A stretch of 63,020 bases of DNA, filler included, from Octopus bimaculoides (taxonomy: Eukaryota), in the NCBI RefSeq assembly GCF_001194135.2. It is 8 parts of 7 records of this genome, joined end to end, with 100 filler letters (N's around TTAATTAATTAA, not from the genome) between each part and the next. Parts side by side here need not be neighbours in the genome. Positions count along the whole stretch, not along the records: positions 1 to 24,679 come from NC_068996.1; positions 24,780 to 31,569 come from NC_068996.1; 6 more parts are not named here. The stretch is one strand, 5' to 3'. Positions 1 through 63,020 of this stretch are shown here, piece after piece. The number at the start of each line of letters is the position of its first letter. Positions within the stretch are counted from its first letter, which is position 1. The notes below the pieces were generated by a model that saw nothing but the letters and a program-made list of their open reading frames with translations, was not told the origin of the DNA and did not search any database. Position numbers and translations under genes: made by a program.

Positions 1-85
1 CATCATCACTATCACATTCCCTGAAACACACACCACCAACCACCACCACCACCACCACCACCACAACCACCACCACCACCATCAC
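1..85. repeat. (CAC)n/(CAT)n microsatellite
   Basis: Run of caccaccac/catcat units at the window start. Confidence 0.9.
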
Positions 86-431
86 ATAATCAATAATAAG
101 ATATTGGAAAGCATATGGCTACCATGTACAAAAATAAGGTGCATAATAGCATAATTCTGTTCTGGTGTCTGGTTCCATGTCAAATAATGGTTACCAAAGA
201 ATAAATGGAGTAATCACCAACATCTGTTCAGATTGCATTGGCTCTTCAGATGATGAGCAAAATCTCTTTCACTTTAACAGTTGATCCTACTAATCGCAAT
301 ATGCAACAACCTCAGCAAAATGACAGAAGAATAGTTTCTATTAAAATTTCAGCATCAACCTTCTTTTGGGGTAACCACAGCATCAATACTCGGTGTACAT
401 TGGTGTTACAATGTTATTATTATTATTATTA

Positions 432-622
432 AAGCGGTGAGCTGGCAAAATCATTAACATGCTGGGCAAAATGCTTGGTGGTATTTTGCCCATCACTATG
501 TTCTGAGTTCAAATTCCACCGAGGTCGACTGCCTTTCATCCTTTCGGGGTCAATAAATTAAGTACCAGTGAAACACTAGTGTCAATGTAATCGACTTATC
601 TCCTCCCCTTAAATTTCAGGCC

Positions 623-671
<49 letters not shown>

Positions 672-1579
672 GGTGATGAGCTGGCAGAATTGTTAGCATG
701 CTGGGCAAAATGCTTAGCGGTATTTCATTGGTCTTCAGGTTCTGAGTTCAAATTCTGCCAATGTTGACTTTGCCTTTCATCCTTTCGGGGTCGATAAATT
801 AAGTACCAGTTGTGTACTGGGGTTGATCTAATCAACTGGCCTCCTCCTCCAAAATTTCAGACCTTATGTCTATAGTAGAAAAGATTATTATTATTATTAT
901 CATTAAGGTGGTGACCCAGACAAAATGTCTAGCAGCATTTATTCCAACTTTATGATCTGTGTTCAAATACCACCAGGTTCGACTTTGCCTTTCATCCTTT
1001 CAGGGTCAATGAAATAAGTACCAGTTATGCACTGGGGTTGATGTAATCGACTAGCCCTCTTCCCCAAAAATTTTCAAGGCCTTGTGCCAAGAGTAAGAAA
1101 CAATTATTATTATTGCCATTGTTGTTGCTATTTCTAATTTAGGCACAAGGCCAGCAATTTTGAGAGAAAAGAGTTAGTTGAGTAAATCGACCCTAGTACT
1201 TGACTGGTACTTTAGTTTCTTGAATCTGCAGGGACAAAAGGCAAAAGATGACCTTGGTGCTTGAAGGAATATAAACTTAGAATGCAATATGCCAGAAGAA
1301 ATACCACATGACATTTTACCTGATGCTTTAATGAGTCTGCCAGCTCATCACCTTAATAATAATAATAATAATAATGAAGATGATTTCTAATTTTGGCACA
1401 AAGGCAGCAATTTTGGAGAGAGGGATAAGTCAATTACATCAACCCCAATACTCAACTGGTACCTATTTTATTGACCCTGAAAGTTGACCTTGGCGGAATT
1501 TTAACTCAGGACATGAAAACAGATGAAATGCCACTAAGCATTCTGTCCAGTGTGCTAACGATTCTGCTAGCCCGTTACC

Positions 1580-1580
<1 letters not shown>
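432..1580. mobile_element. Cluster of five copies of one SINE family (family A): three on + (about 432-622, 670-878, 905-1098) and two on - (about 1135-1354, 1385-1580), separated by (TTA)n
   Basis: Each copy shares GGYGAGCTGGCAGAAT...GTTCTGAGTTCAAATT (B-box-like)...GCCTTTCATCCTTTCGGGGTCGATAAATTAAGTACCAG...AGGCCTT. Confidence 0.85.
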
Positions 1581-1612
<32 letters not shown>

Positions 1613-1614
1613 TG

Positions 1615-2040
1615 GTTCTTGTATTGGTATAAAATATGGACTACAGCAAATATTCTGCTCAGTATCACAGATTTGCTTGTCAGTTGTTTGACCATAACCA
1701 GTTGAGCATGTCCCTTACTGACTGACAATATGTGCATCTCTGATCACGAGCAGGAGTAGTGGGGGAGCATCATAGCCATGTGTTGAAAAGGATTCTTTGG
1801 GGTTTGAATAATTCACTTCTGGAAACAGGGTGTTCCATTCAACATCCTTAAACAACCCTTATTCAAAGACTTTTTAAGCGGAATGGGCTACTTGACATGA
1901 AGAAAATTCTAACTGGGCCCCATCTGCGAGGTCATGCACTGTTTATCTTGCTATGAGATCACCATGTCGCGCACATATGGTTGTGATGCATGTGCCTGGT
2001 GTACCATTATCAGACGAGTGGTCATTATGGGTATAATGGG
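1615..2040. repeat. Unclassified interspersed repeat
   Basis: Higher-GC block recognised from memory as a common octopus repeat; no coding motif seen. Confidence 0.4.
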
Positions 2041-2089
2041 CTTCGTATATTTGTACCCAGTACCACTTTGATGGTGTGCACCATCTCTT

Positions 2090-2290
2090 ACTCTTTTACT
2101 TGTTTCAGTCATTTGACTGCGGCCATGCTGGAGCACTGCCTTCAGTCGAGCAAATTGACCCCAGGACTTATTCTTTGTAGGACTAGTACTTATTCTATCG
2201 GTCTCTTTCGCCGAACCGTTAGGTTACGGGGACGTAAACATACCAACATTAGTTGTCAAGTGATGTTGCGGGGACAAACAGACATACAAA
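2090..2290 (-). mobile_element. SINE family B, 3' portion (other copies about 8985-9175, 43585-43800, 46325-46525, 62320-62610)
   Basis: Five similar copies of ctcttttacttgtttcagtcatttgactgcggccatgctggagcac...gccgaaccg...gttacgggg in the window. Confidence 0.85.
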
Positions 2291-2353
2291 CACACATACA
2301 CATATATATACATATACATATACATATACATACTCAATAATAATAATAATACT

Positions 2354-2562
2354 GATTTCAAATTTTGGCACAAGGCCAGCAATTTTGGGGAAGTGAATAA
2401 GTTGTTTACATCGGCCCCAGTATTCAGCTGGCACTAAATTTATCAGCCCTGAAAGGATAAAGGCAAAGCCAAACTCAGTGAAATTTAAACTCAGAATATA
2501 ACAATAAGCAAAATGTTATTGAGCATTTTGTCTGGCTTGCTAATGATTCTACCAGCTCACCA
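2354..2562 (-). mobile_element. SINE family A copy (others about 6700-6935, 6938-7065, 19495-19728, 39738-39898, 44225-44460)
   Basis: Reverse complement of the 432-622 element. Confidence 0.8.
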
Positions 2563-3994
2563 ATGTCTTTGTAACACGGAATACAATCCATAGATATGTT
2601 TCCTGTATTTGTCAGTTTCAAGGTGAGTGGCCANNNNNNNNNNNNNNNNNNNNNNNNNNNNNNNNNNNNNNNNNNNNNNNNNNNNNNNNNNNNNNNNNNN
2701 NNNNNNNNNNNNNNNNNNNNNNNNNNNNNNNNNTAAATTCTTATAAAGATTTTTATATATATTGATTGATAGATAGATAGATATGGTGATGCAAACAGGA
2801 AAAGTAGAACTCAAAATATGAGTGTATATATATATTTTCAGATAGCCGGTTATTAAGAATCTATTGTCATTTCTTATTTGTTTTTCAAATTCTTGAAACT
2901 TTATTGATTCACTTGAGACTGTAAAATATTTTATATGAAGAGTGATTCATTTGGAAAATGATACAAACTTATTGAATCTTAAGGATTAACTATAGAAAAA
3001 AATATATTTTCCCATCCCACTTATTATTGGTAGGTTCTTGGTATTATGAGAAAAATAATACCAAGCATGAATGATCTTTGTTTTCTCTATATGGCTGATA
3101 TTGAAATATTGAATACAAACATGGTTTAGATTCAACTATAGACAAATGTCCAAAACCTGAAGAAATTAGTGATGTTGGCATTGATATTAATTAATGAAAG
3201 GTAAAGACAAGAAATTCAATTGCCACAAGGAGTGTGGAACTTAATGTTTTAAGTATTGCTCCTCCTCTGTACATTTTGTCTCAGATGAAAGGATAAGCCC
3301 AGAGTATTAAATTTTGTACACTTTCTATGTCTCGCTTTGAATTATTCCAAGGTGGCAGTATATTTTAGTGTTTGGTGCTAACATAACTGTTTACAGACAA
3401 ATTAGTCCACAGATTCTTTTGTGTACAGAAGATAATGGTTATTGAAAAGAGTCAAAAATAGCGACTAAAAAAATTTGATTATCATTCACATTTAGCAGAT
3501 ACTTCTTGAAAAGCTTCGTTTAAGAAGGTCAAATATAAAGGTAGGCATTATTAGGTGCTTGATAAGACATAGATCTATATCAGTGGAAAATCACTTCAGC
3601 CTTTATGTTATTAACCACCGCAAATAGTTTAGTAAATATCAGTTTTCATACATGAAAATCAAATACAATAAGCAAAGAAATAGAACTTAAAAATCAGATG
3701 GAGAAAGGAAATTAATAAACAAGTGGCAGATGAATGGAAGTAATTCTAATTTCCACTTTTCCAGGCTCTCATGGGTCAGACAGAATTTGTTGTTGCAGAT
3801 TTTGTATGGCTGGATGCTCTTCCTGTCACCAACCCTTACCTGTTTCCAAATAAGGTGATATTTCCCTTGACCAGATATGGTTTCATGGAATACTGGTTAT
3901 AATAAAGGATATTGCTTGCATCATAGTGCAATTTGTTTACAACTGTCACACCATGTCAAGAACAAGCAAAGAGACAGTAATACACATACTCATA

Positions 3995-4150
3995 ATGGGC
4001 TTCTTTCAGTTTCCATCTCCTAAATCCATTCACAAGGCTTTGGTCAGCCCAGAACTATAGCAGAAGACACTTGCCTGAGGTGCAACACATTGGGACTGAG
4101 CTCAGAATCATGTGACTATGAAGCAAACTTCTTACCACACAGCCATGCTT
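3995..4150 (-). mobile_element. tRNA-derived SINE with CORE-like block (family C; other copies about 9175-9320, 9430-9560, 18180-18310, 23690-23825, 27740-27870, 29005-29160, 43965-44090, 61030-61090 on -, and 31150-31300 on +)
   Basis: Minus strand reads GCATGGCTGTGTGGTAAGAAG (A box)...CACCTCAGGCAAGTGTCTT, resembling the CORE-SINE motif ACCTTGGGCAAGTCACTT. Confidence 0.75.
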
Positions 4151-4154
4151 TTGC

Positions 4155-4300
<146 letters not shown>

Positions 4301-4822
4301 GTATGTATGTGTATACACGCACACATGATTTTCAATATTCTATTAAAATTATGATTTTGTATTGTTTTCTCTCACATTTTGCTAAATCTGTTGTCCTTTC
4401 ACCTAACAACATATTTCTATATACAATCATTTATTCCTCCCCTTTCCTCATAATTTACTATTTCTAACCACTGCTTGTCAATAAAAGACCAATTCTTAAT
4501 TTCAAGACTTAAGATCCTAAACTGAAATGCTGAATTTTTCAAAAATATGACATTATTTCTAAGATTTTATAGAATTGTTATTACTTCCAGATTTTTGTGG
4601 TTTTTTGATGTCCTTTTTCTAAGTAATTTTAGTTTTATTTTGATTTTTATAATTTTTAGACAAAACTTCCCATTAAAAAAATATATCTCCAAGAAAAAAA
4701 AATCGCAAGTAAAGAAAAAATAAACAAAGTTTAACCCCAGGTCAGCTCCACTTGAGCAACTGTATGGTTGTATCATGTCAGGTAGTTGTTGTTATCGTCA
4801 TTTGACCCTAGGACAAGGCTGA

Positions 4823-5535
4823 TTAGCCTCTTTGATACCGAGCCACCCATGATCACTCCTGGCTCTGTAATACAAACTTTGTTTTAAAGTGATCAAAATT
4901 TAATATTAATTTATGTTTTAAACCAGTTTAATTAAATGATAAAGTTATTTTACTTAACCCTTCTGTTACAGAAGCATTTAGTAATATAAACTTTGTCCTA
5001 ATTAAGCTCATATTTGGAACATCAACAGTGTCACTGTTGTCGTCAGCTTTATCTCATATCCAAGACTTTAGTTTCTTCTTTGTTGAATGCTTCCTTTATG
5101 GTGATGCTGTTGATGACTCTGTAGACCAATTCTTGCATAGAAGAGTCGATGGCATTGACTGCATGGTAATATTGGTGGAAGATGAGGTTGATTTTATGGA
5201 GCCTTTCTCTCCTGTTGTTTGATTTCTTACTTTTCTCTTCAAATGGCTTCAAAGTTTTTGGTTCTGATAGTGATAGAATACTGCCACTTGGTGTTCCATC
5301 ATCATTGAAGCATATCAATTTATGTTAATTTATGTTCCAAAGTTTGGAACATAAATTGACATGAAACTTCGGTGAAAATTTTCAATTTAGATGTCTTTAA
5401 AACAGGAAGTTGTGTGTCATAGAATCAAATGTGGTCTTGGGTGGATTGGCATCAGAAAGGTTAATCCTTCATTGTTTTTAAAATTCAAAGAAAGACTGTG
5501 AACTTCAACAGAAATATGATTAGCAAAAGAGTTAA
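4823..5535. mobile_element. Rearranged pieces of a TTAA-ended (piggyBac-like) MITE
   Basis: ttagcctctttgataccgagcccaccc (4823) is an imperfect inverted match to gggtggattggcatcagaaaggttaa (ends 5464). A further end, ...agcaaaagagttaa, finishes at 5535. Confidence 0.5.
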
Positions 5536-6429
5536 ACAGAACTATACTTAGATTAGATTGTTTCAAAGTGGGGTAACACTGTATTCTGCCAACACTGTTG
5601 CCATTTGTCATAACAAATTCTAGTGATAGCAGAGTCTTTCTTTAACACATTTACATCTGCTTTATGAAGGTTACAAACATTATTTGGTTCTACTAAGTGG
5701 TGAGAATATTGCTGTCATTTAGCCCAAGGCCAGGTCTTATCCAGCAGACCTTAAATAAATGAATATTCCAGCCATGACCATTCTATCTTTTATTCAGACA
5801 GTGTACTCTAGAATACATTATCTCATGCCTTCCCCCCCTTACAATGAAAGATTTGGCTTCTGTTTTTAGCAGGTACCATGTAGAGGTACCTTTTGCATTT
5901 GTGTATGTGCATCTGGCTTTAAGTGTTGATAATGTTTTCTTACAGATTTGCTTTTCAGAATTATTGAAATGAGGGAGATGCATTGGTGGAATTTTAACTC
6001 GTGACTTCTTAATTAGCTTCAGCATCTTTATTGCTTTCTTCATTAACATCATCATCACATCTGTTCTTCCATGCTGGCATCGGTTGAACAGGTTTGTTCC
6101 ACATATACAGTGCTTTTTTTTTGTAGTGCTTCATTATCTCATTTGTGAGGCCCAATGTCTTGTGATCAGTGTCACGACCATTTTTCTTCCCACATCTCCA
6201 TAAAATATGCTCTGAATCAAGATAAACATATTTTTGTTTGCTGTTACTGGAATGTTAATTTTTTTTGTTCTTTATTTATCTGTTCTGTTGACTGACAAAA
6301 AGAGAAATAAAGCAAATGATAAACTCATCAATCAAATATATAAATAATCAATTGCCTTCATTTGCATCCATCAACCCCGGGAATGTATGTGGGTTGGTGG
6401 GTGGCTAGGGCCAACAATTTGTCTCCATT

Positions 6430-6620
6430 TCTATTTACTATTGTTCTTAATAATTGATACATCTTCTTTCCTGTTATCTTCACAATGTTATCAGTCCAGT
6501 TTTTCCTAGGTCTTTTTCTTTTGGGCATTTTCCTGAGGATTTTTCAGGAACCAATCACTTTTGTGGTCCTTTATGACATGCCCAAAATATCTATTTTGCT
6601 TGTCCAATTGTTTTACATGG
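6430..6620 (-). pseudogene. Decayed RTE-type LINE C-terminal fragment
   Basis: Minus-strand translation gives RYFGHVIK...GKCPKEK, then PRKNWTDNI after a frameshift, matching the RTE pattern 'YFGH..R...GKRPRGRP..W.D.I'. Confidence 0.55.
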
Positions 6621-7149
6621 TTTCATTCAATTACAAATTGGCCTAACACATATTGATTTGTCACTTACTTGAACCTATTATAATATATTAATTAGGTTGA
6701 TGAACTGGTAGAACTGTGAGCACGTTGGACAAAAGAACTGGAAGAAAGGCTGTGTGACATTTCTTCCAGTTTTATGTTCTGCGTTCAAATACCACTGAGG
6801 TTGACTCTGCAGTCCATCATTTTCAAGTTGGTAAAATAAGTATCAATAGAGCCTTGTGGTCAATATAATTGACTAGCACACCCCCCTCTCTGAACAATTT
6901 CATACCTTGTGTCTATCGTAGTAAGAATTATTATTAAGATGGTAAGATAGCAGAATCATTAGCATATCAAAGTGGCATTTCTTCTGGTGAATTATAGTCT
7001 GTTTCAAATCCTGCCAAGGTTGGCTTTACCTTTATTCCATACAATCTATGGTATGTTGCATACATTCAAATGCTACCAGTGTATTTCTCAAGGAATGTTT
7101 ATATATTTAAGATGCCTCTTCATTTTCAATCAAATAATTTCACTGGGTT

Positions 7150-8560
7150 GGCTTATCATAACTGTGATTTGTAACAATTCTGTTGGATGGCTCATTAGAT
7201 GAACGATTCTGATGTCCAAGAGATTGCAATTGGTTGTATGCAGGTCACATATCAAATTGTTTATTATTTTATGGGACAATCCATTGCTAGGTTAGTGGTA
7301 TCGAATTAGTTGTGAAATTATCAGGAAGTTGCACAAGATAACTTCTTTTTTTTTTCCATATTGATGTCACACATCTTAAATACTCAAATATTGTGCCACC
7401 ATGTAATTAACATGATTTTTTTTAAACATTAGATATTTTTCAACTTCTGCCATACAGTCTCCTCCATTTGGTTTTGAAGGCTAACCATGGAGAGATAGAC
7501 CTTGTACATTGAATAATAATACTCTCTAACTCTCTAGTCTCTAACACTGAATCAATTGTACTGTCATAAACATTGGAACTTCTATTAACTGATGAAATAA
7601 CATTTCAGTTATGTGTTTAATTAATGTTATATGACAGCCTCCAACAAACAATTCTGTAAGGATTAACTTTGCCTTCTAGGATTTTGTACATCGAAATACA
7701 TATCCATTACTACTGGTGAATATTTTTGTGTCTTCATTTGTATATCGTCCACCAATGTAATTCTACTGATTTGCTACAAAGTTACTCTTTTGCAAATATT
7801 CTGTTATACTTTCCTGCTGGATTTTAAGAAACAATTTCTGAGCAAAGCCACACTAGTCTCTGAGATTAAAATATATATTTACTTCTGAAATTAAATAAAT
7901 ATCTGTAATTTTCAAAGCCCTCATCACTTATTTATTTTTTACATGAACAATTTATTAATTATTATTTTCAAATTTACTTATTTTATCCAGTATAACATAT
8001 ATCATTTAACATATTATATTGCATAGCATATAATTCTAAAGTAACAGGATGCTATTATTTTACCCAAAATTCTTCGTCTCTGTTATGTTCCTTCCAGTTT
8101 TCCAAAAGCTTTCTGTTTTGTTGACAGTTTTGAATTCCTGATCTCTACCACTTAAAATATATTTGCAGTGCGATTATTGATTCATACATCTGGAGAGTAG
8201 AATCTCATGTGTTTGATTTATTTCCTTTGACTGAATAACTCTTATGTAGTTTCCTGTTTGTTTACTATTTCCACTTCTAGTTGAATAGGAAGGCTCTTTT
8301 TTCTTATATTTGTACTGAATATTTTGAATTGTTTTGTGTTTTAGGTCAGTGTTTTACTATTTGTTACAACATATCATTCCAAGTCACTTGTTTTAAGAGA
8401 TAGTCATCACTGTTCCTCCATTTCTACTACCAGGTTTACATTTCAAATGAATAGGTGTCAATCATAGTAGAATATACCCTTTGGAGCCTGCCAAAGCCTA
8501 CTTCAGCTTTCCTGTTGCTTATCTTCATATTGCCTTTGGCATTGAAGCTGTCTTTAGAGT
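7150..8560 (-). pseudogene. Ancient RTE-type LINE remnant (endonuclease, RT and C-terminal traces)
   Basis: Scattered minus-strand motifs in the expected order: STRSG, QGLSL (QG.LSP-like), FEYLRC (F.YLG-like), LQSLGHQNR (L.W.GH..R-like). Many stops. Confidence 0.4.
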
Positions 8561-9353
8561 AGCAAGTGTTGTTATTTGGTGTTTTGTTTGCTGCAGAAGT
8601 ATTAAACTGTGTTGATTCAAATCACTTTCATCATTATCATCATTATAACAGTATCTACTTTTCCATGCTTATGTGGGTCAAAAGGATTTTTACTGAAGTA
8701 GGTTTTTGTATGGATAGCTGCCCTACTTGTCGCCAAGCTTCATCTGTTTCCAAGCAAAGTAATAATTACTCCCTGGGCAATGCCTTGTTTTCACAGAAGA
8801 TTGGAAATGAGGCACACGTTACAGTGATGCTTGTTAATGTCTATTGCATAATGTTGAAACAAGGAGACACACACACACACACAAACACATCATTATCATC
8901 GCTAACTCAATGCCTACTTTTCGATGTTCACATGGGTTGGTTGAAATCTTATTGATGCAGATTTTCTATGACCAGATGCCCTTCCTTCTTTTACTCTTTT
9001 ACTTGTTTCAGTCATTTGACTGTGGCCATGCTGGAGCACCGCCTTTAGTTGAGCAAATTGACCCCAGGATTTCTTTGTAAGCCTAGTACTTATTCTGTCG
9101 GTCTCTTTTGCCGAACCGCTAAGTTACGGGGATTAGTTGTCAAACGATGGTGGGGAGACAAACAGGCACACATACACTTCTTTCAGTTTCCATCTACCAA
9201 ATCCACTCATAAGGCCTTTGTCAGCCTTGGGCTATTGTAGAAGATACTAGCTTAATGTGTCATGCAATGAGACTGAACCTGAAGCCATGTGGTCAGGAAG
9301 CAAACTTCTTACCACACGCACACACACACCACACACACACACACACTCACACA

Positions 9354-9430
<77 letters not shown>

Positions 9431-10360
9431 ATGGGTTCTTTCAGTTTCTGCCTGCCAAATCCATTGATAAGGCCTTGGGCTATTGTAGAAGACACTTGCC
9501 CAAGGTACCACTCAGTACAACTGAACCCAAGACTATTGAGAAGTGAAATTTTAAACTCCACATTTAATAATTCATTTAGCCTGTTCATCACACTGTTTTG
9601 GTCTGGTTCTGGCTGTTTTGATGCTCTCCTAATACTCCTGATGTTTTAAACTTTACATAAAACTATGTTTAGATTTAGGTTGTGCATATTCTTCTTTAAA
9701 CTAACTCGTTAAGGTAGTAACTCCACTTTATATTGTGTTTATAGTAACAGGAAAAATATCCAAGATAATTTTGTCCAATTACTGTCAATTTATATTTAAT
9801 CTTAAACAGATTTGTTATGATTTCTTGTAAATCGGTTGCATAAGGAATGTCATCCAGCCATTAAAAAGAAAAAAAGAAAGGAAAATACGTCAAGGTATAC
9901 ATTGAAGCTTGCTGCAGTCTTCCAGCTCATCAGATCATCCGTTGCCATGACAGCATGGAAGCCAAGCATTAAACAATGATGATGATGATCATGGTCACAT
10001 AATATCATTCACATCTAGGAATTACCCCTACAATACTTCACTTTTAACTTTAGTCTGTTGGTCACGGATGGGTGAAAAGGATGATTGTCTATGATGAAAT
10101 TTGATATCAGAATGTAAAGGATTGTAACTAAATTCTACAGCTCCCCTAATCATTCAGGCAATTCATTGATGGTACTCTTTAAAAACTTTTGACAATTAAA
10201 AAAAAAAAATTTAATTAAATTTAGTTATTCAGAACTAGAGATTATGTACCCTTAGAATTGATTTAATTCCAGAATTATATATAATATGTAGAGTTAGCAT
10301 CTGAAATGTCGCTTTATTTACTTATTTATGTATGTAAGATACTGTATATGTATTGTGTTG

Positions 10361-10750
10361 TGGAGGCGCAATGGCCCAGTGGTTAGGGCAGCGGACTCGC
10401 GGTCATAGGATCGCGGTTTCGATTCCCAGACCGAGCGTTGTGTGTGTTTATTGAGCGAAAACACCTAAAGCTCCACAAGGCTCCGGCAGGGGATGGTGGT
10501 GAACCCTGTTGCACTCTTCCACCACAACTTTCTCTCACTCTTACTTCCTGTTTCTGTTGTTCCTGTAATTCAAAGGATCAGCCTTGTCACACTGTGTCAC
10601 GCTGAATCTCCCCGAGAACTACGTTAAGGGTACACGTGTCTGTGGAGTGCTCAGCCACTTGCACTTTAATTTCACAATCAGGCTGTTCCGTTGATCGGAT
10701 CAACTGGAACCCTCGACGTCGTAAGCGACGGAATGCCAACTACTACTGCT
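10361..10750 (+). mobile_element. Apparently full-length tRNA-derived SINE
   Basis: A box TGGCCCAGTGG, B box GGTTTCGATTCC, about 300 bp body and (TAC)n tail. CpGs are retained, suggesting a young copy. Confidence 0.85.
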
Positions 10751-12531
10751 ATGTATTGTGTTGATTGCCTGTGCAGAATTGTTCATAATTAATCTCACAT
10801 CCATTCTGTAACACACCGTTTCGTTAATATGGTGTGTCGTCTTCCTATAAGTGGTAATTACATATGTATGTATATCAAACTGACCACTGCAGTTGCTATT
10901 TTTATACACATATGCACTCACATATAATCTATGCATGTGTGTATATATATGTGTGTGTGTGTGTGTATAGATATGAGGGTGTGTATGTGTCTGTGTATAA
11001 GCATGTGTGTAGTATGTGTGAGTGTCTACAAAACGTCATGGGAAAATGCATCTTCTGTTTATATATATACACATACACATATATACTTAATTGGTATTAC
11101 GTATCTTTTTTTTTTTTTTTGCCTTAAAGCAAACTGTCGTTCAGCATTTTCTAAAAATTATTATTATTATTATTATTATGAATTGGACTTAAGGAAAAGA
11201 AAGCCATTTAAAATTTTTTCTGAAAATTCCATTTTTGTTCAATTCCTAATTTGATATTATTATTATTTTGTACATAAAATATTGTGTGATAATCTTAAAA
11301 TTTGGTGTAAAAAAAAAAAAAAAAANNNNNNNNNNNNNNNNNNNNNNNNNNNNNNNNNNNNNNNNNNNNNNNNNNNNNNNNNNNNNNNNNNNNNNNNNNN
11401 NNNNNNNNNNNNNNNNNNNNNNNNNNNNNNNNNNNNNNNNNNNNNNNNNNNNNNNNNNNNNNNNNNNNNNNNNNNNNNNNNNNNNNNNNNNNNNNNNNNN
11501 NNNNNNNNNNNNNNNNNNNNNNNNNNNNNNNNNNNNNNNNNNNNNNNNNNNNNNNNNNNNNNNNNNNNNNNNNNNNNNNNNNNNNNNNNNNNNNNNNNNN
11601 NNNNNNNNNNNNNNNNNNNNNNNNNNNNNNNNNNNNNNNNNNNNNNNNNNNNNNNNNNNNNNNNNNNNNNNNNNNNNNNNNNNNNNNNNNNNNNNNNNNN
11701 NNNNNNNNNNNNNNNNNNNNNNNNNNNNNNNNNNNNNNNNNNNNNNNNNNNNNNNNNNNNNNNNNNNNNNNNNNNNNNNNNNNNNNNNNNNNNNNNNNNN
11801 NNNNNNNNNNNNNNNNNNNNNNNNNNNNNNNNNNNNNNNNNNNNNNNNNNNNNNNNNNNNNNNNNNNNNNNNNNNNNNNNNNNNNNNNNNNNNNNNNNNN
11901 NNNNNNNNNNNNNNNNNNNNNNNNNNNNNNNNNNNNNNNNNNNNNNNNNNNNNNNNNNNNNNNNNNNNNNNNNNNNNNNNNNNNNNNNNNNNNNNNNNNN
12001 NNNNNNNNNNNNNNNNNNNNNNNNNNNNNNNNNNNNNNNNNNNNNNNNNNNNNNNNNNNNNNNNNNNNNNNNNNNNNNNNNNNNNNNNNNNNNNNNNNNN
12101 NNNNNNNNNNNNNNNNNNNNNNNNNNNNNNNNNNNNNNNNNNNNNNNNNNNNNNNNNNNNNNNNNNNNNNNNNNNNNNNNNNNNNNNNNNNNNNNNNNNN
12201 NNNNNNNNNNNNNNNNNNNNNNNNNNNNNNNNNNNNNNNNNNNNNNNNNNNNNNNNNNNNNNNNNNNNNNNTTTTTCTTTGTGATGGCCATGGAATTAAT
12301 TATTTTTCCTTTTTTTTTCCCTATTTTCTTACCTCTATCTTTGTAAAAGTTATCAAATTTAATCCCTGACCTAAAACTCATTTAAATAATTAAATGAATA
12401 CATTAAAAGAGAAATCAATAAATTCAAAGATTTTGAAATCGATGAATCTTAAATTCTACATAAAAAAAAATAAATTTTAAAGGCTTTTTATTTCAGCTTC
12501 AATCTTCTTTTGGTGATGGGTTTTCATTTTC

Positions 12532-12568
<37 letters not shown>

Positions 12569-12834
12569 CCTCTCTAGATCTGTTTTTCTAATCACTAAAT
12601 GTAATTGTGAAAAAGTAAGGATTTTTAAGGCATAGTTTTGGTATTTGCTAGCTTAACCAAAAAAAAAAATTCTTCATTGCCTATAATTGAAATAATTGCT
12701 GCTTAGTAATCTCATGTTGGGGGTAGACCTAGAGTACACTGCTGCTTTAACATCTGGCTCACCAAAACCCATACATTCTTCATTGAATTACACTTCCAGA
12801 TACAAAATTGTTTAGATGTAGGCTTCCTGTATGC

Positions 12835-13024
12835 TTAACCCTGTCAAATGTAATGCTTACTTATTCACCTTGTTTTGGATTAATCATGCATTATCTCTTA
12901 GCTTTGAGGTTTTAATGATGTGATCATTTATTTTCAGAATGACTTTGGAGAGCAGGTGTGATCTGGCTGGCTTGAATGTAAAACAGGTAGAATAATATAT
13001 GGGCCTGGTATGGCCAGTTTTAAC
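12835..13024. mobile_element. TTAA-flanked MITE remnant
   Basis: Begins ttaaccc and ends ggccagttttaa; body recognised from memory as an octopus MITE. Confidence 0.5.
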
Positions 13025-14273
13025 TTGCTCGGTTCCTTTTGATAAAAGCTCAATGTTTTGGTGTGTGTTATAACCTCCATTTTTTAGGGCTGTTATTTAC
13101 AGCTAAACATGTTTGGCAACATGTTGCTTAGTTTGACCTCAGAGAACAAATCAAACCATCTAATGAGATTTCTGTGCATTAATTTGGTTTGTAGTGTGAC
13201 AGACAAATCTATCTCAGACGAGTTCTAATATTCTTTAGAACAAGAACAAGAGCTACATAGTCTCAGATCTAAATCTCATAACATTATTCCATTATAACCA
13301 GACTATCAATCACTAAATATTAAAGTGTCATTTACATCATATCAAGTTATTCTTTGTTTTGTTTTTAAGACAGTTGGATGTAATTGAAAGGAATTTTTGG
13401 CTGTTAATTCTAGCAGGGATGCTTCTGAGCTTTGATCTACTTCATCTAATCTAAGCTGGGGTTAAACAACAACATAGCAAATTAGCAGTTTTACTGATCT
13501 CAGATGCAGTTAATTGTGGATTTTCTAATTTAAAGCTGATGTGAAACATATCTCTTTCTTGGTAGGAATTCAGGTAAGAATTCAGGTGAATTTCTCTACA
13601 AGGACACTGTAAAACTAACAAAACCTTCAATTTTATATCCCTGCTGTCTACTGTCTATCACTGTTGTTATTGTTTAGCTCAAGGTTAGCCTTAATTAAGC
13701 AGAATTGATTCATCAAAGACATTCCAGTCATGACCATCCTGTCTATTTCCCTATGTGTAGGGAATCCAGGACCACAATCCACTGTCTTTTTCTAGGGTGA
13801 TGGAATGTGATTCAAGAGAAATTTAGCTGCTGTTTTTAGCATGTGAAGGTTCTCTTGTTGACTCAAGTTTTCTAGATGTTTACTAGTGTGATCTTGGCTC
13901 ATAACTATGTAGAATCTTTCTTGTCATTTCCTCCTATCCATGATGGTAAACTGTTGTACCTGCTTACAGTTAGGTAGACTGAGGTGCTGATAGTTAATCA
14001 TCTTTGTCATGTACACAGTTAGGTATATTCTACCATATTAAAATATAGGTAGTTGTACTGGACTGTTAATAAATTCTTAGGACACGGACACACTACAGTG
14101 AAATGTGGTACCTACATACGACTAAGCAGATTGAGCTTTTGACAATTAAGTGTTTGTATCATAGATAGAGTATGGTGAACTATACTGGCCTCTGAGTTAT
14201 TGAGAGTTAAGTGTTCTCCTCATTAATGCACTCAGTGAAAATCTGTTGATTTGTTGTATGCATATGTAAGTGT

Positions 14274-14321
<48 letters not shown>

Positions 14322-14322
<1 letters not shown>

Positions 14323-14425
14323 CCTGGTGTAGCCATCTGGTTGCACCAGTCCTCAGTCAAATCGGCCAACCCATGCTAGCATGGAAAGCAGACGTTAAAC
14401 GATGATGATGATGATGATGATGATA
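14322..14425 (+). mobile_element. RTE LINE 3' terminus with (GAT)n tail
   Basis: ...ccaacccatgctagcatggaaagcagacgttaaacgatgatgat, containing a terminal stem-loop (CCATGCTAGCATGG) followed by the microsatellite tail. Confidence 0.75.
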
Positions 14426-16321
14426 TATACACGTATATCACATGATTGTCACTTTCAGGCGTTTACAGTCACTGTTAGTATGTATCTATATAACTATGTT
14501 CATTGACTGCAGCATCTGTGCGTTTTAACTCTTATTTTTAGCATTGTAGGTGTTCTAACACCTTCAGTCATATTTAATAACAATTATTCAATAGTTTTCC
14601 TTTTTGGTGATACATTGCTAAACCGCTACCTAATTTAATTATATATATATTGAGATTATTTATATATATGTATATCTAGATTTCACTTAGACATAGAAAC
14701 TAATAACCTGGTGTTAGACCTTGATGTATATATGTTTCAGAAAAAAGTGTTGGTATAATACAGAGCATCAGACATTTTGTAAATAACAAAAGAACAAAGA
14801 TTTATGTTATGAAGTTCATTAGGTTACAGTTGTTTCTGCTGTTTGTTCCCTTGTCATTAATTTAAATTTTTATACTCATACGCATACACGTACATTCACT
14901 GATAATTAGTCTTGTCTAGAATCTTCTTCCATGAAACCTTTAGGCATAAAGAATTAATCTGGTTTGTCAACACATAAACTTTATATGTATATCTATGTGT
15001 ATGTGTTTGTACGTCTGTGCTTAATGTGTTGCATGTCTACATACATGTATGTATACATATATATGTTACACATATACATATTTCAATATAAATATATATA
15101 TTTATACATATACATATTTCGATATATATATATATATATATATATATANNNNNNNNNNNNNNNNNNNNNNNNNNNNNNNNNNNNNNNNNNNNNNNNNNNN
15201 NNNNNNNNNNNNNNNNNNNNNNNNNNNNNNNNNNNNNNNNNNNNNNNNNNNNNNNNNNNNNNNNNNNNNNNNNNNNNNNNNNNNNNNNNNNNNNNNNNNN
15301 NNNNNNNNNNNNNNNNNNNNNNNNNNNNNNNNNNNNNNNNNNNNNNNNNNNNNNNNNNNNNNNNNNNNNNNNNNNNNNNNNNNNNNNNNNNNNNNNNNNN
15401 NNNNNNNNNNNNNNNNNNNNNNNNNNNNNNNNNNNNNNNNNNNNNNNNNNNNNNNNNNNNNNNNNNNNNNNNNNNNNNNNNNNNNNNNNNNNNNNNNNNN
15501 NNNNNNNNNNNNNNNNNNNNNNNNNNNNNNNNNNNNNNNNNNNNNNNNNNNNNNNNNNNNNNNNNNNNNNNNNNNNNNNNNNNNNNNNNNNNNNNNNNNN
15601 NNNNNNNNNNNNNNNNNNNNNNNNNNNNNNNNNNNNNNNNNNNNNNNNNNNNNNNNNNNNNNNNNNNNNNNNNNNNNNNNNNNNNNNNNNNNNNNNNNNN
15701 NNNNNNNNNNNNNNNNNNNNNNNNNNNNNNNNNNNNNNNNNNNNNNNNNNNNNNNNNNNNNNNNNNNNNNNNNNNNNNNNNNNNNNNNNNNNNNNNNNNN
15801 NNNNNNNNNNNNNNNNNNNNNNNNNNNNNNNNNNNNNNNNNNNNNNNNNNNNNNNNNNNNNNNNNNNNNNNNNNNNNNNNNNNNNNNNNNNNNNNNNNNN
15901 NNNNNNNNNNNNNNNNNNNNNNNNNNNNNNNNNNNNNNNNNNNNNNNNNNNNNNNNNNNNNNNNNNNNNNNNNNNNNNNNNNNNNNNNNNNNNNNNNNNN
16001 NNNNNNNNNNNNNNNNNNNNNNNNNNNNNNNNNNNNNNNNNNNNNNNNGCATCCAGTTTGCACTAAAATATTATTTTAATACTTCAGAACTTTGCAATGT
16101 CAGATTCTGAAAATATCTGCAATTTTGGTGCAGTTCTTTGGCAAATACCTCAGAATGCTGCAATAATTGGATAAGCCAGTGATCAAAAAAATTTTTTTTT
16201 TTAATTTGCTACATCAGATCACTTATGTACTTAAAGAGAAAATTAAAGATGTTTGGGTGTGGTTATTGAGGATTTGGCTGTTGGTTACTTAGCAACAGTA
16301 TTCCTTTTTTGATGCACACAT

Positions 16322-16357
<36 letters not shown>

Positions 16358-16530
16358 CAGATCAACTTGTTCTATTTCCTTCCTCTCTCTACCTCTCTTT
16401 CAGTTGTATATATATATATATATGTGTGTGTACATCTATGTATATATAATGTTCATATATTATATATTTATACATAATATATGAATATATATCATGTTTG
16501 TACATATATATATATATATAATATATATAT

Positions 16531-16860
16531 ATCTGTAAAAATATGTGACACTTATTCAGTAGCCTTGATAAAACTCCGAGTTTCGGATGCCAGGGTGGGA
16601 ACCCACGCCGCCATCTCTTCAGTTATCCAGCCATTGAAAATTCCTGTCTTTTATAAATTACAGACGTTATTAAGTGTATGAGATGGCTTTATAAATGGCC
16701 GGATAACTAAAGAGATGGCGGCGTGGATTCCCACGGCGGCATCCAAAACTCGGAGTTTTATCATAGCTACCGAATAAGTGTCACATATATTTACAGATAA
16801 ATTCCTCTAATTACATAATATTGAGGTATCTTTCTTTCTTTTCTTGTCCTTCCTATCAAT
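16531..16860. mobile_element. (TA)n-embedded inverted-repeat element (arms about 100 bp, right arm extended about 60 bp), probably PLE-derived
   Basis: atctgtaaaaatatgtgacacttattcagtagcc...ctcttcagttatcc is mirrored by ggataactaaagag...gtcacatatatttacagat. Same family as 25591-26335. Confidence 0.85.
16567..16627 (-). ncRNA. Type I hammerhead ribozyme motif with canonical core
   Basis: GATAA-CTGAAGA-GATG(22 nt)CATC-C-GAAA-CTCGGAG-TT-TTATC. Helix I GATAA/TTATC, core CUGAAGA, helix II GAUG/CAUC, near-palindromic helix III ACTC-G-GAGT, GUU cleavage triplet. Confidence 0.75.
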
Positions 16861-18352
16861 ATNNNNNNNNNNNNNNNNNNNNNNNNNNNNNNNNNNNNNN
16901 NNNNNNNNNNNNNNNNNNNNNNNNNNNNNNNNNNNNNNNNNNNNNNNNNNNNNNNNNNNNNNNNNNNNNNNNNNNNNNNNNNNNNNNNNNNNNNNNNNNN
17001 NNNNTATATATATATATATATATATATATATGGTAAATGAAAGATAGAAGATGGGATATACAAGAGTTTTTATTAAGTATGATGATTGTGTTGACACATC
17101 TAGCATTGATCCCTCACAGGTGTGACACTTAACTGGTTCAGGAATATCCGGTGGTGCAGATGTGTCTCATCTGGTGATGAATAGATATGTGTGTGTGTGT
17201 GTGTGTGTGTTACGTACATACTGTGTGCATGCATATGTATGTGATTTTGTATGTATGAATATATGTATCTTTATATTACACATATAGGGACTTCAAGTTT
17301 TATGCCTGTATGCATAAAATTGTGTTCTTTTAATGCTATTATTTATAAACACCTCCGAAGGAAGAGAGAAATATAAGAGATATATATCACCATAGCCTAA
17401 AATTTCTTTATCACTCATTTTTTTTTCATTCTTTTAACCAATATCTTGGAATCATTGAAGAACAACAATAGCAACAAAAATGTAATTTTATATTTTTTCT
17501 TTGCATAAATATTTTCTTTTTTTTTATTAAAAAAAATAGTGTGTTTTTTTTTTCCTTTTTTTAATTAAAAAAAAAAATTTTTTTTTTAAAATTTGTTATT
17601 TTCAATTTGATTTAATTGTGGAAAGAGAAATCTAATGATACGAATGAGGGGAAAATTTTTTTGACGTCTCCCGAAATGTGAAAGAAAAAAAATAAAAGAA
17701 AAAGAAACAAAAATATACAAATAAAAACTTCAAAGAATGTACCTGAAATAATTTCACATCCCTCTGTGTACACAAGTTAAAATAAATACAAAACGTTTAA
17801 AAACCATTCTCTTTCAAATTCTTACTTATTTTCTCAATTTTGTTTCGTGTTAACATACTCCCCCTTTTATCTTCATTGTCATCATTAGTGTTTTAACATC
17901 TATTTTTCCGTGCAGGCATGGGTCAGATGGAATTCGTTTTTCTGCCTGGATGCTATTGCTGTTGCCTATCCTTACTTGTTTCAACATAGAGTAACAGATT
18001 TCCATATCCAGACATGTTCTTGCAGAAGGTTGGCAACAAAGGACACTGTCTGTATGATGGAGATGTTAGTTTATAACCACCATATGATTCCAAGACAAAG
18101 AGACATAAATAAACACAGTCGCCTTTGTACACACACATGCATGCATACATACACACACGCACATCTATATATAGACACATGACAGGTTTGCTTCATCCTC
18201 CACCCACCAAATTCATTCACAAAGCCCTGGAAGGCTCCAAGGCTACAGTAGAAGATGCCTGAGGTGCCACACACACTGGGACCACATCTGAAACCAAGGA
18301 ATGTCACACACACATTGACATATATTAAAACCTGTCACAAACATATTGTGCA

Positions 18353-18557
18353 GTTCTATATTTAAGAGATGAGGAATTATGTACATTATTTACATTAATT
18401 ATATTTGACGGATATTTGTTCTCATCTTGTTTGTTGTTAACACAACGTTTCAGCTGATATACCCTCCAGCCTTCGTCAGGTGTTTTGGGGAAATTTTGAA
18501 CCTGGGTTTTCATTACTAAGACATTTTTCTATGTTGTCATTATTATTATTATTATTA

Positions 18558-18602
<45 letters not shown>

Positions 18603-18880
18603 TCACTGCCTAGAATCGAATTAGAAATTTTGGGGTTAGTAGCCCGCACTCTTAATCACTATGCCACGAGCATATGGTGTATTGGTTAAGAGCACGGGCT
18701 ACTAAGCCCAAGATTCTGAGTTCTATTCCAGGCAGTGACCTGAATAATAATAATAATAACATTGAAAAATACCTTAGGAATGAGAACCCAGGTTTGAAAT
18801 TTCCCCAAGAAACCTGATGAAGGCTGTTGTGTTAACAACAAACAAGATGAGGACAAATATCTATCAAATGTAAATAATGT
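18353..18880. mobile_element. Head-to-head foldback dimer of a tRNA-headed, HHR-containing non-autonomous retroelement with a 14-bp flanking direct repeat
   Basis: 18351-18666 (-) and 18675-18880 (+) are inverted copies. AAACATATTGTGCA occurs at 18339-18352 and 18881-18894. Confidence 0.85.
18439..18484 (-). ncRNA. Minimal type I hammerhead ribozyme motif
   Basis: AACAC-CTGACGA-AGGCTG(GAGGGTATAT)CAGCT-GAAAC-GTT-GTGTT. Helix I AACAC/GTGTT, canonical core, palindromic AACGTT helix III (dimer type). Confidence 0.75.
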
Positions 18881-19054
18881 AAACATATTGTGCATTGTCA
18901 TTATAGAACTAAATAGTTTCCCTGATTCATTGTGTGATATTATAAATCTCATTTACATTGAAGCTCTCTAAGTATGTACAATTTATATGTATAGTTTATA
19001 GTTCATTCTCCTCACCTTTTAAATAACATTACTTTCCCAGTCAGTGTAGACAAT

Positions 19055-19270
19055 GGAAGCATGTGGCTTAGTGGTTAAGGTGTTGGGCTCATGAGCATAA
19101 GATTGTGATTTCAATTCATGGACTGGGCAGTGTGTTGTGTTCTTGAGCAAAATGTGCTCCAGTCCACTCAGCTGGCAAAAGTGACAGACTAGTGTCCCAT
19201 CCAGGGGTAAATACATACACCATAGAAGCCAGGAAAGTGGCCCCATGAGTCTATATGACTCAGGAAGGAG
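19055..19270 (+). mobile_element. tRNA-derived SINE (family D, internally deleted)
   Basis: TGGCTTAGTGG A box, GATTTCAATTC B-box-like, then GTGTTGTGTTCTTGAGCAA. Confidence 0.75.
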
Positions 19271-19810
19271 AAGTCTTTTTTTTTTCAGCTTTAATGTAGA
19301 CAGCCAGATTAAACAAGTTATTGAATGTAATCCTTTAAATACAAAGAAACAAGTTTAGTAAGACTAGAGTGATGAAGAGAAACAGAATGGGTAGCCATCA
19401 AGGAGGGTTAGGGTTCATCACCCCTCCTTGTCACCCACTAATGATCTCATTCAGAAGAAACACCTAAAGTATTCATTACTAGAATTATCAAGAAAGGCGG
19501 CGAGCTGGCAGAATCGTTAGCACTCTGGGCGAAATGCTTAGCGGTATTTCGCCTGTCGCTACGTTCTGAGTTCAAATTCCGCCGATGTTGACTTAGCCTT
19601 TCATCCTTTTGGGGTTGATTAAATAAGTACCAGTTACGCACTGGGGTCGATGTAATTAACTTAATCCCTTTGTCTGTCCTTGTTTGTCCCCTCTATATTT
19701 AGCCCCTTGTGGGCAATAAAGAAATAAGAATTGATAAAGTTCAGGGGTATTCTCAAAATTCTGAGGCATCATTTGTTTGGGAGGTTCAGATACTGTGGGT
19801 TTAGTTAATT

Positions 19811-20007
19811 ACTTGCAGGGACACTGTATTTCGTTATGCAACCATAATTCACTACAAAGTATATTAAACATTTTATAAGTCAATACTGTAATAAGTCAAT
19901 AGCAATAACACTGCTAACATAGTAGGACATAGTATTGACTCATAAAACATTTAATATTCTTTGTAGTATATTATAGTTGCATAACAAAATACAGTGTCCC
20001 TACAAGT
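19811..20007. mobile_element. MITE-like element with about 75-bp imperfect terminal inverted repeats
   Basis: acttgcaggggacactgtatttcgttatgcaacc...aagtcaatact mirrors agtattgactc...gttgcataacaaaatacagtgtccctacaagt. Confidence 0.8.
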
Positions 20008-20948
20008 GATATGTATGTACCAGCTGTTAGGAATGTGCTTTATATGTAAAATTGGTATATCCAGTAACATTACACTACTATATTTAGTGGCAATTTAAGC
20101 ATTGAGTTTGTGGATGGGTACTGAGGAAAGAGCAAGAATTCCTGAAATATGTATATACACCTAGTACCTATTTTTCCATTCTCCTTGTTTATATTAGATT
20201 TATTCAGACATGAAACATTGTAACAAATCAGTGCTGGCTTTAATTTCTATAAAAAAAATCTATAGAGATAACCTTAACTGTGGGTTTAGGTACAAGATTG
20301 GAAGAGAAAGACATCACTACAAGGATCAGGGCATCTTAATGACACAGTAGACTTCCTATCATCAGAGAACATGGCATCTGCAAAGTGATGATTCATATTC
20401 AGGAGTTCCACTTCCTCTGCTGAAGGTTTGTATTTATTCTGTTGGTTGTAACATTTCAGAAATATTGTGTTACCAAGAGAAGAATGTCATAAAGGGATGA
20501 GTCACCTACTGAAATATTTATGCTGATTGTAAGAGAAAAGTTTTCAGTGTGGCATGTAACTTGTTGAAGATGAGAGAGAATGGATTGAATAGAGTGCATT
20601 GGGATGAACTAGTTCCCATTCTGAGGGTTTCAAGTTTTGTGATATGAGGGCCAGTAATATTGTTCATTCCCTTGTAGATTGTCAGGAGTAATTCTGTTTG
20701 TAGTTATACAGTGCTCATGCAAGAATTATTGTAAATTCTTCAAGAGGAAATGTATACCGCTATCAGAATAGATATGTGATGGCATTTCAAAAATTGAGAA
20801 GTTTTGATAAGCACTTTATAATAGTTTTGGCCATCGTATCTGCTCCAAGAAAGGCAAAAGAGAACCTCAAGAATTCATTCATGAAGTCAGCAAATAGCTT
20901 CTTTTTTTTTAAGTTTAGGGGAAAGGCCCCTTAAAATCAAGACCTAGT

Positions 20949-21117
20949 TAGAGCCACCTTAGCAGCATTGTTGGCCCCTGGACAAATTAATGCAGTGGGT
21001 CCTACAATATTTATTCATTGACAGTAAGCCACAACACACACAGGTCAAAATTGGGCCCCTAGACTTGTGGAGTCGCTGGAAAACTGCCTTCTGTGTACAT
21101 GCCCTAAGCTGGCCCTG
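20949..21117. mobile_element. Harbinger/PIF-like MITE remnant
   Basis: Left end tagagccaccttagc matches the reverse complement of the right end (cagggccagcttaggg). Internal ggcccc motifs. Confidence 0.45.
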
Positions 21118-21169
21118 GGTCTAGTCTCTCAAAGGCCTGAGTAACCTTTATTACATGAGCAGGTAAAAA

Positions 21170-21542
21170 AAAGAGTAAAGACTCCTTCATCCATGAATAA
21201 TCTAGAAAGCTCCACTCCGTGGCACAAGTATGGGCAAGATTGCTTATGGAAGACCAGCAGTTTCCCATGCATACAAGCCTCCCCTCTCTACGCCACTAAT
21301 GTTATCCAAGGGGAAAGACAAGGGCTGATACAGCTTGGCACCAGTGATGTCGCTACGCATTTCTACAGCTGAGTGAACTGGAGCAACATGAAATAAAGTG
21401 TCTTGCTCAAGAACACAACACATCCCAGTTCAGGAATTGAACTTATTACCTCGTGATTGTGAGCCTGACACTAACCACAGAGCCATGCACCTTCACTGAT
21501 TGTGAGCCCAATGCTCTAACCAGTGAGCCATGCGCCTTCACA
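21170..21542 (-). mobile_element. tRNA-derived SINE family D with duplicated head (other copies 38211-38545 on - and 39380-39535 on +)
   Basis: Minus strand begins GTGAAGGCGCATGGCTCACTGGTTAGAGC...; the head is present twice. Confidence 0.8.
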
Positions 21543-22571
21543 TGAGCAGGTATTATGTTATAAAACCTCAGCTTTATTTTAGTACATGTGGAAGATGTAG
21601 GGATCATTCATTTGATATTCTCTACTGACTAGAAAGATTTAAGGATGACATGAAAAGTCTGCAAGACTCACTTTGAGTGAAAATATAATCACCGATAATG
21701 GTCACTGTAACCTCATAGCACCAATTGTTTTGGCTACCCTTCCATCCCCATTACATAGTTTACACCTTTACAGTTGATACATTCTTTCTGAACCCTTAAA
21801 CAAAGAGTTTGGTTTGGAGGAGGATTACCTTGGCATTTATTAGCTCCTACAACAGTTACTTCTTTCCTATGGATTCTCTTTTAAAGCTACGGGGTTTTTA
21901 AAGAACTGTGAGATTATTAAACAAAGAAGTAAGTGGGACAGTGATAGTGGTGAAACCACAGATAGTCTCACCAAACAGAATGTTGACAAAAGACTTATGC
22001 CTAAGGATTTTTTTGTCTCTCAATGACATTACAGCAAAGATCAGGGATAACAGAGAATGTGATACACCCAAAATAAGTCATTTTAAAATTCTACACTGGC
22101 CTGATACACGTCAGTAAGGAGTAAGAGTGGTAGCTGCCATACATACATACATATATATATAGTAAATTCAAATTACGATGAACGTAAACAAACAAACGAA
22201 GTTTGCCTTTAGAAGCGTTGAGATGTCTTAGAAATTTAAAGAAGTGATTTTAAATTCTCAAACGCAGAATAATGCTCAAACACATTATCTTGTGCTATAT
22301 TATATATATAGATGAAATTTGGAGAAAAACAAAAGTTGAAGTCAGGTGTATGAACAACAAGCAGGTGTATTAGTTTGATGCTCAGGAAAATGAAACGTGA
22401 AAAAGTCTTTTACATTTCAAGTCTATGCTCTTCAACAGAAAGGAATAAGAGAAAAAAAAAAAAAACAGAGAGAGAATGAAAAAAACCTAGAGATTTAGCA
22501 GTCAAGCATGGCAACTGATTAGAAAATGAGTTTGAGAGAAGAGGTTGTATGTGTATATATATATATATATA

Positions 22572-22742
22572 TCATCATCATTCTCATCAGCATTGTTTAA
22601 TGTTCGTTTTCCATGCTAGCATGGGTTGGATGATCTGACTGAGGACTGGTGAACCAGATGGCTGCACCAGGCTCCAATCTGATCTGGCAGAGTTTCTACA
22701 GCTGGATGCCCTTCCTAACGCCAACCATTCTGAGAGTGTAGT
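22572..22742 (-). mobile_element. RTE LINE 3' terminus (other copies 24508-24679, 28852-29005, 29300-29810, 31338-31569, 52003-52198)
   Basis: (CAT)n-CGTTTAACGTCCGCTTTCCATGCTAGCATGGGTTGGACG...CTGGATGCCCTTCCTAACGCC, at least six copies. The RTE assignment is from recollection of the family. Confidence 0.75.
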
Positions 22743-22814
22743 ATATATATATGCACACACACACAAATGTATATATACTTACATAAATGCATACATAAAT
22801 CTATATATGTATAT

Positions 22815-22988
22815 AGGGAGAATTCACAAAAAAGCAAAAGACGAAGACAGGTGGTGTAGAAAACACACAGATGTATTATTTTAACGCTCAGGAAGTGAAA
22901 AAGTTTTTAACGTTTCGAGCCTACGCTCTTCCACAGAAAGGAACACAGAAAGAAACAAGGAGAGAAAATAAAGAATGTGTAGTGGCTC
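22815..22988 (-). mobile_element. (TA)n-flanked short repeat with HHR-like motif, putative PLE pseudo-LTR (other copies 22320-22505 -, 37061-37240 +, 57170-57348 -, related copy 62700-62900 -)
   Basis: Four copies share GTTCCTTTCTGTNGAAGAGCGTAGGCTCGAAACGTWAAA...TTCCYGAGC with divergence. Confidence 0.7.
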
Positions 22989-23017
22989 TGTATATATATG
23001 TATATATATATATATGT

Positions 23018-23210
23018 ATATGCTTTATTTAAAAGCAGCAGAAATATAACAAAAAAACTGTTACTCTGAGTTTCACGTTCCCGTTCATCGAACAGTTTTG
23101 TTCAATGAACGGGAACGTGAAACTCAGAGTAACAGTTTTTTGGTTATATTTCTGCTGCTTTTAAATAAAGCATATTACTCTACCTCTGGCATGTGCTTAC
23201 TCCAGTATAT
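23018..23210. mobile_element. Near-perfect foldback (about 77-bp arms) with an HHR-like motif in each arm and a roughly 35-bp extension on the right
   Basis: atatgctttatttaaaagcagcagaaatataac...gttcatcgaaca is mirrored by tgttcaatgaac...taaagcatat. The minus arm reads AAAACTGT-TCGATGA-ACG(GGAA)CGT-GAAA-CTCAGAG-TA-ACAGTTTT. Confidence 0.8.
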
Positions 23211-23845
23211 ATATGTATATATATATAGATTCAGATGAATATGGTACTTAAGTTGAGGCACCAGAATTTAGTATGGTATTATCCATACAATTTCAAAATA
23301 AGGTGATTAAAATCAAAATAAGCAACAAGGATGGGGATTTTAGGTTAAATTATACTAATGTGCCCNNNNNNNNNNNNNNNNNNNNNNNNNNNNNNNNNNN
23401 NNNNNNNNNNNNNNNNNNNNNNNNNNNNNNNNNNNNNNNNNNNNNNNNNNNNNNNNNNNNNNNNNNNNNNNNNNNNNNNNNNNNNNNNNNNNNNNNNNNN
23501 NNNNNNNNNNNNNNNNNNNNNNNNNNNNNNNNNNNNNNNNNNNNNNNNNNNNNNNNNNNNNNNNNNNNNNNNNNNNNNNNNNNNNNNNNNNNNNNNNNNN
23601 NNNNNNNNNNNNNNNNNNNNNNNNNNNNNNNNNNNNNNNNNNNNNNNNNNNNNNNNNNNNNNNNNNNNNNNNNNNNNNNATATACACACACAATGGGTTC
23701 TTTCATCCACTAACAAGACTTTGGTAAGCTTGGAGCTATAGTAGAAGACACCTAATCTGCCACACAGAAAGAATGAGCCCAGAACAATTTAGTTGGGAGG
23801 CAAACTTAATCACACAGCCATGTCTCTTTCTGTATGTGTAGACAT

Positions 23846-23885
<40 letters not shown>

Positions 23886-23999
23886 GGGAGAGGTGAGGAG
23901 GATGACATCAATGGGCAGGAAGCAGGAGGCATGGTCCCGGCATTAGCTGCATGGGCAGAGGCGAGTATACCGTGTGTGTGTGTGTGTGAATGAATGAAC

Positions 24000-24480
24000 A
24001 AACAGATCAGCTTCTGCCATTCAGCAATGCATACAATACAAGTGAGCACATGACCTCCAGCAAATGAGTAAGAGGGTGAGAGTTGCGACTGCTGAGGTGT
24101 GAGGTGGAGTGTGATGATGACAGCGAAGGTGAGGGCACTCAAGTGCGGACAGACAAGGTGGCAGGGGCAGTACATTGGTGATTTGCCAGTCTTGTAGGGT
24201 CAAGAGGTATGTACCCACATGGTTGGTTGCTAGGCAGAATAGAGAAATGAGAACAGCCCTTCCACACGACCACCTCATCCGAACATGTGCAACTTGTGGA
24301 AAGGTGTGTCTTTCAGTTGAGGGATTGAAAAATGATGTTAAAAGAATTCATACTGTGCTACCTGTTCCCTCTGCCAGCCAGCACAGCTGTGAATTAGGCA
24401 ATAAAATGTGTAAATCTTTGGCCAGGTTCGAGTCATCAAGGATCTCACATTACATCATGAATGACTCATTTCAATGATTC
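24000..24480 (+). pseudogene. RTE-type LINE C-terminal remnant with zinc-finger-like motif
   Basis: TCATCGKVCLSVEGLKNDVKRIH resembles the RTE C-terminal motif CxxC...S..GL..H...H. Confidence 0.55.
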
Positions 24481-24506
24481 TTTCTAGCAATGGCTTTGCT
24501 TGCATA

Positions 24507-24537
<31 letters not shown>

Positions 24538-24723
24538 GTTTAACGTCCGCTTTCCATGCTAGCATGGGTTGGACGATTTGACTGAGGACTGGTGAAACCG
24601 GATGGCAACACCAGGCTCCAGTCTGATTTGGCAGAGTTTCTACAGCTGGATGCCCTTCCTAACGCCAACCACTCAGAGANNNNNNNNNNNNNNNNNNNNN
24701 NNNNNNNNNNNNNNNNNNNNNNN

Positions 24724-24735
24724 TTAATTAATTAA
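24724..24735. other. Assembly linker TTAATTAATTAA inside N gaps (also near 31614, 36675, 40578, 50056, 52263, 60973)
   Basis: An identical 12-mer is always flanked by N runs on both sides and gives stops in all six frames. Confidence 0.9.
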
Positions 24736-25357
24736 NNNNNNNNNNNNNNNNNNNNNNNNNNNNNNNNNNNNNNNNNNNNTACCAGTCCCCAAGCCTAGGT
24801 CTCTGCTTGATCCAATTACCAACGTCCGTTAAGGACGTTAATTGCGGAAGGTAGAACTGGACATGCGGTGACCACACCTGCTCTCCATTCAGGTAAAGCT
24901 AAAGGTGCCTCAACCTTAACGCGAATTTTCACATCCTCAGCCAAGGCATCCCTAGCCCACCCTTTAGCGGTTTCTGGCAGCAGACAGAGCGCTTCACAAG
25001 TGGCTTTCCTCCCTTCCACAAAAAGCGGAAAAGGATTCTTTCCAACTTGTTCAGTCACAAATCGGGGCAAGGCACCAGCCATTCCTGCACCCTTACAAAC
25101 ACATTGATGCATCAGCGAGGATATATATATATATATATATATTACTTCATATGTAAACAAACATAAGTTTGTTTTTAAAGTGTTGAAATGTATTGTAGAA
25201 CAAGTAGGGAGATATATTTTTCAACACATAAATACTGAACAGTATATATAAAGGTTCCACAATACATTTCAATGCTTCAGAAACGAACTTATTTACATAT
25301 GATGTAATCTATATGACATCTAGCATTTCTAGATTATTTTATAACTTCTAAAATTTC

Positions 25358-25462
25358 AGAAAAATTTGTTGGTCAGCAGTTTAGCTTAGAGGTAAGCCCT
25401 CTAACTGGATATTAGTGGGGTGAGAGTTCAATTCTCATGGCTGGTTGCCGACAAATGTTTCT
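25358..25462 (+). pseudogene. tRNA-like pseudogene or SINE head inside short inverted arms
   Basis: A-box-like TAGCTTAGAGG and B-box-like GAGTTCAATTC. D arm GCTT/AAGC, 7-nt loop CTGGATA, T-arm-like TGAGA/TCTCA. Confidence 0.5.
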
Positions 25463-25551
25463 GCTCTTAAAAGGATTTTATCCTATATATATATATATAT
25501 ATATATACTGTCCAATATTTACACATTGAAAATATATCTTTCTACTTGTTC

Positions 25552-25590
<39 letters not shown>

Positions 25591-25592
<2 letters not shown>

Positions 25593-26330
25593 CAGAAAAG
25601 GTAAGACAACAAAAGAAAGAAAGAGACCTCGATATTATGTAAATAGAGGAATTTATCTGTAAATAATATGTGACAATTATTTGGTAGCCATGATAAAACT
25701 CTGAGTTTCAGATGTTGGGGCGGAAACCCATGCTGCCATCTCTTCAGTTATCGGGCCATCGAAAAAAAAATGCTATGAAAATGACCGTTAAACAAAGGGA
25801 AATTATTGTGTGACTGACCGTTATTAAGATAAAAGAGTTATTAGAATGACCGCTAAGTGAGGGGAGGGAGTAAAGGTAAGGAAGTGAAAGTGTGCATAGT
25901 ATTCGTGTAAGCGCACCAGTCCATACATACACATGCACGCCCACACACCCACGTACATGCGCCTATATGTATATACTCATCCTCCCTCTTTTGAAACACA
26001 CACATGCTCACCAACACATTCGCCAAAAAATATATACATACCCGCATACATGCTCACACACACACACAACACATGCGCAACAGGCTTGCACACATACACA
26101 CGCACACAAAAAGGGTCATACACACGCACACAAAAAGGGTCATACACACGTCTATATACGTTTATATTTTATTGCTTTTTTACACTGTTTTACACTTTTT
26201 TCTATATTTTGCCTTTAGCCTTATTTTTTCTTGTGCAGATAACTGAAGAGATGGCGGCGTAGGTTTCCGCCCCAACATCCAAAACTGGAGTTTTATCATG
26301 GCTACCGAATAATTGTCAGATATTATTTAC

Positions 26331-26335
<5 letters not shown>
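25591..26335. mobile_element. Second member of the 16.5-kb inverted-repeat family, with a longer unrelated spacer
   Basis: Same arms as 16531-16860; here the roughly 60-bp extension is on the left arm. Confidence 0.85.
25692..25752 (-). ncRNA. Type I hammerhead ribozyme motif with canonical core
   Basis: GATAA-CTGAAGA-GATG...CATC-T-GAAA-CTCAGAG-TT-TTATC. Confidence 0.7.
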
Positions 26336-26386
<51 letters not shown>

Positions 26387-26599
26387 TTTTGAGCCTCCTC
26401 TGGACTGTCTTCATCACCCTCCAGTTGCTTGTAACCTTTCAGAGGTATACAGGAACTCCTTTATAATAACTTGCTTACAGTTAAATAAGGAGATCTGGAG
26501 AAGGAATTCCAACACAGACTTGAAATCTGGAACTGAAGGGACTCAGAGCAAACTTACAAATAATTGAAGTTTCAATAAGTAGGAAAGAAGACAGGCTTT

Positions 26600-27000
26600 A
26601 GGTTTTGAATCTGAGAGGCTGATTTCAATCTATCTGATAGCAATGTCAAATATTCTCATGAAAGCAATTGAAGTTATTAGGAAATCAAAAAATCTAATTA
26701 TTTCAATGGTCATGGCATAAATATTCTATGTTCCCAGATTCTCTTTTGGTTCTTATGCACAATTCTATGCCTAGATCTAAAGCCACTATGAAGTTTTGAG
26801 ATACAGTATTCATGATATGGGAATTGATTTGGTGTGTGGTGATTTGAACCAAAATATTAAAACATTAGCAATAATGGACAGAATAGAAATATTTCTAAAA
26901 TTAATGCAATCTAAAAGTCTTGCTTTTACTTTTGTGGAGAACCCTAGAATGCTTCTTGAAAAGTACAATATGTAGAAATATGCTATAGGGGTGTCCTTAA
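26600..27000 (+). pseudogene. Possible decayed LINE AP-endonuclease fragment
   Basis: GIDLVCGDLN resembles the APE 'GDFN' motif; surrounded by stops. Confidence 0.3.
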
Positions 27001-28325
27001 AAAGAATTGGTAAGCTTGAGATATAAAAGCTATGAGCAATACCAAAAATAAATAGATAAATAAATTAATAAATTATAAACATTTTGCTTAAGAATTCTTG
27101 CATTACTTTCATGGATCTAACAAAATACTTATCAGCTCAAAATCCACACCCTTTTACTTTGTATACAGGAAGCACCAATTACGTTTTTCTAGCAATCAGC
27201 AGACATGTCAGCAGTGTACCAATTTTGCTTGGCACACTGCTCTGTTTTTAAAAAATCACAGGTGACATGTTCCACAAAATTAGTCATTTCTTTCTACATT
27301 ATTATGGATATCAATCAATGCAAACTGAACTGAAGAAATTGTCATCATTTCTTTTCTCGCAAAAACATAGAAATAGAGAAATAATTTTTCCCCAATTGAC
27401 ACAGCTTCAATGTTAATTTGCCTTCATTATCAACATTGTTTGTTTGTCAAATGAACAATTAGCTACAACAAAAAGTAGTTCTCTTTCTCTTGTTCTCTCT
27501 CTCTTTCCCTGTCTTTCTTTCACACACATACGCACACACATACTTCCATTGATTTCTAAGTTATTGATGGAATGTTAATTCAGCCCTTCACCCAATTTCA
27601 ACTCTAAACCAATGTATAATGAATAGATTATTATGCTGACAGAGTATCATTTTCAGTGTATTGTACTGAAAAAAACAAGTCTGACATTTTTGCTGTTTTA
27701 AACCAAACAAAGTCACTCTTTCTACTGCATATAAATCTGTTGACCAAAGTAAGTCGAACAGGCCAGTGTTTGAAAATAAATACACAAGTCTATAGTAGAA
27801 GACATTTGGCCAGGATACCAAGCTGTGGATTCTTATGAAGTAAATTTCTAAGCCATATAGTTGTGCCTGCACCTCTAAGTGAAATACTTATGTAATAGTA
27901 CTTCAGTTATATCTGAAATGAAGCATTTGATAAAACATCACTACCAAAGTTTCTTAAACCTACAGGAATTTTTTCTAGAGCAGGATAAATTTTTTTCTTA
28001 AAATCCAGCAGAATGGTAACAAAAAATTAAAATATAGTTGGATTTGAATCATAAAATATATATAGTGCCTTACCTTCGTTCTTTACTCTCAGCAGCCTTG
28101 ACAAATAATTTATTAATTAATCAAGTAGAGTTAAGGTTCTTGTCTAAAAATATAATCAACATAACATTCATAATGAATACTATGCATGACTCTGAGACCA
28201 GGAGTACAGTAGCACTATACTCATTTAACAACTGTTTTTACTATGTACATATGTCTGTGTGGGGGTGAGTGTGTGTCTGTATGTGAATTTGATTGCAATA
28301 AAGGAAAATATTTTCAAATAAATAC

Positions 28326-28449
28326 CCAGATCAGAAGAATTTTCTTTAGAACCAACAACAAAAGCTGCCTTTTTAAGTTTTAGTCTTTCAGCATCAGTTC
28401 CAGACAGACTTGGTGATTTGCGACTGCCAACATCAGATAACTTTGATGG
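28326..28449 (-). CDS. Putative internal coding exon (PSKLSDVGSRKSPSLSGTDAERLKLKKAAFVVGSKENSSDL), phase 0 to 1
   Basis: Acceptor tttttttgtag|CCA and open frame in phase with the 30395 donor. The donor G|gtattt is only moderate. Confidence 0.55.
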
Positions 28450-29304
28450 CTACAAAAAAATTTGTTATATTTAAAAACAGAGCATTCGATATTATGTATA
28501 TTTTATTCATTAAATATATATTTATTCACTAAGGAAGAATGAAAAAATTTTTTTAAATTATACAATATAAGTTAAATCTTGTTTAACAAGACTACAGTAG
28601 TTTAGAAAAAGACACAGCCAAGAACTCTGAGGCTTAAAGAGGGAACAGTGTAGTGTGAGATACATGGGGTAAAACCATATGGCAAACTTCGTCACACTAA
28701 CATACTAGCTGGAAAAATCATATATCAAATTAAGGACTATGAATAAAATGGTAATAGCTGTTGTTAAAAAGGAACTATGTATATATATGTTTCTATTCCT
28801 TCATCATTGTCATCATCATTATTGTTTAAATTCCACAAAAAAGCCTATCGTATCATCATCAGCATCATCATCATCGTTTAACGTCCGCTTTCCATGCTAG
28901 CATGTGTTGGACAATTTGACTGAGGACTGGTAAACTAGATGGCTGCACCAGGCTCCAATCTGATCTGGCAGAGTTTCTACAGTTGGCATTAGGAAGGGCA
29001 TCTAGCATTCTTTCAGTTTCCATCTACCAATTTACAAGGCTTTGTTCAGTCCAAGGCTATAGTAGAAGACACTGGCCCAAGATGCTGTGCAGTGGGACTG
29101 GACCCAGAACCATGTGATTGTGAAGCAAGTTTCTTACCACACAGCCATGCCTGCACCTACTTTGCATAGACAACATCAAGAAGTGGATGAGTAAATTATT
29201 AATGGAAACCTGAGTCCTGGCCAGTAAGCAAATTGTAACATCCCCCATTATCATTACAAAAAAAAATACATGATTTTGACTAATCATTTCAGATGCATTA
29301 TCAT

Positions 29305-29418
<114 letters not shown>

Positions 29419-30394
29419 GTTTAACGTCCGCTTTCCATGTTTGCATGGGTTGGACGATTTGACTGAGGACTGGTGAACCAGATGGCTACACCAGACTCCA
29501 ATCTGATTTGGCAGAGTTTCTACAGCTAGATGCCCTTCCTAATGCCAACCACTCCAAGAGAGTAGTGGGTGATTTTACGTGCCACCGGCATGAAGGCCAG
29601 TCAGGTGGTACTGGCAATGGCCACGCTCAAAATGGTGTATCTTACGTGCCACCTGCACAGGAGCCAGTCCAGCGGTACTGGCAACAATCTCGCTCGAATG
29701 TTGTTTTCACATTCCACTGGCACAACTGGTAACGATCACGCTCAAATGGTGCTATTTATGTGCCACTGGCATGGAAGCCAGACAGCTGCTCTGGCAATAA
29801 TCATGCCCGGAAAAATCATTAAAAACAAATGAAAAATAATAGAGTAGAGAACAATCAAAATGGTCTTCATCTCAATCTTAGTTTGAAATTAATTATAACG
29901 ATACTATTAGTTTCAAAATGATTTTTAATTTTGAGATTTAAATAGAAAACTCAAATCTTAAATTTATGAAAGTAAAGGAGTAATATTATTTTGTTAAAGA
30001 GATCTTTATCAAACGCACTCTTTGTTAAATATAAAATAAAGGAATTTTATAGGAAACTAAACTAGAAAGAAATGTGAATCAATGGAGGTGTAAATTAATT
30101 TTAAAAAAACCTATAGGATATTTGAATAGTTAAAAATAGTACTGTTCTAGAACATTTAAAAGTTATTTTAAATGTTAAAAATAAAACACGTTTTCCTTTG
30201 TCAGAGCTCTTTCATCATACATCCTGTGACCTCTTCAGTGACTCTCTATTCCACGTGTCTCCATGCGGAACTAGCAGAGAAACGTGAGATAGAGAGTCGC
30301 TGAAGAGGTCACAAAACATCTTTACATCATCATCATCGCCTTCCATGCCAGCAAGGGTGGGACCATATGTTAAAAACAAAAAAGAAACACTTAC

Positions 30395-30814
30395 CTGTGT
30401 TGGAGCAGAAGAAGGTAAATCATCATACAGCTTATTTTGCTGGTTTTTCTCATCACCTTCCCAAGGAAGTTTGTTTTTACCTTTGCCAGCACTAAGGAAT
30501 CGCTTTGTAACTACAGGATAATCATCTGGGGATGATGCAGATGAGCTTTCATTAATGGACACATTTTCATTCTCTACTGACTCATACCGGGCTGAGCTGC
30601 TGCCACCACTGGCGGCTGCCTGAACCCATTCTATGTCAGCGTTCTGTGTGTCCCCTGTCATTTTTCTTTGTGCAGCTGAAGAGGGTGCTGGCATAGCATA
30701 GTCGACTAAACCATCTTCGTCAAGTCGAGGGAGGTGTCTACGAGCCAGGCGGGCTTGAACAGCAATCATAAGGCCCTTTGATGAACTGTGACGTGACTCT
30801 TCCAAATCAACTAC
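30395..30814 (-). CDS. Internal coding exon, 140 aa, Ser-rich with Tyr motifs (DYAMP, RYESV, DDYPVV, LYDDLP); protein unidentified
   Basis: Acceptor acttttttttcag-type tract then GTA, donor CAG|gtaagt, 420 nt phase 0-0, no stops, GC clearly above the flanks. Confidence 0.85.
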
Positions 30815-31774
30815 CTGAAAAAAAGTGTGCAAACAAATACTCAATGTAGCAGCAGTGGACATTTATGTAAATATAATAATTTATTAAATAGACTAAATTT
30901 GTTGTGAAGAATTAAGTAACATTATGTAAGCAGACTTGAGGAGACAAAAGTGCAAGAATTTAAATATAGCCAAAGTCAGTAGGTTGAACCTTAACTTCAG
31001 GGCGAACTCAGAGTAATACTAGAATATTGTTATCACTTCAGAGCTGATTGACTGATATTCTCATTTCACATCTGATTGATATCTAATTTTGCAGGTGATA
31101 TATTAGTCTGGTTTCACATCTGATTGGGTAGCAAGTGAAAGAACTTACAAATATATTAGTATGGTTAAGAGATTTGCTCTTCAACTACACATGATTCCAC
31201 GGTTGATTTAAGTACATAACATCTTGGGTAAATATTCTCTTCAGTAGTTTTGGTTTACCAATTCCTTATGAGTAGAATTTGGTAGACTGAAAGTGCAGAA
31301 ACCTGTCTCACAAACACATACATATACAACATCTACATCATCATCATAATCATCATCGTTTAACGTCCGCTTTCCATGCTAGCATGGGTTGGACGATTTG
31401 ACTGAGGACTGGTGAAACCAGATGGCAACACCAGGCTCCAGTCTAATTTGGCAGAGTTTCTACAGCTGGATGCCCTTCCTAACGCCAACCACTCAGAGAG
31501 TGTAGTGAGTGCTTTTACGTGTCACCCGCACGAAAACGGCCACGCTCGAAATGGTGTCTTTTATGTGCCNNNNNNNNNNNNNNNNNNNNNNNNNNNNNNN
31601 NNNNNNNNNNNNNTTAATTAATTAANNNNNNNNNNNNNNNNNNNNNNNNNNNNNNNNNNNNNNNNNNNNATATAGAGAGAGAGAGAGAGAGAGAGAGACA
31701 GATATATAGATAGATATATAGACACACCGATAGACAGACAGATAGATAGATATATAGATAGATAGATAGATAGG

Positions 31775-31827
<53 letters not shown>

Positions 31828-33114
31828 GTGTATACATGGCAGTATAAATAAGCTTTACGTGTAAAAGTGCGTGCCTTTCACTGCACGTGAATGAAGATGT
31901 ATACTGAAATTTAATTAAAATAATCTTTATCTTTTTACTTGATAAAATGAAGGCTAATTTTAAATGTTGATGACTAGTACTCCATTGCATTAATTTTGAT
32001 GAAGAGTGTTACAATTCTTTATCATGCAATCTTTGTCATTTACGTTTTTGTTAAATATTTTTCCATCTCCCTGATATATTCTTCAAATTAGATCGACATT
32101 TTGTACAGACACTTGTGTACAAGAATGCTGGATACCATGTGCGTTAAGTATATATACTCAAGTATTGCTGTGTTGGAGATATAGTTAATTTTACTTTTTA
32201 TTCAGAGTATTACCGACTATACATTTGTTGAACTATATGCCCTTTTATGTATCAAATATGGATAGAAAAATGTGTCCCTTTGCTTGGTGATTATAACGTG
32301 CTTAACGAAGATTTATGTGCAACATATTGAAGGTCAAAATCTGCGTAGGTACATTAACGTGCTAAATATCAAAGCATGATATTTCGAGTTAAGCTGGTGT
32401 TTGCAAAATTGCAGCAGCTTGAACCGAGAGCAAATTATATTGATATTGGCATAAATGCAACTACATGTATAGGAAACTCCGTTATGACAGTCGACAACGT
32501 ATTTACGATTTTTGTGTATATGTCTGTTTCAACACATTTACATTGCTTGAAGTCACTAATAAAGCAACTATAGCCACATTGCTTCCAAAACGAATACCAG
32601 AATGTAGGTAAGAATTAGAAATGGTGCTAGCTTGAACACTATTAAGATGAATGCATCCACTTTGGAGGGAAGTTCACTAAGACGATTGTAGCAAATTGGA
32701 TGGCTATGCTGATGCCGAATTTGAACTAAATCCATGCTGCAGAATATCAATAACACTTACTTTTATATCAACTGCTTTTATGTCACCTAGTATTATACAG
32801 TACAATTCCTCAAAGGAAACCTAAATCCATATCTCATTCTGTTTATATTATACGAAATGTGTGTAATAATTCACTTTTGATGTCGCATACAAAAAATGTC
32901 TTTATAAGACTACTGAAATATTAATATTGTTACTGTATCGGTGTAGCTGTCACTTACTTTCTGTACATAACACCGTTTTCCCACCTTAATATTATCAGGA
33001 TTTGAATATCTATCATATTACTATGATTCTGGGAAATTCTGAATACATCCAATTATGGTTTTGAGACACAATTATTAAGGATGTCCGTCTGTTAAGGGCA
33101 ACATTTATATTATC

Positions 33115-33528
33115 GTCAGAATTTATTTGATACGTATGAAGGTGAGAATATATATTATGTATATACATATATTACATATGTGTGTGAGAAAAAGAGAGTA
33201 GAAGAGAGAGAGAGGAAGGGAGAGAGAATGACAGAGAGAGGGATGAATGGATCGATGCATGGATAATTACGGATATTTATTTAGGTAAACTAAAATCTTA
33301 ATAGTATTGGTAAAAACTAGCTAAAGTGCCACAAATGACACAAATAATTCACATGAAAATTAAAGATATATATGTCAACGCTTCTTTTGTGAATAAGCGA
33401 ACGTCACCGGTGACACTACAGGTGACGTTCGATCATTCACAAACGACGCGTTGATATACTCACATATGCTATATATGCATACACATAATATATATTCTCA
33501 CCTTCATACGTATCAAATAAACTCTGAT
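33115..33528. repeat. Nested inverted repeat: outer arms of about 65 bp plus an inner hairpin of about 38 bp (33369-33458)
   Basis: gtcagaatttatttgatacgtatgaaggtgagaatatatattatg is mirrored at 33466-33528. Inner stem CGAACGTCACC/GGTGACGTTCG and TTTGTGAAT/ATTCACAAA. Confidence 0.8.
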
Positions 33529-33891
33529 GCTACAGCTTTTCTGATAGTGTCTGAAGAAACTGGTGTGTGAATAGGATGAAGATTAGAATGCAACTTCACG
33601 TTAACATCTTCTGTACATAATTAATTAATGCATGGTCAATTGCAGAGAATTAGACTTGAAATAACTTTAAATTCTCTGTCCTTGTATATTGGATAGACTA
33701 CTTCTGCCTTTTTGTTGTTTTAGTTTGCTATATTTAGTTTTTGGTGGGAGAATTCTTTGTGTGGTATTTTTCAACACTTATTTGATTAAGATTTTGCTAA
33801 TATTTTTTTTAACCTAATAAATATTCGTATCTATTCATCCATCGATCCATGCAACTCTCTTTCTTTTTCTGTCTCTCCCCCTTCTCTCTCA

Positions 33892-33938
<47 letters not shown>

Positions 33939-36464
33939 TATATANNNNNNNNNNNNNNNNNNNNNNNNNNNNNNNNNNNNNNNNNNNNNNNNNNNNNNNN
34001 NNNNNNNNNNNNNNNNNNNNTATATACATACACACTTATACACACACGCACACGCTCACACGCACATAAATAAACACACACTTATATATGCTTATTTATG
34101 TATAGTGCTAATGTGTTCAGTATATAATTGAATTTTTGAATACTGCTATATTAGCTAAATTGTCTGTTGTCAATTCTTTTAATATTTTAAATATTACTCT
34201 GCAAAACTTACAGTCGTTGCGTAGCGAGTTTGTTGCACAATCAGCTGATGAAAAGCCGTATTGGGGCATTGTTCGATATGGAGTTCGAGGAGTGCAATAG
34301 AAGTTCTATATTTTATTCCAGAAAAATAGAGATGGCATAAATAATGCTGATACATTTTGTACTATCAAAAAGACACCTTGGCTTTTGTTCATTACGATAT
34401 TGTCTTAATTCTTAATAAATTATTGTGTGAGTATCATCATACCATCATTTAATTTTGGATGCAAGAAACAAAAATCGCTACAGCTAATATGTAAATAATT
34501 TGAAATCTAATTCAGACACAAACCCAGTTTTATTATGGAGAAGGGAGTCTTAAAGGCATCGTCTCGCATTTGAATGATAGTTACGTTATCAATTGCGAAA
34601 ATATGAAGTCAAAGAGTATCTTGATTGCTTTGACCTCAGAAACGCCGGAAGAATTTAACATTAAATCCTTTTCTGAAACTCTTTCCAATGTAATCCAATT
34701 CAGACTGCATGAAATATTGCAATGCATTACGTAATAAGTACGAAATTTCATATTCACCATTATAACGCACAATGCAAATTTAGTGCTATTCAGGGATTAT
34801 TTGATTTCTTAAGATCTTACATATAGCAGGGTTCTGAGATATTGGTTTAATTAGCTTCATAACAGGAATATTTTCATCCATAGTGACATTTCTGTTAAAA
34901 TACATAAACAGCTGGAGATTGACATAATATCGTTTCAGATATAAGTTTTTAATGAATAGGAATAATGAAATAAAATGCTTGTTCAATGGTAATCAAAAAT
35001 TGGTACACGAATGTAGTAGAAACGGGAGAACAAACACAAATGAGTGTGAGAATAGAACAGGTTATATTGCATTTACATGAAAGCCAGACAAAACAAACTG
35101 ATAAAAATATCCGGAAGATATCACAGACAATTTGGACAGACGTTTACTCTAAGACATGTCGTGGGGAGTAAATAAACACCGAACGAGCAGCTATTGAAGA
35201 AAAATGCACAAAGAACCAGATAAAGTAAACATATTTATGGCTATACGATTTGTAATTTCCTAACACGTTCACTTCACGACCACAAAATATCTGGATTAAA
35301 AATCAAATCGTAATATATCGTACAGAGAAAATGAATTCTAACAAAATGTTGGTCAATATATTTTCAATGAAACACTGTATATAGTAAATATATAGAAGCA
35401 CTGACACATATGCATGCATCATGTAGATAACTACATATATGTGCATTTTTCATAAATACATTTAAACATACACATACACTATATCATATATAATATATAA
35501 TATTCTAATATATATGTATACACACACACACACACACACAGATATATATATATATATNNNNNNNNNNNNNNNNNNNNNNNNNNNNNNNNNNNNNNNNNNN
35601 NNNNNNNNNNNNNNNNNNNNNNNNNNNNNNNNNNNNNNNNNNNNNNNNNNNNNNNNNNNNNNNNNNNNNNNNNNNNNNNNNNNNNNNNNNNNNNNNNNNN
35701 NNNNNNNNNNNNNNNNNNNNNNNNNNNNNNNNNNNNNNNNNNNNNNNNNNNNNNNNNNNNNNNNNNNNNNNNNNNNNNNNNNNNNNNNNNNNNNNNNNNN
35801 NNNNNNNNNNNNNNNNNNNNNNNNNNNNNNNNNNNNNNNNNNNNNNNNNNNNNNNNNNNNNNNNNNNNNNNNNNNNNNNNNNNNNNNNNNNNNNNNNNNN
35901 NNNNNNNNNNNNNNNNNNNNNNNNNNNNNNNNNNNNNNNNNNNNNNNNNNNNNNNNNNNNNNNNNNNNNNNNNNNNNNNNNNNNNNNNNNNNNNNNNNNN
36001 NNNNNNNATATATATATTACATGCAAAATGCGAGCATGAACAGTAATATTGTTAAGATCATAAACCTGGAAGATTACAGAACACGTTATTACACCTGGAA
36101 AAGTTTAGGACAAATTCCGACTTCAAGTAAAGTAAAGTAAAGAATAAGAAACCTTTACTGAAAATATTGCAGCAAAGAAAGCCGCCTCTAATTTATGATT
36201 TGATACATTTCTCAACTTTTAAACTTATTGTACAAAACTGTTAACCTAATTTGTATTTTTTTTCTAAATTTATGGTAGTAAATTAGCCAAATTCTACTTA
36301 AATAACTATAGTGTTATTTGTAGGCCATATATATAACAATGTGCCTAAATAATGAACTACAGATACAATATCCCTGCACTTCTCATGTCTATTTTCATTC
36401 CTCCACTTCACTCTGTATTTCATATCCTTTCTAGAATAACTATTGTTTAAACGTCTTCTCACAC

Positions 36465-36514
36465 GATCTCCGGTGAAGGAATATATAAAATGTCCCGGAA
36501 ACAGCTGTAAGACC
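36465..36514 (+). ncRNA. Degenerate hammerhead-like motif
   Basis: GATCT-CCGGTGA-AGGA...TCCCG-GAAAC-AGCT-GTA-AGACC. Helix I TCT/AGA, palindromic helix III ACAGCTGT, GUA triplet; core deviates at positions 4 and 6. Confidence 0.45.
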
Positions 36515-37111
36515 TATTTATAAATGTTACGGAATCTGTCACAGCCTTGGATTTTAATCTCATTGTGTTAAATTTATATACATACATACACACACATATA
36601 TATATATATATACATACATATATATATATANNNNNNNNNNNNNNNNNNNNNNNNNNNNNNNNNNNNNNNNNNNNTTAATTAATTAANNNNNNNNNNNNNN
36701 NNNNNNNNNNNNNNNNNNNNNNNNNNNNNNCCACACCACCACACACCACGCACCACCACACCATACACCACACACCACCACACCACACTACCACACACCA
36801 CCATACCACACCACATCACATCACACCATTCGCACACACTAGCACTGACCACTTCCCAGCACCTACACCATCATCCACACACCTACACATGCACACACGT
36901 ACACGTCGATGTCACCAGCCCCCTTCCACAGGTACATACACGCTCTCACATACACACGCACGCGCATCTTCGTTTTGGGATCACCACTACTTTATTTTCT
37001 TCCCATCTTCCTAGCTCTCCTGTGTGACCCCTCTGTCCGGCATTCGACATGATTGATCGTTAGCCACTAAACCTTTTTCTACTTTCTCTCCTTGTTTATT
37101 TTTGTGTGTTC

Positions 37112-37147
37112 CTTTCTGTCGAAGAGCGTAGGCTCGAAACGTAAAAT
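37112..37147 (+). ncRNA. Hammerhead-like motif with variant core CUGUCGA
   Basis: CTTT-CTGTCGA-A-GAGC(GTAG)GCTC-GAAAC-GTA-AAAT. The helix I partner is AAAG in the 22.4-kb and 57.2-kb copies. Confidence 0.5.
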
Positions 37148-37243
37148 ACTTTCTCACTTCCCGAGTATTAAACTAATACTTCTGTTTGCTGTTTACACAC
37201 CTGTCTTCGTCTTTTGTTGTTGTTGTTTTTTGTAAATTCTCAC

Positions 37244-37305
<62 letters not shown>

Positions 37306-38109
37306 AGTAAAAATAAATACAAAAAAGGTGGGGTTTTTTGTATGATTGTGTATAGGGGAATATATTATTTTGTTTAAAAGAGTTCCAACACTGTCTGTTT
37401 TTTATGTTTTATTTATATTCCTGCAGAACTAATGTGGGGTATAGAATATGGAATATACAATATATAATATATAATATACAANNNNNNNNNNNNNNNNNNN
37501 NNNNNNNNNNNNNNNNNNNNNNNNNNNNNNNNNNNNNNNNNNNNNNNNNNNNNNNNNNNNNNNNNNNNNNNNNNNNNNNNNNNNNNNNNNNNNNNNNNNN
37601 NNNNNNNNNNNNNNNNNNNNNNNNNNNNNNNNNNNNNNNNNNNNNNNNNNNNNNNNNNNNNNNNNNNNNNNNNNNNNNNNNNNNNNNNNNNNNNNNNNNN
37701 NNNNNNNNNNNNNNNNNNNNNNNNNNNNNNNNNNNNNNNNNNNNNNNNNNNNNNNNNNNNNNNNNNNNNNNNNNNNNNNNNNNNNNNNNNNNNNNNNNNN
37801 NNNNNNNNNNNNNNNNNNNNNNNNNNNNNNNNNNNNNNNNNNNNNNNNNNNNNNNNNNNNNNNNNNNNNNNNNNNNNNNNNNNNNNNNNNNNNNNNNNNN
37901 NNNNNNNNNNNNNNNNNNNNNNNNNNNNNNNNNNNNNNNNNNNNNNNNNNNNNNNNNNNNNNNNNNNNNNNNNNNNNNNNNNNNNNNNNNNNNNNNNNNN
38001 NNNNNNNNNNNNNNNNNNNNNNNNNNNNNNNNNNNNNNNNNNNNNNNNNNNNNNNNNNNNNNNNNNNNNNNNNGTGTGTATGCACAACACACACACACAC
38101 ACACACACA

Positions 38110-38657
38110 TACGAGGTGTTGCTGAAAAGTTCCTGGCTCTAGGGGTGTCGCAAAAGATCTGATTGGAGGCTCAACCATCCGAGTTCTTTTACAAGGCTTA
38201 GCAAAACTGTAAAAAAAAAGACCCCCTTCGGTCATGAATGACTATAGGATTGCACCTAGAAAATTACCCTCCGAGGCAGAAGTCCTGGAAAATTTGTTTA
38301 TGGACCAGTAGTCACCCATGCATACCAACCTCTCCTCTCCACACCACCGATGTTGTCCAAGAGAAAGGCGAAGTCCCATACAACTTGGCACCAGTGACGT
38401 CGCAACTCATTTCTACAACAGAGTGAACTGAAGCAATGTGAAAATAAAGCGTATTGCTCAAGAACACAACACACAGCCCGGTCCGGGAATGGAACTCACT
38501 ACCTCATGATTGTGAGCCCGATGCTCTAACTACCAAGCCGAACGCTGTAATAAGTGTGTGAACCCGAGAGTGGAATATGTTAGACAAAGTCATAATTAAC
38601 TGATCCTTCTGTATTTTCTTTCACTCAAAGCCAGGAACTTTTCAGCACCACTTTGTA
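38110..38657. mobile_element. Mariner-type MITE with a nested family-D SINE (about 38211-38545)
   Basis: TA-CGAGGTGTTGCTGAAAAGTTCCTGGCT ... AGCCAGGAACTTTTCAGCACCACTTTG-TA. An uninterrupted paralogue lies at 51797-52002. Confidence 0.85.
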
Positions 38658-38689
38658 TAGACATAAATAGATATTATATACGCACACGC

Positions 38690-39227
38690 TTGGCACAGAA
38701 TGACCTTGAACTCTGCTCTGCAGGCGCACTAAGTTTTAATGTTCTAGCTCACTTCTGCTGTTTACAGCAGTGCTTGGAAGGAAAGTGTGTAATATATGAT
38801 CGTCACATTGACCATGAGAGAGAAAGTTGTCATCGCGACATCTGGTCAGAAGTGTACGCAGAGTTGCAGAAAATTTATGGAGAGGAGTGTATGAGCCGCA
38901 CACAAGTGTATGTATGGTTCAGACATCTCCAAGATGGCTGAAAAAATGTCGATATTGACAAACGTTCTGGGAAACCCGCAACCAGCAGAACTGAGAAAAC
39001 TATCTCAGATGTGCGTGCAGCTGTGAGGGGAAATCGTCGAATCACCATCCGTGAGTCATCAGAGGATGTGCAGATTAGTTACGGTTCAGTTCAGTCCATT
39101 ATCACTGAAGATTTGAGTATGAGACGCGTGTCTGCCAAGTTTGTGCCAAAACTGCTTTCAGCTGACCAAAAAGACACTCGGGTTTCAGTTGCACAAGAAC
39201 TCCTTGATTGTGTCGAGAACAATGTTT
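38690..39227 (+). pseudogene. Mariner (Tc1/mariner) transposase N-terminal fragment
   Basis: ELQKIYGEECMSRTQVYVWFR...D..RSGKP...NRRITIRE...ISYGSVQSIITEDLSMRRVSAKFVPKLL: two HTH regions plus a WVP-like linker; one stop and one deletion. Confidence 0.9.
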
Positions 39228-39380
39228 GAGCAGGTATCGCCAAGCTTTTGGCAAAATTTGAAGCAGATTCTCTGCTCAACTTTCTCTGTCATGGTGCGCA
39301 TGCACAGCAGAGTTCAAGGTCAATCTGTGCCGAGCGGCTTCACTCAGCGTGCTTTAGCTTCGTTACTATGGCAACAGTCC
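39228..39380 (-). mobile_element. Inverted 5' end of a related mariner
   Basis: Minus strand shares GGCACAGA.TGACCTTGAACTCTGCT with 38691-38720 and encodes MTEK/VEQRICFKFCQKLGDTCS across a frameshift. Confidence 0.75.
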
Positions 39381-40215
39381 GGATACTTGGATAACATCGG
39401 AGGCATGGAGAGGGAAGGCTGGTATGCATGGGTGATTGCTGGTTTTCCATGAACAACCTTGCTCGGACTTGTGCCTCGGAGGTAACTTTCTAGGTGCAAT
39501 CCCATGGTCATTCTTGACCGAATGGGGTCCTTTTGAAGGAAAGCGTTTTGTTTTGCTCATCATCTTTTAAATCATAAGCAGGTTTTGCAGATTCTTCTTG
39601 CCCCAGATGTCATGATCATTTGTAGCATATGAATTAAGGAATTGCATTCTATCGTAATGAACCTAAATTCAGCTATACTTTGTTCCAAGCGAATTGGTAC
39701 GTATCCTGTTGTCCTAATACTATTATGTATGGAACTGAGGCGGCGAGTTGACAGAGTCGTTAGCACGCCGAGCAAAATGCTTAGCAGCATTTCATCCGTC
39801 TTTAGGTCGATAAAAGTACCAGTTGATCATTGGGGTCGGTGTAATCGACTTACCCCCTCCCCTCAAAATTGCAGGCCTTGTACCAAAACTCGAAATCAAT
39901 ATTATGTACGAAACTGAAAATATATTTTGGGTACTAGATTTGCAAACTCCTAACCAACGGTCCATAAACGCTCTTTTTCTCCTGTATTGTTCTAACCACA
40001 TTCGTGTCAAGAGGGCAACTGATTTCCACAACAGGCCATATTCTTTGTTTCCTTCTGGCCCAACACAACAATTTCTGGCCGATCGTGTTTTAACATGGTG
40101 GCCGTTTTGATTTTTAACTTCCATCAATATTCTTTTGACCCGTAAGTCTCAATGTAGTCAACTTTTTTCTGCTGATATCTTCCTTTTGTATGTCTGTTTA
40201 TACACATGCGTACAT

Positions 40216-40533
40216 GAAGAAAATAAATTGCTGAGTGATACCCAACATGGCTTTCGACCAGGTAGGAGCTGCCTGACCCAGCTCTTACAACATTATGACT
40301 GGGTGTTGAGGCAGTTACTCAACAACTCAAATGTGGACGTAATATACCTTGATTTTGCAAAAGCTTTTGACAGAGTGGATCATGGTGTGATATGCGACAA
40401 ACTGCGTGATCTTGGCATAGCTGGAAAACTTGGAGAGCGGTTACATGACTTTCTGAAAGATAGAAGTCAGGCAGTAGTGGCTAATGGAGCCACCTCTATG
40501 AAAACACAAATAATGAGCGGTGTTCCACAGGGC
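40216..40533 (+). pseudogene. CR1/L2/Jockey-group LINE reverse transcriptase fragment (runs into an assembly gap)
   Basis: QHGFRPGRSCLTQLL...VDVIYLDFAKAFDRVDH...FLKDRSQAV...SGVPQG. Confidence 0.92.
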
Positions 40534-40633
40534 NNNNNNNNNNNNNNNNNNNNNNNNNNNNNNNNNNNNNNNNNNNNTTAATTAATTAANNNNNNNNNNN
40601 NNNNNNNNNNNNNNNNNNNNNNNNNNNNNNNNN

Positions 40634-40683
<50 letters not shown>

Positions 40684-41224
40684 TATGCGTATATGAATAT
40701 ATGTGACTGTATGTGTTTATGAGTGTGTATGTGTGTATGTGTATGTGTGTGTGCGTTTTTTGTATCAATTCCTAGCATTGTGGGCCTCCACGCGTCTTGC
40801 CAATATTTCTACTTCATCTCGCTCTACACACACGTCTAAGTAATATCCTCGGTAATCTATCACAAACGCAACAATGCACTCACATATACACACACATACC
40901 ACTCATAAACACACACACACACACACACACAAACAAGTACATACTCATACATTCCACCCCCCGTCCCCCGTCACAACCCATCTCACATGTTACGTCCAGA
41001 TCTAACCAATATCCTGCTTTGTCCTTCTGCTACGACGCTCCAACCCCCCCGCCACCACTGCACCGCCGCGTCACACATTCATAGCTTGCCAGATATCTTC
41101 ATTGTGTTACTACAGCTACCACCATACATATCACAATGCGTACACAGCGGCGGCTCTCAATACTAAACACACGTACACACGAACACACGAACACACACAC
41201 ATACACACAGAAACGTAAATATAC

Positions 41225-41255
<31 letters not shown>

Positions 41256-41587
41256 GGCACATAGATATAATCATCAGGTTTAATTTACATACTTTCACTT
41301 TCATTTTCTCTTTCTTTTTCATATCCTCTTTGTCATTATCTTACTCTCTCCACTCCTCCTCCTCCTCCTCCTCCTGTTCGCCGTCCTCCCCCTCCCTTTG
41401 ATATTCACTTCCTTCATCACCTGTCACTTATTAAAACAGCTGTAATGTCTTATGGCTTGCCGTCTGCATCACTGGATCGATCAAAATCTTCATCTATCTT
41501 TCTTCCTCTTTCTGCCTCACACACATAGATATACATATGCACACTCACACGCACGCTGGTGTACACACATACGTATATTTTGATAAA

Positions 41588-41627
<40 letters not shown>

Positions 41628-41994
41628 GGATGTGTAAATGTGTATATACACACATTGATAAGTACCTATATGTACTCACACACGCACACACTCATATATA
41701 ATATGCATACATATATATATACTCACACATCTATATTCGTGTATTTTATTCGTGTGAACGAACCTTACTGGAGAAATAGAAAGAAAAATACTCCAATACC
41801 TTAAAGTAGTGCATTGTTTAATTTGGTCGAATGAAACCCACGCCGACGGCGACTTCTAAGTTACTTCCGTGAAAAATTCGCGTGAATATCTCACAGATGA
41901 AAACTGGAAGTAGCCGCCTGTTTTGAAACGCCAAAACACACAAGTATATGAATGTATAAATTTTATACATATACACATATATTCATATACACAC

Positions 41995-42063
<69 letters not shown>

Positions 42064-42322
42064 CACACACACATGTATTACACACATACACTCATAGGAG
42101 TATCAAACTGTGTGAATGGGCGCTCAACACTGTATTGGTGGATAAATATTCTTTATTTGTGGGTTAACAATGCAACCAACGGTTTCATGTGAAAGAGATA
42201 TTTACAATTATTCAAGCGTAGCCCTTGAGAATGTTGGTCATCTTCATTTTGGAGACTAGTACATTCCCAAGTGGTTTGCTTGAATAATTAGGGAGATCTG
42301 TGGAGATCTCTACTGTATGAAA

Positions 42323-42374
<52 letters not shown>

Positions 42375-42416
42375 GCACACATATACACACACACATATAT
42401 ATATATATACATGCAT

Positions 42417-42449
<33 letters not shown>

Positions 42450-42987
42450 CATGCATACACACACACACATATATACACACATATATATACATACACTCAT
42501 ATATATATATGCAAACGCTTTTTCCGTTAAGGTCAATCGTTTTTTATCCAATAGATTCTCATTATTTTGAATAACAATGCCCTGTCTTCTTCATTTTGGA
42601 GCATCAGTTGCTTTTGAATGAAAATAGTGTTGAAAAATATAAAGGTGACATACGACCAGATCGTCTAACGACCTTGTCATCGGTCGTAACTCGAATGTGT
42701 GTATATATATATATATATATNNNNNNNNNNNNNNNNNNNNNNNNNNNNNNNNNNNNNNNNNNNNNNNNNNNNNNNNNNNNNNNNNNNNNNNNNNNNNNNN
42801 NNNNNNNNNNNNNNNNNNNNNNNNNNNNNNNNNNNNNNNNNNNNNNNNNNNNNNNNNNNNNNNNNNNNNNNNNNNNNNNNNNNNNNNNNNNNNNNNNNNN
42901 NNNNNNNNNNNGAAAACAAGGACAGGTCATTCGGAGTTTTCTTTCATCAGTCGAGATCCAGATTATCTTTGCATTTTCGGCTGGTTA

Positions 42988-43025
<38 letters not shown>

Positions 43026-43084
43026 CATATACACATTTATATAATCTTTTCACGAAATTTAGTTGTTACCCACAATAATGTTCA

Positions 43085-43365
43085 ATCCCAGGTGGATCAT
43101 GTGCTAGGAGCAGCCATTCACGATAAAGTTAGTTTTGGAAAGCTACTTTACCGATCTCCTTCACCAAACCTTGCTCCCTACGTATTTTGTTGGTCTGCGG
43201 ATTTGAAGCACCACTTGGTCCACAAAGCACTACTCTGTGTAGTCGGCTACAATGAAATGGTTGGCTGAGCTGGATGAAAAGCTCTATTGTAAATATAGCA
43301 TGGAGCAGATGTGCAAGAAATACGGACAGTAAATCGAAACTAATGGAGGCTTTGTTGAAAAATAC
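43085..43365 (+). pseudogene. Mariner transposase C-terminal remnant
   Basis: LLYRSPSPNLAPYVF...LKHHL resembles HPPYSPDLAPSDF..F..LK. Confidence 0.6.
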
Positions 43366-43896
43366 ATCATCAATATAAGTATTCTTTATTTGTGTCATTT
43401 CATGAATGTGTTAGCCTGTGTATGTGTGTAGGTGCACGAGGTGTCTATGTATGTGTGAGTGTGTTTGTGTGTGCGTGTGTGTGTGTGTATGCTCGTACAT
43501 ACATATATACGTACGTACATACATACATATATACATACATATATACATACATATACACATACATGCATACACGTATCGTTTTTATTTTATCTTCTATTCG
43601 TTTCAGTCATTCGACTGTGGCCATGCTAGGGCACCGTCTTGGAGGATTTAGACGAACAAATTAACTCCAGTATTTATTTAAAAAAACAACAACCTGCTAC
43701 TTATTCTATCGGTTCCCTTTGCCGAACAGCTATGTAGTTAGGGGGACATAAACAATGCAAGTAGCGGTCGTCAAGTGGTGGTGAAGGATAATCGCAAGAA
43801 CGAACACAAACAGCCAAAAACTCACACACACACACGCACACACATACACACACCCACAAAAACGAACACACGCAAGCATACAGACACACATACATG

Positions 43897-43947
<51 letters not shown>

Positions 43948-44743
43948 AAGTATATACATATACAACGGGCTTCTTTCAAGTTCCGTCTGCCAAATACATT
44001 TACAAGTCTTCGGTTGAACCAGGTCTATAGTAGAAGACATTTGCCCAAGGTGCTACGCAGTAGGATTGAACCCGCTTCTTGGTATGACCCGTTATGACAC
44101 GTTACCCGTAGCATTAAGGTTTTCTCTCTATGTAACGTTAAACTCCTATCTTCTGATATTGCAAACTTACACAAGTATGGCAGAGTTAGGTTATAGCGTA
44201 GCAATGGAGCAAAATAATCTTTTCTACTATACGCACAAGGCCTGAAATTTATGGAGAGACGCCATTCGATTAGACCGACCCCAATACGCAACTGGTATTT
44301 AATTTATCGACCCCGAAATGATGATAAGGAAAGTCGACCTTGGCGGAAAGGAATAGAGCAAAATAATGCTGAATTAACGGTTTCAAGTTTTGGCATAGGG
44401 CTTGTAATTTTTAGTGGGAGTGGGGAAGTCGATTACTAAACTCCACGGCTCAATTGGGACTTATTATATATATATTATATATACTACACCCGATACTATA
44501 CCTCAAACGCTGCACTACAGTATGAGCAAGGTACTATACTACACTATATATCTCATTATATACCAGACACTGTACGGCACAATGCTGTACACTAGACACT
44601 GTGTTGCTATGCTATACGTTACTTTGTATAATATGTTATACATAGCACTACACACCAGACGCTGCACTACAGCTTGCGCAAGATACTATACTACATTATA
44701 TACTAGATGTTGTACTGTATAATACTGTAAAACAAGCACTGAA

Positions 44744-44787
<44 letters not shown>

Positions 44788-45459
44788 ACATACAAATACA
44801 CATAGGTACACACACATAGAAACACACAGACACACACAGATGTATACACACAGAGATGTACACACACACAGATGTATACGTACATACACACATACATACA
44901 TGCATACATACATACATACATACATACANNNNNNNNNNNNNNNNNNNNNNNNNNNNNNNNNNNNNNNNNNNNNNNNNNNNNNNNNNNNNNNNNNNNNNNN
45001 NNNNNNNNNNNNNNNNNNNNNNNNNNNNNNNNNNNNNNNNNNNNNNNNNNNNNNNNNNNNNNNNNNNNNNNNNNNNNNNNNNNNNNNNNNNNNNNNNNNN
45101 NNNNNNNNNNNNNNNNNNNNNNNNNNNNNNNNNNNNNNNNNNNNNNNNNNNNNNNNNNNNNNNNNNNNNNNNNNNNNNNNNNNNNNNNNNNNNNNNNNNN
45201 NNNNNNNNNNNNNNNNNNNNNNNNNNNNNNNNNNNNNNNNNNNNNNNNNNNNNNNNNNNNNNNNNNNNNNNNNNNNNNNNNNNNNNNNNNNNNNNNNNNN
45301 NNNNNNNNNNNNNNNNNNNNNNNNNNNNNNNNNNNNNNNNNNNNNNNNNNNNNNNNNNNNNNNNNNNNNNNNNNNNNNNNNNNNNNNNNNNNNNNNNNNN
45401 NNNNNNNNNNNNNNNNNNNNNNNNNNNNNNNNNNNNNNNNNNNNNNNNNNNNNNNNNNT

Positions 45460-45565
45460 ATTTTTACCATTCGTTATTATTATTTTTACCATTCGTTATT
45501 ATTATTTTTACCATTCGTTATTACTATTTTTACCATTCGTTATTATTATTTTTACCATTCGTTAT
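45460..45565. repeat. 22-bp tandem repeat (tttttaccattcgttattatta), at least 4 copies
   Basis: Direct inspection; the left side is lost in a gap. Confidence 0.9.
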
Positions 45566-47109
45566 TGTTATTGTTGTTGTTGTTGTTATTATCATTATTA
45601 TTATTATCATTTAAATATTTGTTATTAGTATTCGTGTTGTTGTTATCATTAAACCGTTGTTTCGACTTGAAGAGTAGCAAAGTTTCTATTTTGAACAGGA
45701 GGGTTTATTTTTAAGTGTTCTGAGGGAGAGTGAGAGGTTATCAGAAAAGGTTATACCTTGAAATACTCTTGATCGTCGCTCGAATAGTTTTCGGCTCAAA
45801 TTAGAGAGAACATTCATTTGGCAAATAAAACATAAAAAAAAGCTGGTAATAATATCATGTGATTATTGTGTGAGAGAGAGAGAAAGAGAGAGAGAGAGAG
45901 GTGCAAAAGAGAAAGCGGTAAGATAATGCATGAATTGGAATGACAAACGTAAAATCATAGCAATAGCGATGACGGAAGTAATGGCGGTAAGATTTTTTTT
46001 GAGACTGGTACAAGGCACACAGTTTTGTAAGGGAGTGATATAGCAGTTGACTAGATTTAAAACTAGTGTGGGACTGGTACCTAGTGACTCATATACATGT
46101 ATAGATCGCGTTCTGGCTAAATTTAAGAGTTTGCATAAAAGGAAAAGAAAGCACAACAATCCCATTGAAGTATATAAGCGTTTTCAAAAAGCTCAAAAAA
46201 GATCAAATGGATAAACCGGGGCCACTATGATCCGCGGGGGCCCAGATAAGATTTTGCTGTTAAAATTATTTATGAGCAATAAACTGGTTATTCTTCTTTC
46301 AATACACAAAATATTTTTTTAATACTCTTTTACTCTTTTACTTGTTTCAGTCATTTGACTGCGGCCATGCTGGAGCACCGCCTTTAGTCGAGCGAATATC
46401 GACCCCCAGAACTTATTCTTTGTAAGCCTAGTACTTATTCTATCGGTCTCTTTTTGCCGAACAGCTAAGTTACGGGGACGTAAACACACCAACATCGGTT
46501 GTCAATGGTGGTCGTGACAAACACAGTAAAAAAAATACTTCAGCTTCACTAATTAAATGATACCTTAAACACAAAATCAGAGTAATTTCTCCCTGTTACC
46601 ATGAAAACAAGTTCATTCTCAACAACCTCAATAGTTAATATAGTGCCAGACTAAAAATAAACATCCTATAAATCTGAAATCCATAGACTAACATCCTGCA
46701 CGCAAGACATATTGAAAGTCAAAAGTATAGTGAACTTCTCTGATAAACATTGATTGCAGGAAGTATTTGTTCCGTCCGCCAGTCCCATATGAAAGTTATC
46801 CTTGCAGGCGAATATGGTAGTTTGAGTAACAATTGCTTTAAATTGGAACTTGTAGCCTTATATATCGAATATTTGTTTATATATTTTTAACACATGCTCT
46901 CTGTGTTTATATCACTGCCGTCTATATATTTATAATTTTTACAAATACACCTGCTCTCTCCTTCTCTATCTCTTCCCTTCTATCTCTCCCCCTCTCTCTA
47001 TATATACACATATGTATGTATGTATGAATGAATGTGTACATGTACGTACGTACATATGTATGTATACACACACACAAGTAAGTGAACAAACGAAAGTAGC
47101 ACCCAACAT

Positions 47110-47183
47110 GTCATACGTACGTCCGTCCATCCATCCATCCATCCGTCCATCCATCCATCCAGCCAGCCAGCCAGCCTGCCTGC

Positions 47184-47237
<54 letters not shown>

Positions 47238-47240
47238 CCA
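47110..47240. repeat. Compound (TCCA)n/(GCCA)n microsatellite
   Basis: Direct inspection. Confidence 0.9.
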
Positions 47241-47709
47241 TACATAACGTATTTTCTCTTTGACTTTCCATGTAACATGGAAGTGAACATGCAAGTCGGT
47301 TTAGCGTTGCGGAACTCCACATTACGGCAAAANNNNNNNNNNNNNNNNNNNNNNNNNNNNNNNNNNNNNNNNNNNNNNNNNNNNNNNNNNNNNNNNNNNN
47401 NNNNNNNNNNNNNNNNNNNNNNNNNNNNNNNNNNNNNNNNNNNNNNNNNNNNNNNNNNNNNNNNNNNNNNNNNNNNNNNNNNNNNNNNNNNNNNNNNNNN
47501 NNNNNNNNNNNNNNNNNNNNNNNNNNNNNNNNNNNNNNNNNNNNNNNNNNNNNNNNNNNNNNNNNNNNNNNNNNNNNNNNNNNNNNNNNNNNNNNNNNNN
47601 NNNNNNNNNNNNNNNNNNNNNNNTATATATATATGTATTTATATATACATATTTATATATACATATACATATATAAAGAACGAAATGCTTCCGTAATGCG
47701 AGGCATACC

Positions 47710-47793
47710 ATGTGGCAACTTGCTTGGTTACGTAGATTTGAAAGCGTCGAAAGCAAGTCTTTGTAATCTACGTTGCCAAGGAAGTTATTACAT
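47710..47793 (+). ncRNA. pri-miRNA-like hairpin (candidate)
   Basis: 35-position stem with three G:U pairs and five mismatches, and a 14-nt loop. Confidence 0.45.
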
Positions 47794-47999
47794 AGCAATC
47801 ATTGAGCTTATTTGGAGTGTCCAGTGTTTGTGTGGTGCGGTGTTGTCTTGGCTGTTGGTGAAGGACGGCGTTGGTTGGTGGTGAAGGCGGTGTTGGTGGG
47901 AGACAAGGAGGAGGTGAGATTATGTGGCGTTTATTCATTTCTGGTGCATAACTTGTGTAATCGTGGGAGTGTCGTCTAACGTTGGAGCGGATGTATATT

Positions 48000-48576
48000 A
48001 TTAATAGAGAGTAAGAAGGTGATGGCGGTTGTGGAAAGAATAACGAAGATAAGACAAACGCAGACGATAAGGAGGTAGACGGAATCTGGAAGATGATGGA
48101 AGGAAGGAAGGAAGGAAGAAGCGGAAGAAGAAGGGGAAGAAAGAGAAGTAGAAGGAGAGGATGAGGAAGAACAACACAACAATGACAACAGCCGTAACAA
48201 GACAAAGATGGATGAAGAAGAGTGAAGGAGGAGGAGAAGCAAGAGGAACAACAGCAGTAACGACAAGACAAAGGTGGATGAAAAGTGAGGGAGGCGGAGG
48301 AGGAGGGGAGAAGAAGATGAAGAAGGAGAAGAAGGAAAAGAAGAAGAAGAGGAAGGAGAAGAGGAACAACAACAACAGCCGTAATAGCAACATCAATAAC
48401 AAGACAAAGGTGGATGAAAAGTGAGGGAGGCGGAGGAGGAGGAAAGAAGAAGAAGAAGAAGAAGGAAAAAAGAAATATAGTAGAAGAAAGAGAAGGAAAA
48501 GAAGTCGAATATCAACAACATGAAAAAGAAGACGAGATTAAAATAAGAAAAGAGAAGATAGAAAATGAGAGAAGAC

Positions 48577-48662
<86 letters not shown>

Positions 48663-48893
48663 CGTAAGAATTCCGAAGAGCAGAGAGGAGAGAAAGGAAA
48701 AGACAAGATTGAAGACAAAAGATTGAAGACAGAAGATTGAAGAGAAAATACAGAAGACTGAAAGCGCAGGAGAGAAAAGAAGAAGAACAACAACAATTAT
48801 GAGAAGGAAAAACACCAACAGTAACAATTATCAACAACATCCTCTTCCTGCAGAGTCCTGTAAAAAGCGGGATGACACTACAAAACACCGTCA

Positions 48894-48955
<62 letters not shown>

Positions 48956-48960
48956 NNNNN
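48000..48960. repeat. Purine-rich low-complexity tract with a unit of about 55 bp repeated three times and (GA)n/(CT)n runs
   Basis: ACAACAGCMGTAA...AAGACAAAGRTGGATGAA occurs near 48180, 48250 and 48370-48420. Confidence 0.8.
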
Positions 48961-49054
48961 NNNNNNNNNTCTCTTTGATTCACTCTCTTTCTGTCTCACT
49001 CTCTCTCTCTGTCTCTCTATCACCTTCTGCGATCTTCCTCTGCACGATCACGCC

Positions 49055-49132
<78 letters not shown>

Positions 49133-49200
49133 CATACATAGGTAGACACAGATACACATACACATACACCTACATATATGCACACCTATATATATATTTA

Positions 49201-49233
<33 letters not shown>

Positions 49234-49257
49234 GTATATATCTATATATATGTATAT

Positions 49258-49327
<70 letters not shown>

Positions 49328-49443
49328 CATATACATGGATATATATGTGTGTTTGTGTTTGTGTTTGTGTCTGTGTGTGCATGTTTGTGAGTATAAATAT
49401 ATGTATATATATATATATATGTATATGTGTGTGTGTGGATGTG

Positions 49444-49478
<35 letters not shown>

Positions 49479-49977
49479 ACATATATATATATATATGTAT
49501 ATATATGCGTGTGTGTGTGTGTACATGAAGAAGCTGCAAAAGAGAAGTGACCAAACTGATATGGCGTAGCAATGTAATATTGAAGCATTGACTTCTATAA
49601 CTAGCTATGACGTCATAGGCAGTAGCTGTGGTGACGTGTCATCACACGTCATAGCTCTAACGATGTAGCTTATTATTTCACTGCTTTTTCTTGTCTTTTT
49701 ACTCTGGCACTCCCAAGGACTGAGTGCACAAGCATGTGCAAGTATATACCTTTGCATGTGTGTATGTGCATGTGCGCGTGGGATTAGGTGCTGGTGTGTA
49801 TATGCGTGCGTGTGTACGTATATAATGGAACGTGTGTATGTGTGTGTGAGTATTGCGTGAGTGCGCATGTTTGGGATTGCAATAAAAGGTGTGCATCTGT
49901 GATCAAATCTATCTATCTATCTATCTATCTATTGGTCTGTCTGTCATAAAGGAATATCCTTGTGTGTTTACACACAC

Positions 49978-50008
<31 letters not shown>

Positions 50009-51796
50009 TATNNNNNNNNNNNNNNNNNNNNNNNNNNNNNNNNNNNNNNNNNNNNTTAATTAATTAANNNNNNNNNNNNNNNNNNNNNNNNNNNNNNNNN
50101 NNNNNNNNNNNGAGAGAGAGAGAGAGAGAGAGTCCTATACAAAATGTAGCATTTACTGTTATTAATGGATAGTAAAAGGCTACCTTACTTATGGGGACAC
50201 AGACTTTCATATACACACACACGCAAACACACACACACACATATAAGCATACATAAATACATGTGTTTGTGTGATCAAAGTATACCTGAGGGTATAAATT
50301 TGTATGCATCTTCCCACTATGCACACAAATATGCATTTACATACACCCGACTCCATATGTGTGTGTATATATATATATATATATACATACATACATACAC
50401 AACCAGTGTATACATGAATGTATACATTTACAATACACCCTCCCCCACCATGCATCCAAATATTTTAGGGCACACACGTCCTTCACACAATTGCGTATGT
50501 GTGTACTGCATCTGCATGAATATTTGCATGTATATGTATTTGTGTGTATATGTTTGTGTCAGTGTGCATGTAAAGTGTACATCTGTGAATACATCAGGCT
50601 ATGATGTCAATTTTTCAGGTGTGTGTGCTAGAGTATAAATAAATAAATGCCTATGTGTATGCGTGTGTGTGTATGTACATGTCGTGAACAAAGTCTGTCA
50701 GTCTAGCGTACAGCAGATGGAACACAGTGGGAAAATTATGTAACAATAGCATTGAGTAAAGCACCAGTATTCAACAAGAGTCTTTCACAGAACAAACAGA
50801 ACAAGTCTAATGTATAAGTATGCGAACGATGAGTGAATGAATAGTTGCAGAATCAATTCTACTGGTTATCGAATGGAATGGTCACTTTTTACAGAACAGC
50901 AGAGTAGGATAAGTTAATGTACATTCTGAAATGAAGCAGCTCAATGAGGTTATCATGTCTATTCTGCCTGTCTCAACTGCACAGGTATTGTTCTTGAATA
51001 TGAAGGAAGGTCATTCAATGCAGGGAAATGTCAAAATCAACAAAGACAGAAACCAGCTGAAAAAGGGTAGGGGCATTTTTTTTTTTTCTTCTTTTTTGAA
51101 AGCTTAGACTTTCAAAAGATATTGAACAATATTGAAATATATTTATCTGAAAGTGACTTCAATTAATTCAATAAACACTACCTTGCACTTTGCCTTTTCT
51201 CTCTGTTTTCATAAATTAAATTGTCAAATACTTTTCAATGTGAATCCATTCCTCTCTAGAATAGATAACTACACTGTAGAAAAAACAATAAACAATAGGA
51301 CTATCTATAATGTGGAGTATCAGAGCACAGCGAGTTTCTAACATGTATTACATTATGTTTCACTGAGGAGGTTTAATAAGACTGAAATATGTCTGGAATT
51401 GTGATAGTACCAACCAAAAATCAGACTTACTCCTGGCCATTATAGGTTCTATTAATTTAACTTGATTTAATAATTCTATTAAATTTTTAATATTAATTGA
51501 TTTAATTTATTTATTAATCACTCTCTTGCTTTTTTGATAGTAATTGACATTTATGATTATGATTTCTCCTTTCACTATGAATGTAATTTCAATTTATCAA
51601 AAATACTTTTTGGTTTATGGTATTAAGTATGCTACCCTGCACTTAATTATATGGTCTGGAAAATTTCTAATACTTATATAGTCTTTCTACATATGTAAAG
51701 CCTGTTCTACTGGAGACAGTATGAATGGACTGCATACTTTTAAGCTCTAAATATTAATACAGTAAGCCCTCCTAAAGATGGAATGGATGCGATATA

Positions 51797-52002
51797 TACA
51801 AGGGGTACTGACAAGTTCCTTGCTTTAAGGGTACCACAAAAGGACCAGTTGGAGGCCCAATCCTCTGAGTTCTTTTGCAAGGCTTAGAAAAACTGAAGAA
51901 CCACTGCAATAAGGAGGGAATATGCTAAATAAAATCATAATTAACTGATCCTCCTGTATTTTCTTTTACCCAAAGCCAGAAACTTTTCAGCACACCCTCA
52001 TA
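51797..52002. mobile_element. Mariner-type MITE, uninterrupted copy
   Basis: TA-flanked TIRs and body colinear with 38110-38657 minus the SINE. Confidence 0.85.
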
Positions 52003-52413
52003 TCATCATCGTTTAACGTCCGCTTTCCATGCTAGCATGGGTTGGACGACTTGACTGAGGACTGGTGAAACCGGATGGCAACACCAGGCTCCAATCTAAA
52101 TTTGGCAGAGTTTCTACAGCTGGATGCCCTTCCTAACGCCAACCACTCAGAGAGTGTAGTAGGTGCTTTTACGTGTCACCTGCACGAAGGCCAGTCAAGC
52201 GATACTGGCAACGGCCACNNNNNNNNNNNNNNNNNNNNNNNNNNNNNNNNNNNNNNNNNNNNTTAATTAATTAANNNNNNNNNNNNNNNNNNNNNNNNNN
52301 NNNNNNNNNNNNNNNNNNTATATATATATATGCATATTTATACATACATGCATATATGTATATACATATATACATATATGCATACATATATATATATATC
52401 TTCAAATATATAT

Positions 52414-55400
52414 GTCAGGTCGCGTATGAGGCTCTCATAAGTGCTACAGGTAACATGTAATGTAATCCAGTACAACCTGTTGCATGGTCAGGTTGCCGGC
52501 GACTAAACTGGCACCTCCACCAGGCTATCCTGGTGAGGAGGGTTGCTAGAAACCCATCAGGATTAAAAACAAGACCTGTTGAAAGCTCGGATGGACCTAG
52601 TGCAGGCTCATCGGCTATCTAACAATAGCACGAGTATGCAGAAATTCCAGGACGGTGTCCGGCGTGCTGAAAGACCACTGAGAGGGAGGCAACCTTCAGC
52701 TTTTGTTGAAGCATGTCTCTAGGAGAAGGTCACTCTGATATAAAATCAGATATGCAGGGAATGGCATTGGACATTTTGGGGATCTTTGGTTTGTGCTAGA
52801 GATCACGGCGCTCCCACATCCCTGAGCCTGCGACTCATATTGGCGCCAGACATCCTGCTCCGGCTTGTCTCTGGATAATGTCAATAAAGTGGAGAGGGTC
52901 TATGAGGTGTTGTGCAAGCCTTATTGGACATAAAACTCTGCACAGGCATTGCTGACCTCTGTTCGATATGTGCATTTAAAACATTTTTTTTTCTTTCCCC
53001 TGAAATATATTTATCTTATTTTTAGTATATATTTTCTTCATTGTTAGTATATATTTATATATTTTTAGTTTTTTTTTTATTCGGAAGTCCTGCTACGATG
53101 GGAAGGTGGTGAAGCATGCAGACCTGACGGGTTGGAAGCATGTAGTCAGCAACCTGCATGTAGGCGGCCCATGCTAGGTATAAAGTCGTCTCTTTGTCGC
53201 CCAAGACAGCGGTAGGATTCAGTTGCTGCATGGGTGTCTGAGCAGCTCCATTTGGAGAAGGCACTGCCCACCCAGAGGCCAGGGAGGTTCTAGAAAAGGT
53301 GAACCAAAAATTGCTTGTCTTTCCATATCTGGTCAGTTTAGCGCGACTGACGGATGTCCATCCTGCGCTCGAAAAACAAAGTCTTTTATTTATAAAATCT
53401 GGACGCAACATAAACATTTCATGTTGAAATGTGCACACTCTGTTGGACAACAAGAGTGATTGTAGGTCTGAAAGAAGCACTGCACTTGTTGCTTGTGAGC
53501 TGAACTGTTATAACATTGATATTGCTGCGCTCTCAGAGACTCGTATAGAAGGTGATGGTCAGCTTGAGGAAGTAGGAGGTGGATACACCTTTTTTTGGAA
53601 GGGAAGGCAGAAGGAGGAGCGCAGAGAGGCTGGTGTTGGTTTTGCAGTTCGATCTGATATCCCTAAGAAGTTGGAAGAGCTCCCTGTTTGCTACTCTAAT
53701 AAGTGCCTATGCACCTACTTTGACTAGCTGTGATGAAGATAAAACAATCTTTTATACCCAGCTGAGAGCCATACTTAGAAAAATCCCCAATTCTGATAAA
53801 GTCATTCTACTGGGTAATTTTAATGCCAGGTTTGGAACAGACTGGCAAACATGGAGCTCTCTAGGACGTTTTGGAGTAGAGAAAATGAATAGCAATGGTC
53901 TCATGCTACTGGAGCTTTGCGAAGGACATGGACTTTACATCGCAAGCACTCATTTTATGCACAAAGGTGACCACACAACAACATGGATGCATCCAAGGTC
54001 TAAAGTTTGGCACTTGCTGGATTATGTCATCATCCGCAAGTGCGAAATCTATGACATTTGTAATGTCAAGTCCTTTCATGGATCGGAATGCTGGACAGAC
54101 CACAGTCTGGTGCAAGTAAAGTTTCGAATGATGATTAGAGTGAAAGAGAGAAGAGGACCAGTCAGCATTCCTCGCCGTCTAAATGTCCACAAGGTATATG
54201 ATGCTGTGGTTAGGAAAGAGCTTCAGACTTACTTGTCCAGCATTGAAACTGCTGCAGCATGGGAGGATTTTCGAGACCAGGTTCTACAATGTGCAGCCGA
54301 AACACTGGGATATGTTATTCCCAGACACAGAGACTGGTTTGATGAACATGATGCTGAAGTTCAGCGACTATTGGTGGTAAAGCGCCATGCCCACAATGTA
54401 TTGCTACACAGAGAACTGTCTACTGTGCAGCAAAGTCTAGCACTTGCCCACTATAACAGTGTAAAATCACTACTGCAGCGATCTCTCAGGAAGATGCAGA
54501 ACACTTGGTGGGAGGATCTTGCTCGTGATGTTCAGGCTGCTGCTGATGCAAATGACAGCAAGAAGCTTTACCATCTTATGAAGCAAGCTTATGGACCCAA
54601 GAGCTCCACATCAGCTCCTTTGCTTTCCAAGGAGTCTTCGACCCTGTTTACTAAATCAACAGAAATCACAGGTCGCTGGATTGAACACTTCTCTGAACTC
54701 CTAAACCATGAGTCAGTTGTGGATGAAACAGTGATTGATACTATGCAACAAAGACCTATCATTGGCTCCTTAGACTCCTCGCCCTCAATAGATGAAGTAA
54801 TGACATCAATAAGTAAATCGAATCTTGGCAGGGCACCTGGAAAGGATGGAATTTGTGCTGAGGTCTTGCGATTTGGTGGTATTTATATCACACAGTCCCT
54901 TCATGTGCAGTCTGGAGGGATGGTGCAATCCCTAAGGACTGGAAGGATGCAATTATTCTTCCTGTATATAAAGGAAAAGGAACCAGAACAATGTGTGGTA
55001 ACTACAGAGGTATTGCTCTACTATCAGCTGCTGGCAAGGTTCTGGCAAATATTCTTCTTACCCGTCTGAATGGGTGTCTCGTAAATGATGTCCTATCTGA
55101 ACCTCAATGTGGCTTCCGATCTGGTAGAGGGACAATGGATATGATTTTCACAGCAAGACAGATGCAGGAGAAGTGCTATGGGCAGAATATGGATTTTGTC
55201 CAGATATTCATTGATTTAACAAAGGCCTTTGATACTGTAAATAGGGCCTTTCAATGGAAAATACTTGGCAAACTTGGATGTCCAGATCACTTTGTATTTA
55301 TAATTAAATCATTTCATGATGGGATAGAGGCTTGGGTCAATGTTGGTGGTGGCATTGCGGGACCCATTCCTGTAGAGAATGGTGTCAAGCAGGGTGACAT

Positions 55401-56582
55401 CCTTGCCCCAACTCTCTTTTCTTTGTACTTTGCTACTGCTTTTACTCATGCTTTTGCTAAGGTTAGCTCTCTGGGAATATATGTCAGATATCAATCTTCT
55501 GGCCGCCTCTTTAATCTTCGCCGATTTGCTGCCAATTCAAAGGTTCTCCAGTCTATTATTCGTGGCCTCCTTTATGCAGATGACTGTGACTTTGTCACTC
55601 ATACAATGAATGATATGCAAATACTCATGAATTGCATTTCTGTNNNNNNNNNNNNNNNNNNNNNNNNNNNNNNNNNNNNNNNNNNNNNNNNNNNNNNNNN
55701 NNNNNNNNNNNNNNNNNNNNNNNNNNNNNNNNNNNNNNNNNNNNNNNNNNNNNNNNNNNNNNNNNNNNNNNNNNNNNNNNNNNNNNNNNNNNNNNNNNNN
55801 NNNNNNNNNNNNNNNNNNNNNNNNNNNNNNNNNNNNNNNNNNNNNNNNNNNNNNNNNNNNNNNNNNNNNNNNNNNNNNNNNNNNNNNNNNNNNNNNNNNN
55901 NNNNNNNNNNNNNNNNNNNNNNNNNNNNNNNNNNNNNNNNNNNNNNNNNNNNNNNNNNNNNNNNNNNNNNNNNNNNNNNNNNNNNNNNNNNNNNNNNNNN
56001 NNNNNNNNNNNNNNNNNNNNNNNNNNNNNNNNNNNNNNNNNNNNNNNNNNNNNNNNNNNNNNNNNNNNNNNNNNGCTAATATCTTGAGTATTGAGGCAAT
56101 GGTGCACAAGCACCGGTTACGTTGGACTGGACACGTTATTAGAATGAAGGATAACAGGATTCCTAAGCAGATGCTATATGGAAAACTTGTGAATGGAAGG
56201 AGACTCCGGCAGAAACCAAGGCTGTGATTTAAGGACTGTCAAGTCCTCATTAAAGGCCTGTGATATGCAGGACACTGACTGGGAGAACAATGCCTGTCAT
56301 CACCACCGATGGAGGAAGCAGGTTAAGGAGGGGATCGACACTTTTGAGAGAGCACGTATCCAACATGAAGAACTTACGTGAGCTGCTCGAAAGTGCACGG
56401 CTCATATAGTGAATGGGGAAAGCTTGGTCTGCAATGTTTGCAGTTGTGTATGCATGTCAAGAGCAGGGCTTATTAGCCACCAATGGAGCTGCAAATGCAA
56501 AATATAAGTTAGTCCAAGAGCGCACAATGTTCCTGAAGGTTAGCAATGGTCTACCTCGGTCACAAGTGGACGGCCATCATCA
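52414..56582 (+). mobile_element. Long decayed RTE-clade LINE (APE endonuclease, RT, C-terminal zinc finger); frameshifted, with part of the RT in a gap. The 5' boundary is uncertain
   Basis: NVHTLLD...IDIAALSETR...GYTFFWKG...GVGFA; LLGNFNARFG; TWMHPRSKVWHLLDYVI; NYRGIALLSAAGK; QCGFRSGRGT; FIDLTKAFDTV; GVKQGDILAPTLF; LLYADD; LRWTGHVIRM; CNVCSCVCMSRAGLISH; short (CAT) tail. Confidence 0.95.
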
Positions 56583-57126
56583 TATATATATATAATACAA
56601 AATGGGACAAGAACGCAAAACATCCCGACAGTTAGGTGATACAAGAAAGGGATACAAAGTAAACAAGGACAGGTCATTCGGAGTTTTCTTTCCTCAGTTG
56701 AGATCCAGATTATCTTTGCAATTTCGGCTTGTTATTTTTGATATTGCTCCAGTCTAGCCAGTCCCAAGGGAAAACTAAGCTAAGAGCATTAGATTCCTTG
56801 GAAGAAAGCAGCGAATGTATTCAAAAACAAGGACGGAAAAAAACGAACAATGTTACACAAATACAATAAAAATAATAACAGGACATAACAACAGGTGTCT
56901 TTCGACTAAGGACTAATTGAATTAAGCTGGCATGTGTGGAAATAAAGCCTTATGGCAGGGGTACATGATTTCGCAGGCACAGGGAGGAATATCAATGTTG
57001 CACACACAACGGCCGGCCAAGAAATAAAGATCAGGCTTGGCCGAACGCCGGTCATGTGGGAAGAGAAGAGAGAGGTAGAGGCAGAGGGACAAAAGGATGA
57101 AGAAGGGGCAAGAAAAAATGACAGGG

Positions 57127-57176
<50 letters not shown>

Positions 57177-57361
57177 AATTTATAAAAAAACAAAAGACAA
57201 AGACAGGTGTGTAAACAACAAATAGGTGTATTAGTTTAATGCTCAGGAAGGTGAGAAAGTCTTTTGTTTCGAGCCTGCGCTCTTCAAGAGAAAGGAACAC
57301 GAGAAAATAAACAGAGAATAGAAAAAGGTTTAGTGGCTAGTGGTCATATATATATATATAT

Positions 57362-58310
57362 ATATAAAACAAATAATAAATGAGTATATGCATATATACG
57401 TACAGGTATGTGCATACCTACGTCTACCTGTATATATAGGTGCATATCTGGGTACAGGACATTACAAACAAAACGTAGACACAAAAAAATAATAACCAGA
57501 GTACAGAACACACACAGGCCACATAGAGAACATTTTCCTTCATCAGCTACCCCCATTCTAACACAGGCGTTTCGAAGAGTAAGGCAGGACGCATCGTTAA
57601 AATGACTCTTCCCACGGACCACAAATTAAATTTGTATACACAAATTAAACTTGTACCAAGGAGGAATGTAATGGCAGACAGAAAACAAGACAGGAAAACA
57701 AACAGAAAAGAAAACAAGTCAGGAAAACAAACGGAAAAGGCTATACAGCCAGACTTGAAAAATTATGTGTATTTTGAACGCTGTGAAGCAACGAACTGGA
57801 AGCCGGACGAAGTAAGTTCGCATGTTTGCTCGGCGATAGCCAAGGAAGAAAAGAATTAGAACTGGACACATGTGACCAGCGAGGGGTAAGGAAGAGAGGG
57901 AGTGGTAGAGGGGGAAACAAGGGGAGGAAGTAGAAAATAGGTGAGCAACGAGAGGAAGAGAGGAATATAGTAGTAACAGAAGGAAGAACGAGAGGGGGAA
58001 AGAGAGAGATATAGTAGTAACAGAAGGAAGAACGAGAGGGGTAAAGAGAGAGACACGTAGTAGTAACAGAAGGAAGAACAAGAGGGGGAAAAAAGTTATA
58101 GAGATAGATAGTCGCGTCAGAAAATATAAAGTTCAAAAACTACTTACAGGGAATGACGCGGGCGTTCGATCATGTAAAACAAATAATAAATGAGTATATG
58201 CATATATACGAACAGGTATGTGCATACCTACCTGTATATATAGGTGCATATCTGAGTACAGGACATTGACCGCTAGCCACTAAAGCTTTTTATTTTCTCG
58301 TGTTCCTTGT
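57362..58310. mobile_element. Composite (TA)n-flanked, probably PLE-derived structure: direct repeat (57365-57460 and 58175-58268) plus an inverted fragment of the adjacent 57.3-kb repeat
   Basis: aaaacaaataataaatgagtatatgc...tacaggacatt occurs twice. gctagccactaaa...ttctcgtgttcctt (about 58270-58310) is the reverse complement of parts of 57293-57345. Confidence 0.55.
57968..58100. repeat. Minisatellite of about 40 bp, 3 copies
   Basis: TAGTAGTAACAGAAGGAAGAACGAGAGGGG unit. Confidence 0.85.
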
Positions 58311-59859
58311 ATATATATATATATATATATATCATAAATATATAGGGATTGACAGTAACCTGCTTCTCCAACATACTGAGAATTCAGAAATAGCAGTCAA
58401 AGAACTACTGATTTCAAAACTACAAATTATTACTCCAGATTGATAGCGATATTTTTGATACACACAGAACAAAAAACAGTAGAGAAGAGTAAAAAAAACA
58501 GTAGAGAAGAGTAAAAAAACCNNNNNNNNNNNNNNNNNNNNNNNNNNNNNNNNNNNNNNNNNNNNNNNNNNNNNNNNNNNNNNNNNNNNNNNNNNNNNNN
58601 NNNNNNNNNNNNNNNNNNNNNNNNNNNNNNNNNNNNNNNNNNNNNNNNNNNNNNNNNNNNNNNNNNNNNNNNNNNNNNNNNNNNNNNNNNNNNNNNNNNN
58701 NNNNNNNNNNNNNNNNNNNNNNNNNNNNNNNNNNNNNNNNNNNNNNNNNNNNNNNNNNNNNNNNNNNNNNNNNNNNNNNNNNNNNNNNNNNNNNNNNNNN
58801 NNNNNNNNNNNNNNNNNNNNNNNNNNNNNNNNNNNNNNNNNNNNNNNNNNNNNNNNNNNNNNNNNNNNNNNNNNNNNNNNNNNNNNNNNNNNNNNNNNNN
58901 NNNNNNNNNNNNNNNNNNNNNNNNNNNNNNNNNNNNNNNNNNNNNNNNNNNNNNNNNNNNNNNNNNNNNNNNNNNNNNNNNNNNNNNNNNNNNNNNNNNN
59001 NNNNNNNNNNNNNNNNNNNNNNNNNNNNNNNNNNNNNNNNNNNNNNNNNNNNNNNNNNNNNNNNNNNNNNNNNNNNNNNNNNNNNNNNNNNNNNNNNNNN
59101 NNNNNGCATCTTTTCATTTTGCAATTTCTTTTTCATTCCAGCCACCCCCTCACCATCCAAGTCTGAAACGAATTTTGACCATTTTTTTTTCACTACGCTT
59201 TTAAAACCTATGAGAGAAACGTTTTCAGTTTTTAAAAAATTGTTAATAATTTCAGATTTAAGGGAGATCTGGCTGTTGTTTCTAGCACATCCCAAAACCT
59301 CCCACCTCGTTTCTTTCTCATACATCTATTTTTCAATATATTTCTCCTTATCAACAAATTTTATGGAATGAGGATGTCAAAGTAACACACTTGTAGTCCC
59401 AACCAAGCCGTGTTATGTGTGTGTGTAAGAAATAAAAACACCTAAAAACATCTTAAGTGTTGATATTAATCCGTCAAATGTAATGAATATTTGTTAACGT
59501 TATTTTGAAATATTCAGGTTCAAGAAGGGTGTCCAAAATATTTGCTTGTAACGCTAGAAATTTTTTACATACAGATTTGAAATTTTCTCAGTGGGTGCTT
59601 TATATATCACTGGTTTATAGCTATGCAATTTTAGCTGTTCTTGCTGAGTAAATTTTATTTTTATTGGCAAGTAAATATAATTAACAGATGTAAAAGCAAT
59701 AACATAGATAAATACTAAAATTGAAATTCTTAATGCATCTTACCTGTTTGATTAACAAATCAAGTTAAAATTGTCCTGGATGGTAACCAGCACTTTTTGA
59801 TATGAGGTACATTACTTTGATTTAATTAAAATACAGGTATAATAGGTCTTTTGTCATTG

Positions 59860-60400
59860 CTTCTGTGAGGCCCAAAGTTCGAAGGTCATGCTTCATCACC
59901 TCATCCCATGTCTTCCTGGGTCTCCCCCTACCCCGGACTCCATCCACTGATTGGGAGTAGCACTTCTTCACATAGCTCTCCTTGTCCATTCACAGTACAT
60001 GATCATTACCAACACAAACGTCTCTCTTGCACTCCACATCCAAAGCTTCTTATGTCCAACATTTCTCTCAGGGTGCTTACCTTCTGTCGTGTGTGCACAC
60101 TGACTTTACACATCCAGCGGATCATGCTAGCTTCATTTCTTTTGAACCTATGCATGTCTTCAGCAGTCACGGCCCATGTTTCACTGCCGTGAAGCATAGT
60201 AGTTCACACATATGCATCATACAATCTACCTTTCACTCTGAAGGAGAGGCCATTTGTCAACAGTCGGGATAGAAGCTTTCTAAACTTTTCCCAGGCTATT
60301 CTTAACCTAGTGGTAACACTCTCTGAGCATCCACCCCCACTACAGACTTGGTCTCCTAGGTAGCAGGAGCTATCAACTACTTCTAGATTCTACCCCTAGC
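59860..60400 (-). pseudogene. RTE LINE C-terminal fragment from a second family
   Basis: MLHGSETWAV...EASMIRWMC...QERRLCW, followed by an RGRPRKTW-like motif. Confidence 0.85.
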
Positions 60401-60674
60401 ATGTGATGGAGTTTGTTTTCTGAGCATCTGTGGTGTTTATTGCCCCTGTACATCTGCTGCACATGAAAGCTATCTACCTGTTTTATCTTGATGTACGTAT
60501 GTATATATATAATATATATAAGTATATATATATATATAACACACACATGCACACACACACACACACATATATATATATACGGAAGATGGCAAGGATTATA
60601 AATTTTGTACGACTTAATAGAGTTGGCTCTGTTTAGTTACATATTGTAATTAACAGTGGATTGTAATTTACTTA

Positions 60675-60878
60675 TTCAATTTTTTCATCGATGCGGTTGT
60701 ACATAGGGTAAATGTGCTTGAGAGTTGTGGTCTCTTTGGTTTGTTTTAGTGCTATTGACACTGCCGGATTGAATGGTACTACCCAGGTGTCAAAGCCATA
60801 ATGATATCCATAGGGTAGCTGATGATGTAGGTATGTTGGATTGTTAGTATGGCTGTGAAATAGTATTATAACACATCC
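60675..60878 (-). pseudogene. Possible Helitron Rep fragment
   Basis: Stop-free frame of about 68 codons containing FDTWVVPFNP, similar to the Helitron motif DNRWVVPYNP. Only one motif supports this. Confidence 0.3.
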
Positions 60879-60883
60879 TTTTC

Positions 60884-60928
<45 letters not shown>

Positions 60929-61170
60929 NNNNNNNNNNNNNNNNNNNNNNNNNNNNNNNNNNNNNNNNNNNNTTAATTAATTAANNNNNNNNNNNNNNNN
61001 NNNNNNNNNNNNNNNNNNNNNNNNNNNNAGTGGAACTGAACTCGGAACCATGTGGTTGGGAAGCAAGCCGCTTACCACACAGCCACTTCAGTTCATATAT
61101 AATTTATTATTACAGTAAATGTCATTTATATAAATAAATTACAACTAGACAGACAGACAGACAGACAGAC

Positions 61171-61229
<59 letters not shown>

Positions 61230-61963
61230 CAGACAGACACAAACTCTAATCATTTCATTTATTTTGTATTACTCTGCACGTTACATAGAAATCTTATTTT
61301 CAGTGGGGATTGGGTTCAGTAAAAACGGAAATATGTATTACCATTTATGAAATACTGAATTATGAGCACGAAAAGCAAATAGGAAATAGTTGTTTTACAA
61401 GATTCAACATACTTGCAGATCAAACTTTCAACAAACAAGCAACAGAAAAAAAAAGAGAAATACAGAAAAGAAAGACAGCCGTTGCAGCTGCAAGTAGTGG
61501 TTGACGTTAAAAGGTGAGTAGAAAATGTCTAACAGTTTTCGCCCTTTCATTGGTTACATATATATATATATATATATGTATGTCTATACACACACACCCA
61601 TACATATTCCAACATCAACAGTGGAATTTAATTTTCTTTCCTTTAGTGATCGCTATATTACGTCTCATGTTAAAGGTTACTACCTAGACAATACAGTAAC
61701 ATGGGCTGACATTAAAATTACCGAAAGAATAGCAGAAATATTAATAATCCGAAACACTGAAAAAAAAAAAAATCATCGATTTTTGCAGGATGTAATACAT
61801 ATGTTTAGCAGCTGACTCGAAATGTCCCCGAATGTTTAATACTTTCCGATGGAACATAACTTCATTTTGAATGCAACGTTCGGTGACATCTGTATGAAAG
61901 AGCATCTTGGAGACAGTCTACAAATTACGACAAAATACTACTACTACTACTACTAGTATCTCC

Positions 61964-62023
<60 letters not shown>

Positions 62024-62635
62024 CATTTTATGATATGCAAATTATGATACCCTGTTTCATTGTCTGGAATAAAATATATGTCTGACTTGTTAATGTTCTA
62101 AGAGTCAGCTGGTCATTAGAATTCAAAATCCCATTTAAAATCAATAAAATATACAGCACATATGGTGAGTGCAAATTGTGAGGCACTTTGGGTAAAGTGC
62201 CGCGGAGCCATCCTTTTACTACAAACCTGAACCGACTAATGATGGTGTTGATTGAATTTGGTAGGGACGGTCACTGTACGGAGGCCTATCGCAGACATGC
62301 ATACACCTTTCACCATTTGTGTCTTGCTTGTTTCAGTCGTTAGACTGCGGCCATGCTGGGGCATCACCTTGAAGCATTTTAGTCGAGAGAGTCGACCCCC
62401 CCCCCCNNNNNNNNNNNNNNNNNNNNNNNNNNNNNNNNNNNNNNNNNNNNNNNNNNNNNNNNNNNNNNNNNNNNNNNNNNCCCCCCCCCCCAGAACTTGT
62501 GTTTTGAAAACCTGTTACTTATTCTATCGGTATCTTTTACTGAATCGTTAAATTACGGTGGCGTAAACACACCAATGCAGGTTGTCATGCGGGGGTGAAG
62601 GACAAACACACACATACACACACACACACACACGT

Positions 62636-62670
<35 letters not shown>

Positions 62671-62801
62671 TATTTATATGAATGTGTGTGTGTATATATA
62701 TATATAGTTAAAAAAACACAAAAAACAATAACAAAAAAACAACACAGTGAGGACGTGATACGGATAGTGTTATTGGACGCTCGGGAAAGGAATGAGAGAA
62801 A

Positions 62802-62838
62802 GTATGACGTTTCGGGCGAAGCCCTTCGTCGGAGAGAC
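62802..62838 (-). ncRNA. Hammerhead-like motif with variant core CCGACGA
   Basis: TGTCT-CCGACGA-A-GGGC(TTC)GCCC-GAAAC-GTC-ATACT; helix I is imperfect. Confidence 0.45.
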
Positions 62839-63020
62839 AGAAAGTTCGGAGAATGGAAAAACGGAGGAAGAGGAAAATGGCACCGATGCCCACGAGGTTA
62901 CATTGTGAAAGGACCGGAAGAGGAGGTGGTGGGGGAAAAGTTCTTACTAAGACAGGAGAGTGAAAAAGGGAGGTGAATATCTGTGCGTGCGCGAGAGTCT
63001 GCGAGTGTGTGTGTGATAAC

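What the first reader, a model, noticed from the sequence alone, without database searches (positions are those of the whole stretch)
16531..26335. Apparent MITEs at 16.5 and 25.6 kb are inverted pairs of hammerhead ribozymes
Seen: the arms of both elements each contain GATAA-CUGAAGA-helix II-GAAA-ACUC(N)GAGU-U-UUAUC. The two elements share arms but have unrelated spacers (under 100 bp versus about 480 bp). Both sit in (TA)n and have a roughly 60-bp extension on one arm only. Inference: they are PLE-derived retroelements with an inverted pseudo-LTR rather than DNA transposons, and can carry variable cargo between the arms. The helix II loop holds its own hairpin (GTGGG-TT-CCCAC), unusual for minimal HHRs.
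Basis: partly seen in the sequence, partly recalled or inferred. Interest (0 to 1): 0.72.

Follow-up and report, generated by a model that had tools for sequence, protein, structure and literature searches.

The report
Penelope retrotransposon stumps with mirrored hammerheads
The two fold-back repeats are stumps of a very common Penelope-type jumping gene in what is probably an octopus, each made of the element's hammerhead-motif end plus a mirror copy of it, with middles taken from the same element rather than foreign cargo; this layout is already in print, and self-cutting is predicted but untested.

Summary
The arms are real and are not MITE ends. They are the hammerhead-bearing pseudo-LTR of a Penelope-like retroelement (RT plus C-terminal GIY-YIG, Hydra-clade motifs) with over 2,000 candidate copies in this probably octopus genome. 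The 60-nt extension is the Penelope 'tail', which in tandem copies runs on into the ORF leader. The 'cargo' idea fails: spacer 1 is a 32-nt piece of the element's own ORF, spacer 2 its own 3' UTR, and 31 of 34 sampled inverted pairs have wholly element-derived interiors. Most arms are solo (58 of 92 insertions); both window junctions are unique. Only one of the four arms is an intact hammerhead; the core is invariant across five subfamilies (11 of 11 vs 23 of 51 flank positions) but decays freely inside copies. Opposite-strand hammerhead pairs, long helix II, inverted pLTR and one-sided tail are all published, and the scan noted this layout elsewhere in this genome. Modest extras: 32 of 34 pairs join one short-ended and one tailed arm, and 70 of 100 arms stop within 98 nt of the cut site with none in the next 50. 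New family of a known kind.

The parts
16504..16532 (.). (TA)n target, left flank of E1
   Evidence: sequence
16531..16647 (-). E1 left arm: inverted pseudo-LTR copy ending at the short 3' end (no tail)
   Evidence: 91% identical to L064 over 121 nt
16567..16627 (-). Only intact type I hammerhead motif of the four; predicted cut between 16572 and 16571
   Evidence: cleavage not tested
16655..16686 (+). 32-nt fragment of the element's own ORF N-terminus (the RWK region), with 7-nt fillers on each side
   Evidence: 30 of 32 identical to L076
16694..16799 (+). E1 right arm, sense pseudo-LTR; hammerhead 16702-16762 with G5A and G12A
16800..16862 (+). Penelope tail of E1, then an assembly gap
   Evidence: same sequence continues into the ORF leader in tandem copies L064, L067, L070
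25556..25590 (.). (TA)n target, left flank of E2
25590..25653 (-). Penelope tail of E2
25654..25760 (-). E2 left arm, sense pseudo-LTR; hammerhead 25692-25752, core intact, distal helix II damaged
25761..26160 (-). 3' UTR of the parent element, contiguous with the arm
   Evidence: 87-90% identical to L039, L058, L303 over 420-470 nt including the arm
26149..26237 (+). Next-upstream 3' UTR piece of the parent element, in inverted orientation
   Evidence: 90% identical to L303
26238..26335 (+). E2 right arm: inverted pseudo-LTR copy, short 3' end; hammerhead with G12A and 1-nt loss in helix III
26333..26362 (.). (TA)n target, right flank of E2

Best explanation
E1 and E2 are one-off, truncated insertions of a Hydra-type Penelope-like retroelement, each made of the element's hammerhead-bearing pseudo-LTR plus an inverted second copy, likely produced when the element's endonuclease cuts both strands of a (TA)n target and both ends prime reverse transcription, one likely at the short start site and one at the tail start site. 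Shown: the arm is the 3' end and, in tandem copies, the 5' leader of a ~3-kb RT/GIY-YIG element; two fixed 3' ends; (TA)n flanks; self-derived middles; unique junctions. Inferred: the two short cDNAs stop or jump template and are joined in the middle; most are primed on the 5' pseudo-LTR of a transcript and run out near its 5' end; the hammerhead worked (probably as a dimer or with protein help) in the active source elements and has no role in these stumps.
For: Order RT - EN - 3' UTR - arm in ORF-bearing loci, and L031 = inverted arm without tail, ORF, arm with tail. Direct tandem copies arm - tail - leader - ATG in L064, L067, L070, L076, L079 (core to ATG about 260-270 nt). Hydra motifs RWK, DKT, CxCX5C, CxxC, CxH in single copies (definition). 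758 exact matches of a 32-nt arm motif, 0 for the reversed control. In the first 100 listed of these (92 insertions): 44 short, 55 tailed, 1 other 3' end; 81 of 91 scorable ends in (TA)n; 34 inverted pairs of which 32 short+tail, 2 short+short, 0 tail+tail (P about 3e-8 against random pairing); 31 of 34 interiors element-derived. Both window junctions found only at their own place. 70 of 100 arms end within 98 nt upstream of the predicted cut, 0 at 99-149, 30 beyond. Core 11 of 11 invariant across five subfamily majorities vs 23 of 51 flank positions, position 7 varies A/C/U, position 17 U/A, one G-C to A-U swap in helix I. In vitro precedent: a Penelope protein cuts and extends both strands and starts at two sites bracketing the tail (PMC11167929).
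Against: No cleavage assay; Rfam finds no hammerhead. Covariation is thin: 2 pairs with two-sided change, matched by 365 of 500 shuffles, and subfamilies are related, so the core-vs-flank test overstates independence. Pfam finds no RT domain and GIY-YIG only below its cut-off (E 0.008); no tree with reference Hydra proteins was built. No pile-up of 5' breakpoints at the predicted cut (2 of 100 exactly there) and no read starts or ends there in three RNA runs. The 5'-end boundary is read as a transcript start without RNA evidence; at least 3 of the 70 short arms are internal deletions and 3 abut gaps. Arkhipova et al. 2013 favour self-priming on an antisense template for the same inverted layout. 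All ORF copies seen are broken.
Confidence: 0.85

Rival explanations
1. Same element, other route: the inverted arm arises by self-priming (fold-back) on an antisense template or on the nascent cDNA, not by priming from both target ends.
For: Proposed for the same layout in rotifer Penelope elements (PMC3846280 passages); many pairs join with no spacer.
Against: Fold-back of one molecule does not by itself explain why one arm has the short end and the other the tail end in 32 of 34 pairs, nor jumps such as E1's ORF fragment and E2's displaced UTR piece.
Confidence: 0.25
2. A non-autonomous retroelement family whose inverted arms carry variable foreign cargo.
For: Capture of host DNA between pLTRs is reported for rotifer Penelope elements; outside the unbiased sample, L020 holds about 176 nt not matched by the element panel between its arms.
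Against: Both window spacers are self-derived; 31 of 34 interiors are element-derived and the 3 others read as two separate insertions (L250) or later insertions with duplications (L281, L301); junctions are unique.
Confidence: 0.04
3. MITEs of a DNA transposon with terminal inverted repeats and TA target sites.
For: Inverted ~100-nt arms in TA-rich sites.
Against: 58 of 92 insertions have one arm only; arms are truncated at variable inner points; the long members encode RT and GIY-YIG; no unit is amplified.
Confidence: 0.01

Closest known systems
Hydra-clade Penelope-like elements (Craig et al. 2021, PMC8557442), including Hydra-1_Obim of Octopus bimaculoides
   Same: C-terminal GIY-YIG, RWK, DKT, CxCX5C, CxxC and CxH motifs, (TA)n targets, type I hammerhead near the 3' end; helix III 'actc-g-gagt' as in Hydra-2_aMil and Penelope-16_HM; an inverted 5' copy is listed for Penelope-13_HM.
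   Different: Not the published octopus family: Hydra-1_Obim has a different hammerhead sequence and a visibly diverged protein (compared by eye); this family has clear direct pLTRs, five subfamilies and a longer 3' UTR.
Minimal type I hammerheads of metazoan PLEs (Cervera and de la Pena 2014, PMC4209133)
   Same: Helix II of 7-8 bp, short helix I, extra base at the foot of helix II, palindromic helix III, mostly solo copies, and dual motifs 100-700 bp apart on opposite strands.
   Different: Here the extra base is on the 3' side of helix II, helix II has a further 4-bp extension in subfamily A, and helix I can extend past a mismatch.
Inverted pLTR plus one-sided tail of Penelope insertions (Arkhipova et al. 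2013, PMC3846280; Frangieh et al. 2024, PMC11167929)
   Same: [quoted passage not shown]
   Different: Tail here is about 63 nt rather than 30-40 nt, and the ORF starts about 260 nt downstream of the hammerhead rather than inside it.
Non-LTR retrozymes (Cervera and de la Pena 2020; Li et al. 2026 preprint)
   Same: Short non-coding units with PLE-type hammerheads.
   Different: Retrozymes are direct tandem units; these are inverted one-off stumps.

Membership tests
EN+ Penelope-like element | Single ORF with RT and GIY-YIG endonuclease linked to the repeat | tested here: met
   Pfam GIY-YIG only E 0.008, RT none; 295 homologues at E<=1e-20, mostly ~700 aa
EN+ Penelope-like element | Pseudo-LTR from partial tandems, also inverted at the 5' end | tested here: met
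   direct in L064, L067, L070, L076, L079; inverted in L031 and 34 of 92 insertions
EN+ Penelope-like element | Tail extension on one end only | tested here: met
   32 of 34 pairs short+tail
Hydra clade | C-terminal EN; RWK and DKT motifs; CxCX5C linker; CxxC and CxH around the conserved E and N | tested here: met
   on 10 single copies; each motif seen in several; definition
Hydra clade | Absence of the CCHH motif in the endonuclease | tested here: inconclusive
   none evident by eye; no alignment to CCHH-bearing references
Hydra clade | (TA)n insertion | tested here: met
   81 of 91 scorable 3' ends
Hydra clade | Length generally under 3 kb | tested here: inconclusive
   about 2.9-3.2 kb estimated from motif distances in different copies
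Hydra clade | Groups with Hydra families in an RT tree | not tested
Type I hammerhead ribozyme | Conserved core, three helices, NUH cut site | tested here: met
   met in E1-left and in 95 of 126 subfamily-A arms (core); not met in E1-right and E2-right; no Rfam hit
Type I hammerhead ribozyme | Covariation supporting the helices | tested here: inconclusive
   87% cells paired vs 30-52% slid, but only 2 pairs with two-sided change, 365 of 500 shuffles as high
Type I hammerhead ribozyme | Self-cleavage | not testable with these tools
   no read ends at the site, no breakpoint spike
MITE | Amplified as a uniform two-armed unit | tested here: not met
   junctions unique; 58 of 92 insertions single-armed
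MITE | Autonomous partner is a transposase element | tested here: not met
   long members carry RT and GIY-YIG
Non-LTR retrozyme | Direct tandem units each with a hammerhead | tested here: not met
   both window elements are inverted pairs

The most novel reading that the evidence does not exclude
This family records the Penelope insertion mechanism in hundreds of copies: an asymmetric RT dimer primes one target strand at the short site and the other at the tail site on the 5' pseudo-LTR of the transcript, making retrovirus-like 'strong-stop' cDNAs that end at the RNA's 5' end about 60-98 nt above the hammerhead cut site and must jump template to build anything longer; solo arms, MITE-like pairs and full-length copies would be outcomes of one reaction.
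Probability: 0.35. Interest if true: 0.5.

Novelty: new member of a known kind. Interest (0 to 1): 0.22.

Why it matters
As a feature it is ordinary: it shows that repeat annotation can file Penelope stumps as MITEs, and adds a second, abundant Hydra-type family to this genome. The only part a specialist may use is the count-based support for two-ended, two-site priming and for a sharp 5' boundary of the short cDNAs, which bears on the still open question of how Penelope elements form inverted pLTRs and tails.

Tried and rejected
Rfam scans gave no hammerhead hit. The repeat finder on the whole window was swamped by microsatellites. A spike of 5' breakpoints at the predicted cut site, which would show cleavage in vivo, was sought and not found: 2 of 27 partial arms in similarity-picked loci and 2 of 100 in the position-ordered sample. 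Splicing into the acceptor-like site just above helix I was considered; arms ending there share no upstream exon. No run on record as RNA was listed as a holder. Three raw RNA runs (about 6% of each read) cover the arm about equally in both directions, leave the ORF nearly bare and show no start or end pile-up: consistent with passive read-through, uninformative on the source elements. No ORF piece of the element is detected in the window by tblastn. Foreign cargo, MITE and retrozyme readings rejected as above. Whether the family is already in Repbase or Dfam could not be checked.
Full report
Observation. The finding's range crosses a pack joint (24680-24779); E1 (16531-16862) and E2 (25590-26335) lie about 29 Mb apart on contig C16 of a 2.34-Gb genome. 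The organism is probably an octopus: window 60819 closely resembles the 3' end of Naiad_Obim printed in a supplement (by eye). Each element has two inverted arms of about 100 nt and a ~63-nt extension on one arm. All four arms show the layout of a type I hammerhead, but only E1-left is intact; E1-right has G5A and G12A, E2-right G12A and a 1-nt loss in helix III, E2-left a damaged distal helix II. The supposed hairpin in loop II is a continuation of helix II. Rfam reports no hammerhead.

What the arm belongs to. A search of the genome with E1's tailed arm gave 2,418 candidates, 40 scored. Two of the 30 loci fetched carried RT- or GIY-YIG-like coding sequence next to the arm; that ORF gave 2,659 candidates. 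In ORF-bearing loci the order is RT, endonuclease, 3' UTR, arm, and L031 reads inverted arm without tail, ORF, arm with tail. Copies that reach the 5' end show arm, tail, leader and start codon in direct order (L064, L067, L070, L076, L079), so the arm is a pseudo-LTR and the extension is the start of the next unit, the Penelope tail. Single copies carry RWK, DKT, CxCX5C, CxxC and CxH, the motifs that define the Hydra clade (section 11 of PMC8557442). Pfam support is weak; 295 homologues at E<=1e-20 are mostly unnamed ~700-aa proteins. No tree was built. The family differs from the published Hydra-1_Obim in hammerhead and protein (by eye).

The spacers are not cargo. E1's middle is 32 nt of the element's own ORF (30 of 32 identical to L076) between two 7-nt fillers; E2's is 400 nt of 3' UTR contiguous with the tailed arm plus the next-upstream 89 nt of UTR inverted. 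Each junction occurs only at its own place among the scored candidates. For a sample not ranked by similarity I took the first 100 listed of 758 exact matches to a 32-nt subfamily-A motif (all of C1 and the start of C2), 92 insertions with 1.5-4 kb of flank. 34 have an inverted partner, 58 do not (7 of these abut a gap). 31 of 34 interiors are wholly element-derived; L250 looks like two insertions, L281 and L301 like later insertions. One locus outside this sample, L020, has about 176 unexplained nt between its arms, so occasional capture is not excluded.

Ends. 3' ends fall in two classes, 44 short and 55 tailed of 100, and 81 of 91 scorable ones lie in (TA)n. Of 34 pairs, 32 join a short to a tailed arm, 2 are short+short (one of these enters a gap 6 nt into the tail) and none tail+tail (P about 3e-8 at 50:50). 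Inner ends: 70 of 100 lie within 98 nt upstream of the predicted cut, none at 99-149, 30 further (13.5 expected in the empty zone under one geometric decay); at least 3 of the 70 are internal deletions and 3 abut gaps. There is no spike at the cut itself (2 of 100).

The ribozyme. Among 196 full arms picked by similarity, five subfamilies keep 11 of 11 core positions invariant against 23 of 51 flank positions (Fisher p 6e-4, subfamilies not independent); position 7 varies A/C/U, position 17 U/A. Within subfamilies the core decays like the flank (A: 3.5% vs 2.7%), so selection acted on source elements, not on inserted copies. Covariation is thin: one clear G-C to A-U swap in helix I, and 365 of 500 shuffles match the count of two-sided changes (16 chosen copies). 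The inverted pair cannot act as a ribozyme pair in one transcript: only one arm is sense, and E1 read through is predicted to fold into a hairpin of -170 kcal/mol. RNA reads from three runs cover the arm in both directions alike with no start or end pile-up.

How it likely works. Shown are the element map, two fixed 3' ends, (TA)n targets, asymmetric pairs and self-derived, unique middles. Inferred: the endonuclease cuts both strands of (TA)n and each end primes a cDNA, one at each start site, as the anole Penelope protein does in vitro (PMC11167929); the cDNAs stop or jump and are joined, giving a head-to-head pair that mimics a MITE. The sharp inner boundary suggests that most priming is on the 5' pseudo-LTR, with run-off near the transcript start; this has no RNA evidence. 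The published alternative is self-priming on an antisense template (PMC3846280).

What is known. Cervera and de la Pena 2014 report dual minimal hammerheads 100-700 bp apart on opposite strands, 7-8-bp helix II and an extra base at its foot. Craig et al. 2021 describe inverted 5' copies, the one-sided tail and Hydra hammerheads with the same helix III. Two earlier notes of this scan reached the same reading on other pieces of this genome, seen after my reading was formed. I found no count of short-tail pairing or of the inner boundary in six searches; the library lacks most subscription papers. Seen: PMC8557442 passages, section 11, supplement hits and part 2 of 59; PMC4209133 and PMC11167929 parts 1-2 of 4; PMC3846280 passages; preprint 10.64898/2026.07.22.740005 part 1 of 5 (its supplements closed); PMC7229834 search listing only. 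Unread supplements may already hold this family.

Verdict. A real feature, correctly called Penelope-derived, wrongly called cargo-carrying or structurally unusual: a new family of a known kind, interest 0.22.

Noticed in passing
window 18356-18520(-) and 18773-18895(+): A second, unrelated hammerhead-motif repeat, also as a head-to-head pair; each half is preceded by (AAT)n and a short tRNA-like head (18591-18745).
   Followed up: partly
L281:3684-3946: An inverted pair of that second family is inserted inside the hammerhead core of this family's arm, with an apparent ~12-nt duplication.
   Followed up: partly
window 60800-60900(+): Closely resembles the 3' end of Naiad_Obim as printed in the supplement of PMC8557442 (by eye).
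   Followed up: no
L004:571-1145 (also L301): A 575-nt element with terminal inverted repeats interrupts the ORF; a probable true MITE.
   Followed up: no
L012:1470-1501 and E1 16641-16647: A branch-point, pyrimidine tract and CAG resembling a 3' splice site, and an initiator-like hexamer, lie just above helix I, where many arms end; an intron ending at helix I is reported for D. virilis Penelope.
   Followed up: partly
L034, L043, L054, L120 vs L058, L048: The 3' UTR comes in short (about 530-570 nt) and longer (660-810 nt or more) versions between ORF end and hammerhead.
   Followed up: no
L155-L176 (subfamily D): This subfamily has a 7-nt shorter helix II without the extra base and A at the cut position, with the core unchanged.
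   Followed up: partly
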